In this document: positions 1-64,000 of the stretch, piece after piece
How positions within the stretch are numbered: position 1 is the first letter of the stretch
Layout: every line of letters begins with the position of its first letter
NCBI GenBank assembly: GCA_965644295.1
Contig: CBFFRP010000362.1
Location: forward strand, 248,001-312,000
From: Paraphysomonas bandaiensis
Taxonomy: Eukaryota > Protista > Chrysophyceae
Reading direction: 5' to 3'
DNA length: 64,000 nucleotides
The notes under the pieces: generated by a model
Databases searched by the model: none
The model's input: the letters and a program-made list of their open reading frames with translations, nothing else
What the model was told of the DNA's origin: nothing
Made by a program: the position numbers and the translations under genes

Positions 1-352
1 TTTCTGAATGTAGATTACAACAAGTTATCGTTTGAGGAGCAGATCAAGATCGATCTCCAAACCGACATAATGGTAATAGGGTATTGGGTGAGTGTTTTGA
101 TCTATGCTCATTCTAATGTTATAGATCGGTCCTCATGGAGCTGGACTAATGCACAATATATTCATGAGAGATCGAGCTGTACTCATTGAGTTGTCAGTGG
201 ATGGGTCAAGTGTAAACAGACACTTTCACAACCTTGCCCATTGGTTTGGGCGGACGTATTACGGCGTTCCATGTAGTAACCCTATCGATATTCCCCGTAT
301 TCTTGGGATAGTTAGGAATGCTATTGATAGTATAGATGTCGAGAAATATTGA
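1..352 (+). CDS. Glycosyltransferase family 61 (DUF563) protein, 3' end only
   Basis: Splicing intron 73-124 (GT..AG) gives FLNVDYNKLSFEEQIKIDLQTDIM|IGPHGAGLMHNIFMRDRAVLIEL, the typical GT61 'SF.EQ...D+++G.HGAGL.N++F' motif. Stop at 350-352. Confidence 0.85.
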
Positions 353-979
353 TGACAAATAATTGTTGTGATGTGAGTGTTTGATGTCACGCCAGTTTAT
401 CACACATTCGGCTTCAATATTAGGAAAATGAAGAATAGACCTGAGTGGCGATGGTGGCTGGCCAAGTGGAGTAGTAAATAACTATTGAATATTTAAGAGA
501 CAATATTGTCTGTTGCATCTCCTAAATATTAATATTCGTTTATTATTTATATGAGATCACTCCAGAAGTTGGACGACTGTTTACTACAGTTTATATTTTA
601 TATACATCCTTACTTATATAAGTGACCTGGAATAAGTGTTTTTCAACAGATGCAAACCTTAAATGAAGATTACAACTCACAATATAATTTATATTTATTC
701 TAGTTTAATTTATATTTCATTATAGCCTTGCCCATTTGCCAAATTGCATCGTAATTCTAAATTCTAATAGTTTCAATTCATTGTTTCCTAAATATTTTAG
801 TTTCTAATTTATTCACACGCATTATCCTGCTACGCATTTTCTTACATTGTAAGCACTAGGCTAGTATTTTATATATATTATGTTATATATTACTAGTATG
901 AAATACATAATACATATAAATCCTAAATATATACAAAATATTTGTCACTAAGAAAGAGAATAAGAATACATATATGCGA

Positions 980-2584
980 CTATATGTCTGGAAAAGTATG
1001 CGCGGACACTAAATAGTCAATAAGGTTGAATAACCCTATCGCAGCTGCACATTTTGAAGCCTTCCTAAATCCGTCACCATATACAGGAGAAGGGTCAGTT
1101 TCTATCTGGTATTTAAAGTATCGCCGTAGTTTTTGCTCCCAAGTATGGGGGTCATCCGAAGCGATTCCAGCTGTAGAATTTAATTGTAGGCTATCTAAAT
1201 ACTTGTGGGCAACAAGTTGACACATCCCTTCCTCCACTTGTAGTGGTAAATCTAAAACAGGGGCACCTCTACCACCGGGTGACTCCTCTCTCAGTTTGAA
1301 CCAAACGTGCATGGCTTCGTGTGCAAGTATAGAAGCGGTGAGATCTCTTGGAAGACCACAGAGCACGAGCACAGCTGTTACTGAGCAAGTGCGCGATAAG
1401 GACATAGTGTCAAACGAGCCTTGTGATGGTCTTGACATCCAACCCCAATTACCGGGCTGTACATAGCGTACTTGACTAATGGTGGTAAGTGTCAACCCTC
1501 TCGTCAATGCACTGCTATATCCCCCATCATTGGACGACAATTTCCCATGCTGGGGTGTGGGGTGTGCTCCAGGGCAACTACGTTGATTGAGCTTGTATTG
1601 CTCGTTCAGCGAAGGTAGGTCTACAGACAACACAGGTACCTCCTTCATTTGTTTGGGTATCGGCAAGCCAAGATCTCTTTCCATGAATCCCAAAACTTCG
1701 TCATATAGGGGTCTAGCTTCTGATGAGTCAAGTACTAGCAGATTAGTGCACTGCCAACAGACTAACCTGCCGTCCGGTAAGGTAGGAAATGGTTCGCCGT
1801 AAGACGCCAATGGCTGTATCATATTACATGAGAAACAGTTCTGAGTTGCCCCCATATGAGTAACACAATACTTTTGATCACCATGAAAGAAACCATGTGT
1901 CAAATACTGTTTATTGACTAAACTATCACCACATAGATCACACTTTACACCAAATAATTCAGAGTGACATTCCACATGATAGTACTGTTCAGAATTCTGA
2001 TCCGGTCGAATATGGGAACTACTAATAGGATTGTGACACCCTGCACAACGGAAACACTGGCCATGGTATAGTTTATCTCCAATGCGCAAATAACGCCCAA
2101 TTATGCGACCGCCACACTCAAAACAAGAATTTTCATTGGTTTGAGTGGGTTTGTTGCCGCCGAATAACACTGCCAAAGGGTTCCAGCTCATTTTTTTGTC
2201 TTTTTTAGTTTGGGATGGTCTGCTTCTTCTCTCAGTGCGACTATATGGGTGACTACTAGAGGCAGTATTAGGGGCTGTGTGAGGGTCACTAGAGGGGTGA
2301 CTACTAGGGGCTGTGTCAGGGGCTGCGTGACGGGCACATGCATCCTCCTCCTCCTGAAGCACACGAGCCAGAGCTGCATCATCTTCTGTATACCCCCCTC
2401 TATCTCCCCCTCTATCTGTCTTCTGTTCTCTCTGTCTGTCTCTGTCTCTGTGTGTATGAGGGGGGAGCAGAGGAAGAGATGTGAAGAACGCATGCTCCTG
2501 TGAGTCCACACCACCCGCCGTCCTTACCTCATCCGCATGCTCTAAGGACAACGCGATAGCTAAATCCAAGTCTTCGTCTGCCAT
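980..2584 (-). CDS. DA1-like ubiquitin-activated peptidase (UIM + LIM + zincin domain)
   Basis: Likely start MADEDLDLAIALSLE (UIM); second UIM-like EDDAALARVLQEEE; LIM domain (CFECGG..H..CFRCAGC..H..CH); Cys-rich LIM-like region; ASILAHEAMHVW (HExxH), QVEEGMCQ and SPVYGDGFR as in DA1. No introns seen. Confidence 0.9.
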   Translation of the reverse strand: MADEDLDLAIALSLEHADEVRTAGGVDSQEHAFFTSLPLLPPHTHRDRDRQREQKTDRGGDRGGYTEDDAALARVLQEEEDACARHAAPDTAPSSHPSSDPHTAPNTASSSHPYSRTERRSRPSQTKKDKKMSWNPLAVLFGGNKPTQTNENSCFECGGRIIGRYLRIGDKLYHGQCFRCAGCHNPISSSHIRPDQNSEQYYHVECHSELFGVKCDLCGDSLVNKQYLTHGFFHGDQKYCVTHMGATQNCFSCNMIQPLASYGEPFPTLPDGRLVCWQCTNLLVLDSSEARPLYDEVLGFMERDLGLPIPKQMKEVPVLSVDLPSLNEQYKLNQRSCPGAHPTPQHGKLSSNDGGYSSALTRGLTLTTISQVRYVQPGNWGWMSRPSQGSFDTMSLSRTCSVTAVLVLCGLPRDLTASILAHEAMHVWFKLREESPGGRGAPVLDLPLQVEEGMCQLVAHKYLDSLQLNSTAGIASDDPHTWEQKLRRYFKYQIETDPSPVYGDGFRKASKCAAAIGLFNLIDYLVSAHTFPDI

Positions 2585-2785
2585 ATGTATGCTATGTGAC
2601 TTATATGTCAACCTGCAGAGATATGCATATGCATGTATATGTATATGTATGTATGTATATGTATAGTTGTATGTGCTGGTGCTGTATATGGGCATATGTG
2701 TACAGATCCAGTCATAGGACGCGATAGGATAATACAGACACCGTATTTGATTGGCTAATTCTCCTTCCATGGGCCAATGAGCGTT

Positions 2786-2978
2786 CACAGATACAGAGGG
2801 CATGATAGGTATGAGTCACAGATACAGAGGGCGGAGTATGTGCATGATAGGTATGAGTCACAGATACAGAGGGCGGAGTATGTGCATGATAGGTATGAGT
2901 CACAGATACAGAGGGCGGAGTATGTGCATGATAGGTATGAGTCACTGATACAGAGGGCAGAGTATGTGCATGATAGGT
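2786..2978. repeat. 42-bp minisatellite, about 4.5 copies, upstream of the DA1-like gene
   Basis: Unit CATGATAGGTATGAGTCACAGATACAGAGGGCGGAGTATGTG repeated head-to-tail with few substitutions and no spacers. Confidence 0.92.
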
Positions 2979-4088
2979 CCTCTTGAGTGAGCGAGGGATG
3001 GATGCTACTCCATGGTAGTATGATTCCATTGCAACTAGCAAATGATCAGGAGTTTGCAATTGCAAATAGAGAATGATACCTGCTCTTGGTGCCTCCTACT
3101 GATGAATCTATGGATCTTATAAGTACTGCACCGGCTAAGTCGTTTGTTATGCAATTCGATCAATTACTAGAATTCTTCTCGTCGAAACTGAAGCGATATT
3201 AGTGTCAAAGTAATGTATACGTCGTATATAGTCCTCTATATATACTACACCGCTCAAATTTAGTGGAACATTCAGCTGATTCGATACCAATTACGTTATA
3301 TACACAAAACTGGATCACTGACATATCACTGTTAAGGTCATCTCAATGAGTGATAGCTAGCTTTTTCTCTTCACCATTTTCATTCCCTACACGCGTCAGA
3401 ACAGGTATACAAGTAAGATACATATGGTGTCACGTGAGAGAGAATATGAGTGACTCGTACGGTTTCGGCACAAAAATGATGAAAAACAAGGTTGGACTTA
3501 TTTTATATCATGATCAGAAAAGTTGAGCTTTATAAGTCGAAAATAATATTAGTAAAACGCTTTGAAACAAATCATATAATTCTGCTAGAGATTAAAACTC
3601 CCCCGACCGCATGAGTGCATAATTTCTGAATAACTTTATGACGACGATAACCTAATTAGTAGAAATTACTGGTACTATAAAATTTAGATAATCTCAAAAG
3701 ATTGTAGCATATTCTTTATCATTATGATAACTTTCGTTTCATACACAGAAGTGGTGTACTAGTCTCAAAAGTCTCAACCCCTGAGTATCACGCATTGAAC
3801 TTCCATATAGTTTGCAACCTGATACATTCTTACAGTCATATATCCTTATATAACTTCTTCCAGTAGAAATATACCAAGCTATTTTACAAACAGAAAAAGG
3901 AAACCCAATACTTTGGCAAGTTACATATGATTTCAGAACGGGTAACACTTACAGTCATAGCAGCTTTTTGGTAAGATGCAACATTTTCCATACATACCCT
4001 ATTTATTAATTAATCACAATAAGAAATACAGCATATGCACAACAAGGATTCTAGGTAAATGGAGAATGTCACAATGACCAGCGCGGTA

Positions 4089-4998
4089 TTAGTGCGAATT
4101 TCCTGAATAAACCGCCCTGACATCCTTAAGAGTGCAATCCACCCCGTAATATCCATTGAAGCAGTTGCAGGTACCTGTGGTGTAGTCACACACACCCCGA
4201 TTTGCACAGTCAACATGACAAAGGTTTCCAGCCTTTCCCAATTCCGATCCACCGACAGTATTGAATCCCTCACAGTCAGTCTCGTCGCCATCATCTGTGA
4301 AAGGGTCGTCGGCCGAGGGGCAACGCCGCAGAGAACAGTCCGCTCCAAACCACTCGCCCTTCTGCCGCTGCCCACTCTCTAGTCCAACAGGCCACGAGGA
4401 GTCACACACGCATCCATAAAGCTTGTCCTCGTCCCACGTTGTTGAGTCCTATAGCACAATATCACAATCCAAAGAATCAACAGCGAAAGACAAACCTCAT
4501 TTCCCTCGTAGAAAGTATTGTTATTCAATGGCTGCGCGTTGCTCATCGTCGCCATTTGCTTCATACTAAAGCATTGACCGTGACCTGCACCGCATTAATA
4601 CTTCATTGTTAAGGCATTTGTTATTAGGTACCACTACAATCGTTGGGACACTTGTTTTTCTGGCAGGCATCTCCTGTGAACCCAGGAAAACACTCACATT
4701 TCCCAGTTTTTCTATTGCAAGTTCCCATATTCGAGCACTCCGCGTATGCATGAGCAATTTCACCTGCCGTTGGGACATCGGCCCATGCTCTGCCTGAGGG
4801 ACATGTCAATGCCGAGCAATCGGGGGCCCGATAGAGTGTAATATCGGTGGCGGCACCATATCCCTCATAACATGAGCATGTACTTGTGGCACCATCACAC
4901 ACACCATGTCCATTGCAATAATTGAGAAGAGCACAATCTGTGGCAGATGCTATAGATGAGAGCCACAACACTCCAAGAATACTCCTGATAACAATCAT
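4089..4998 (-). CDS. Secreted EGF-repeat protein of the Sig1/Ocm1 (tubular mastigoneme) type, 3 exons
   Basis: Signal peptide MIVIRSILGVLWLSSIASA; CNGHGVC, CPSGRAWAD, AECSNMGTCNRKTGKCECFPGFTGDACQ, CPNDCSG|HGQC, TWDEDKLYGCVCD and DCSLRRCP motifs; two short GT-AG introns. Confidence 0.75.
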
Positions 4999-5582
4999 AT
5001 CGTAACAAATCGCTTTAATATGAAACAAGAGTAACTATGAGAACGCAACAAACTCTGATATTAACACTATGTGCAAGATATTCACAGTGCTGTTAGTCAG
5101 GTTAGCTATACTATCAGCCCTTTGTGTTGATCTATAGCTTGCTATCAGCTTAGAGTATACAGACGGAGGAGTGCCATATATGACATATGTAACGTAATTC
5201 ATGATACATACATACATACATACATACATATACATACACAAGCACTCATCATATCACTGTAGCCCGTACATATATATACACGGCGGATTGCTGCGGATGC
5301 TGCTGGTGAGGATGATCCCACAGTCCTGTATATGTGCTGTATTCTCTGTGTTCTTGGTTGATGTTGAGTCTTCAACAATGAAATACATGACCTGTATACA
5401 GTGCACCTACAGGAGTGTAGTGTATAGTGTATGTGCGGGTATATGTATGCATAAGCATCTAAGTACTGTATGTGCGTGTATGTATATACAGGCTGCGTGT
5501 ATCAAGAGGTGATCATCATATTCTCGAACACCTCTCATACCCTCCCATCACCTCAAAACACACGCACCTCACTCCAACAGAT

Positions 5583-6998
5583 ATGTCTTTGAAGTATCTC
5601 AGTGGATTTGGCAATGAGTTTGCAACAGAGGCTATACCTGGATCCCTTCCAGTGGGTCAAAACAACCCTCAGAAGTGTGCTCATGGGCTCTTCGCTGAGC
5701 AGCTATCAGGCACTGCTTTTACCACCCCTAGAGTGAAGAACGAGAGGACATGGTTTTACAGAATAAGACCATCTGTTGTTCATGGTAAATTTGTTCCATT
5801 GCCGCATGCAGGATTCTCTGATCCCTCCACCTTTGTGGCTGATCCGAATCAGCACAGATGGATGCCATCGCCATATCCTGAATCAGCTGATGTTGATTTT
5901 ATTGATGGATTTACAACAATGTGTGGATCTGGTGATCCATGTGCGAAATCTGGCCTTACGATATACTTGTATACTGCTACAAAGTCGATGCAAAACAGGG
6001 CCATGTACAACGCAGATGGAGACTTCCTGATAGTACCTCAAGAGGGAGCATTACGCATAAAGACGGAAATGGGAATAATAGAAGTTGAGCCTTCGGAAAT
6101 TGTGGTCATTCAGAGAGGTATTAAATTTTCTGTGGATGTCACTGGTCCCTCCAGGGGATACGTTCTGGAGGTGTACTCTGGACATTTCACCCTCCCTGAT
6201 CTTGGACCCATTGGAGCCAATGGGCTCGCTAATGCACGAGATTTCTTGACCCCAGTTGCCGCCTTTGAAGATGTGGAAGAGCCATACTCTCTCATTAACA
6301 AGTTTGCTGGGCAGCTCTTTGTTGCACCTCTGGAACACTCTCCCTTTGATGTGGTTGCCTGGCATGGAAATTACGCACCCTACAAGTATGATTTGAAGCG
6401 GTTCTGCTGCATGAACTCCGTTACATTTGATCACCCGGTACGCTTATCTAGATTTTTAGTTCTTCTTGTGTGATGTAATGATGACTATCATGATGCAGGA
6501 TCCCTCCATTTACACGGTGTTGACTTGTCCATCCAATGAACCAGGGACTGCTGTAGCCGATTTTGTTATTTTCCCACCACGCTGGATGGTTATGGAGCAC
6601 ACATTCCGACCACCCTACTTTGTAAGTTTATAATAACCTTAAATCTGTTTGTCAGTGACACATGAGCGCATATGCAGCACCGCAACACTATGTCGGAGTA
6701 TATGGGTATGATACACGGTGTGTATGACAACAAAGCCAAAGGATTTGAGCCCGGAGGATCTTCTCTACACCTCACTATGACTCCTCATGGGCCTGATTTG
6801 GAGACTTTTATCAAAGCATCAGACGATTCTAAGGAACAACAGCCTACTTTCTTTGGAGCAGGGCTGGCGTTCATGTTCGAGACTTGCTATGTCCTGAAGG
6901 TTGCACCGTCAGCACTCCGCAGCCCCACCAAAGACAACGAGTACTCGAACTGCTGGCAAGGCATGCCGAAGCTCTTCCAGGATCCTGGGTCCTCCTAA
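5583..6998 (+). CDS. HGD: Homogentisate 1,2-dioxygenase, 3 exons
   Basis: [43 protein letters not shown]|[17 protein letters not shown]|[17 protein letters not shown]. Introns 6438-6498 and 6622-6677. Confidence 0.97.
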
Positions 6999-7836
6999 AA
7001 TACAGGTTTGCACTATCATGGTATCGAATCGTAATGGTAAGAGTGTGTTTGAGCGGTGACGCGCACGCAAGGCTTGTTGCGACTCTTCAAATCATACGTT
7101 TTGTTACATTACTGAAATGTGGTACCTTAATAATAACTGATCCGAAATAACTGACAGGAGGAAGCACATGTTTATGACCTAGAAACTATACATATCAGAA
7201 AAATTACTTTAAAAGCTTCAAATAAAAATACCGCGTCTAGTATATGTCGTGAATTCATACTACCGTGTACATACAACAAGTACATAGCGATGTTATTCGT
7301 AACAAGCCAACATGCTATTTGCGATGTTTTCATTGTGATAATTCGGAATTGTATCACACATAACTCATCAATGACCAACTAAAAATATATGTATGAAATT
7401 ACAGGGTAATTAACCCTGGTTCATGAATCCGAAAGGAGTGCCTACAGCGCTGATTTAATCTTCACGAAATAGGTCCAAGAAATCTGACGGTAGTTTGATT
7501 TCAAACATACAATACGCACTATGTACTACGTACAAGCATACACAAAAAGGATATCATAGATGATTGCATATAATACTGTTGTATGTCTTAGAGTTGTAAA
7601 ATGTTGTAACAGTGGGTCCAATTAAGAAGTTTAGCTGGATGGAAGATAAAAGAAAAGAGTGTGTAACTAAACAAGAAAGTTCAGATGAAGTAGCCAGAAG
7701 CTAATGTTGTATTTAATTTTTACGAGCCTACATTCACTACAGAAAGTAATAATCGAGTATGTCTATTAGAATATGCCCATAAAATACGAGTGTGAGACTC
7801 AATCAGAGATGCCCGGCTCAGAGAATACGATACGTA

Positions 7837-8556
7837 TTATGTGACCAATTCGTCAAATAAATCTTCATTAGATATTGGGTGTGTGAGTTCTACCCAACCC
7901 CTTTTGTCTATTAGCTTAATATAGGTCTTACCGCTACCATCGCTTGGCTTCCATGTCTCAGAAATATCAATTTCTTCTCCCGGAAATATCACGTGGCTAG
8001 TTTTTTGGCAGTTTTCGTGTGGGCCTGATAAAATTCCTATGGGCGTTGGCTGATTCACTTTGTACATATACGACTTATGCGCTTCTATTATCTCGCCTGG
8101 AATATAATCTAGCATCTGCTTATCCAACGATGGATGCGTAACAAAGAGCCAACCAGCTGATCCACCAACAGCACGAACAAATTTGGTTCCGTCGATAACG
8201 ATCTCCTGTACAGTTTCTATTACTTCACCAGGAAAATATGCATCGCCAGTACGAGGCGAATTCTTGTGTGGATATCGTCTTACTCCAACAGGCTTGTCAA
8301 GAGTTTCGGGAACTTGATAAAAGGCTCGAACTTTGAGCCCCAAATTAAGAATTCTTGACTCCACATCAGCACTGGACAGACCGGACATAACATCAACCTG
8401 ACTGACCTCCATAAACTCATCTCTGTTTATACCATCAGCATCATCGGCAACACACGATGTCAATGAGAAGGAAAGATCATCTCCCAGGTCAGAGAACTGC
8501 ACGACCTCTTGAGTCTCGTCCCCCTCATCGGATATACAGGACATAGTCTCTCCCAT
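7837..8556 (-). CDS. Hypothetical protein with acidic N-terminus and two tandem SH3-like repeats
   Basis: Uninterrupted ORF with two related units (VGVRRYP..FPGEVI..FVR..GWL..HP and IGILSGP..FPGEEI..YIK..GWV..HP). Start ATG uncertain. Confidence 0.6.
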   Translation of the reverse strand: MGETMSCISDEGDETQEVVQFSDLGDDLSFSLTSCVADDADGINRDEFMEVSQVDVMSGLSSADVESRILNLGLKVRAFYQVPETLDKPVGVRRYPHKNSPRTGDAYFPGEVIETVQEIVIDGTKFVRAVGGSAGWLFVTHPSLDKQMLDYIPGEIIEAHKSYMYKVNQPTPIGILSGPHENCQKTSHVIFPGEEIDISETWKPSDGSGKTYIKLIDKRGWVELTHPISNEDLFDELVT

Positions 8557-10320
8557 TGCTACACACGCCACTAATGGCTACCAGATGCAATCATGGGAAG
8601 AAAAGGATATGCGTATAGCAAGATAGGGCTATAGGTATGGTATGGTAATATGATACAGTGCAAGTAGCTCTCTCTATATGCACTGCATACACAGAGATAT
8701 GCGCTGAGATGGTGCGGTATGCAGGACTACACTGTACCGTATAACATCGTATGCAAAGAGCTACACTACATTTCATACAATAGAGAGAGAAAGCCTGGAA
8801 TTCTATGACGTATATGAAAATTTTAGCTTGAAGGGAACATCGTTTTTTTATATGAGGGGTCACACATTGCATACACCATCCTACAAGAATAGTGGCATTT
8901 GGTTCAATGAAAATTAGGGTTATTTTTAAGCTTTTTCTAGAAATAATGAATTTTTATATCATACCAAAAACAGTATAAAGTTGACGAGAAATCTTTATAT
9001 GGATATCTGGATATCTTCCGGATGTTTGGTACGATGCTGAACTTAATCTATAATTGTATTCATTAGCCGAGGAGATGACAGCTGACACAGAGGATATGTT
9101 GGAGAGAACACAGTCACAAAGAGGTGTTCTGAAATCACACAAATGCCGAGAATATGCAGATCTTGACTGCGATCTTACCATCCAATGAGCTCAATCCTTA
9201 GTATTCACCTCCTCACCGAAGGAAGACTGCTTGTGTAACATGATGACCCCGGTTATTTCTCCCGTGTGGACTGAGGCCACATTATTGGACCAAAACTTAG
9301 AGTGAATTGCAAAATATGGTGACGTCTGGAAACAGATGTTAAACATGTGGGGGACATCTGATGTACATTGTCAGAGTGAAGCAGTATCTGACCAAGTGTT
9401 ATCACAATAAGCGAGCTACTGATTTTGAGTCAAAACATGTTACTGTGACTATATACTATATTGCTATTGAAGTATTCGAGATAAATGAAGAGCAAAATAC
9501 TGAAGTTGTTCACAGTTTCGTACTTCACTAAAGCAAACTGGTAAACAAAATCGACAGAAGTACTATTGCTGATGAATATGGTATTTGATAGGCATGCAAC
9601 GGGAAGTGTGTATTATTGGTTGTGCTCATATTCAAATTAGGGGAACATGTGAATACAACAGCTATTTCGGATGAATATCAAAAAAAACGAAGGGAGGGGG
9701 ACAAGGGCAAGCCTTTTTCTACCCCCAACCCCTGCAAGGGGCTTCTTCTCTTCGAGTGTTTCCAATTACAACCTTCGGTTGTAATTCCTTCTCTTTGTGA
9801 GTTTAACTTATAACTTATTATTAATAAGTTATAATTACTTTATATATTATTTATATTCTTAAATAAAATTAATTACTTTATATATTATTTATATTGTTAT
9901 AATAAAAAGTAATATAGATAGTAAAGTAGATTTAATAAGTAGATTTAATAGTAGATATAGGGGGAGGGAAAAATTAAAATGAAAAATAATTTAAATTTGT
10001 AAAGGTTATAAAACCCCGGGATTCTACCATTAAAACTACTTATTAAATCTACTTTGTTATCTATATGACTTTTTTATAATAATGTATAATAGGTCTCAAT
10101 GAAATAACTCAAATCCAGTCCCAAGTCCCCCGGAAGAAACTGACAAATCCACAGACCTGCGTAAGAATCCACCAAGACACCAAGACACCACTCAACACAC
10201 TGACACAAGACACCCCTGCACAACGCACACAAGCAAGGCACACAGACAGGTCTATCTAAATGATGTGTATCAAGAATTAATCACAAGAATTCTTGTGCGA
10301 GCAAATAAGTAAATATTTAC

Positions 10321-11337
10321 TGTGACGTAACCCGGTTTGATAACCAGAATCACGGCTCGCAGTACAGGTATAGCACACAAACACGCAAGTGTGAAAACAA
10401 TGTATAATTAATTATGTTTTGACTGCTCTAGGAAAAACCTAATGCTCAGTAAATGATACCCGCCAAGTATCACCACGCAAGGAACACCGCCAGTGCAACA
10501 AGATCGTTGGCACCAAGCACTTCGGTTAAGCCTAAACAAGTGCATAACACCATAGCATACATGTTACACCCACTCCTACTCCTCAACAACATCACAACAC
10601 CCTGCAACGTCATCACTACCCACAGAAACGTGTTTATTCTATAAACTGAATACACACAGCAACCTAGGAGCAACGTATAACCGCATACTAATAGTACACT
10701 ACATCCTACGTTTTACTTTCTACCTAAATTCCCTTACAAAAACAGTATACCGCCACTTTGGTGTATTTTAGCATTCAAGAACCCAATATCCCTAATATCC
10801 AGGTTATGCGTAAATACAACCTTGCATACCAGGTATTACATATCACAATTGATTCCCCACTGAGTCTGGTATGAACACTCGTACACCTCGAGTATATAAT
10901 ATCCATTCTCCGTTGATGTGATATGTACTTGCCCCCCTATAGGGTAGTATGAGTAATGCCAGTACGTATTCCTATGGAAGTATACACTGCAACTGCTACA
11001 CTGGAATACTGACCCACATAACTTTATTATAAATTTGTGGCAGGTTTCACATTGCGTGAAGTCACCATCAGCAGATCATAGTGTACATCATCATCGGCAG
11101 ATAAAGTGGACATCACACCTGAACGTTGATTCCGTGTGTAAGTACATCATAGCTCGTTACCCCATCTTAATGAGTATAACATAGAATATGCATCCTAGAC
11201 ATGGTATAGGGTCCTGATGATATAATGTTCTTGATATAGGGTCCTAAGCTAATATCACAGGGTCCTGAATGGGCAATGCATGCAGTTCTGGTACTATAGC
11301 CACGTAGATAGGGCATAGGAAATGCCACGTGGTCACA
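10321..11337. mobile_element. Solo-LTR-like element A (TGTGAC...GTCACA, about 1.0 kb)
   Basis: Inverted termini TGTGAC/GTCACA. Both ends resemble element B (GGTTTGATAACCA..GGCTCG near the 5' end; CTATAGCCACGTA..TAGGGCA..ATGCCACGTGGTCACA at the 3' end). Flanks TTAC/GAGC differ, so no TSD. Confidence 0.7.
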
Positions 11338-11638
11338 GAGCCTGAGTCGTACGAAGAGTCTCTTCAGTGTAGTGATGCAGACAAATGGAAGGAGGCGGGC
11401 AGATTAGAACGGAATGCACTTTTTCAGCGTGAAGTGTTTGAAGTAGCAGAAACTCCGCCTGATGCACGACCTCTTAAATCTCGTTACGTATATAAGCGAA
11501 AGTACAATAAGGATGGCTCCATCAAGAAGCATAAAGCACGACTTGTAGCACTTGGGTACGGTCAACAATCTGGCGTCGATGTGGACAACACATTTGCCCC
11601 TGTAGTCAAGAGTATCTCTGTTCGGTTGATTCTGGCGT

Positions 11639-12801
11639 TATGACGCAGCCTCGTTGACAACTCAGCTGTCACCTCACAGTTTGGTTTGATAACCAAGACT
11701 ATGGCTCGTGGTAACGCTAAAACTACTATCACTGTGTAGGAATCAAGAAAATGAGACCAAAGAAGTGATATTATTGCAGGTAACTTTTGTTTTAATCAAC
11801 TATACTCGAGTGACTGACTCCCGCGAAGAATCAGCACGCAAACACCACCGCTAGTGATGTCAGGTCGCTAGTACCCCAGTATGGTTAACATAAACAAAAC
11901 TGTGTCCCAACAGAAACATAAAGTATGAAGACAACCGTAGAGCTGCACACACACAACGTCATCCATGTCACACTGTGTTGCAACACACAACCACAACGCA
12001 GGCTGTGTCATACAAGCAGTATAACAATATACAGTCATGTCAACGACTCTATCAAATACGGTTGTACAACACTGTATAATGTATATCGTGTTGCATTCCT
12101 CATAACTACAATGGTACTTGGAAAATACTAGCTAACGTACACTTTCATATGTAAGACAACACACGCCAGATATTTAAACATGCAACAGAGGAGCCATATA
12201 AGCTCATGATAAGTAGGAACTTCTCGTTACTTTGCTTTCAGCATGCGAGTCCAGTACCATAGGTGCAAGGAGCTTCACTAACGAGCGACAAACGGTGTAC
12301 TGTGGACCCTGTTGTGCATTGTGCTCCATTGAGTACATATTAGCCTTATGAAGGCCATCAAGTGGTACACGTATACCCACAAATGGAGGTAATATAGTCT
12401 CTTGATGCACTTTCTACCCGTGACCAGTGTATGCAGGGTCTGTGCAATACTTCCGATGAGGGTGTAAGGGTCTGCATGGCCTGTCTCTGACATACTGGTC
12501 GCTGAGGCTGGGTTGCCACGCTAGGAGTCCTATTCTATGCTGAAGAGCTGCAGTCCGAGTACTGGTTCAGGTATGTGAGAAGCTTGAGGCTTTAGTCATC
12601 GTGGAACGAGTTCTTTACTTCTGTGTTTTGCTATGAATAATAATAATATGAGTGATTATTTGTTGTCTGCTGATGAATGCGTTATTAATAGTTAGTCGCG
12701 CTCTCTGCGCTTCCAAGCACAACATTGTAGTCTTGAAGTATCACTTGTAGTAACGCACTATAGCCACGTAAGTAGGGCACGCGAGATGCCACGTGGTCAC
12801 A
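11639..12801. mobile_element. Solo-LTR-like element B (1163 bp) inserted in the copia RT with 4-bp TSD GCGT
   Basis: GCGT at 11635-11638 and 12802-12805; termini TATGAC...GTCACA. Removing the insert plus one TSD restores the frame RLILAL|ALVFSMFVHQLDVSSAF. Confidence 0.88.
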
Positions 12802-14281
12802 GCGTTGGCTCTTGTGTTCAGTATGTTTGTGCATCAACTCGATGTATCCAGTGCGTTCTGTTATATGCCGATACTGAAGGCGACGTTTACATGAATCCTA
12901 CTCCAGATTTTCTACTTCCACCTGGAAATTGTTTTAAATTGAAGAAATCTCTATATGGGCTCCTAAACCCTAACCCACGATCATGGTGGAAAACCATAAA
13001 CAAGTTCATCAAATCTTTGGGATTTCGACCGTGTGTGTTAGAACCTTGCTTGTATCATGCTGTATATAAAGGTCATAAAGTGTATCTCACCATATATGTG
13101 AATGACATCGTCATCGCATGTGCTGACCTTAATATTATTACAGAAATAAAAGCTAGATTCTGCGAATGATTCGACATGACGGAAATGGGAGCCGTTGAAC
13201 ATTTCCTGAATGTTCGTGTCACGCGAGGACAGGATTTCATTCAGCTGGATCAGCAGACATATGCGGAGAAAATTCATCTCAAATTTGGTGATTTCCTCGG
13301 TCCCTCATCAAAAATTCGAATGTCGCCGCTACCCTTCGATGCAATGGATAGAATTAATCAAGCAGACAGTGATCTCACACCTGAGGAGAAAGAGGGAGTA
13401 GATAATTATCCTTATCACAGCCTACTGGGTGCCATGTTATATCTATCTATGAATACTCGCCCTGATATTGCATATGCAGTTGGTTTGTTATCTAGATATG
13501 CATCTAAGCCTACCCGGGCTACATGTTATTTAATGACGTACCTATTGCAGTACGTTAGGGGTACAGTTCGAAAGGGTATTCGGTTCAGTAGTAAGCACTT
13601 CGACATGCACATCTTCACTGATGCAGACTGGGCTGGCGATGTGGTGTCACGCCGATCTACGACTGGATACATAGTATTTGCCGCCGGTGAACCACTTATC
13701 TGGCAGTCAATTTTACAGGCTACCGTCTCAACGTCATCAATGCAAAGTGAGTATCAGGCTATGTATGCTGGCATGCAAGAACTGGTATGGCTTCGGGGGG
13801 TGAGTGTTGGACGAATTAGGACTTCGTCTACGCGAACCCACACCATTTTTCTTGGATAGCCAGAGTGCTCGTGACTTAGCATTGAATCCGGTGTTCCATA
13901 AGCGTTCGAAACACATCGAGATCAAGTACCATTGGGTTCGGTAACACGTAGATCCAGATGGCCTCTTTAACACTGCCATATTGTACCACGTTGGAACTGA
14001 TGATCAGACAGCAGACATATTCACGAAATCGTTGTGTGGTGTAACATTCGAGAAACACAGGAAGAGATGCCTATAGGAGAGGATCGAAAATCATCAGTTG
14101 AGGTTATTAGAGAAAAGTTGTTCAAACGACGTAAGTGATCAGTTAACTGTGCAGTGAGACTAGCTGAAATGTCGGAGTCATATGTCCATCTGTTTGCCCT
14201 GTTTGGTTTCGGTGGTTGCGTATCCGTCAGTTATGTCTTGTGATGTGAAGAGTCTATCTACAGCTTTGAATTGAGAGGGAG

Positions 14282-14628
14282 TGTTGAGTTCTGCTATATG
14301 AATGAGAGCAATATTGAAATCTGTAGTTATAAGGTATTTAAATTACTGTAGTATACAGTTGTAGTCTTGTTAATCGTATTGTGAGAATGAATGACGATAA
14401 GCATATAGCGGTAAAACGGAATATAGTGACGATGCAAGTTGTAGTGACGATGTAAGATCGTCGTATGAGAAATGAGTGGTAGTGGAGACAACATGATATA
14501 TTGATGAATGATAAGAGATATTGATGAATGATAAGAGATATTGATTATAATTTATAATTCTCAGCATTGAGTATAAGTTACCTTCTGTTGTTAAGTTAAT
14601 ACTTCTCATATTATGTCAAACCTTGATA
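14282..14628 (+). repeat. Copia 3' LTR (about 347 bp)
   Basis: Begins with TGTTG directly after the PPT. Its last ~209 bp match, inverted, 15062-15248, which is followed by a PBS-like TGG and gag. Confidence 0.75.
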
Positions 14629-14726
14629 AGTGCGTGGTACAAAGTTGCTTATTAGTTGACTCACATGTGTTGTGTATACCATATAATATAGCTTGCTATT
14701 ATTATGTATTATGACAGTAATAAGTA

Positions 14727-15248
14727 TGATCCTTAGGTGGAAGCATGTCCTTCTCTCGGAAGTATTGATCAACAATCTCAAGCGCCTCCGCCACTGGTTG
14801 AACAGCTTCGAAGATGAAACTGACGCAGGTTTCTTTCCTCTCCAACCACTTGTCGAGGTCTTCCTTATACTTGTTTTTCACAGCTGTGGACGCATATTGT
14901 CAGCAGGTCGATGCGGTCGCTCTTCCAACCCAAGATGGTTCCGATTCTTTCTCATGAGCCAAACTCTCAATCGCTTCGTCCAGTTCACAACACCGAACTG
15001 ATCGAACTTCGGAAGGTGTTTCCATTCCGAACTACTTGCGGAACTACCATCCGCGACCATATATCAAGGTTTGACATAATATGAGAAGTATTAACTTAAC
15101 AACAGAAGGTAACTTATACTCAATGCTGAGAATTATAAATTATAATCAATATCTCTTATCATTCATCAATATCATGTTGTCTCCACTACCACTCATTTCT
15201 CGTACGACGATCTTACATCGTCACTACAACTTGCATCGTCACTATATT
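14727..15248 (-). mobile_element. Second copia fragment on the minus strand: partial 5' LTR (15248-15062), PBS-like site, gag N-terminus
   Basis: LTR end CCTTGATA is followed by TA and TGGTCGCGGATGG. ORF LPKFDQFGVVNWTKRLRVWL continues, after a 2-bp frameshift, as KYKEDLDKWLERKETCVSFIFEAV, resembling copia gag. Confidence 0.7.
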
Positions 15249-15259
15249 ATGTATGTATA

Positions 15260-15909
15260 CCCGGGCAGGGAAGAGCAGCGTGCGGCGAGGAAGAAGACAA
15301 ATGTTGAAAAGAAGGCAGCACGTGCAAAGAAGGCGAGGCTTGATGCCAGGAGGAGGGAGGAAGGCTGGGATTGTGGTGATATAATCGTCAATGACTCAGA
15401 CAATAGTAATCAATCTGGTATGTTGTGTTGTAGTATATATGTATATTATTATGCCTTGTTTATTTCTATACAATCAGAACAAGAGATGGAGTCATCGTCT
15501 GATGATGATGGTAGCCCCTCTATCACGTATACTCCTGGTGACGAAATTATTACTGTGACTAGGATGCGTGGTATTGTCCATGCTGTCAATGATGATGGTA
15601 CCTAGCATCTTGTTTACAAAAGCAAGAAGAGATGTGGGACCATCAGGGAGGATAAGTCAGTGCGCTCCAAATACTTCTCGCTTGCATCTGGTATACTTTA
15701 TATATATGCTTGTTTGTGTAATGTACCTAATATTGAACGTAGCCCACCAGGATAAGCCTCATAATATCTTCTCCAGTAAAAGAGACAGCATCCCGAGGTG
15801 GAGCTATATTGAGGAACCCACTAAGGAGTGGGTAGACACTGGAGCAGTTGATTCTGCATCTATTATTACTGGTAAACGTGCCAGCAGTTCAGTTGATTAT
15901 CGCTTGTAA
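15260..15909 (+). pseudogene. Degraded gene or TE remnant of unknown type
   Basis: Basic then acidic coding-like stretch (REEQRAARKK..ESSSDDD..) with intron-like AT-rich interruptions and an in-frame stop. It abuts the truncated LTR. Confidence 0.35.
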
Positions 15910-16336
15910 GTATTTTTAATTAGTCAAAAAGAACTTTGCAATATTAGACGTAGCACTACATATGGTAGTATGCATATATATATTATACGTATAATGTAAC
16001 CGTTACATTCTCACGTTTTTCATCTGTAACTAATATAAAATTTATTAAATGTAATTAAAAACATGTTTTCTTTACATCCACTACATTATCTATTGCTAAA
16101 AGCTTCAAAAACTCCACTTAAATCAACTTTTTCAAAATTTCACCAGGTTTTGACCGTTTTACCAGGTTTGTTGATCACATCGACTTAATGTCACTAGCAT
16201 GATAGATATGATATACACATACACAGGTCACTGTGAACCCCTAACCCCTCAGCCACAGGCAGGCAGGTGCACTTGATGTGATGATGATGGCACAAGACTT
16301 GAAGGTCACTGTCACTAATACTGCTATAGTTCCTTT

Positions 16337-17995
16337 TCATGCGAAATAGCTCAAATAATCACTGGGAATATGCCAGACTTCATAACCATTTTCCAGCGCC
16401 GCATTCATTAGGACCTTGTTCTCCTCGGCTACTTCGAATCGTGCGTTTTGTGCCAGCGACGGCAATGGGATGAGAACTATCCTCAGCAGCGATACCTTGT
16501 CGACGGGAAGTTTAATCTTGTCCAATAACGGCTCCAAAGTACTCCCCCTGATAATCTTCTTTGCGGACTTTCTTCTGGTGGCCTGAAACATAACCAATTC
16601 CCCCTGCTCCGTCTTGTACATGTATGGAAAGGTCGGATTCCAAGTCATGTACAGCACCAATGGCCGCATTTCCTCGAACGGAGGAGGGTGCCCCTTAACC
16701 ACTTCATTCAACCCAACGAGAAATTGGACCATTCACTTACTTTCCCCTCTGAGCTGGCGATCACTTCCCGTTTTCTCCATCGCACGCCAGAAGCAGATGT
16801 CAATTGATCCGCAATGACACTTTCATAGATCTTAGCAGATGCATCCGCCATAAATCCTGTCTCGTCATTTCGAATCAGCGCTGATCTCCTGTCGCTCAGA
16901 GAGCCCTTGTTAAGCTTATCTTGAACTTGAGATGCGACGTATTCGTTCACAAAGTTCAAGCGATATCTGCGAAAGGGGAATTCACCATCCCTCTCCACGT
17001 CATATTGCATGATGAAATGACTGACGTCCGCATCCTCAACATTGCCGGAGACCAGGAGTGCATGTGCATTACACTTACTTATTGCCTTGGACTGACCACT
17101 TCGACACATATCAAGGTAAGCGAGAGATACCGGCAGCACATGGCGGAAACTACCCCCAAATTGGTAAAAGCGCTTCGCGATCTGCTCAAAAGAATACTCA
17201 GGCTGCAGCGACACCGGCACATGCTCGTTCTTCAGCAAATACTTCCCAATCGCAAGCAACTCCGGAACAGCGAAAACAGGCATGTAAATTGGCACTCCGC
17301 CGTTCTTGCAGAATTCCTTATATCGGGCACGATTCGGAGATACGGTGGCCAAAGTGGGAATGCGAAGGCTTCCAGAATAAAGTCCCACCACAGATATCTC
17401 AGGTTCCATCAAATATAATGACGTTTCTGGATCAAAACAACGAAGAAGACTTTTTGGGCAACCATCAACTACCTCTGCTTGGCGATTAGCAATGTCGAAT
17501 ATAGTCATGGCAGCAGTGCCCTCCTGGCGGATGACTATCTTCGGCGGGGTGGTGGAGCCGTAGCTGTCAGGAGGAAGGGGCCCAAACAAAGACGGATTCA
17601 GTATTCGAGCCAAGAAATAATACTGGAAAAAGGATTTGCCAATTCCAGGGTTTCCAATGAGAACACTTCTCTTCCTTTCCCTTATTTCTCTCAACAAGTC
17701 AGGATAAAACCTCCTTACAAACAACTTCTGGGGGCCCAAGGCCCAAGCATTCCCATGGCACTCCCAACTTGTTACTAAAACAAATTACATCGATGTTATC
17801 CCCAATGCGCTCAACTCGGCAGTTCGCCAAGCTCTCGAGGAAGCTGGACAGGTTCTTGTTTCGTTTCGGTCTAAAGTCAAAGTACATTTCTTTGTCCACG
17901 ATGAGATTGGTGTCAATGGAAAGCAATCGACAAGTATTATTGCGCCGACAAGCTAATGTCAGCGTACTGCGCGGGGTGGTCATAAGGTTCATCAT
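16337..17995 (-). pseudogene. Crinkler/RHS-type P-loop NTPase + restriction-endonuclease-fold gene, frameshifted
   Basis: KLFVRRFY, VLIGNPGIGKSFFQYY (Walker A), ATVSPN..YKEFCK, YMPVF...EL, RFYQFGG..RHV, NPTFP and LVMFQAT. Split over three frames; the first break is an exact 7-bp duplication at 17734-17747. Confidence 0.8.
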
Positions 17996-18613
17996 TCGAC
18001 CCCCAATGATTTAGTAGATGGATGTTTCTTCTATTTATGAGATCTAGAGACGTTGTTGTATTAGCATCCTTTGTATATTTTTGTTCAAAGATGCCTCCAA
18101 TATTGAGGCAACAATTATCTGTATTCTAGCCGTAGTTGTATCATAGTTTTATATAATAGTTTTGCTTCAATTTATTCCCGAAAAATAAGATGCTGACTGC
18201 CGATACCGTTCTTGATATGTAGAGTGAGACAAAAGACATTTTCTTCAGCAAAATTGTTTTTGTCGGGTGCAAAAATTAGTGGCCTGATGAAAAGGCAAAA
18301 CTGTTCATCATATCGAGAGTTTTCACCGTAAAAAAACACAGTTTTTGTTGGTAAAAATCCTGCTTTTCTTTCTGAAAAATGCTAGTTTTTTTAGTAAATC
18401 CAAGTTTTTGGTGTGGAGTCAGCGAATTACAGGTCATATTAATGTGCTGGTAAGTTCATTATATTCTTCATTCACTCATAGTTTAACATGACATTTCGCG
18501 AGTTAGTGTATCATGGATTGGGAACGACAGACTTCTGCTCTGTCATCTGTGCAATAATATTGCTGCATATGTATGTATGTAGTACTGTATATACGTGACT
18601 TGATGGCCGGAGT

Positions 18614-18621
18614 AAAAAAAA
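18614..18621 (-). terminator. Pol III oligo-T terminator of tRNA-Val
   Basis: T8 run 6 nt downstream of the tRNA on the minus strand. Confidence 0.8.
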
Positions 18622-18627
18622 TAGAGC

Positions 18628-18700
18628 TGATTTCGGCCGGAATCGAACCGGCGACCTTGTCGGTGTGAACGACATGTGATAACCCCTACACCACGAAACC
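18628..18700 (-). tRNA. tRNA-Val(CAC)
   Basis: GGTTTCG/CGAAATC acceptor stem, TGTCG-TTCACAC-CGACA anticodon arm, GGTTCGATTCC T-loop, 73 nt, no encoded CCA. Confidence 0.96.
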
Positions 18701-19835
18701 TCAGCTGCTTTGAGGGCAGAAAATATGAATATATATATGTAACAAATATATATGTCACTGCTGTTCCTCATGCAGTACTTTAATACATCTGGACATAGCC
18801 GAGTGATATATCCATGTGATATCTCATTCTCTGATCTCATATTTCTGGTTACAATCAGTTTAACTTACACTGATTGATGCAATTTACTCGGCACTATATA
18901 ATAAACTACTGCTGTACCACTCACTGTATTATGCCCAACAGCAGTATACACCCAGCACTGCAGAGCACTGCAGAGGTATGGAGTATATTCTACATACAGG
19001 CAGTATAATATGACCTACACCTACGTCCATATCCGAATGTATATCGTGATGAAATGCCGTTCCAACCACAGCATTGAAGCAAAGCACTTCTGATAACCAT
19101 GATACTCTGCACTAAACATAATGCAAGATACTAGATATTAGAGCTACAGACTGCATCCACAACCAAGATGATAAGACAGTGCAACAAGTCATTGATGATG
19201 GATCGTCTGATCATGACGAAAATGAGGAAGACAGCGATGAAGAGTTGGAATACTTAGACTAGTTGCCGCATTGTTATAGGGTTTTCACCATCATGTTGCA
19301 TCTTCTACTAACTACTAACAAGTTACTACCTACTAGTACATCGATTGAGCTAATTTTTCTTCTTAGCGTCAATGAATCATCCGGTAAGCCTTCGATTTTG
19401 CCCAGGATCTTTTATATGCAACCACTTTACGAGCAGAACATGAAAGATAGAGAACCATCGTGTGACATTAATTCTTTCTGGTAGCAGATAGTTTAACGTA
19501 GCAAGGAAGCATTTTTAATCTGCTTTAACTTCCCCATGAGCAGTTATATATATGACAATCAAAATATTTCTTGCAACATATAGTTAGCTACTTTAGCAAA
19601 AACAAAATTGATGGAATCAATATATTTCACCGACCCTAACTGGCAATATTATTAAATATATTGACCACTAAAATTGGATTTCGGCTTGGCAATGCAATTA
19701 CTTATTATTACAACTTCAGGTGCCATGATACACCCAATCGCGAACGTACTGGCGATGCAATTTTATTTAATGCCTGTCTCATAAGTAGATCGCGCAGTAC
19801 TACAAGATTTCAATGAGAAGTGCATTAGCACTCAT

Positions 19836-22800
19836 TTATTTTCGCATTGGAGAAGGCGTCTCCACAGCGGACTCCTGTATACTTGAAGTACCAGATTTCT
19901 TGTAACACAGACAATACACCAACCCAGCTACAACACCGGATAATAGCACGAGGATTGAAATTGCAATGCCAGCAATTGCGCCATCAGAAAGTCCATTGTC
20001 GTCATCATCACTTGATTTATCAGAGTTATAGCTCACAGAAGTACTTTCGCCATTTTCAATCGTTAAGACGACATAATCAGGGGGAGCTAATGCGACATTC
20101 ATCCCATCCGAGTCAGAGAGATAAATTGCGTATTCCTCCACGCCAAAATAGTAGGCTAGAAAATCATCGTCTAAAAACCCTCCATCATCATCTGCAACCT
20201 GGGCGAACTCAATTCTATAAGTGCCGTCCACAAGGCAGTACTTGTGTTCCAATAGCATCCCAGTCGTAAGTGTACCTACACATCAAGATCTTAAGCACGC
20301 TAAAAACAATCTATGTAGCGCACCGGCGTATGATGCAGATCCTCCCTTTGTTTGAGTAATCGTATAATGTGTATTTCCCAGCCAACCATAAGGAACCTGC
20401 ACCAATGCACACATTTTAATAAGAATGTACGAAAAGAGATAATGCAATGTGCAGATAGAAGTGTCACCAATATAACATGAATTTAGGCTACACTTACGCC
20501 ATATATACTGCCTATAAGCAGCATATTCAACTCGTATATCGTGCATGTGTTACAGTCCTCAGCGGATGTGACACTAAACTCTCCACTAGTTTTATATTCA
20601 GACAAGTACAAGCTGCACTGGCCTAATTCAACTGCCATTTCTGTTGCACCACTGGACCCACCGTCGACAAGTTCCACACTATAGTCACCAACAGGAAGGC
20701 AGTAGGAACGAGTTGTATAAAAATCGTTTGGCACAGCACCAGACAAACTGACAGATTCGACGACATATCCTACAATACATCATCACATAGTTTTCATTCT
20801 GTATTGAAAAATTCATACCACTGGAGTTAACAATTTCGTAAGTGTTTGTGCCCCATCCATCTCCAGCACTGTCCATAGCTGTCACAAATACTAACATCTC
20901 ACCGTTGCTGTTGCAGTTCCCCGGATCATATCCACCAGTAGGGGTTGCAATATTATTAGAGACATGAGTTAAGTCTTCGCCGGATACAATTAGTGAAAAA
21001 CATTGCGTCCCATCGCCGGACTCAGGAAACACGTCCCCTGAAACTGTCACAGTCCAGTCGGCATTGGTGATTGTGGGTGTTTGCAGGTAAACTTGCTCGA
21101 CGTTATTGACATCGTCTCCAGCTATCCCATTACCGTAGTACACATTACCGTCCGCATCCTCCACCGTGAGATCTAAGTTATGTAGAAGCTATGGGATGAA
21201 AATATTAGGTCTATTATAAACGCAGCATATCAAACGTTGTAGTGCGCAAGCACTCACCATTTTTGTAGAAATAATTGTGTTCGCGGGATCCATATACACA
21301 AGTGTGGCTTTGAAAGGCCGTGTCGACCCGCCAATCTGCAGAGTGTGGGTATAGGACTGCTCAGCTGACAAACATGCTTCCACAACATATATCTCCATAA
21401 CATCCTCAACTTCAGGGTAAGGAAGAACATTTTGAAGAGACACTCGCCCGAAACCCTGATACATATCTGGTGGCATCCCAAGGTTCGCAGTGGGTTCCTT
21501 CGTGTCATAACCATTGCTCTCATAGCTATCCATAGGACCACCAGAGTGCACCAGCATCGCTTTAATAGTGGCGCCCCGTGGGTTGGGCTGGGCATCACAC
21601 GTGTTCATTTTTAAGTCGTCTGTTCCGTTGAAGTACAGGCAGCTATCCAGCAATGCGGTATTGTTATAATCTGTGAAGTACTGGCGGATTTGAGCGGCCA
21701 TGCCTAACACCATTTCATAACAAATCCCTACGTTACGACATGAGATACAACATTACCTGCAACAGCTGGGGTTGCCATTGACGTTCCTACAGTATCAATT
21801 AGCATTTAATATCAAATACATAAGGTACAACCTGCCATGGAAACGATTTCACAAGTCTCAGTGTCAGAAGTACCAGACGCTTTAGATGAATAAGTAAAAT
21901 AACCCGGGGCAGAAATATCAGGCTGTCGTATGTTAAGGTTATGGCAAACACCACAGCTAATATCAATCACCTTAATACGATTGTCAAATGTGGGGCCAAG
22001 TGAACTAAAGAATGCCATCTTTTCGATATCTGCTGCATCGGAAGACATTGTAGCACCAACGGACACAGCGTTCTTTGATACAGCTGGATTTCCCAAACTG
22101 TAGTAGCCTACATAGTAAATCAGTCACAGCAATAAATAACGCGCTGACAGTGTTTACTGGTAATACAATACATATACTGAAAATTAAGCAGGTAGACCTT
22201 CAGAGCCGTCGTTCCCAGCAGCGAACAAGACAAGAAAGTCTACATAGTTCACGAGGAAGTCGTCAGTATCTGCCGTGTCATCGTCGTACAAGTTGTATGA
22301 CGTGCCCCACGAGTTACTATGTATCCTAGCACCTGCCTCGTAAGCAGGAAGAAAAACATTTTCACCTATTGGGGAAGGGTATCTAATCCCCCTTTCAGGG
22401 TTGGAAGAGAACTCCATATCTAGAGTACAAAATGCTCAGTAAACAATTCTTAACTAGACTGATGTATACCGAAGAACGCAATCTTCGCACCCATTCCATG
22501 ACCACCGTAGTTTTCATACGTAATATCAGAGCCAATCAACTCCCCCGCAACTGTACCACTGACCTATCATGATATTAGATGCACGGTGCGCACATTCTGT
22601 ACTAAATACTCACGTGAGTTCCGTGTCCACCTTCTGTATCTGTGTCGTCACAGTAGTCAATGTACTGTATCACCTTTCTTTTACTCATATTGTACGTAGG
22701 ATTGTCAAAGTCCGACCGGTCAACTTTTGAACCATCTTCATTGCGGAAGAAACAGCTGAGTTCATCCAGACCAGTGTCACCTAATATTGACACTTATTAA

Positions 22801-23897
22801 TATGAGCTATCACAGAACGACTACCTACCAACTCCCACCACTTGGCCTGATCCATCGATTCCAGCATCCTGATAAGGATATGACTGCTGTCTTACATCGG
22901 TCTGAACGATTCCCTTATTATAGTTGTTAAATGCACGTTTTGGGAACCGAAATCGAATGTCTGCGGTTTCTGGTTGGCTAGCGAGCAACGCCAAAAGTGA
23001 TGCATAACATGCATGTGGGAATGAAGTAGTGTCAATCTCGTGAATATTTGAGATAACCAAACTGTGTCCAGTGTGCTCGATGGATAACTTATGAAATGCG
23101 CACGTTTCGTGGGAAAAAGCATCATTGTGGGCTGCATGTAAAGTGACACTAGCTTGTTCCCAGGCACTAGAGGCAGCATTTGCATGATCACGGGTCAGCA
23201 TGTCCACATAATGAGCGGGATGGGAATTGACTAGAAGGTGCGTTACAGCACTGGCATCCTGAAGAGAGCGCCCAGCACTCTTGTGTTTTACTCCCACACC
23301 ACTAGACACGACAATTTGGAGGTTGGATTTATGACTCCGCAGTGGTCTTTCGTATGCAGCAGCGAGCGCGGAGTGAACCTCAGTATCATGCTTCGTTAAT
23401 CCAAGAATGTACATCACAGATTCGTGTATTTTAAGTGAGTTAGGAATTCGCGTGCAAGCACTGTATAATTTGTTAATAATGTTCGTAACACGAAGCAGGT
23501 TTACCTGACGGTCGGCAACTTCTTGATTTTGTGAGCTTCCTCACTGGACGCATAAATCGCAAAGCACACGGCATTCTCAACTTTGTCCGCGAATGCAGTG
23601 TGAATATTCGTTTCCCCAATCATAGCAGTAATAACCTTTCGAGTAGGGATACTAGTGCTGTAGCCCGTACAGGCGATATAGAGGGTCTCAGGTCCGTCTG
23701 TTGGCTCCCACTCTGTAACATGTTCACTGGCCTCAGAGACATGTGTGTTGAGTCGCCCCTTCCCGAGAACAAACTTCAGTGCATCATATTCTGTCATATT
23801 ATATGAGATATATGAGGTATAGTGATGGATACATACCACTAAAGCGATGAGCTGATACAGCAGTGATAAGAGTCACATACAGCAGACTCTGGATCAT
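19836..23897 (-). CDS. Membrane-anchored S8 subtilisin-like serine peptidase (KP-43/TagC-like), multi-exon
   Basis: Signal peptide MIQSLLYVTLITAVSA; catalytic triad VGVG|DTGLD, GHGTHV, MAG|TSMATP; also HSNSWG, FAAGNDG, QGFGRV and NNVEQV; C-terminal TM GAIAGIAISILVLLSGVVAGLV. Confidence 0.9.
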
Positions 23898-24625
23898 GGA
23901 TGCAGTGGGGGGGGGCAGTAGTTGATAGAAAAACAATGGATTACAAGGTTGTTTGTCTCTTGTTACTGTATAGAGAACATGCTAAGACGATAGGAACTGT
24001 TTGGTATGTGTGTATATGTGCCATCACATGATTCTGATGTCATACCTGCAGCCTACAGACCATCTGACGTACATCTGTAGTATATACTGTACTAATGAAT
24101 ATGGATACGCGTAGATGATACGGGGGTGGATGGATCTCTTATCATCATGTACTGCTGTACTCAGCACAGCAGTACCTACATACTCTACATATCCTCAAGT
24201 ACACACATACCCTACTGCTGTACGCACTGCTGCTGTATCTGTCCATATCTTAGAATATGTTGCAGAGTATGTCAGCACCTGCATTTCAGTGGATTCTTTG
24301 CTCATTCCCTCTTATCCCTCCCCCACCACACCGTCCCATATCCAGATAAAGATATCCAACACCCAGATATCCATATCCATATCTGTATTGCTCTAGAGGT
24401 ATTGTACATGTCCACGTATATACAGGTCAGACTACTATCCAAGCTGAATATAACGGAGTCAGTAACTGTTATTGCCTCATGCCGTGAGTGTATTCTACAC
24501 ATATCGTACTAGGATTCAACGATGGCTCTTTGTAGTGTACTGTCCGCCCGTCCCTCCGCCAATGCGGCTCTTCATGTCGGATACGGGTAGCTTATGGTAA
24601 CACAAAGGCTTACCGACCCCCTACA

Positions 24626-24729
24626 GGGAGTACTTGTGAAACATGCACAGACTCTCATAAGCCTGAATAACCCACGAGGGGAGTACTTGTGAAACATGCA
24701 CAGACTCTCATAAGCCTGAATAACCCACG
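24626..24729. repeat. Exact 51-bp direct duplication (period 53)
   Basis: GGGAGTACTTGTGAAACATGCACAGACTCTCATAAGCCTGAATAACCCACG at 24626-24676 and 24679-24729. Confidence 0.9.
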
Positions 24730-24800
24730 TGTGTATTGAGCAGACCTTGTAAATCTAACTTTGCCGTTCCCCTTTCCACCAGAGTATGTATACGTATGAA

Positions 24801-24869
24801 CGTTCCGGCCTCCACCACCAGGGAGGTCTCGCGTTCGAGGGCCCGCGCCACCGCCTCCGCCATTTCCTG
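24801..24869 (-). other. High-GC fragment resembling the 5' part of a bacterial DinG/YoaA helicase gene
   Basis: Translates QEMAEAVARALERETSLVVEAGT (Q-motif to start of Walker A). 50/69 nt are G+C and 20/23 third positions are G/C, within AT-rich flanks. Confidence 0.6.
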
Positions 24870-25618
24870 CTATATATTGTACAGATCCACTTGGCATTGT
24901 GGACGTGCATAGACCACATATATATCATCGTAAGGATTATATCGTTAGCATAATATTGGCTTCGTCCATCCTCTACGTATAATATAACTAGGGGTTTAGT
25001 AATCGTGAATGTCTTTTGCACTTATTGAGTAAAGTATAATAAAAGCCCTACTTGGCGGACATCCACGAGGAATATGCGTTTTTTTTATATCGTAAAGTGT
25101 AAAGCAGCGCGCATCTAATCGGAGCAGTAAACTCTGGCAGAATGGGACAGTGGTATTAGGATAAATCCGAGGCCTGTATAATGCTCTAGCACACTTGTTG
25201 TAGTATTTCAATACAGTGATTCAGGAGAATTGTTTATTCATTTCCCTCCGAAGTTGTATTAATGTGAAAAATTTGTGAGACATGGATCCATATAATTCGA
25301 CGTCGTAAATAATTGGTTGTCATATTATAATATTGATAATAACATGATAAATACCAAATAGCACATTCATAACAATTTCTTTTTATGAAGTCATAAATAC
25401 TGTTAGTAATTACTGCATCACCAAGTGATTTGGTGTTACTGCTGTTTTGTGGTAATGTATTGTGATTTGCTATTATAATTGATTGTCTACGACCTATTGC
25501 TACGATATTACACAAAAATAAAGTATCATATGCAAATTAACTGTTATTATCACACCAAGTACAACAAAACATCAAATCTTTCAAAGAAGTAAGCTACATG
25601 CAGAAGTTGGATATATGA

Positions 25619-26153
25619 CTATTGCTTCTTTCTCTTCTTAGTTTTCTTCTTCTTGTGTTTCTCAAGAATTTCAAAGTTATACCCCGCCATAGAATCTTCG
25701 GCCTGTTTGCCATATCGCTTGCTTAGTTCTTCGGGTGTAAGGTCATCAATACTGGAAGGTCTGTATACTGTTGCGTCTCCAAATCCTTGCATTCTCATCT
25801 GCTCCAGTACCTGAAAAACAAAACATATTCAGCTGGACAAAGTATTCTAAACATACGGTTGATACCTCTTGAATATTCGCCTCATCCTGAGGTGTCTTTT
25901 TTGCAGATGATGTCTTTCGTTCCTTAGACTTCTGGTGCCGAGACACGGGGACGTGTTGATTTTCGAATAACTGATCTCCATAGTCGGATTTCTGTTCACA
26001 ATGTTCACAGTCAATGTTCCTTTCATCCAACATGCGGCGAATTTTCTTCAAGGATAATTTATCAATAGCTTCCCTTGTCATAGGTGCGGTAAAAGCACTT
26101 TCTTTGGCAAGTACCGATACGAGAATCACAAACACGCTGACCAGTCGATGCAT
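25619..26153 (-). CDS. Secreted/ER protein with ARMET-C (SAP-like CxxC) domain, 2 exons
   Basis: Signal peptide MHRLVSVFVILVSVLA; LSLKKIRRMLDERNIDCEHCEQKSDY; intron after NIQE; Lys-rich C-terminus ..KKRKKQ*. Confidence 0.75.
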
Positions 26154-26859
26154 GCTTAACAACTTCACTATGGAAATGAAAAGAGCCCCTCAAGTTTAGG
26201 AGATTAGAATAATAATAACCAGACTGTTTTTAATATTATAAGTACAGTCAGTTTCTCAACCAAATATGTGCCTTAGGTGTTCCACGAGTCTCTACTTTAA
26301 GCAGACCGACGGCCTGAGCTGTCCTCGGAGAACTGATGCTCCTCTCTATAGGAATTCCTACTCGACTCAATTTCCAATAGAGTTTTAGTAGAGCGAAAAC
26401 TAGAAAATGGGATTTTTATACAAATTATGGATTTCTCAGTAGCGTTGTCAATACAGTGTATAACATTACTGTAGGAGCTGTAGTTGCGGACAGTATTCGC
26501 TGTATTCAAGCAAAAAAACATATATTGAAATTTTGGGATGAAAATTTGTACGAGGAGTGCCCATACTACAGGGACTGTATTTCCGTATTCCGGGTATATA
26601 TGTGGTATACATATTCTGTATATTGTACTGCTGTATGTTATATATGAGGCGGACGCTTTCATATGATAAGGTAGGTACGACCTCTGCACACGCAACAGGA
26701 AGCCCATGCAGAGATTGATATACTTCCCACTCCATGTATATTTATTCCTTGACTGAGTGTAGTCACGAACCAACTTTATCTTTTGCTTATATGTAAAGTT
26801 GAGAGTCATATCAGAGTATTCGTTATAATTTACTTACAAGGAGTTTAAACTAGTTGACA

Positions 26860-29092
26860 ATGAGGCATTTATCTCTGATTCTCATTATTTTAATTCTGGG
26901 GGTGTTTGTTAATGATTTCCAGATCAATGGACAGCAAATAACTCTTCGTCATGGTGCTAAATGGGATATTGATACAGTACAGAGAGAGTTACAGGGGGAG
27001 GGTCCTGGAGGTGAAGGAGGCGACATGAACAACGGACCTGACGGAGACAACAAAGACAATGGCCCAGAGGATGGTAACAACAAAGACAACGGCCCAGAGG
27101 ATGGTAACAATGAGGGTGATAATAAAGACAACGGTCCAGAGGGTGATAATAAAGACAATGGTCCAGAGGATGGTAACAATGAGGGTGATAATAAAGACAA
27201 TGGTCCAGAGGATGGTAACAATGAGGGTGATAATAAGGATAATGGTCCAGAGGATGGTAACAATGAGGGTGATAATAAGGATAATGGTCCTGAGGATGGT
27301 AACAATGAGGGTGATAATAAGGATAATGGTCCTGAGGATGGTAACAATGAGGGTGATAATAAGGATAATGGTCCTGAGGATGGTGACAATGGTGATAATA
27401 AAGACAATGGTCCTGAGGATGGTAACAATGAGGGTGATAATAAGGATAATGGTCCTGAGGATGGAGACAATAAAGATGAACCTGAAGAACCAGAAGAACC
27501 AGAAAACCCAGATGATTGTGGACCTGATCACCACCATTGTGCCCCCACACCCCTGCCGTCCCCTTATCAAGCACATCCCAACTTCAATGTTCCAACTCCT
27601 CGCCCCACGCCTGCTCCTGGGAGCAGTGGATCTGGTAGTAGTGACTCAGCGGGACTTTTCAAAAGCCAAGATTATGTATGTAGCCCTACAACACTCGTTG
27701 CACAATGCATTAAATCGTCGTTTTATTGCTGGCCCGTCACAGCTTTCTATGTTTAAATAACGTCTTCATATACACCGTGCGTATGTACAGATGTGCCTTC
27801 TCGTACTCCATATGTTGATTCATCATTTTAATGCTAATGTACTATGTGATTTAGGCGCAGGACGCTGAGATCGGGATGGCACTTGGCACCGGGCTCGCTG
27901 TTTGTGCCCTATTATTCGGTACGCTGCCCATGCATATTAGTTTTCATAGCATATTCGCCCACTTCCTATTTGTATTGATACTGGCGTTGGACGAGTTATT
28001 TAATACTGCTCTTGTAGGTGCTGCTTATGTGGCGTACAAGGCGAAGACACATGTTACTGTAGCTAGGTATGTTTCTGCAATTAGCTTTTCGTGGTAGCTA
28101 TTATTTCACTCCTACTTACCATATTGTCAATATTTGTATGGAATTATTACTTCTGGTTGATATTGCATATTGTAACTTGGGTGGTATCGTGTAGACGAAT
28201 TAGGGAGCACATGTATGGAAACGGTCACTCGAGTGATGACCCTAGTGTTATCGAGATCGCGCTCGCGATGCTTGAAGGGGGAGACTTTAGAGGACAACAA
28301 AGAAGGGGACATGCATTCGATGTAAGTCTTGTTTGTATATTATATGTATAGTCCCTAATGTATGCGCTTATCGATAAGGCTTCAATGCACTCGACGGACG
28401 GACTTACAGACAGTTATGACAACAAGGTTGCTTTTGGAACTGCCATGGGTATGTATTTAAACTGTTCTTTTTTCAATCTTGATGAGTATGTTTATTGAGA
28501 TGAATATCTATAGATTAATGCTATTTTACTTTACGCTTGAGTACGATTATTTATGTTTCAGCACATGAATTGATGTTTATACGTTCCGAGACAGTAGTGT
28601 ATGGATGTGTGTACTGTTATATGGGTTGTCATTATATGTGTTAAATGTATGCTATGTAATCACTGCTTAATTCTGCTGTTTGCTCACAGACGTGTCTCTT
28701 CGGGATTCGCAGAGAGGCCCTGCTTATGGTCAGTCCAATGAACCGTCTAGATATATGCCTTCTACCTCCAAATTTCCCGTACCCTCTCCTCCTCCTGGCG
28801 CCCGTATGGGATCTTCGTCTCATGGAATGAATGTATCGGGACACGGAGGTGTGGGTATGGGTGCGTCCAGACACGGATATGATTCAGCCGAGAATCCAGT
28901 ACCTGCTGGGTTTGGAACAGGTACGTCCTGTTAACCTTTTAGTCTTATGTAACCATAGTTCAAGTGTTTCTTATGCTTGTGCATATACTCACATGTGTTG
29001 ACACTCATTTTATTGCAGTGAGGAAAACCAAAGTACCACCGATATCGCCATCCACTACATCCGGGTTTGAGCGCCCACCAGCAGATATATGA
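26860..29092 (+). CDS. Type I membrane protein with D/N/G/E-rich tandem repeats, multi-exon
   Basis: Signal peptide, repeat block, Pro/Thr linker (PTPRPTPAP), TM exon (GMALGTGLAVCALLF|GAAYVAY), then small cytoplasmic exons ending ..PPADI*. Downstream exon structure is approximate. Confidence 0.65.
27030..27478 (+). repeat. Coding 42-bp tandem repeat (DNGPEDGNNEGDNK) with shorter variants
   Basis: About 12 NGPE/NGPD units visible in the translation; unit GATAATGGTCCWGAGGATGGTAACAATGAGGGTGATAATAAG. Confidence 0.95.
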
Positions 29093-30200
29093 GGAAACTA
29101 GTTATTTGCAGTATATGATGTAGTGTTAGCCGTGTTTAGAGCGTGTTTCGGCTGGGTCTTAGGGGAATTGTAAGTGCAAGTACTATGCATATCGGTACTA
29201 TGGGCAGTATGAATGATGTTATGTAAGGAGCGTTGCTCTTTTGTAAAGTTGGAGTGAGTGCATGCTGCTGCCAACTATCCATATTCCATATTAGCTTTTA
29301 AATGAAGTATATTAATTAATATTAAATTTTGGAAGAATATACTTGTTTTTGTAGTTTGCAGCATGTGTAAGTTCTATTATTCTATTTTCTGACAAAGAGA
29401 TATTAGTTCTAGTAGTGCTTCACAGAAATCGTTGGTAGCAAAACAATATTATCCTAAACAATGAGTCACCCGTTTTGCATGCAGTTTTCGTTGTTAGTAA
29501 GGATAGATGTAAAGATGTACGTGGGGGAATAGCATGTGTGGTATTTAAATGATAAGATCACTCTTATTGGCCTTGACAATCACTAATGCCTTTACACTGC
29601 TTGCTGCACCATTAGCTCCTTATATAGCGTGTTTTTAGGTAATTAAGCAGCACAAGAAGTAATGTCCCTTATTCAAACACAGCTAAAAGTAAGCATCTTA
29701 TTGTATATGGAAGTGGTTATATGTGTAGCAATGATATGCATATCCACAGCAGAGGACATGATAGATATGGTCCAGTCTCATATACTCAGCATTGTACAGA
29801 GCATGCCGTGTAGAACCACACACACCATTCCTATAATTTTCCTGCATATATGCAAACAGTATGTACGTACAATACACAGTGAAAGAATCCCCAATATGGG
29901 ACAGGAAAAAGTAACGGGCAGATAACTTTCCTCTAAAATATACACATATCGGCATGTACAGCAGTATATGTATGTATAGTTATACAGTACTACAGTACAT
30001 ACTATACTGAGATCTGACCATTTGAATACCTAACGAACTCAGCTCACTTCACTTCGCTTATAACTGACTTCGTCTATATGTTCCCACTTAAGCAGTAAGT
30101 ACCTGCATCCTCATATAGCCGACGTACACTACTCTACTTAGAGATACTACAGCCCAGTGCTGTGTGTATATTCATAGTGTTATTACAGTATACATCTACA

Positions 30201-33200
30201 ATGAACACAAAGTCTTCTAATATTATATATCACGATACATCTGGATCAGAAACTATCCCTCGACCTTCTCAAGGGAAGAAACAAATAGGTCGTAAGAGTG
30301 ATACATCTTCTCTTATAGGGGGTATTGATGCAGGCGGTGATAAGTGGAAAACCACATATCAGCTACAAGGAGAAGTTCCTTCAGAGAAAACGAAACATTC
30401 ACATAAACGGAGGGTTGAGAACAAAGGCAAGGAATCATTTGAGTTTGGAACCACTCCAATTGAGCGGTTGAGAAAGCAGTTAGCATCAAGAGGGGCCACT
30501 GGGATATCAGGACTCGCTCGTCGGTTCAAATCAATGGACGATGATGGCAGCAGGTCTCTTTCTATGGCTGAATTCAACAAAGCAATCAAAGAATATCGTT
30601 TGGATTTTACAGAAGCAGAAATTGCTGAACTTTTTAACTTGTTTGACCGGGATAGAAGTGGAACTATTGGCTATGAAGAGTTCTTGCAAAAAATACGGGT
30701 GAGTGTGTTCAATGTACTATATTTGGTTTGACATCTATACAGGGCAGGCTAAACATGAGACGCAAAGAACTTGTTCATTTAGCTTTTAATAAAATTGATA
30801 AAGACGGAAGTGGAATTTTGGATATTGATGATATTATTGGCGTTTATGATGCCAGTAAGCACCCCGATGTCATATCAGGAAAGAGAAAACCAGAAGACGT
30901 ATTATCAGAGTTCCTGGAGACTTTCGATGTGGGCGGAGAGGTTGACGGAAAAGTCACACTCGATGAATTTGAAAACTACTATTCCAATATCAGTGCATCA
31001 ATCGATAGTGACGACTACTTCGAACTTATGATTCGAAATGCATGGCACATTAGTGGTGGAGAGGGGGTATGTGAGAATTCAGCGAATCGACGTGTTCTGG
31101 TCACTAGAGCAGATGGTACCCAGGCAGTCGAGGAGATAAAAGATGATCTTGGACTTAAGGCAGATGACAAGGAGGGGATGATGTCTCGATTGCGAGGACA
31201 GGGTGTCGATGTGGCTGCAGTTGATGTTCATTCAGGCGGGGAGAATGGAGTGGGAAAGGACAAGAAAATGAATCCGCGTAGGCGGCCTACAGGCAAGAAG
31301 GGCCTGAACAAGGGTTTCACTGGAGATACTGTTGCGTCTACATCGTATGGTATTAATTCAGGATATATTTCGAAAGGGAATGAAGTCAACTTAGGTCGCC
31401 CGGGAAGTGCTGGATACAAGACCTTGGCATCAGGTGTTTCAAGGTCAGTTTGAGAGGAATGACATATTTCGTTGTGCCATGTATGTTTGTTAGATGTAGT
31501 TAAAACGTAGTGACATGCCTTTTCCATCACAGGTCTATGGCACCTTCTAAATCCAGTGCTGTTGCAGCACCCACTGTGAATGCCAGTGATGCTATAACTG
31601 CACGTCATCCCGTGTTTTTGCAGCTCAAAGAACAATTAGCTTCTCGAGGCGCAGTAGGTATCGCTGGCCTTGGAAGGGCTTTCAAGCGAATGGATTTCGA
31701 CGGTAGCAAGTCGTTAAACTTTGAAGAGTTTGACCAGGCACTGAACGAAAGTGGATTGAAGTTGACACAGCCACAGAAAAGACAACTATTTGCCTTTTTT
31801 GATAAAGATCGCACGGGTTCTATTGGATACAATGAATTTATCACAGGGCTTAGAGTAAGTCGTTTGAAGATTTATCTAGACACTTTCCATATGTTATGTG
31901 TCACCATATTACACGTTTTAAAATATTATCAGAGCCTGGAGATAATGTCTTTGGTTTAGGGTACATTAAATGATCGTCGCAGAAAATTAGTGCATATGGC
32001 CTTTAAGAAGTTGGATAGAGATGGTAATGGCACAGTAGAAATTCAGGATGTTATCAGCATTTACGATGCCAGTAAGCATCCTGATGTCATATCAGGAAAA
32101 AGAACAAATAGTCAAGTGCTGATGGAATTTCTGGAGACTTTCGATGTGGGCGGAGAGGTTGACGGAAAAGTCACACTCGATGAATTTGAAAACTACTATT
32201 CCAATATCAGTGCATCAATCGATAGTGACGACTACTTTGAGCTTATGATTCGAAATGCATGGCACATTAGTGGTGGAAAGGGGGTATGTGAGAATTCAGC
32301 GAATCGACGTGTTCTGGTCACTAGAGCAGATGGTGCCCAGGCAGTCGAGGAGATAAAAGATGATCTTGGACTTAAGGCAGATGACAAGGAGGGGATGATG
32401 TCTCGATTGCGAGGACAGGGTGTAGATGCTTCCTCAATAGACTTAACATATGGTACAGATACGAGAAAGCCTCGTGCCGCTTCAGCTAGAGCTAGAGGTA
32501 GAGGTAGACAGGCGAACTCGAACCAGACGAATTCGATGCGCCATAAGGCACCTGCTGGTAGTGGGGTGCATCTCGCTCGTTCACTCTCTCGGCGTGCTAG
32601 TGAAGACCTTAGCACAGCGGAAAATTCCGAGACTAACAATGAAACGACGGGTGAAGTATTTGTTGGAATGACTCTACCGAATGGACTAGGTAGCAAATGT
32701 TCTGTAGTTTATATTAGGAATCTTTAACTTTTTTAACTTACGTAGTGGTAAAAGGAATAGATAAAAATGTCAAGCCCGAGAAGAAGATAAATCGACCGCC
32801 ACCCCCACCGTCATCATCTCCGTCTAAGAGAAGTGGAATGCATATGAGGTATTTTCTAATGTTTTGCTTCTGCACATATAGAATCAAATCTGTTTTGTAT
32901 AGTCATTTTTGTGTTTACCATGAAATGTATTACTGCATGCAGTCAATTTTGCTTTTTCATTATCATGTACATAGGAGGTCTAATATTAATGACGACGAGG
33001 AAGAACAAGGTAGATTATAGTATATGCATTCGGTTTATTGTTGCTCATATACTTCGCAGTTGAACCCGCGATTAGTGGGGGGGATTTGGAAACTTTGAAA
33101 GAACTAAAGATGCGGGCGTTTCGTCTATATGTTCGAAAGAATTACCAGGAGGCTGAGCGCTTATACCAGGAAGCTCTTGATTTGACACTTGCTTTAAATG

Positions 33201-33319
33201 GTAACAACATGGTAGATCCTGAGTATGTCAAGGGAAAAGAAAATGTTAATAAGTGCAGAGACAAAATGGGCATGAAGCCCTTAGGAGCTAGCGACGACGA
33301 AGAGGACTCTGTTTGGTAG
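30201..33319 (+). CDS. Calcyphosin-like multi-EF-hand protein with two tandem modules, multi-exon
   Basis: Two copies of LASRGA.GI.GL.R.FK.MD.DGS, FD.DR.G.I, AF.K.D.DG, YDASKHPDV, FENYYSNISASIDSDDYFELMIRNAW. A short TPR-like last exon is probably part of the same gene. Confidence 0.88.
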
Positions 33320-33649
33320 TTTTTAGCACCTTTATCTTATAGAATGTTGTAAATGTGTGACTGGCAATTCTGTTTTGTTATTTGATTTTCTATAGTTGGT
33401 ATTATTGTCAGGGTATTACTTTTCATTAGCAATTACATTGTTTGGCTAATTATTCTGAGGAAATACAAACACAATTGTTGGTATCTGGTATTGTACGTGT
33501 TATAGGTTAGCGTGTTTTACTTCAAAATATACTTACATGTGTGCCATATTAGTATATGTGCCTAATTTCAACAATTGCTCCAAATAGTATACGCACTGAA
33601 TCACTCACAACGCCGATATCCGTTGTAGTAGTATATATTTTATAAAAAT

Positions 33650-35329
33650 TTAGAGTAAAGCTTCGGTCAACAATTGGGAAGTGGGTTGAAAGGATTCTAC
33701 TTTAAGGCTATGTTGTCGTTTCTCAATGAACCACCATGTTGGTATGGATAATAATATGAATCCAATAGCCAGTAAGCTATACATAGGTGATACGATAATA
33801 CCATTGATAAAAATAAACACAGCTACTACAATAAGACTACATGGAACGAATGGGTAGCCAGGGACTTTAAATGGCCTTACAGCATCAGGTTCTTTCAAGC
33901 GTAGGTGCAGGAGAACAACCCCTATGAATGAATAATACATCCAACTTGCAGGCCCAAAGTATTGAAGGAGCGTTGAGTACGAAGATCCGGGAAGAAGAAT
34001 AAGAACGATAGCCCACAGAGATTGTATTAAAATAGCTACCCAAGGCACGGACGATGAGTTTAGTATTGAAAGGACATCTGTGTGACAACAAAATAAGTCA
34101 CTATACAGTTCACGTAAATAAAAGAAAACAAATGGCATGACTACCTGGAAACTGCCCAGCCCTAGATATTGCATAGAAGACTCTGCCACCTGTCATGATA
34201 GACCCGCTAGCTGTTGATGCTGCACACACTGCGACTCCAAGTGCAAAGAAACCGGCAAGTAATTTTCCAGACACCTCTTTCCCAAATGCAATGATAACAG
34301 AATCAACGTGCTCTAAGTCGTGTTCAGAAAGAGTAGAAAAAAAGGAAATATTTATAAGCAAGTACACAACAGATACAGCTGCCGTTCCCAATGTTATTAA
34401 CCACGGAAGGCGAGATTCAAAGTGGATTGTCTCTTCGGCTAAGAATACAATGTCTGCCCATCCTTCGTATGCCCACAGGCAAGCTATCATTGCACTTCCA
34501 ATTCCTCCAATGTCGGTGCCGCTAAAGGAATGGGATGCTGACATATTTTCCCTAACACAACTTACATTAGCTAAATAACATTGAAGCCGTATAGTGACGA
34601 CAATCGACATTGCAACAGACAGTATGTAACCAACCTGCCAGGCATCAAGTTTTCAGCCAAGTATACCGCAGCAGTGCCAATCACACAGAGCACGAGAGAT
34701 CCTTTGAAAACCATAACAGTCTGTACAGAGACTAAAATCAGTAAAAGATTTTATAAAGGCAGAGTACCTTTATTAGGCCAGATGACACTTTCACCCCAAG
34801 ACAGTTGAGTCCTGCTAAAAATATAATCAAAGCCACAGAGCATAGTTTCGACATTGTTTTATTGCTCTCAACATCTTCCAAATCCAAGAAAACAGCGACA
34901 ATATAATTTCCAAATACAACTGCTGTAATTGCTTGAAACCCTGGCTTGGCAATCCAAAAATAATACCATCCGAAAGTAAAGCTTGCATATGGTCCATATG
35001 CATGGGCGAAGAATTCATAATCACCACCTGAGGAGGGAATCATCGCTCCTAGTTCTGCATAACATAAGCTGGCAATAATAACAACACCCCCTATCAATAT
35101 ACGTTAACAGAGAGGAGTATACATGACAGTATAATCTGTATAAGTATTCACCTGATAGAGCCCATATGCATATAGCCGCCCCTGTCGAGCCACAGCGCTG
35201 TAGAGTCACACCAGGAGATGCGAACACGCCACTTCCAATCATGTTATTGATAATAACACACAGAGCATCTATGAATCCGAGGGATCTAGTTAGTTTATGG
35301 GGTTGTTTAATGTGTATGGAGAGATCCAT
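33650..35329 (-). CDS. APC-superfamily amino-acid permease (LAT/SLC7-like), multi-exon
   Basis: MIGSGVFASPG, CYAELGAMIPSSGGDY, LWAYEGW, GGRVFYAISRAG and RPFKVPGYP motifs; many hydrophobic segments. Confidence 0.92.
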
Positions 35330-35876
35330 TGAGTCTATTGGACTAAGGGGTTATTGAAGGTGTGTGCTGGGTCATGGTTAGGTATATCTTACTATACCCC
35401 ATCGCTCATCTCTACTATATATACATACATGTAGCCTATAGCATGTAGCATGTAGCATACATACATGTACCATGTAGCCTCTGCCTAGCACAGGAGTGCA
35501 GTGGACATATAGATCAACAAACACCAACACATATGTTCCGACAGTCAACCAATCAGATGTTACTTTCCCCCCGACATGATAGCTCATTTGCTGGTTAGCA
35601 GCCGAGTCAGCAGGTGGGCGTGGTATATATGTACACACAGTACAATATGCGGATAGAGTATACAGCAGTATACGGTATAGGTATACAGTTAGCTAGGTCT
35701 ACCATACCGCTGCTATGGACGTACACTTGGTCCAGTACCCCTCCAAGATCATGGCTGCATCTTCTGTCAGTCATCGTATAGATACACATACATGTGCTGT
35801 GCTCCACTGTGTATACGACAGGAGCGGTAGCCATATCCATCTATATATATATATGACACTATAGTGCCACAGGATT

Positions 35877-38800
35877 ATGATTCCATTCCTCTATTCCTCT
35901 ACCTCCACAGTTTGTTCATATCACTGTGTGGCGGATGAGCTGACAGGCCCTCTTAAACACATCGCCTGGAACCCCGTCTCAACCCTGTTAGTTACAGCCC
36001 TGTCCTGCCCTCTATACACTGCTATCACATCCCTCTTATATATCACTAGCTACATAATCACTGTCCCTGTCACTGTTCTTCTATCACTATCACTCCTTAT
36101 CATCACAGTTCGATCTATCGCTCTGTGTATTATGTTTCCGGGTAGCTTATATACAGTACACAGAGACATAGCTCGACAGTACTTAAGATACACTGCAACA
36201 CAATTAAATCGCATTGCATCATCTTCAAGCTCAATGGCTCTTGCACTTATCAGTTTAGCGCAAAGCGGTTCCATGCAAGATGATTGTGCTGCGAAGCTTG
36301 ATGAGGTGAATTGTATATGCAATCGCCAGTTACCGTGTATGCTAGAGGTACTGGGCGAGGGAATCGAGTATGCTGAAGGTGTAACTGCTACGGTACTACA
36401 ATTGTGTATAAAATGCGTTATTATGTAAGTGTGCTTTCTAAGGGTGGAAGTAATATCACCGACAACAATGTTCATGCACTTAAAGAGCTACATACATCGT
36501 GCACCTCTCTTTATTCTTCATTACTCAAACTTCTAGGCGTTTTATCTCCAGTTAGGAGCTCTGGAATGAATTTAAAGGATTTACTGGTGGTGTCTCATAA
36601 TGAGGTGGTAGAATTATGTAGGGTGTGTATAACTCAGGGAGGCGCAGTACACAGGTTTGTTTTGAATACCTCTGTGACGTAGTTGTCAGCTTAATGTTAT
36701 TCTTTCATATGTACTTTTTGTTCCTGAGTTTTGTAAAATACCACAGTATATTTTCTGGTGATAAATTAACACTGACTGAACTTTATTTGTTAATTGCAGC
36801 GCAACCGAGAAACTAAAACCGTCAGTGTATAATGCTTCTCCTACCAGACGCATTAGTGGGCCTAATGGAACAAAAGAAATCGCGACTATCAGTACTACCG
36901 CTAGCTATTTGATTTCTATCAAATCAGCTATCTTTAATCTTTTTCTTGGCCCTCAAGGTGTAGAGAAAACTTCGTTTCCTATGATGCGTTCTCAGATTCG
37001 TTTTAATCTTCCACTACCAACCTCCCGAGTTCGATCACTTCGGATACCTGGCCCTCACGGAAACGTAATTGACGGGATATATCTTTACGCGCAATCTGCT
37101 GCAGTTTGTACTGAGCCAACTGTCCTCTTCTGTCCTCCAAATGCAGGATTTTACGAGTGTTTTGCAATGGCACCACTAAAATCATCGTGGTTGGGATTTT
37201 ATATGCAGAGATTGGGTGAGTTCGTAGATAACCACCTATCTATTTATAGTGTATGCCGTACTAAAACTGCGCAACTGTAGGCATGAATGTATGCGTATTC
37301 AACTACAGAGGGTATGGAGATAGCTCTGGTGTACCAGACCCCAGTAGAATCAAAGCTGATGGTTTGGCGGTAGCTGAGTATATAAAGGAGGCCTTAAATG
37401 TAAAGTACTTATACTTGCACGGCGAAAGCATTGGCGGAATGGTCGCATGTCATATTGCGAGACGATGTGAATCTTCTGGTGAAATGTGTTAACATATTTC
37501 AGTGTGTTTGCAACATGCATCATTGTATTAGCTTTCCCGTCATCCTGATTTGTGTTTATTATTACAGCGTTAGTGTGTGACCGCACCTTTGTTTGTCTCG
37601 AGGCTGTAGCCCGACGCATGCTTGGCGATTGGGCTGGCGTAGGGCTGCGTATGTTTCAGTGGGACACTGATGTGTTAGACGACTACTTACACACAGATTG
37701 TTGCAAAATTGTTATACAGGTGGGCATAGAAATTTCTATATTGTTGTAAAATTATTGTACGCATTTGCTTTTTAAAACTTCTGCATTACTGCCAGGACCC
37801 TGGTGATGAAATTATATTCCATCCAGCATCTCTCGAAGTAGGAATAGCCTTTCGAGTGCTATTCGGCGACAGCAGCTGTGGTAGCATACCTGTTCTTAGT
37901 CGTGAGTATCGTGTGGCCAACGCACTTGGATTGCCAGTATCGATTTCAAACAGACGACGTCATGTACACCAATATGTCGAGAGCATTCTGAGTCAGCATC
38001 GAAGCAGGAATACGTTAGTACTAGAAGAGGGAAGGCATAAAGTGGATGTTGCTGGTGATAATTATTTTCGTTCTCACGCAAAGGACCCAGTGTATGCCAA
38101 TGGACTAAATGATGATACAGTGCTGTGTTGTACCGGGGGACAGCTTTTGTCAGAAGATTTCGTTGAACATTTTGCAGCGTGTTGCATGCATTTTTTCCAA
38201 CACGCATCTCCAGAAGCACATCGTTCAGTATCGCATGACCTCGTCGAAGAAGGTATCGTGAATGATGATGGTGTCTCGCCTGATTATTTTGCGCCGGTCC
38301 AATCATCGATATCATGCTCGCATCAAGAAAGTTCAAGGAAGCACGTATATAGTAGCACACAGACACAACCAAAGAATGAAGACGTCCAACCTTGTGTCAC
38401 CATGAACTCCAATAACAACTGGACAGAGGTAAGAGCGTATTGTTTTACGAGTACTTTTGATTCGAATGCTCTGATGATTGAGAAGGTTTGGGAAGTTATT
38501 GCACGTGTGGATGGCTGTTGTGGCCAGTCATTGGGTGAAGCTGTTGTGAAAGGCTTAGATGGAATTCGCGCCTGGGTGGCATGCTTCATTATATGGGGCG
38601 CACGAAGAGTGCCGCTTTATACATGCTTTCCATCCGTTGGTATCACCGTCCAAGAGTCAATACGGGACATCAATCGGCTTCTATATGAGATAGAGGATTC
38701 ACGCAAACAGCCTGGCTTCACTCTACAGTCCATATCATCTCTGAATGAGTGTATGGTGTTCATCTCCAAGGCATTTGAGGTTATACTAATTCGTCAACAG

Positions 38801-39040
38801 CAAATTGCTTCAGGATATATCCGAGTCCCGCAAATCAACGGTATGTCTGATCTTTCGACTGCTAAAGCGAAGGGTGCCGAGCGCGACACCGGATTAAGTA
38901 TTGGACACGTTATACCTGTTCATTGTGGACACAATGGATGGCCACATGACACAGAATTGAACATACTACTACATTATTTAGAAGAAGTTAAGGCAATTAA
39001 TAGCGAAAAAGGGTTTGAAGAAAGCAGAGTATGTGCATAG
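35877..39040 (+). CDS. Alpha/beta hydrolase (ABHD13/BEM46-like) with N-terminal TM region, multi-exon
   Basis: VLFCPPNAGFYE, VFNYRGYGDSSGVP, LHGESIGGMVA (nucleophile elbow), CDRTF, DPGDEII and HCGHN. Confidence 0.82.
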
Positions 39041-40077
39041 TGGGTTGGTAATACAAAGCAATATATGGTTTGTATTGTAGAGTGAATTTATAGTCTCTTG
39101 AAACAGTCAAAGTGTCTTCCAAGTCTATACGAGAAGCATCAGAGTTTACACATTACCTACTATATTTATACCAAAATATTTTATACTTCTTTTGAATATT
39201 CCAAATTATTAACATTCGCCAGAACTTTGTTGCTTCAACTTGTTGATATGTGATTGTTGAGTTCTGCAATATGATGTGATATATATTATGCAATGAAGTG
39301 AGTTAATAGTGTGCAATAGGTGAAGTCAACTCATAGGTGTAACGGGTGATTATAGGTACAAAGGAATTAAATTCAGTTACTGATGTGTGACTATACAAGA
39401 TAGAACTGACTGATGAACATATGATAAACAGATGTTGTTGAGAACAGATGTTACACGAATATGTAGTGAAGTGTTCAGAATAGTAATTATAATTTCTTAC
39501 TTGAAAGTGCATTGTGTTCAACATAGCAAGGTTAAGGTTTACGTGTAGAGCAAAGTTAACTTCAGTGAAATGTCCAATTCTAACAGTGATATTTCTAGAT
39601 GTTGGTGATTTATTCTTTTCATATACACTGCATCGAACAATATCCTTCGTAACTATAAATGTCGTATACTGAATACATCATATGATCATCATTGTACATG
39701 ATTGTCTATGATTCCGCATTATTTGACCGGTTCTGGTTCTACTACTTCTATTTTTCAGAATTTCTTCTATCATGTTAACTGTATTTATACTCACTCACTC
39801 ACATTGTAACACTGATGTTTCTCGTTATCACTTGTTGTTTCTATTTTATACTAGATTGATTACTTCAGTTGCGAATTAAACAATTCCCAAACCATCCGCT
39901 CTTTCACGTTTCATTCGAAGTTGATTAAGTAATATTTTTAAGAGACTGAGCTATCCAACTGTAACTACCCAAAACAATTTAATATATAACAATCCTCACT
40001 ACACCACACACTTACCCTATACTCTTCCTATCCACAAAATTGGTAACTTTGTCCGTAGTTTGTTTAAATCAAGTACT

Positions 40078-43000
40078 TTACCTGAGTAAAGGTGTTCGCT
40101 CTGTCGCACCTGCGCTTGAAGAAGGAAAACATTCTTTGCTTCCTACCACACGGCCTTCACTATAACCACTGAAACTTACACGTTTTCCCAAAGAAAAATT
40201 ATGGCTAGCGTCTTTGTCATCGATAACAATTTGGTGCTGTTCTTTGTCTTCTACCCTTTTGTACTTTCGTGCTGGATGCCTCATTTTCGATCGAACTGTC
40301 TCTTGATCAACCATCCGCATTACGTTTTTCCTATACACGTCCAGTGAAGTGTGGGAGCAACTTGGCCATCCTTGCCACACTGAACCGGTATCGATGCAGT
40401 CTCCAGCAAGTACTAAAGTGTGCTCTAACATGATACTGTGGTCCGCCATTTCCGCTCCTGAGAGCAAGCGTGCGTTGGACTTGAGTACGCACCCATTGCC
40501 CACAACCAAAGGATTCAGTCTACAATTCAAACATCAAACCACATATTACACAATGTCATATATGAAGTGAAGCGTGCCTGAAAACGCCACGTGTATTGAT
40601 ATGAGCTATCAGTGATGAATCATCTACACTTGTTGCATCTCCTATGCTCACGAGGTCAGGCTCTGTCATCATGGGATCACCCCCATTTGGATATAAACAG
40701 ACGTTTACTCCAATGTCTGCTCCAAGCGCTTTGAAATACCATACCAGATACTGACTACCTCTAAAAAGATCCAACACCCCAACTTTGCCATCTTCCCCAC
40801 GGCGAATTTCCTCAAGAGTCAAATATAGCTGCCAGCGTTGGCAGTAAGACGACTCGTCCCATGGATAAGCACCTGATATTTTAGAAACATACAGTTTAGA
40901 GTAAAAACATGTTAGTTCAGATAAACGTAGATAATTAACCTGGTTCACGCTTTCCAAGAAGATGCCATTTAGTACAAATTACAAATATTATCCCTACAAT
41001 AGACATCGATACGAAAACAGGAATGAAGGCTATATAGAGTAGTCGAAAAAGTTCGATAGGGTGATGATAGTTTTCATGTGTAAGTTCTTTGAGATTGACC
41101 ACAAGAATAAGCGCTAGTACTGTCGGAGCATTGCGGTAACATGTGCAAAACGCCTGCCAAGTCATGTTTACAACCACGATTGCCCAGAGCGGTAGCACAA
41201 AGTATGGTGCATTTCCTTGATAAAAAGCTTTGCCAAACGGGCTTACACAGTCTTTCCGATCAAAGGTTTTGTCTTCAGGTGACACATTTATACATGTACC
41301 ATCTCGAGACCCTACCCATATCGAGCCAGTTGGGCATAGGAAGTTTTCTGGTGAAAGGCTACCGGAACCCAGTACAGCACCTAAGCAACAATATCGAGAA
41401 GTACAGAATTATACATGTGTGCTGCGTATATACCACGTCACACCTTTTTTCAGATGAAGTCCCGGGAGAATTACACATCGATCTGCCACCATAGAGCCGT
41501 CCTCAAATACTACCGATGCCGATTTGTCACTTGAAGAGGTCAATATGACAGAACGAGATCCAAAGACTACATCGTTTCCAACTTCCAACAGATCATATTC
41601 AACAATTTCTAATCCAGAACCGGGCCAATATACTCTTTCTCCTACCTTTGCACCCAAAGCCCGGTATATACAACTAATTATCTCATAGTGTGTTCCAACA
41701 AGCGTAGCAACACCACCAAGATGACTTCCTGGAAGTAACTTTGACATCAACCAATAACCTGTTCGAATGAATTCATCAAAACAAATGTTGAAGCCAAAAA
41801 TGGATATACGTACGGAATAGATTCCAATCTGATTGTTTTTCGGTTCCACTAAGTGGTACAAATTTCCCAATAAGAGACCACTTCAGTAAAATGACGAGGC
41901 CAAGTTTACAGAAAGGTACCACACACCGCTTCACTATACGTATCAAGAAATAATATATCAGTCTTCGAGGTTCAATCCACCACAGAAAGGCATGATAGAC
42001 GTTATGAATGTTTGAAACATACCATCCACCAGACATAGCAGAGGAAACCATTAGTTTTAAGGTAAAGAACCACGGAACTAGGGAAAGGATAGTGGTAAGA
42101 ACAAGAATAGGAATTCCAACAAAAAAAACTAAGTAAATTGGGGGACTCGTAAATGCGGGTCTGCAGTACTTTCTATCATCCGTTTCAGACCCGCCTGATT
42201 CATATGACGAGGAAAGAGGTCCAATGCAAGTGTCTGACTCTATTGTGGTACCTGGCGCAATAGCGCTCTTGAGACCGATACTACTCCTATTGCAGATTCG
42301 AATCGGCAACAGAATCATGTGACTTTCTTCGAGAGCAAACGGCCTCACAGTGGCAGCGTCAATCACCACATCATCACCAATAGTTAGTAAGTCTGCCTGA
42401 CCAAGTTTTGCATCCTTGTGAATACACACATTGCGGCCAATTGAGGCACCCATTAGTGAGTAATACATTCTAACTAAATAATTTCCAATGATGGGAATAT
42501 CATCGTCAACAAACCCTTTGCCAAATATCAGGTGTATTTGCTCCACTAGCCACCACCGCAGATACATATCTCCCCACAAGGAATACCTTCCAGGCTTGTA
42601 CCGGCCAATAATTAGCCACTTCGCTGCGATAGAAACCAAGGGATTGAAAATACCAGTGAAAATTCTTGATACAATAATCGCGATGACCAGTGCCTTGAAT
42701 CGCCCCATATTGTGCTGCATGAAATATACCCAAGGAATCGCAATAGTAAACCACATTATGATGCGTCGGAAGGGATAAATAAACAACATCGGGATAACCT
42801 GAACTAATAATGCAAGCCACGAGGTATTGGAAAAGTTTTTATTCGAATATTCCCATGAGAGATATACATTATCATCGTCATCAACACTCCTATGACTACC
42901 ACTCCGTCTTCGCCCAATTTTGGCGGACATACTAGGCGAGCCCAGTGTCTTCAGTGCAGAAACCTTGTGCGAAAGTTGTTCAATAGTGGGAGCAAGGAAT

Positions 43001-45623
43001 AAGTCTGATACAGAGATTTGAACTTTCATTTTTTTGCGTATAGCATTCACAAGTTGTCCGGCTTGAAGAGAATCTCCGCCAAGATCAAAAAAACTTGATG
43101 TGACACTGAGCACAGACGGAGATCCCAGTAATTCTCGCCATATAGTCTCAAGTTGCACTTCAACAGGGTTTCGCGGGAGCACCATTGTTGCTAAGTTGAA
43201 TCTCTGTACGGCCAAAATATACAGATCGTTCTCTGGCAATTCATTCAGAGAAGATCCTCCACAGTCAACCTGTACAACAAGAAAGGGGCATGCATAAGCG
43301 TGCAAAGTCTTTCTACAGATGGTCAAAACAGATTCTTCTGTACACGAATTGGATGAAGTTACGAATGCAACAAGTGTATCTACACGCCCACTGAGATCTA
43401 TGTGTAGAACACGACACTCAAGCACATCAGTGTTTGAGAGAATGAAGTCTTCTGTTACTCTCGCATCCGATACAACGGGAGTGATGGGTATAGCACTTGA
43501 TAGCGATGCTCCAGGTGGTGGACATGTAGCTTCATACAGTCGACTGACTGGGGGGGAGTCCTCATTCACGACAGGGAGATTAAAGCGTTTATCGAGTCGG
43601 ATTCGCAATATCTTATTTGTATTATTCTTAGGAAGAGCATTCATATATACGATGACTTGAGGCCACTTGCTTCTATGCAGCTTTTTTACAAGGTAGTCAT
43701 GTAGAGTCGGAAGGTCAATTCGAGGCTCCGAAGTCTCTGTAACAATCACAACACCCACAGTCTCTTGAAAACTAACGTGTGGAACAGAAAACGCACACGC
43801 TTCTTTAATACAAGGATGCTGCACTAGAACTTCCTCTATTTCAAAAGGCGATATCGTTTCACCACCTCTATTAATAATCTCTTTAGATCTTCCGGATATA
43901 AAAAGGTATCCCGCTTCATCTAGATGCCCTATATCACCTGTATCGAACCACCCATTCTCACCGTTCAGCGTAAAAAATACTTCGTCATTCGCCTTCTCGG
44001 TCTCGGCCTCGTATCCATGAAAGCACGGGGATCCTCTAACCATAACATGACCAGTAACAAGCGGAGGGAGGGTAGCCGTATGATCTGGATCAGCTATAAC
44101 TACATCCGGACCACAAACGATACCCGAAGTGCCTGTAGGAGACAATTGATAGCACTGTGGAGGAGATGAAATCGGCATGCACTCCGTCATACCGTACCCT
44201 GTACACGAAACGCATAAATCGGAGTAAATATGCGCATCAATGGCGTAGGAAAAGGTAAACTAGACTGAGAGCCCAATGTTTCTATATCAAAAACAACTAC
44301 TTTCATGAGGATCTGATATATTTCTTGAAGTTTACACTATAATTTGTTACATGCAGGTATAGGAACACAGCAAGAGTACTGAAAAAGATCATACGACCAT
44401 TAAAAGAATAGTAATACATATACGATGGTCTGTATTGTGTAGCAATTGTACAGTGCAGTATTAAATATATCGGGTAAGTAAGAGAATCTTATATACCTGT
44501 TAAAATAGTGGCATTGAACGTGGATTGCAAACTCTTAGCTAGTGCAGGAAGCAACGCTCCAGCGGCATTAGCTATAAACCGAACGGTATCAACACCCTTT
44601 AGAGTACCTCCAGCTCTGATGCGCTCAGCTTGTTGCAGGATTGCATGATGCATTGTCGGCGCAGCGTAGTACCACGTAACTTTGAAGTCCACAGGGCTCT
44701 GCAGAACTTCCCAGAACAACACAGGGTCAAACCCACTGCAGGCAATGACGCTCCCTCCAGAGAGTATAGGAGAAAATACATTTCTAATTATTCCCCCAAT
44801 ATGAAATAGAGGCATCATATTAAGATTCACATCGGCGGGTGTAAGGTTCCATGCAGCCACGATACAAGCGACACCCACGACAAGAGAGTCGAGGGTGTAT
44901 GGAACTCGCTTCTTGTTCCCACTAGTTCCGGATGTGTGTAAAACAAGAACAGTTTCCCCATGACCGTAATAAGAGGCTACCTGAAGCTCTTGGCGCAAAG
45001 ATGAAGGGGGAGGTAGGGAGAGCGGACGGTAATTCACTGGTCGTAGGAGAGACAAGGTGAATAGTCCACAGGTAACAGCACTGGGAGTTAACATGAGCAC
45101 CCCGATTTTCAGCTTATCCGCTGCCTGAAGAGCGGCACTACTAAATCCGGAACCCTCTCCAGACAGGATGATAATGGCTTGTGCTTGGGTGCCTTTTAGT
45201 TCGGACTCGATCTCTGTCGATGTGCTCTGTGGATTGATCGGAACTGCGCACCAGCGAGATATAACACTCACTATACATACAGCCAGTTCGGGTCCATTAG
45301 GAAGAAGAATACCTACACGAGAGTGTGGCGGAAGTCCAAATGATTCAAGATCAAAACTTTGCATCAAAAAACGCCGCAGATCAGCATGTCTGAGAGGACT
45401 CCTATCTCCTGCAGGCTCCCTAATGGCATAGTCGGATGTATGGGGAAGCAGATCAATCAGCGACTCATATCTAACTCCTCTATTAGATATACATATAGGT
45501 CAATATGAGGGATACGTACTTTAGCATGGGCCCAATCTCATAGCCGCGTATGCCGATCTTATTACCCCCCTCACCATAATCCCCTAGAAGATGAAGAAGG
45601 GGAACATTCCGTCGATAGGACAT
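40078..45623 (-). CDS. NRPS-like membrane synthetase: acyl-CoA-ligase-type A domain, T domain and Pls-type C-terminal region (TM + 3 LbH repeats), multi-exon
   Basis: LHTSGTSGNKK, MPLFHIGG, G|YGMTE, WFDTGDIG, GRSKEIINRGGE, LPKNNTNKILR; carrier FFDLGGDSL; three 'LGA.IG..V...DL+.IG.' units separated by TM pairs and 'KWL+IG+..PG' motifs. Introns include 45480-45519 and 44199-44496. Confidence 0.88.
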
Positions 45624-45910
45624 GCTCACAATCACCAGAATATATATGGAGTTTATTCAAATGGATTATAAATGAAATTGTGGCATATATCTGACGCATA
45701 TCTTTATTCGATTGTTCGATACTCTCACTGCTATACACATACAATACATATACATATATATACATATAGGACACTGCCCCCATATGAATGGTTTCAAAGT
45801 AACTTACTCATAGCGAATAAACAGGAAATAGAAAGATATAATTGGAGGATGCTGTTCAAACATCAACATATGGTACCTTGGATTGGGTATACAGAAATAC
45901 TTCTATATAC

Positions 45911-45915
45911 GTATG

Positions 45916-45949
<34 letters not shown>

Positions 45950-46039
45950 TGTATGTATGTATGTATGTATGTATGTATGTATGTATGTATGTATGTATGT
46001 ATGTATGTATGTCTGTATGTCTGAATGTATCTGTGTATG

Positions 46040-46073
<34 letters not shown>

Positions 46074-46183
46074 TGTATGTATGTATGTATGTATGTATGT
46101 ATGTATGTATGTATGTATGTATGTATGTATGTATGTATGTATGTATGTATGTATGTATGTATGTATGTATGTATGTATGTATG
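45911..46183. repeat. (TATG)n microsatellite, about 270 bp with a central imperfect stretch
   Basis: Directly visible. It lies between divergent start codons at 45623 and 46238. Confidence 0.98.
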
Positions 46184-46237
46184 TCTGGTTTAAACTCAGT
46201 CATATCTTGGGAATATATGATGTTATTGGTCCAAGCA

Positions 46238-47873
46238 ATGCGCTATCGCATGCTTTTTATAACGTGCTTTTCTCTCCTGTTGGTAGTTGTTGAACCATTT
46301 GAATGCTCTTGGTCAGGTTCCTCCTATCAGAAGAGGGTTCGTGTCATTGATAGTGAAGGTACATTCATCACGCATATATATATATACATATACATATAGC
46401 CTGTCGTTCTAACATACTCTTGTAGATACTTTTTTACCGTATTTATCTTCCCATGAAACGGATATCAAGAATGATGATATCATGCATGCCATTGTCGTTA
46501 TTCACGGCTATAATGAGGATGTTAAGTTTGCGTTCTGCACAGCAATGGATGCAGCAGTAGATATAAATGTCGAGCAAAATACATTAATACTTGCTCCGTG
46601 GTTTTCTCATGAACAAATTAATGGTGCTGACTGGGGAGTAAATGGATCTGATTGGAGGGATTGGAAGAGTGTATATTGGGCCCGCAATGCTTCGTGGATT
46701 ACTGGCGCTGACTCCACAACCCACAATCCCGATATTTCACCATCGTCATCATCCTATGATATGCTTGACATGATGTATGATATTGCAAATTCACCTAGGT
46801 TATTTTCTCGCCTTTCAAGGGTCACTTATGTGGGATTCTCTGCCGGAGCACAGATGATTAACCGTTACGCTTGGGCATCACGCATGAAAGGCGAAGCCAG
46901 TGGTTCGCTTGCCTCAATTCGGTATATCGTGTCTGATCCATCATCTTTCCTGTATATGAATGACCTTCGACCAGACTCAAGTTGCACAACCCCGTGGGAT
47001 ACAGGAACATCTCACACTTGTTCATCCTTCTCGCACCTTTCATCCGAGAGCCGGATAAGCTGCAGGGATGTAGACCAGTGGAAGTACGGCACTTCCAGAA
47101 TTCCGGGTGCGTCTCGCGGATATAGTTACTTAGAACACCTAACTTATGCCTCGGTTGCGAATGAACATTCTAAGATGTATATGTCCAAGGATGTGAGATA
47201 TGTGTTTGGGGAACTCGATACATGCAACTGCAACACAGATGGTTATCAGAATCCCTTTCACTGCTACATCCCTAGTGACGAAGCACTTGCAACTGACCCG
47301 GAGAAACGAAGAGTATCAGAAGAATATAGTGGTGAATGTCATGATACCTATCCTGATTCCCTCAATAACGATATGTCTACGTCATGTGCATCTAATTTCC
47401 AAGGTGGCAACAGGTTGCAAAGGGGGTTGAACTACATGTCATATCTTCGCGTTATGTATAGTGACTTTGGTTTTCAACCGACGTATGCCATAGTAGATAA
47501 CATGATGCACGATATGAAGACGTTTTATAGATCTGACATAATCCGCGAGTGGGTATTTTGCCTTCCCAACACGAACAAGTCACCTACATCAGAAAATAGT
47601 GCGCTATTTTCACAACTCTATACTGTTATATTTTTAGCGTCCAGTCTAAGTGTTGGATTTATCCTGTTATTAGCCCTTTATGGTATAATTTTTGAAAGAG
47701 CTCTACGAAAATCTGTAGGAGCAGTGATGTCCCGTCGAATACACGGTAGTGACAGCGTGGAATTGATGCCGACAGAGCTGACGAAATTAGTACCAAGTAC
47801 TAATTATAATATGAAATACAATAGTGGAGATGGCTCAAGTAATTACTCTGATGTGCCTTACTATGATATCTAA
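46238..47873 (+). CDS. Secreted/membrane-anchored alpha/beta-hydrolase-fold protein, 2 exons
   Basis: Signal peptide MRYRMLFITCFSLLLVVV; AIVVIHG, LILAPWF, SSYDMLD, VGFSAGAQMINRYA, FQGGNRLQRG and MMHD motifs; C-terminal TM. Intron about 46359-46425. Confidence 0.8.
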
Positions 47874-48510
47874 ATTTTGTGGTACTCATTTTTTAAGCAG
47901 TTTTAACTTTGTTTTATTTGAACTAGATTAAATGCATTCTAAATAAAAGTATTTTGTTCTGTGTATCGCGTAACATACACAACAGACAACACTGCATGCA
48001 AGCAGTATTACTATTATTTTTATCAAACTAAATTACTTGCACCTCAAATAAACGTATATTGCGTAGTTTATCATGCGTAACACGTAACACTATTGAGCAT
48101 TTAAATCTTTCAGTAGATGTTCGAGCTATTACCGTATCGATGTAGGAAGTTGCAATTGGTGATGTCTAGATATTTTTGCGTTCAGCTATTCTACTTCAAA
48201 GGGCTAAAATTTAATTTTCAGAAGGTACTAGTGCTACAAAATATTACTGAGATAGTAGCTTATGTAACAAATATTTGACGAGTTTAATGATATGGATATA
48301 ACACCATTATTCTTGTCGCCACTGAATCAAAAAAGGAAGTGATATACTAGTAACTAGTAACACACAATAATCCTTCATTTAATTAACAAACTTATACTTG
48401 TATGACACGTTTTCACCGATCACCACTGGATCAAAAGTGGAAGCGAACATCCACTTAATTAACAAAATCATAGAACACACATTACCCTCCATGAAATAAA
48501 GTTGAGCACA

Positions 48511-50054
48511 TCACTGCATAGAAGCAGCAGCTCCAGTTACACTGCGTATGTATTTCTCTTCGTCAGAGTATTTGGCTGTCCCATTTGCATGAAGAATATC
48601 TAAATCGAATACAATAACTTAGACATACTTCTGGTAGAGGGAAATTCATATCATTACAGGAAAAGAGAAGTAACATGATAATCCATTAAACAGTGCTCAA
48701 ATAACTTAAAAAGCCGTACCATGAAACCAAGGATTTGGGTCATCAACGCCTTCATAAGGATTCGGGTCATTGAGGCTACTCCTGCATTAGCACACACGTA
48801 GGGTATGGTAAGAAAACATGCATACTTAGTAGCAAACTAGCCACTCCATGAGACATACTACTGCATTTAATCCAATTCATCAGGCTAAGTGTAGTGTAAT
48901 TAATCAAATCTCTGACCCATTAACATACCATGGATATATTGTTTGAGTGAGGCCAGATACCAGTCCCCAGTTAAATGCATCAACACCAGAGTCTTTCATG
49001 ACTCCCATATGAGGATCAAAATAACTTCCAGCTTCGCGGGCCATATATTCACTACATACAACTGGCTTTCCTATTTAAGCCCATATTGTAAGCTCATACA
49101 GTCATCAAAACCATTCAATATACATACGCACCATATGTTTTCAGAGCGTCAATCAGTGATTTCAACTCGTCAACTCCAGAATAAGAGTGAAAACTGACAA
49201 CATCAGATCGTTTTACTTGCACTTCCTGGAGAACATTCAGCGAAGGTTTGTCCCAAGGCATATCAGTCCAGAGTGGGGTTGTGAGCGGCTGAATGGGAGA
49301 GGCTTTCCGGGCCCAGTCAAACACAAGAGATAGTAAAGGAGCGATTTGTTCAGGAGTGTATCCAGAGTTGTCTGGTTCGTTCCACAAGTCCCTATAACAT
49401 GCAAACATATGAAAAGCAGCGAAAAGGTGTATTGCATTCCAGTGGTGCTATAAAACAGACAGATAACGTTCACCAAGCAACAGTCTATATACAGTTTAGC
49501 AGTTGTGAGATAAGTACAGACCATGCAATAATTCTAGAGTCGTTGTTGAAGTGTCTTATCACACCGGTAACGTAATCTTCGAGGCCCATAAACTTTTCAG
49601 GATCGCTGACGATATCCACACCTGGTGCCTGAACCCAGACAGAGTTATGAACGTAAGGGATGGGGTCTGGCTGGGGACCCAGTGCTGGGTAAGCATTCCA
49701 ACAAGAATCCAGAAGAACGAACATAACTCCGATGTTATGACTTGAAGCAGTTTGAAGGAATGACTCCAGAGTAGACACAAACACATCCTTATCTTCCCAC
49801 AGAAGATTGTGGAGAAATACTCTCACAGCATTAAACCCGAGAGACTCTGCATATCCCAACTCCCTATCGATTGTAATGTGATCGTAAGTATCGTTTTGAA
49901 ACATATGAAGTTCGTTCTGAGCTGTGCTAGGAATGAAATTACACCCTACAAGCCAGCTCTCACTCCTCCACTCTCCATTTGATGTGTCTTTTACCCATGA
50001 GGCCACTGATAACAGAGGAATCAGAAGGAATACGAGAGATGTTCGGCACAACAT
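48511..50054 (-). CDS. Secreted clan GH-A (GH5-like) glycoside hydrolase, multi-exon
   Basis: Signal peptide; GCNFIPSTAQNEL, GFNAVRVFLH, W|DLWNEPDN (acid/base), VSFHSY, CSEYMAR (nucleophile), NWGLVSG.TQTIYPW and WFH|DI motifs. Confidence 0.85.
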
Positions 50055-50527
50055 GAGATATTATGAAGATAATGGTGCTGCTCTCATGTGATGACTTACA
50101 TGATAGTCTCTACATTGATCCTGCTGCTGCTGCTGTATGCCTATATACGTACAGCCGTATACGACTACTGTATCCGGGAGTGAGATCCGGTTAAAAGAAT
50201 ATCATATTCCAAATTCTTTCCCTCAAACTACACCACTGTATAACTGTATTTCATGGATATAAGATCTCTAGAAAATTATTTCCTACAGAGTATACGGTAG
50301 AGTATTCCTTGTCATCCAGCAGTGTGTTATATATGGGAGGTGAGCTCACGTCAATGTGCACTGGAGTTCTGTTCTGTTCTCTAGCGTCTCTCATGCCTTC
50401 TTTTCATGTCAGTTCAATGCTCTAAATATGATCGAGTAGCGTAACTTTAAGTGACCTACAATATTATCAATTGACCCGTTGTGACCCTGATATCTATAGT
50501 CATATCTATTCATCTGTGGTGTGGTAT

Positions 50528-51794
50528 ATGTTAAGAACAGCAACACAGTCTCTGCAGCGCTATTGCTACAACAAATTATCAATTCAGCGACTATCGAGCT
50601 CGAACATTTTCCATAATAGCACAAGATCGCATCCAGATGGTGCGAAGATGAGATTTCAGCCTATAACAGGAACAGAGATGCCACGTTTCGCTGGGATAGG
50701 TGGGTTTCTCTCTGTAGCAGTGTGCGAATAACAGTTTATTGTAGCTACATTAATGCGACTTCCGCATATTGATCCTGTTGATGTGAGTAAGCACGATGTT
50801 CACATCGGATTAGTTGGAGTTCCATGGGATGGTGGAACCACGAACAGGTCAGGAGCTCGGGCTGGCCCCAGAGCCGTAAGAGACGTTAGTACTGCCGTCC
50901 GCAACGTCAATCGCGCAACTGGAGTGAATCCTTTTGCTCTTTGTAACTGTGTCGATCTTGGAGATGCCCCAGTAAACCCATTGTGTCTTACTGACTCTAT
51001 GGAGAGTATTACTGGATTCTACAACACTCTCATACAAAATAATGTGTCCCCTTTGACTGTTGGTGGTGACCATCTCCTTTCTCTTCCTGTGCTTAGGGCA
51101 GTAGCCAAAGACGAACCAGTGGGATTGATTCATATTGACGCACATGCAGACACATGGGATTCTTATTTCGATGGGAGTCGGTATTCTCATGGGACTGTTT
51201 TCAGAAGAGCAATTGAAGAAGGCCTGGTAGATCCCCATAAAACTGTGCAGGTGGAGTTGTGTATCTGACGCATCTGCGGATTTTAACGGTTTAAATCACT
51301 TGAATATGCTTATCCATGTATCTAGACTTTATTTTCACATCAATACAGCTTCGCTTTTCTGACGAAAGTATATGGTTTAGGTAGGGTTGAGGGGTGCACT
51401 GTATGCCGATGCTTTAGACTCTTGGGGTGAAGAGCAGGGCATCCGTGTCATTGATATTGATGATTTTCACAACCTGGGGTTGACGAGAGTCTTATCAGAG
51501 ATTCACAGTACTGTGGGTAGCTCACCTACGTATGTTTCTTTTGATATCGATTCTATTGACCCAGCCTTCGCCCCTGGGACTGGGACACCTGAAATTGGAG
51601 GCCTGACTACAATCGAGGCTTTGCGACTGATTCGAGGGCTGCGAGGGATAAATATGGTGGGAGGCGATGTAGTAGAAGTGGCCCCTCAATATGATCCTAC
51701 CACGAATACTGCATTGGCAGCTGCCACTGTGATGTATGAACTGCTTTGCATTCTCTCGGAGAGTCTGCACAAGAGGAGACCAGGAGCGAACTAG
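50528..51794 (+). CDS. Agmatinase/guanidinobutyrase-family ureohydrolase, 3 exons, probable mitochondrial presequence
   Basis: PRFAG, GVPWDGGTTNRSGARAGP, GGDH, DAHAD, SHGT, DIDSIDPAFAPGTGTPEIGG and DVVEVAP motifs; Arg/Ser-rich N-terminus MLRTATQSLQR. Confidence 0.92.
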
Positions 51795-52855
51795 TGTTTA
51801 TAGATCCTCTACAGATAATTCGGTGTTTTATATTTTCTCTTCGCGTATATCATTGGTGGAATGATATTAAGGATTATAAATGCTTTGTGATTACGGAAGT
51901 TCGAAAGTGTAATGGTATTTCCTCTCGATCATTCTTTATCCTTAATTAAGACGATGTTTGTCTACTTGGTGTCAGATTAATGCTCTATTCAGTTAGTAAA
52001 TTGAGGAACGTATTTTAATGGCCATTTAATCTTTCTCGATTATTCACTCTTCTCACGCAACTGTAATACTAATATGAATGGCATGCTACATTTCGTGATA
52101 CTCAGAACATTTGCAAATAGAGGTGCTTATCTATAAGAAACGAAAACAAGTAATTCGTGTGCACTTCAGTTAGAATCGAAAAGCCGTTGTGGTACCATAC
52201 TTGCAGCCAACAACGTTGTGATAATCTTACAGCATATTGTTTGGGACTACATTATTTTCTGATCATCTAGAAACTAACAAATATGGAGTGATAGAGAATT
52301 TCTGTTTCTTCATTCTTACACTACCACGTATTTAAGAATTCTTTCTCTTTGTGTATACATTTATTTTCTTTCAATTGTTTTTGTATACATGCAGTATTAA
52401 TTCCGGAAAGAGTGAATATCTTAAGATAAGGAGTAATGGAATAATGTGGACCCTATAAGTGCGACATCGCTACGGTAGATGCATTGAACTAGTGGAAGAG
52501 ACTTGTGATCCCCATTCAACTTCATGTAGATCATGACAATGTGCATTTCCTTCAATATGCTTCTGGAGCATTACCATTACTGCAAGCGCTATAGTCCCAC
52601 TGCTCTGCAATCTCCTCAAGCAAGTAAGTTGCTTAAGTTTTATGTCCCTTTCGAGTAGGGTGAGACCACTATATACCAGTATACTGCTGTATACATACTG
52701 TGTGTGTATATACTCGCGTATTCCGGTACATGTTGGTATGTACGAGTGGTGTACAGAGGAAGCATCCATGAACATATACACATATATGCAGATACACAGA
52801 GAGCTAATCAAAGTAGAGAGCTACTATTCTCATTATTGGTTTAATAGAAGAAGAC

Positions 52856-53716
52856 ATGCCCGTTAATGCTTCAGAGGATCTCTCTTGGCAGGGAAAATGT
52901 GAGTTACCACCGCATATGCTGCGAGAAGATGTACAAGTGATACCGCCCTCATTCACTGCTGAGTTTCGAACTGTGTTAAAGTCAATGTTTCGATGTGAAG
53001 ACCTTTCTAACCTTCATGAGTATGACCATGGACCAGTATCAGATATGCCACCCTGTATATATCACGCGAGAATTCAGGCGAAGATGGATCGAGGGGCTTC
53101 GAAGCACGGCAAAGAGATCATGAAATTGCAGGATCGGGCATGGAAAAATAACTCCGCATTCAAGGAGTTTCTATCCATATATAGGAGATTTGTGTTTGAG
53201 TTCGTGTTGCCTCAGTTTGGGGGCGATGATATATTATACCAAGCGGTACCTATTCTACGTGTGGTGTTTCCGGGATCAGTACCACCATGTAAGCTCCACA
53301 CAGATGCAGACTATTGGCATGACTCCAACGAATTGAATTTTTGGGTCCCTCTTGTTCCTGTTGCCGATGCTAATAGCTTGTGGGCAGAAAGTGAGCCTGG
53401 AAAAGGTACATTGAAATGAAATTCGAAGTTGCTAACGTGTAATTCTTTGCGTCCAGGTGATTTCCACTCTTTTGATATAGATGGCAGTAAAGGAGAGCTC
53501 ATGAGGTTTTATGGAAACCGGTGTCGACATTATACAACTGAAAACACTGCCAGTACATGTAGGGTTTCATTTGATTTTAGAGTAATTCCTTCGCGTCTGT
53601 TCAAACCCATGACTGCGGGCGATGTGGATGTGGTAAGAAGCAGGGCCTTGAGAGGGGCTAAACCACTACTGGAAGGTGGCTATTACCTTCGTATGTCTCC
53701 CACGCAGCATTTGTAA
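52856..53716 (+). CDS. StrG-like Fe(II)/2-oxoglutarate-type dioxygenase, 2 exons
   Basis: YQAVPILRV, LHTDADYWH..ELNFWVPL (HxD), LWAESEPGK|GDF, FYGNRCRHYT and RVSFDFRV motifs. Confidence 0.78.
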
Positions 53717-54167
53717 TTTTTCATCCCTGGACACTGCAGAAAAGTGTTTGCCACCGTGTGATATATAGAGCGTGCACATAGGAACAATGTACCTCTAGTG
53801 GTCTGTCTCTTATGTTAATGTGAATATGAATAAAAGAATGTAACTTATGTGGACACCTAGTATAGTGTGCTAAGACATATATATACTTGTTATACAGTGT
53901 TTCTATTGGTCAATGTAACTTGCTCTTCGTTGATTGCAGTGGTTGTAGATAACAATCTATGCTCCACACTTTCTGTACTTATGTATTAATTGATGATAAA
54001 ATCATAGTTATCAGAGTTATGATGCTAACATATGTATATAGCTGCAAGTATCCAAGTAGTCCAGTTGAAAAAATCGTACTCTCTGATATTAATAATATTA
54101 AGTCGATTATTATTACAATTCAATATTAGAAGAGACAAATTGAGCCTCTAAAACGCAAATTATCGAT

Positions 54168-55388
54168 TTATTTCCTATCGCTCACATCTTCAAGTAGATG
54201 AAAAATAAGGTTTTGTATTTCATCGTCGGTACAATTTGCTGGTGACGAGATGAAGTGCTTGATTGTATGAAGTGACGAAGGAGTATCCATATTGAATCCC
54301 ATCTCAGTCAAACGTACAATGACTCTGTCCCAATCCTTTTTTTCATCTAGTTTATCTTCCATCATATTCGTTACTGAATGAGGGGGTAGTGAAGATGTCG
54401 ACAACTGACCAGTAGATGCATCCAGTACAAGAGGGGAGAATTGCTCAAAGGTGTCAGAGTATGCGTTACTTGAAGTTGAATCAACAGACTTCAGGGAAGG
54501 GGATCTAGAAACCACATTTTCCAGAAATTTAGAACATTCAATATTCACTTTGCCACTAAGAATAGAACTATAAGAACTGCTGCAGGATACTAAGCGGTAG
54601 TCGAATGTTAGCGACTCAGGAAGACGTGGCACACTTACATCCACTGCGATTAAAGTGCTCTCCCCTGGTGGGACTAATGGAACATAGCTATTAACAGAAA
54701 GTGGTATACACACAAGGCGACTGCTAGCTGGCCATGTAACTGAGCCTGTGTTTTTTATATTCCATATAATCATTACCCTGTCGGAGGGGTGAGTCGAATC
54801 TGAATGTGGCAAGACGCGTATAGACAGGCACTGACCACAATAGTCCACAGTCGATTCTAATCGGGCAGTTCTGGACTTGACGTGTTCTGCTAGCTCACTT
54901 TTAAACGACGGAGCTGGAATCGTGGGGGGAACTGTCTTTTTAAGGTGCTTTCCTTTTCTGATTTCGGACATAAGAAGTGTTGCATACTCGTCTCTTGTAT
55001 GAGAATGAACTTTGGGATGACGAATTGTGTTTGCACAGCGTATTGCAGACAAGAGATCATCTCGACACAATTGATCCGCTTCAATGACATATTTGGATCT
55101 GTCAACATTGTCGCTGAATAATCTACACACAATTCGAAGTGTCAAGTATGCACTACCAGTCGTTTGAGTTATTCGTAAAGCTTCTTGTGCCTCGAAATTA
55201 GTCGACATGTGTATATCATCACCCTCATCATCACTCCATATGAAATCTACAGGACATGACGGCAAATTCGGGTATATACAACGTGCTGTTGATAGTATAT
55301 CGTCGTATCCAGTGTACAGCGATATAGCTTTACGTACACGTCTATTTACTCCGTCATATGAATACTTAACAGTGGTAAGTGTGGCCAT
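54168..55388 (-). CDS. NBR1-like protein: PB1, WH2-like motifs, FW (N_BRCA1_IG) domain, UBA-like
   Basis: VKYSYDGVNRR..WSDDEGDDIHM (PB1); WNIKNTGSVTWP..VPPGE (FW); RLTEMGF (UBA); LMSEIRKGKHLKKT. No introns seen. Confidence 0.72.
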   Translation of the reverse strand: MATLTTVKYSYDGVNRRVRKAISLYTGYDDILSTARCIYPNLPSCPVDFIWSDDEGDDIHMSTNFEAQEALRITQTTGSAYLTLRIVCRLFSDNVDRSKYVIEADQLCRDDLLSAIRCANTIRHPKVHSHTRDEYATLLMSEIRKGKHLKKTVPPTIPAPSFKSELAEHVKSRTARLESTVDYCGQCLSIRVLPHSDSTHPSDRVMIIWNIKNTGSVTWPASSRLVCIPLSVNSYVPLVPPGESTLIAVDVSVPRLPESLTFDYRLVSCSSSYSSILSGKVNIECSKFLENVVSRSPSLKSVDSTSSNAYSDTFEQFSPLVLDASTGQLSTSSLPPHSVTNMMEDKLDEKKDWDRVIVRLTEMGFNMDTPSSLHTIKHFISSPANCTDDEIQNLIFHLLEDVSDRK

Positions 55389-55900
55389 ATTTAGTTAATA
55401 ATGATAAGTATCTGAGTCGTATGACTCATACGGCTGATAGTGGAGTCAAAGCACAGTACGTGCGTGCATTTCCTGTCCATTATCAGGTACAGCACAGCAG
55501 AAATGACTGGAATATTCCAGTACACTGCTGTACAGCAGTATATGGTATGGTATTATACGAGTACACTAGGAATACAGCACAAAAGTGGAAGTTAGTGGAA
55601 CTACCAATCAAACAGCTCCATCCCTTAATAACCGTTTTAAATTGGTTGGTTTGGTTTTGAAGGCAAATACATATGATACAGTGTTGTTTGTATATAAACA
55701 AGAGCATACATACATAGGTACATAGGTACACAGGTACACAGGTACATATATCACAGTGTAACATAGCTATCAGATACGCTGTTGTTTCATTAACTGGCTT
55801 ATCAGCATTATCTGTGTATTTGAATAGTATCCAACATGATGGTATATCCTGATAACGTTCATGATGCTTTGCGGTAACAGTGAGTCGGCATATAAGTACG

Positions 55901-58900
55901 ATGGATTCTATACGCAGCCCTCGCAAGAGAGATTTTTGTGAGGATTATAACCGTGTGTCTCAGAATCTTCTGGGCAGATTAAAGACTCTAGAACCACGCC
56001 CACCGCTGAGAACATATAGCTCATATGATATTCCAGCTACTGAAGCTGTGGCTATGGACAGAATAACTAATGAGAAGGAAGATATCGAGTCGTACTCTAT
56101 TCCATGGATGAATGCCAAAGAAAAAGAAGGGCACGAACCTCCAACTATACCTATTAACTATCTACGAGCCTCCGTACGTGTAAATCCTGATTGTAACGAC
56201 CGATATATGCATCGCACTCTGAATTCTCCTTCAATTTGTTCTGAGGGTACAGACTTAGAGGAGGATGGACTTAGAGAGGGAATTTCTGTTCACGATATTG
56301 AGCAAAAGAGGGTAGAAGATCTCCCTGAGACTGCTAGACTTCTTTCCAAGGCTAGTCATTTCAATGGAGGAATTGATCTCTCCCATCTTAAACTGGGGGA
56401 CAGAAGGGTTGCAGTAGTTACTTTCGGCATGATTAATATGTCTGATAATCAGCGCATTCTAAGCCTCAATTTGCGGTAGGGCTTTTATTTATTTTATTTA
56501 GTATATCCTGTGTGATGTATAAATTATTAGAGTGTTTTTTTCTTGGTTGTAAACAATTTTCAGGTTGACTGATTTCTATGTTTTAGGGATAACAGGATTA
56601 CCGATAGAGGAATGGTAACTATTGTTCAAAACCTATCTCGATCTCTTATAAATATTTCCGAGCTGGATCTATCATATAATAAGGTAAGCACATGCAATAT
56701 CATCGAGTGTTTCTGCACTTTATAATTAGCAATGCATTTTCTAGCTGGGTCTCAGTGGGGCAGAGTCCCTAGGTCGCTATCTACAAACACTCCCTGTTCT
56801 CTGCCGCTTGGATGTGTCGCAAATGGGAATGGGAGACTCAGTGGCCACCCGTTTTTTCTCAACGCTTGCAGGTGTGAGTCATAAAGGAGCGTCTAGTATA
56901 CCAGGAAACATCAGCTCCAGTGTGACCAGCGAAGTGGACTTCCGAAGGCAGCCTTTACGCACACTTCGAGTGGCTAGTAATAAGATTACAGCTGTTGGTG
57001 CAGCGGCTTTGTCGGAATATCTCAGTGGTTTTGGGCGTGGATTAGCCGAGGTGTGAAAAGGGCTTACTTGACACATCTCTGTGCTCATATAGTGCTTTGA
57101 GTATACCCTTGCTTATCTTGTATAATATGTGGAGACGATATATTCATAACGCATACGTTTATGTATGGGACAGCTTGATGTATCATGGAACGAGCTTCGT
57201 ACTGAGGGTCTGATGCATCTACACCGAGCAATTTCGAAGCATTCGAGTCTCACCTCACTGGATGTGTCTTGGAACTCTCTAAGTCATCACGATGCAGCAC
57301 TGGGATTGCGCGCTACTAAGCAAGTCAAACCTTCGATTACTCGACTACCATCGTTTAAAGAGAAAACAGCAAAAAAGTATGTACGATGCACTGAATGATG
57401 CTTGGCATGCAGTACGTTGTGATATGTTGTGGCTCATATGATTTGTGGCATTTCTATAGTGTAGAATATCAATCCGCTTTTCTATTGGCAAGCCTTCTAG
57501 AGACGAACAGTTCATTGCTTCATCTTAACATAGAACAAAATATGTTTTGTCAGGAAGAATGTACCATTATAGGTTAGTTGTTCAGTGAACGTATTATACC
57601 TGCAGCATTAAATCATATATATTGCACTTGCAGGTCAAGCGTTGAAAGAGAATCATACCCTTCTGGGGCTGCATATAAAAGGTAGCTTTGCCTAGTTTTG
57701 CTTTTGGGATGATGCGCAATTTGTAGGTAACTCTGGGAGAGTTGATAACTATGGATTTCTTATGGCAGATTCAACCGAGTGGCCATTGGAGGCTGCACAT
57801 TCAAGTAGTCAGATAGTTAAAGATGTAGTGGTAAGTATGTGTTAATTTTCTTGTAAATAATGGCTAGACATAAAAATCTTATGTTGGTCTTGAATGTGAT
57901 ATATCATTTCCGTTGGAAGTATTGGAGTTGTACCAAAGTTATGATGTTCATAACGTTTAATATATACAGCCTCCATCGAATAGGAGAAACTCTGCCTCAT
58001 CGCTGCAGTGTTCGAATCGAACGAGTGACAGAAGTAGAGATATATGTTGGGTTTGTGACAAGTGGGTTGAGGTCGAATTCGTGTATCAACTAAGCGACGA
58101 TGATATGGTCAAGTTAAATGCTGTAATTAAAGAGGGCGAGGAGTATGCTAAGAGTCTTGGATCCTCCGTCGCTATTCAAAAGCAGAAAGTATCTGAGAAA
58201 TTGTACGAGCTTTGTCATGCTATAATATTTTCTTATAACGACCGTGGTGTGTGTTATGGACAGTCCTGTACACATATTTACCAGTTTTGATGGATGGGAA
58301 CCAGAGCGAATGCTCCTTTATAATCTAAACAACGAGAAGACTAAGGCTGGGTATGATGCTGATGATGTATATAGGACCTTAGAGTATAGGAAAGCCAATA
58401 TGGTAGGCTTGCTACTGCAGTATATTGTCGTATGTAAATCTTGTGTTACATATTTTGCGCTTAAAGGAGTCCTCAGTGGCTACGACAGTGACGCCCTTTC
58501 GACCATCAGTGCCTGCTCCATCTGGCCATCATGCTATAAATCGAACTATATCAGACACCATTCCACACTCTCGTCAAACTGTACACCTGTCTCCTAAGAG
58601 CACCAGGAAGTTATCACTGCCAGCTGCACCATCAGACAGAAGAAGAAACAACAACGCTGCTATTATTCGTCGAAGGAGATCCGGTTTTATTGAAAACGAA
58701 GTCGCTCATTCTTACCCTGTGATAGAAAAGACTCGACCCATTGCCATTGAGAAGACACTATCGTTCGCTTATGATAGTGAGAGTGATGATGAGCTGGGAG
58801 TGGCCAATAGCCATGAAGTAACACGCTCAGTATTGCTCTCGTATGAATCTGGTAATATATCAGAAGCGCTTGAGGAAAGCGCCTCGGGTACGTTTGCTCT

Positions 58901-61900
58901 TTGTAATTCGTCAAGATTATGTTAGTATTGTAATAGATGATGAAACCGACAAATCTCGAAGACTTACGTCAGATATGATGGCGCGCCTTTCAGGTGTAAG
59001 GGGCATGAAATCTGTTAGTTTGCTAAACGCGAATAGACGCTACGACCTGGGGCCCACATCGCAGCGAGATGCTAGAGATGGGATGCATGAGAAAGGTTCT
59101 ATAGATGCGGAGTCTGGAAGGCCTGTATATCGTTTACGACGAATGGTTCCTCCAGGGAGGTATGTAATTAGACATACTTTATATGATAGTGTCTATCCGC
59201 TGTAGTGTGATTGGATACATTTGAATATTATTATTGTTTGCGCAATGAATACGACATAATACTTATATTATGTAGACATACATACGTGTTTTCTGTGGGT
59301 ACCGCTCCCGCGCCTCAGGGCAATGAGGATGATGAGGAAGACGAGTTCTTTCGTTACGACCACAACCAACCTCACAATGACACCAACACTGCCCTCTCAT
59401 TAGCGGTACGTGGTAATTTGCCAGGACCATTCATTTAAGGTGTGTATGACTATTATTTGTATGAGCAGGACGTAGAGGCTGCTCGTATTAAAGGTGTAGT
59501 GCTTCCAGATTGCGTAAATGTGCTTGTACTATTTCCGGTACAATTTATGAACTTTTATTGTGAATTCCTTTTAATTTGATTCAATTCATGCAGCGGGACT
59601 CGGTAATAGGTAATAGCAGAAGTTCTGTTCCTGCTGCTCTTTCCTTGGCAGAAAAACTTCACTCTAGCAAGGTATATTGAGATTGAGTAGTTTGTGTGAA
59701 TGTTAATATTGTCCCTTTTTTCTCTTTAAGAGTGCGAAGCCTAGAGTGTGTCATAAAGCTGTCTTGAGACAGCATCAGATGCCGTGGGATAAGAGAGATG
59801 GCATCATGTACAGCCAGTATCTTTTTCATGCGGAACAGTACATGAAGAAATGCTTTTTGAGTGATTGGCGCTACTCAAAGGTATCTCCTGATTAATCCAA
59901 GGATTAGAATAATTTCTTTTGTTTTATATGCGTAGTCATGCAAAGTATTTGCCAAGGATATAGACGAAGAAAACTCTATTAAACGTGCGTTGTGGATGAA
60001 TTATGGGTTGCTGCTGGTATGATTTATGATTGGCTCATTACGTTGCTTGCATGACAAATATTTGCCAACTTTCACGATTAGGAGGTGTACTTGTGCTACA
60101 GTGCCCTGTACTCCATGGACCCATCTATGGGGCTACAAGGTTGCGCGTACAACGCTTTCATAGACGATTGCTTTATACTTCACCCTGCCGGACAGGAGAT
60201 GTCTCGTCCTGATAGCAGAAGAAGGGTTAGCGATATTATCAGCGGGAGTACACAGAGAGTAACAGTGCAGAACTCTCAAAGGACTGTTAGCTTAAAGACT
60301 CCAGAATCCAATGCAAGTAGGATTCAAGTACAGACGGGTTTCGAGAGAGTAGTTTCACATAATCCACGGTGTGTAATGTATAGCACAGTCAACTATTAGG
60401 AGTGTTTGCCATTGAGTAGTAGTATTGGATAGTACGAATGGAGCATTTTACCTTTCATACTGAATTGTAGTCATATACTTCTTACAGTGGTACTCACGTT
60501 GTAACCTCTCCCCGGGCATCTGTACTTCTCAAGCAGATTGCCAATGCAGTGACGTTTGTGCAAGTTAAGAGACGGAATTCTATACAACAGAAAAACTGTA
60601 AAGCGACTACTATGGATGCAATGGACACTGTTACAGAAGATTCATGTATTGATGATTTGGTGGATGGGGCAGAGGAATTGAATGAGATTCATCACTTTGA
60701 TGAAGATTTACCAAGCGGTATTGATTCATCGCGACTTGTTAGCGATCTTGTAAACCCTGCTGAACATTCAGCTACAGACCTTGATGCTAACGAAGGAAGA
60801 AGCGATGGGAATATGGCATATAAGGGGAGTTCTGCCGCCAGTGCCCTATCTTCTTTTCAGCCTTCTGCGCAATTTTCATCGTCGATTAATAATGGTAATG
60901 GCACATGTTCACGGGCAGAAGTTGATATGGTATTCATATCGAATTGTGCAACTGGTAGGTTATTGGTTGTTTTTGTCTATTGAACTGATGTTTGTCATCA
61001 GGCCCGCGTGTGGAGTGGAACAACAAACGTTATTTAACACGGTTTCAGTTTATAGATGCAATAGTCAGCCTGGCATGGTATGTACCATATAACTTTTATG
61101 TCGTGTTTCGAATACTGTAATTGGCATGGATATATTTTACAAAGTTTGGATTGGAGTACCATATTTCCGGTAGCGACTACTTCATTCATGATATGCTGTG
61201 CATGCAGTTTAAAATTTATCCAATCTGGCATCTGTGGTGGCGTTCCCGAGGCCATATTTCGTTTGTGTACGGATAACATAGAGGTTTATGCCGAAAGCGT
61301 TGGTAATGAGCTGTTCGTGAAGTACGTTACTCAAGATATGTCTTGACTCACTGACATTTTTATGTGGATTCAGTGGAATTCTTTCCTGCAAGAGTGTACA
61401 TCGGATTGTGAAGCAATACTTCCGAGATTTAGAGAGGGTAGGGTGAGATGTCAGTCACACCTGTATATGTGATGGGTTCTGTTGAAATAGATATTCCGAT
61501 GCTACACACACGGAGAAGCTGTTCCTCTGAATACTTCACAGAGGACAATGTCAGTGAATAAATGGTTCCTGCTAGTCAGAGATAATAACATAGAAATAAG
61601 TAAATATCTCGAAGTTGTATATTTGCACTTATATTTGACACCTTTTGCAGATGAGAGGGATGGAAAACTCTGTTTCTATATGGCTAATGTTCAAGATAGT
61701 ATCGATATCCTTCACCCAAAGAGTGATACGAAACATGTACGGTAACTATCTAAGATACAAAGTCGACTCATGGACCAAGCCGGGTTAAACCGGTAATGAG
61801 GTTTTGGTCCTTGAGTCGACATCATTGAGATATTTGTGTATTATTGTACTTATGTTAATTATGTTGTTAGTTATCATTCATGGAATTTGTCGAGAGTATG

Positions 61901-62041
61901 GTTCGGATTGCATATATGAAACGGAGATCTGAGCTTGAGTTAGATGACGACGAGGAGAGTGGAGGACTTACATCAGCTAGTGTTGCGAAAATACTGGAAA
62001 AGATTATTCTTGCAATTATGAAAAGTAGAGGATGGGTGTAG
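55901..62041 (+). CDS. Large RNI-like leucine-rich-repeat protein, many exons
   Basis: LSLNLR|DNRI, LDLSYNK, LDVSQM, LRVASNKI, LDVSWNEL, LDVSWNSL, LKENHTLLGLHI repeats; C-terminal SFMEFVESMVRIA. Exon structure is approximate and could be two genes. Confidence 0.68.
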
Positions 62042-63453
62042 CTGTTAATGATTTCTTAGAAGTGTAGATTTTGCGAGTATACTTGCTAATATTATTCAGA
62101 TGCTAGTGCGTGTCTGGTTTCCTGCACCTGAGTACGAGTATATGTTACAACTAGAAGGGTGCCGTTCGATTTATTTTTACTCCCGTATTATGGAAAAGTC
62201 ACAACGGAATCCATTACTATGTTGATTTCCTTGGTGCACTATGTAGATAAGACCAATCATATTTAACAAAATATATTGAAAGCATTGTATGAAATCGTTC
62301 CTTTATCTACTAGCAACTTACAACGTATAGTTTCTAATGTTGAGCTTCAGGCAATAAAAGCTCTGATTTAAGTTTTTATACTGTCGTTCATAACGACACT
62401 GCAGTTTAAGCGAATTGTTATGAGATATGTAATATAACTTGAAATGTAGTGCATAAAATTATATATATTATCCCCATTTTGTCTCAAAAAAAGCTTTTTT
62501 TGACTTGATTTTTTCTCAACAAGGCGCTCATATCAGCACCGGGCAAGTATAGACATTCAACTTCAATATTCGGTTCAACATAAGCTCACTTCTATCGTCA
62601 TTATGATATTGACAGTCATTTCATCACAGTACACTATTATAGAGAAACCACAGTCATGAGTTAAATCATTAGACACTTTAAGTAATATTCCACCCTTCGT
62701 CTGACAATGTGTATAAGATCATAATGATGCCAGTGCAAGCGATCTATCTTCAGAGCCAGGACTTCGAAACAACTTCAAGAATATTTCAGGAGAGTATAGT
62801 ACCATATCTGATGCTGTCCAGTTGTTTTAAGGTTCAGGTTACATTGTGCTTATGAGGATATAGTGTACCTCATATCATACTCACATCATTCAATCAGGTG
62901 CACTACAGAGGAGGTTAAGCGCATTGTATATTAATGTGATGATGATGCTAAATAAGGCAATAAGAAGCCTTTCGTGCGACTACAACTGTTCACATTCATC
63001 ATCACACTTATGTACGAATTTCAACACCTCGCAATTGCTATTTCATCAGTATCAAAGTTTGTGCTTCTTAAAAGGTTCAATAATATATCTATTACTCAGT
63101 AGTAGGTTTTAACGCATGGTGTATATATGTTGCACATCACATGCATCTATAACATGCCCACACAATTTGATCAGTTTTAAACTTTACACCACTTACCAAG
63201 TAGTGTTAAGAGTAATGTCAGGATTAACACAACGTATTCTATACATTACTTACATATAAATTCATACTAAAATATCGGATATATCGATGCACGTCAAAAG
63301 TCAAACATATATGGGTTCTTGAATTTGGTACGACGATTTGTGCATAGTATGCACAAAAATGACAACCATTTTGCAAGACTCATAATAACAACACCTGTTC
63401 AGCAACGATGCACACACTATCCGGCTCATTGACACTAACACTGAAAAAAACTC

Positions 63454-64000
63454 CTAACTGCTTGTCTTTCGTCGCTTTTGGATTCTCAAACTGCAGATAG
63501 TATCATCCACATCAGATTCATTACTTTCGTTTTCCTGTTCAGGCCGATCTCCTCTGTACAGTTTAGATAAACCTTTAGAGTCATCCGATTCCATGTCTGA
63601 CAGATTAGTCAAAGTTGCCGAACTGTGAGAACAAACTCCAGTAGTTTCCGAGTGAGAAGACTTTGGTAGGCGTCCTGTCTTTTGTTTCTTCACTTGGTCA
63701 CGACCAACAGTTGCTGCTTCACTCTCTGCTGTTCGGGTAATTTGGTTTATTCGCTGCAACACTTCATCTCTCAAAGCTACGCTTTCTGCATGCACAAGCG
63801 AACCATCTTCGTTGTAAGTTTGCGCATTCGTCACTAACAGATCCAAATCCTTCTCTAGGTCACCAATTGTTGAGTATGACCCCTTTTTAAGATACGCCTG
63901 GATAGTCTTAATCGCGATAGGGGTCTCTATTATCTCGTAGTAATCGGGGAATATTTTTTTGTCTGGCTTGTCAATGAAGAGCTGAAAGCGCCTGTATCCC
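63454..64000 (-). CDS. Bromodomain-containing protein, 3' end only
   Basis: LFIDKPDKKIFPDYYEIIETPIAIKTI..GSY..DLDLLVTNAQTYNEDGS (conserved Asn); ORF runs off the window edge. Confidence 0.88.
   Translation of the reverse strand, partial: GYRRFQLFIDKPDKKIFPDYYEIIETPIAIKTIQAYLKKGSYSTIGDLEKDLDLLVTNAQTYNEDGSLVHAESVALRDEVLQRINQITRTAESEAATVGRDQVKKQKTGRLPKSSHSETTGVCSHSSATLTNLSDMESDDSKGLSKLYRGDRPEQENESNESDVDDTICSLRIQKRRKTSS

Follow-up and report, generated by a model that had tools for sequence, protein, structure and literature searches.

The 64,000-nt stretch of DNA analysed here (the window) encodes on its minus strand a 1651-residue protein in which an acyl-CoA-ligase-type adenylation (A) domain and a carrier (T) domain are joined to a membrane tail of the Pls/PosA type. 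We read its gene as a diatom member of a eukaryotic family, named here 'AAE3-type Pls-like'. The enzyme is probably a single-module, membrane-embedded, NRPS-like polymerase, and we put at roughly 0.55 the probability that it loads L-malate on its carrier and polymerises it to a polyester, either poly-beta-L-malate or a close analogue. The features of the locus are collected in Table 1.

Table 1. Features of the window gene (positions in the window; aa, residues of the encoded protein).
Feature	Position	Strand	Evidence
Whole coding region, 7 exons	45623-45520, 45470-44497, 44198-41814, 41758-41444, 41380-40940, 40872-40578, 40519-40078	minus	transcript joints
GC-AG intron, 58 nt, last of 6	40520..40577	minus	joint 40519/40578, plus-strand ends CT..GC, in X1, X4, X5
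N-terminal motif PLLxxLGxYGxxG...IRG, conserved, aa 7-33, exon 1	45525..45605	minus	alignment with N-termini of P0010, P0020 (Cyclotella cryptica), P0034, P0106, P0115
AAE3/oxalyl-CoA-ligase-like A domain, aa 36-575	43552..45469	minus	Pfam/NCBIfam scans, PDB phmmer, pocket signature
A-domain P-loop TSGTSG	44935-44918	minus	
A-domain FHIGG	44806-44792	minus	
A-domain ANAAGA	44572-44555	minus	
A-domain YGMTECMP	44196-44173	minus	
A10 Lys555 codon	43614-43612	minus	
Vestigial NRPS adenylation C-subdomain, aa ~593-700, between working A and carrier	43177..43500	minus	family profile
Carrier (thiolation) domain, aa 708-770	42967..43155	minus	PF00550 2.7e-15
Tail unit 1: TM1 42825-42754, TM2 42690-42607 (ends KWLIIGRYKPG), beta-helix 1 42489-42202	42139..42843	minus	TIGR02353, hydropathy, phmmer
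Tail unit 2: TM3 42132-42034, TM4 41946-41857, beta-helix 2 41699-41289	41214..42138	minus	hydropathy, hhalign, family conservation
Invariant His1178 codon, unit 2	41690-41688	minus	family conservation
Tail unit 3: TM5 41201-41097, TM6 41033-40977, beta-helix 3 40774-40360	40360..41213	minus	hhalign
Invariant His1497 codon (AHINTRG), unit 3	40603-40601	minus	alignment with bacterial HLFEDR His
C-terminal 93 aa (aa 1559-1651)	40081..40359	minus	unconserved in family, 161-sequence alignment

The gene is expressed as a single spliced mRNA. A preliminary description of this DNA had proposed one intron-containing gene, and its span of 40078-45623 is exactly the coding sequence, from the ATG at 45623-45621 to the TAA at 40080-40078; the translation is open, with one terminal stop only. 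A transcript contig of 5173 nt from run X1 lacks all six introns (49, 298, 55, 63, 67 and 58 nt) and continues unspliced past the stop codon. X4 has most of these introns removed too, and X5, a polyA marine metatranscriptome, has lost those at the 3' end, while the DNA run X9 contains the locus unspliced. Since these joints recur in X1, X4 and X5 transcripts, and all six lie in one contig, the locus is one gene and not several. That the gene is decaying or non-functional, or the sequence misassembled or a contaminant, would suit the decayed domain at aa 593-700 but is scarcely credible: its 1651 codons form an undisturbed frame through seven exons, spliced RNA comes from several runs and also from environmental polyA material, none of the catalytic motifs or of the 105 tail residues invariant in the family has been lost, and a relative's locus (L001-L003) holds the same gene with three intron positions in common.

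The A domain, described earlier as intact, is indeed so: it is split by the 298-nt intron (44496-44199), PF00501 (AMP-binding) matches exon 2 at 6.3e-28 in the Pfam scan and continues into exon 3, and the family scan adds PF13193 (AMP-binding_C) at 1.5e-12. The MPLFHIGG (aa 254-261) and TWYYAAPTMH (aa 299-308) sequences, pointed out before as oxalate-CoA-ligase-like, are present, and the amine-binding Asp of amino-acid A domains is missing as claimed, its site being occupied by His258. When the two halves of the domain were compared by phmmer with the PDB, the closest solved structures were the oxalyl-CoA synthetases 6qjz (1.4e-25, 5.7e-29) and 5ie0 (7.1e-23, 1.4e-23), the next kind of structure reaching only 4.5e-11. 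AtAAE3 (5ie0/5ie2/5ie3), LsOCS (6qjz) and yeast Pcs60 (8atd/8aff) are thus the closest solved relatives of both halves (E 1e-25 to 1e-29), and the likeness extends to the P-loop, the gate His (His214 = His258), TWY.A.PT, GWF.TGD, the hinge and the A10 Lys. By its sequence, the domain is classified as a complete acyl-CoA ligase of the AAE3/Pcs60 type, with Lys555 as the predicted catalytic lysine, and not as an amino-acid type.

Oxalate itself is very unlikely to be the activated acid. Ser289 and His319 of AtAAE3 are oxalate-specific (PMC8905533); in HMMER alignments they correspond to Ala338 and Pro368 of the window protein, and AtAAE3 His216 to Gly260, and family-wide the Ser and His positions are likewise Ala and Pro. 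A membrane-anchored oxalate activator, that is, an AAE3/Pcs60 orthologue of oxalate catabolism with an accessory tail, would account for the closest solved relatives and for the database entry of several fungal relatives as 'Oxalate--CoA ligase'. Besides the changed pocket, however, oxalate has no nucleophile and could not be polymerised, and a fused carrier and Pls tail would be senseless for CoA-ester catabolism; the known oxalyl-CoA synthetases are soluble CoA ligases of ~515-545 aa, whereas the window domain continues, in one mRNA, into a carrier and a membrane tail of 750 aa. This reading is very unlikely indeed. The family has a pocket of its own: the nearly invariant signature H[VI]GAAGMCMPK is common to 110 of 116 members, including Aureobasidium P0192 and P0240 as well as Fusarium, Verticillium, chytrid and diatom proteins, and reads HIGAAGMCMPK in the window protein against HVGAAGMCMPK in P0192, P0238 and P0240. 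YGMTECMPI[SA] is found in 202 of the 251 relatives collected. Because both are so widely kept, the family as a whole likely uses one substrate.

Aa ~593-700, placed after the working A domain and before the carrier, form a region without the A10 lysine. A profile built from 65 family members matches A8-A10 of bacterial Pls-type proteins here (E 4e-16 to 4e-12), while this region of the window protein, as sole query, gave no match. The carrier domain follows, its phosphopantetheine GGxS site lying between the A domain and the tail; the Ser of GGDSL, placed earlier at about 43070, is Ser736 (codon 43071-43069).

The tail is assigned from its sequence to the Pls/PosA type, with three homologous units that would each comprise a transmembrane hairpin and a left-handed beta-helix (LbH), as the preliminary description had seen. 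Hydropathy reveals hydrophobic pairs at aa 818-841/863-890, 1049-1081/1111-1140 and 1320-1354/1376-1394, each closed by KW..[IL]G[KR]; beta-helix 2 extends over introns 3 and 4 and beta-helix 3 over the GC-AG intron. The units are mutually homologous by hhalign (probability 98.2-99.6%, E 3e-14 to 7e-25; 9.5e-20 for unit 1 against unit 2, 6.9e-25 against unit 3). TIGR02353, the Pls/PosA terminal domain, matches exon 3 at 1.6e-29 (profile positions 3-192) and exons 4, 6 and 7 more weakly, with exon-piece scores of 102.8, 29, 23.6 and 23.1 bits, under the curated cut-off of 423.1; relatives without interruption score 180-215 bits, also under it. By phmmer, unit 1 with the T domain matches bacterial Pls-type proteins at 100-123 bits. 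As a stand-in for the window protein, the T domain and tail of the homologue P0009 (54-60% identical) were modelled with AlphaFold (pLDDT 86.4, pTM 0.86). The model has six long helices and three beta-helices and resembles LbH O-/N-acetyltransferases and carrier proteins, its carrier part resembling NRPS peptidyl carrier proteins (TM by target 0.89-0.90).

This architecture recalls Pls of Streptomyces albulus, which makes epsilon-poly-L-lysine, and PosA of Acinetobacter baumannii, the delta-poly-L-ornithine synthetase (PMC10522769). As in these enzymes, one A-T module precedes a tail of ~730-750 aa in the window protein; the tail has transmembrane helices in three pairs, and its three left-handed beta-helix segments (about 180 aa each in the Pls/PosA family) are predicted to come together as a pseudo-trimer. 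It likewise lacks C and TE domains and keeps a conserved His behind TE.DL..IGD of unit 3. If the window enzyme were itself a Pls/PosA-type poly(amino acid) synthetase, with a cationic isopeptide such as epsilon-polylysine as its polymer, the homology of the tail to TIGR02353 and to 78 bacterial Pls-type proteins would be explained. This reading is nonetheless very improbable. The window A domain comes from another ANL subfamily, with His in place of Asp235, aligns with bacterial Pls A domains at no more than 18 bits, and has YGMTECMP as its A5 motif; YGPTE[AT]TV stands there in 77 bacterial relatives out of 78, the exception being a fragment that lacks the motif. Between A and T a dead A C-subdomain persists, and the family's TIGR02353 scores are less than half of the cut-off.

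The surroundings of the third-unit His, common to bacterial and eukaryotic proteins, point the same way. His1497 aligns with the His of the acidic HLFEDR, a motif that 68 bacterial Pls-type proteins each contain in a single copy (our own observation on these members, not a published criterion); the eukaryotic family has HIN[ST]RG instead, and the window protein HINTRG. An H-containing motif occupies the site in 147 of 161 family members; H[IV]N[ST]RG prevails among the variants listed, and HINTAG accounts for four. As the family of the bacterial synthetases makes cationic polymers, the swap from HLFEDR to HIN[ST]RG is consistent with an anionic rather than a cationic nucleophile, and the expected product of the window enzyme would be an anionic polyester, not a cationic polyamide. 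From its conservation and by analogy with LbH acyltransferases, we infer a catalytic role for His1497.

More than 1000 eukaryotic relatives were found, in diatoms, fungi (including chytrids), one dinoflagellate and one rotifer, so that the similar uncharacterised proteins anticipated in fungal or stramenopile databases are abundant. In the tree the window protein lies outside the fungal clade; diatom proteins group apart from it, and two paralogous clades are present in diatoms. All 78 bacterial tail relatives examined (the best 80 of 395) have amino-acid A domains, which suggests that the family arose by a domain swap: an AAE3-like ligase would have taken the place of the amino-acid A-domain core in a Pls-type ancestor, the dead C-subdomain being left over from the domain replaced.

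The one studied member of the family is probably the fungal polymalate synthetase PMAs. It has A-like, T and C-like domains and six transmembrane regions without a thioesterase (PMC11286673), is encoded by 5049 bp, enough for about 1682 aa (PMC9210645), and is of the antiSMASH class NRPS-like (PMC11905612); the PMAs of Aureobasidium melanogenum ATCC 62921 is QHD40385.1 (PMC11286673, PMC9210645, PMC11905612). The case for it is genetic (knock-out and complementation, according to reviews), not biochemical. Aa 36-1558 of the window protein are collinear with P0240, a 1688-aa A. melanogenum protein (35.9% identity, 924 bits), and the proteins of the P0192 cluster have 1685-1690 aa; QHD40385.1 is not among the 15 members of that cluster listed. 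The source study of the A. melanogenum PMAs is reportedly Wang et al. 2020 (Int J Biol Macromol 156:1053). Judged on its length, its architecture and its antiSMASH class, P0240 is very probably the published PMAs, and the NRPS-like class fits the 180-215 bits of relatives against the TIGR02353 cut-off of 423. The window protein shares with PMAs its A-like, T and C-like domains, six transmembrane regions and absence of a thioesterase, and with P0240 the pocket motifs MPLFH[VI]GG, NAAGxLLP, YGMTECMPISSPP and LPKNxxxK. It differs in its separate clade, in an N-terminal extension of ~35 aa against ~110 aa in the fungal protein, and in its gene, read as a diatom gene with six spliceosomal introns. 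Only 36% of residues are identical between the two proteins, which counts against a shared malate function.

Since P0240 is collinear with the window protein, has the same pocket signature and is very probably PMAs, this kind of system has already been described in fungi, and the preliminary description's 'candidate new polymer or acyl-transfer system' was not new; its Pls-type tail (albeit below the TIGR02353 cut-off), ligase-type A domain and single gene all stand. Given the probable identity of the one studied member, the window protein would most likely make a polyester. In the scheme we propose, the A domain would adenylate a small non-amino carboxylic acid, most likely at the beta-carboxyl of L-malate, and the activated acid would pass as a thioester onto the phosphopantetheine arm of Ser736. 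With His1497 acting as base in the pseudo-trimeric beta-helix domain, the thioester would be attacked by a hydroxyl group, belonging either to free malate or to the growing chain, giving an ester-linked homopolymer, which may exit at or through the membrane. The scheme matches that proposed for Pls with lysine and for the fungal polymalate synthetase.

The same machine may instead act on a different small hydroxy acid or dicarboxylic acid, such as tartrate, glycerate, malonate or a succinate semialdehyde-type acid, which it would polymerise or transfer once to a membrane or cell-surface acceptor (lipid, sugar, polyamine), with a product possibly specific to diatoms. The pocket is neither of the oxalate type nor of any characterised type, single-turnover acyl transfer to a hydroxyl or amine is what LbH enzymes typically catalyse, the diatom clade stands apart from the fungal one, diatoms have paralogues in two clades, and polymalate is, as far as we know, undocumented in diatoms. 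We nevertheless consider this reading possible rather than probable: the near-invariance of the pocket from Aureobasidium to diatoms speaks for an acid shared with the fungal enzyme, and the tail has the full threefold Pls-type architecture, known from polymerases only (PMC10522769).

The malate reading carries a wider proposal, which we advance tentatively and at somewhat short of even odds: that poly(malate), or an anionic polyester akin to it, is produced at a membrane in diatoms and, to judge from homology, also in dinoflagellates, chytrids and other eukaryotes that have the gene, and that the family would be the first clear conversion of a Pls-type polyamide polymerase to a polyester polymerase, by a ligase-domain swap and a charge inversion beside the catalytic His. 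To our knowledge, poly(malate) has so far come only from Aureobasidium, Penicillium and Physarum; we know of no report from diatoms, and many fungi with the gene are not known to us as producers. If the diatom enzyme truly polymerises malate, abundant marine primary producers would make a polyester never sought there, which would matter for diatom exopolymers, for the chemistry of biomineralisation and for marine carbon. Such a polyanion, secreted or intracellular, might for example be a partner of polycationic silica-forming molecules, a binder of metals or Ca2+, or a carbon sink. The family-wide invariant pocket offers a testable substrate prediction for >1000 unannotated or misannotated eukaryotic proteins, at present labelled 'oxalate-CoA ligase', 'peroxisomal-CoA synthetase' or 'transporter', and the family supplies candidates for the Physarum polymalate synthetase, still unidentified. 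Its domain-swap origin and the altered motif by the conserved His may provide handles on the choice between amide and ester in Pls-type tails, including their engineering.

Reading frames and splice signals, together with public sequencing runs searched over window positions 40000-45700, define the synthetase gene as a minus-strand coding sequence of seven exons and 1651 residues, and the span marked in the preliminary description, 40078-45623, is exactly this one coding sequence. All six splice joints are present on one 5173-nt contig from run X1. Run X4 holds five of the six, missing that of intron 3; run X5, a polyA marine metatranscriptome, holds the two 3'-most joints; and run X9 contains the locus as unspliced DNA. 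The stop codon is crossed unspliced by the X1 contig despite a good donor-like CAG/GTAAAG at that site. A splitting of the locus by RNA was looked for as a refutation of the single gene, and the RNA, with six joints on the X1 contig, does not split it. At the locus L001-L003 of a relative whose protein is 62% identical, introns match the positions of introns 3, 4 and 5, and introns 2 and 6 are absent. The gene is expressed and its catalytic motifs are intact, features that contradict a dead gene, the least probable of the readings considered here.

Features of the synthetase gene and its surroundings (window coordinates)
Feature	Position	Strand	Details
Intron 1	45519-45471	minus	49 nt; acceptor 45471/45470 set by reads
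Intron 2	44496-44199	minus	298 nt; X1 contig
Intron 3	41813-41759	minus	55 nt; X1 contig
Intron 4	41443-41381	minus	63 nt; X1 contig
Intron 5	40939-40873	minus	67 nt; X1 contig
Intron 6 (GC-AG)	40577-40520	minus	58 nt; donor AG/GCACGC, acceptor TTGTAG; spliced in X1, X4 and X5
Stop codon	40080-40078	minus
N-terminal motif	45525-45605	minus	residues 7-33, exon 1
Relic subdomain	43500-43177	minus	residues ~593-700
Ser736 codon	43071-43069	minus	phosphopantetheine serine in GGDSL
(GTAT)n microsatellite	45911-46184		~68 copies, 94% matches
Divergent 463-aa ORF	46482-47873	plus	GFSAG nucleophile-elbow-like motif after VVIHGY; C-terminal hydrophobic helix
Two EF-hand ORFs	30728-32727	plus
Arginase-family fragment	50753-51268	plus	2e-45
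N_BRCA1_IG/WH2 ORF	54168-55388	minus	weak family matches

The adenylation domain matches Pfam AMP-binding (PF00501; 6.3e-28 on exon 2, continuing on exon 3) and AMP-binding_C (1.5e-12). The best solved-structure matches of both its halves are oxalyl-CoA synthetases, with 1.4e-25 and 5.7e-29 against 6qjz and 7.1e-23 and 1.4e-23 against 5ie0; Pcs60 (8aff) matches the domain at 8.3e-29. The next kind of solved structure reaches only 4.5e-11 with the N-terminal half, and with the C-terminal half other ligases come close (3ivr, 5.2e-23; 4fuq, 9.5e-23). The best NCBIfam model is that of the FadD7 family. His258 occupies the position of the amine-binding Asp of amino-acid A domains; the domain is oxalate-CoA-ligase-like and lacks this Asp, as had been read from the sequence. 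The oxalate pocket of AtAAE3 consists of Val215, His216, Cys288, Ser289, Ala313, Met314, His319 and Lys500 (PMC8905533), and HMMER alignments place Ile259, Gly260, Ala337, Ala338, Gly362, Met363, Pro368 and Lys555 at these positions. In contrast to AtAAE3, both oxalate-specific residues, Ser289 and His319, are lost, because the aligned positions read Ala338 and Pro368; in all, Gly, Ala and Pro stand in place of three pocket side chains of AtAAE3. These replacements point to an acid larger than oxalate as the one that the domain would activate. An oxalate ligase, to which the structure matches would lead, is contradicted by them and is very improbable.

The carrier domain matches Pfam PP-binding (PF00550; 2.7e-15), and the phosphopantetheine serine of GGDSL, first placed near 43070, is Ser736. 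The tail was described as that of the bacterial polylysine synthetase Pls, and this holds: TIGR02353, at present named 'Pls/PosA family non-ribosomal peptide synthetase', matches exon 3 at 1.6e-29 (profile positions 3-192); exons 4, 6 and 7 match more weakly, by cross-matching to further repeats within the profile. Three hydrophobic pairs, each closing with KW..[IL]G[KR] (at Lys886, Lys1132 and Lys1397), are found in the tail, and the profiles of its units 1-3 match one another with hhalign probabilities of 98.2-99.6%. A structure model was built for the carrier domain and tail of the homologue P0009 (54% identical overall, 60% in the tail) from a 66-sequence alignment. It has a pLDDT of 86.4 and a pTM of 0.86, and shows six long helices and three beta-helices besides a carrier domain of four helices. 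Foldseek matched its parts to serine, galactoside and maltose acetyltransferases, GlmU, LpxD and NRPS carrier proteins, and a sequence search of solved structures found none resembling the tail. The same architecture has been described for Pls and modelled for PosA (PMC10522769). A true polyamine-type Pls, as the tail would allow, is contradicted by features such as those of the A domain and is hardly likelier than an oxalate ligase.

A word search with exon 3 retrieved 2388 proteins at E ≤ 0.001 among 8000 scored candidates. The nearest relatives are metagenome proteins, 58-63% identical; among the named ones are proteins of Cyclotella cryptica, Amphora coffeaeformis, a Bacillariaceae MAG, Symbiodinium ('AAE3, partial') and the rotifer Adineta vaga. 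Fungal relatives span four phyla and are filed under such names as 'transporter', 'peroxisomal-coenzyme A synthetase' or 'Oxalate--CoA ligase'. ESM Atlas names gave no function. Among 116 aligned members bearing an A domain, 99 show HVGAAGMCMPK at the eleven pocket positions and 11, including the protein studied here, show HIGAAGMCMPK. The motif YGMTECMPI[SA] is present in 202 of the 251 collected proteins and in 5 more with single-residue variants; most others lack that region. This invariance of the pocket across kingdoms argues for one substrate common to the whole family.

In a quick unrooted tree of the carrier domain and tail (53 rows, LG+G4, SH-aLRT), our protein falls in a well-supported clade with the homologues P0009, P0011, P0014 and P0017, and the fungi lie apart. 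A second, also well-supported diatom clade, at about 33% identity, surrounds the Amphora coffeaeformis protein P0048 and includes P0033, P0047 and P0050, which suggests two paralogues in diatoms. Two proteins, P0011 ('archaeon' EON64_01440) and P0089 ('Acidobacteria bacterium'), carry prokaryotic MAG labels yet have the eukaryotic ligase-type signature, and P0011 groups with the diatom clade; both are probably mis-binned eukaryotic contigs. Diatom-type relatives keep the N-terminal motif PLLxxLGxYGxxG...IRG, which is not readily seen in the proteins of Mycena and Adineta; judged by eye, it is no signal peptide.

A scan of bacteria and archaea (one genome per species) with the unit-1 alignment as query found 395 relatives, and the best 80 of these gave 78 usable ORFs. 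None of the 78 has a ligase-type A domain; 77 carry the A5 motif YGPTE[AT]TV and the last is a fragment without it. These Pls-type proteins are mostly about 1340 residues long. The comparison with them rests on phmmer local alignments, since hmmalign to the family profile slipped register (KW on GR) and was dropped. The carrier domain with unit 1 scored 100-123 bits; of 12 listed proteins, 8 aligned with unit 3, at 36-67 bits, and the A domain reached at most 18 bits. A relic of about 110 residues, a decayed NRPS adenylation C-subdomain, separates the working A domain from the carrier. A profile of it from 65 family members matches A8-A10 of bacterial A domains (E 4e-16 to 4e-12), and its consensus keeps an A9-like 'LhgYlvP' and has lost the A10 lysine. 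It takes the family profile to detect the relic; the protein's own linker (residues 566-705), as a single query against bacterial proteins, gave no match, and is too decayed to show the kinship by itself. Such a relic beside a complete ligase implies that in a Pls-type ancestor the amino-acid A domain had its core exchanged for an AAE3-type ligase that brought along a C-subdomain of its own.

In the tail, 105 residues are at least 95% conserved in 161 members, including His1178 and His1497. The unit-3 segment TEPDLVSIGD...AHINTRG aligns by phmmer to bacterial TE[HY]DLV.IGD...THLFEDR. HLFEDR[VIL] occurs exactly once per protein, in unit 3, in 68 of 68 full-length bacterial proteins, and the corresponding motif was found in 147 of the 161 eukaryotic members, where H[IV]N[ST]RG predominates among the listed variants and HINTAG occurs four times. 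The conserved unit-3 histidine could plausibly act as general base, by analogy with LbH O-acetyltransferases. Replacement of the neighbouring Glu-Asp by Asn-Ser/Thr-Arg would fit a change of nucleophile, with an anionic hydroxy-acid taking over from a cationic amine.

No gene cluster was found around the synthetase in the window, and the L001-L003 locus has different neighbours. Nearby are EF-hand proteins, an arginase-family fragment, an N_BRCA1_IG/WH2 protein and two ORFs without a family; the first three are not obviously tied to the synthetase. The motif and terminal helix of the divergent 463-aa ORF suggest a membrane-anchored alpha/beta hydrolase. This ORF has no Pfam or PDB sequence match, and no homologue of it lies beside the synthetase in L001-L003, within the ~2 kb of upstream sequence there. 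The 860-nt spacer between synthetase and ORF contains the microsatellite.

The polymalate synthetase PMAs of Aureobasidium melanogenum ATCC 62921 (QHD40385.1; Wang et al. 2020) is described in reviews as an NRPS with A-like, T and C-like domains, six transmembrane regions and no thioesterase, proposed to proceed from malyl-AMP through malyl-S-enzyme to ester bonds (PMC11286673). Its gene is given as 5049 bp; its deletion has been reported, and complementation brought PMLA production back to one third (PMC9210645). By antiSMASH it falls in an 'NRPS-like' region and outside the only 'NAPAA' region of the genome (PMC11905612). Within our family, the Aureobasidium proteins group at 90% into a single cluster of 126 sequences, 1685-1690 residues long (A. 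melanogenum ones, 1688); they score 198-199 bits on TIGR02353, less than half of the cut-off. Residues 36-1558 of our protein align with one of them, P0240, at 35.9% identity. The 15 of 126 members listed do not include QHD40385.1, which probably belongs to this cluster.

The system had been proposed as new; if PMAs is accepted, its kind is already known, and relatives are plentiful. In the searchable literature we found no mention that diatoms have the gene, and none of the pocket signature shared by the family, of the relic subdomain or of the altered histidine flank. To our knowledge, polymalate has never been reported from diatoms. The same machine working with another acid or another acceptor is the main alternative, possible but clearly the less probable. 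We favour, with a probability of roughly 0.55, an enzyme that would activate L-malate by its beta-carboxyl, load it onto Ser736 and build poly(beta-L-malate) or a close analogue at the membrane, with ester chemistry, a catalytic part for His1497 and export as its putative features.
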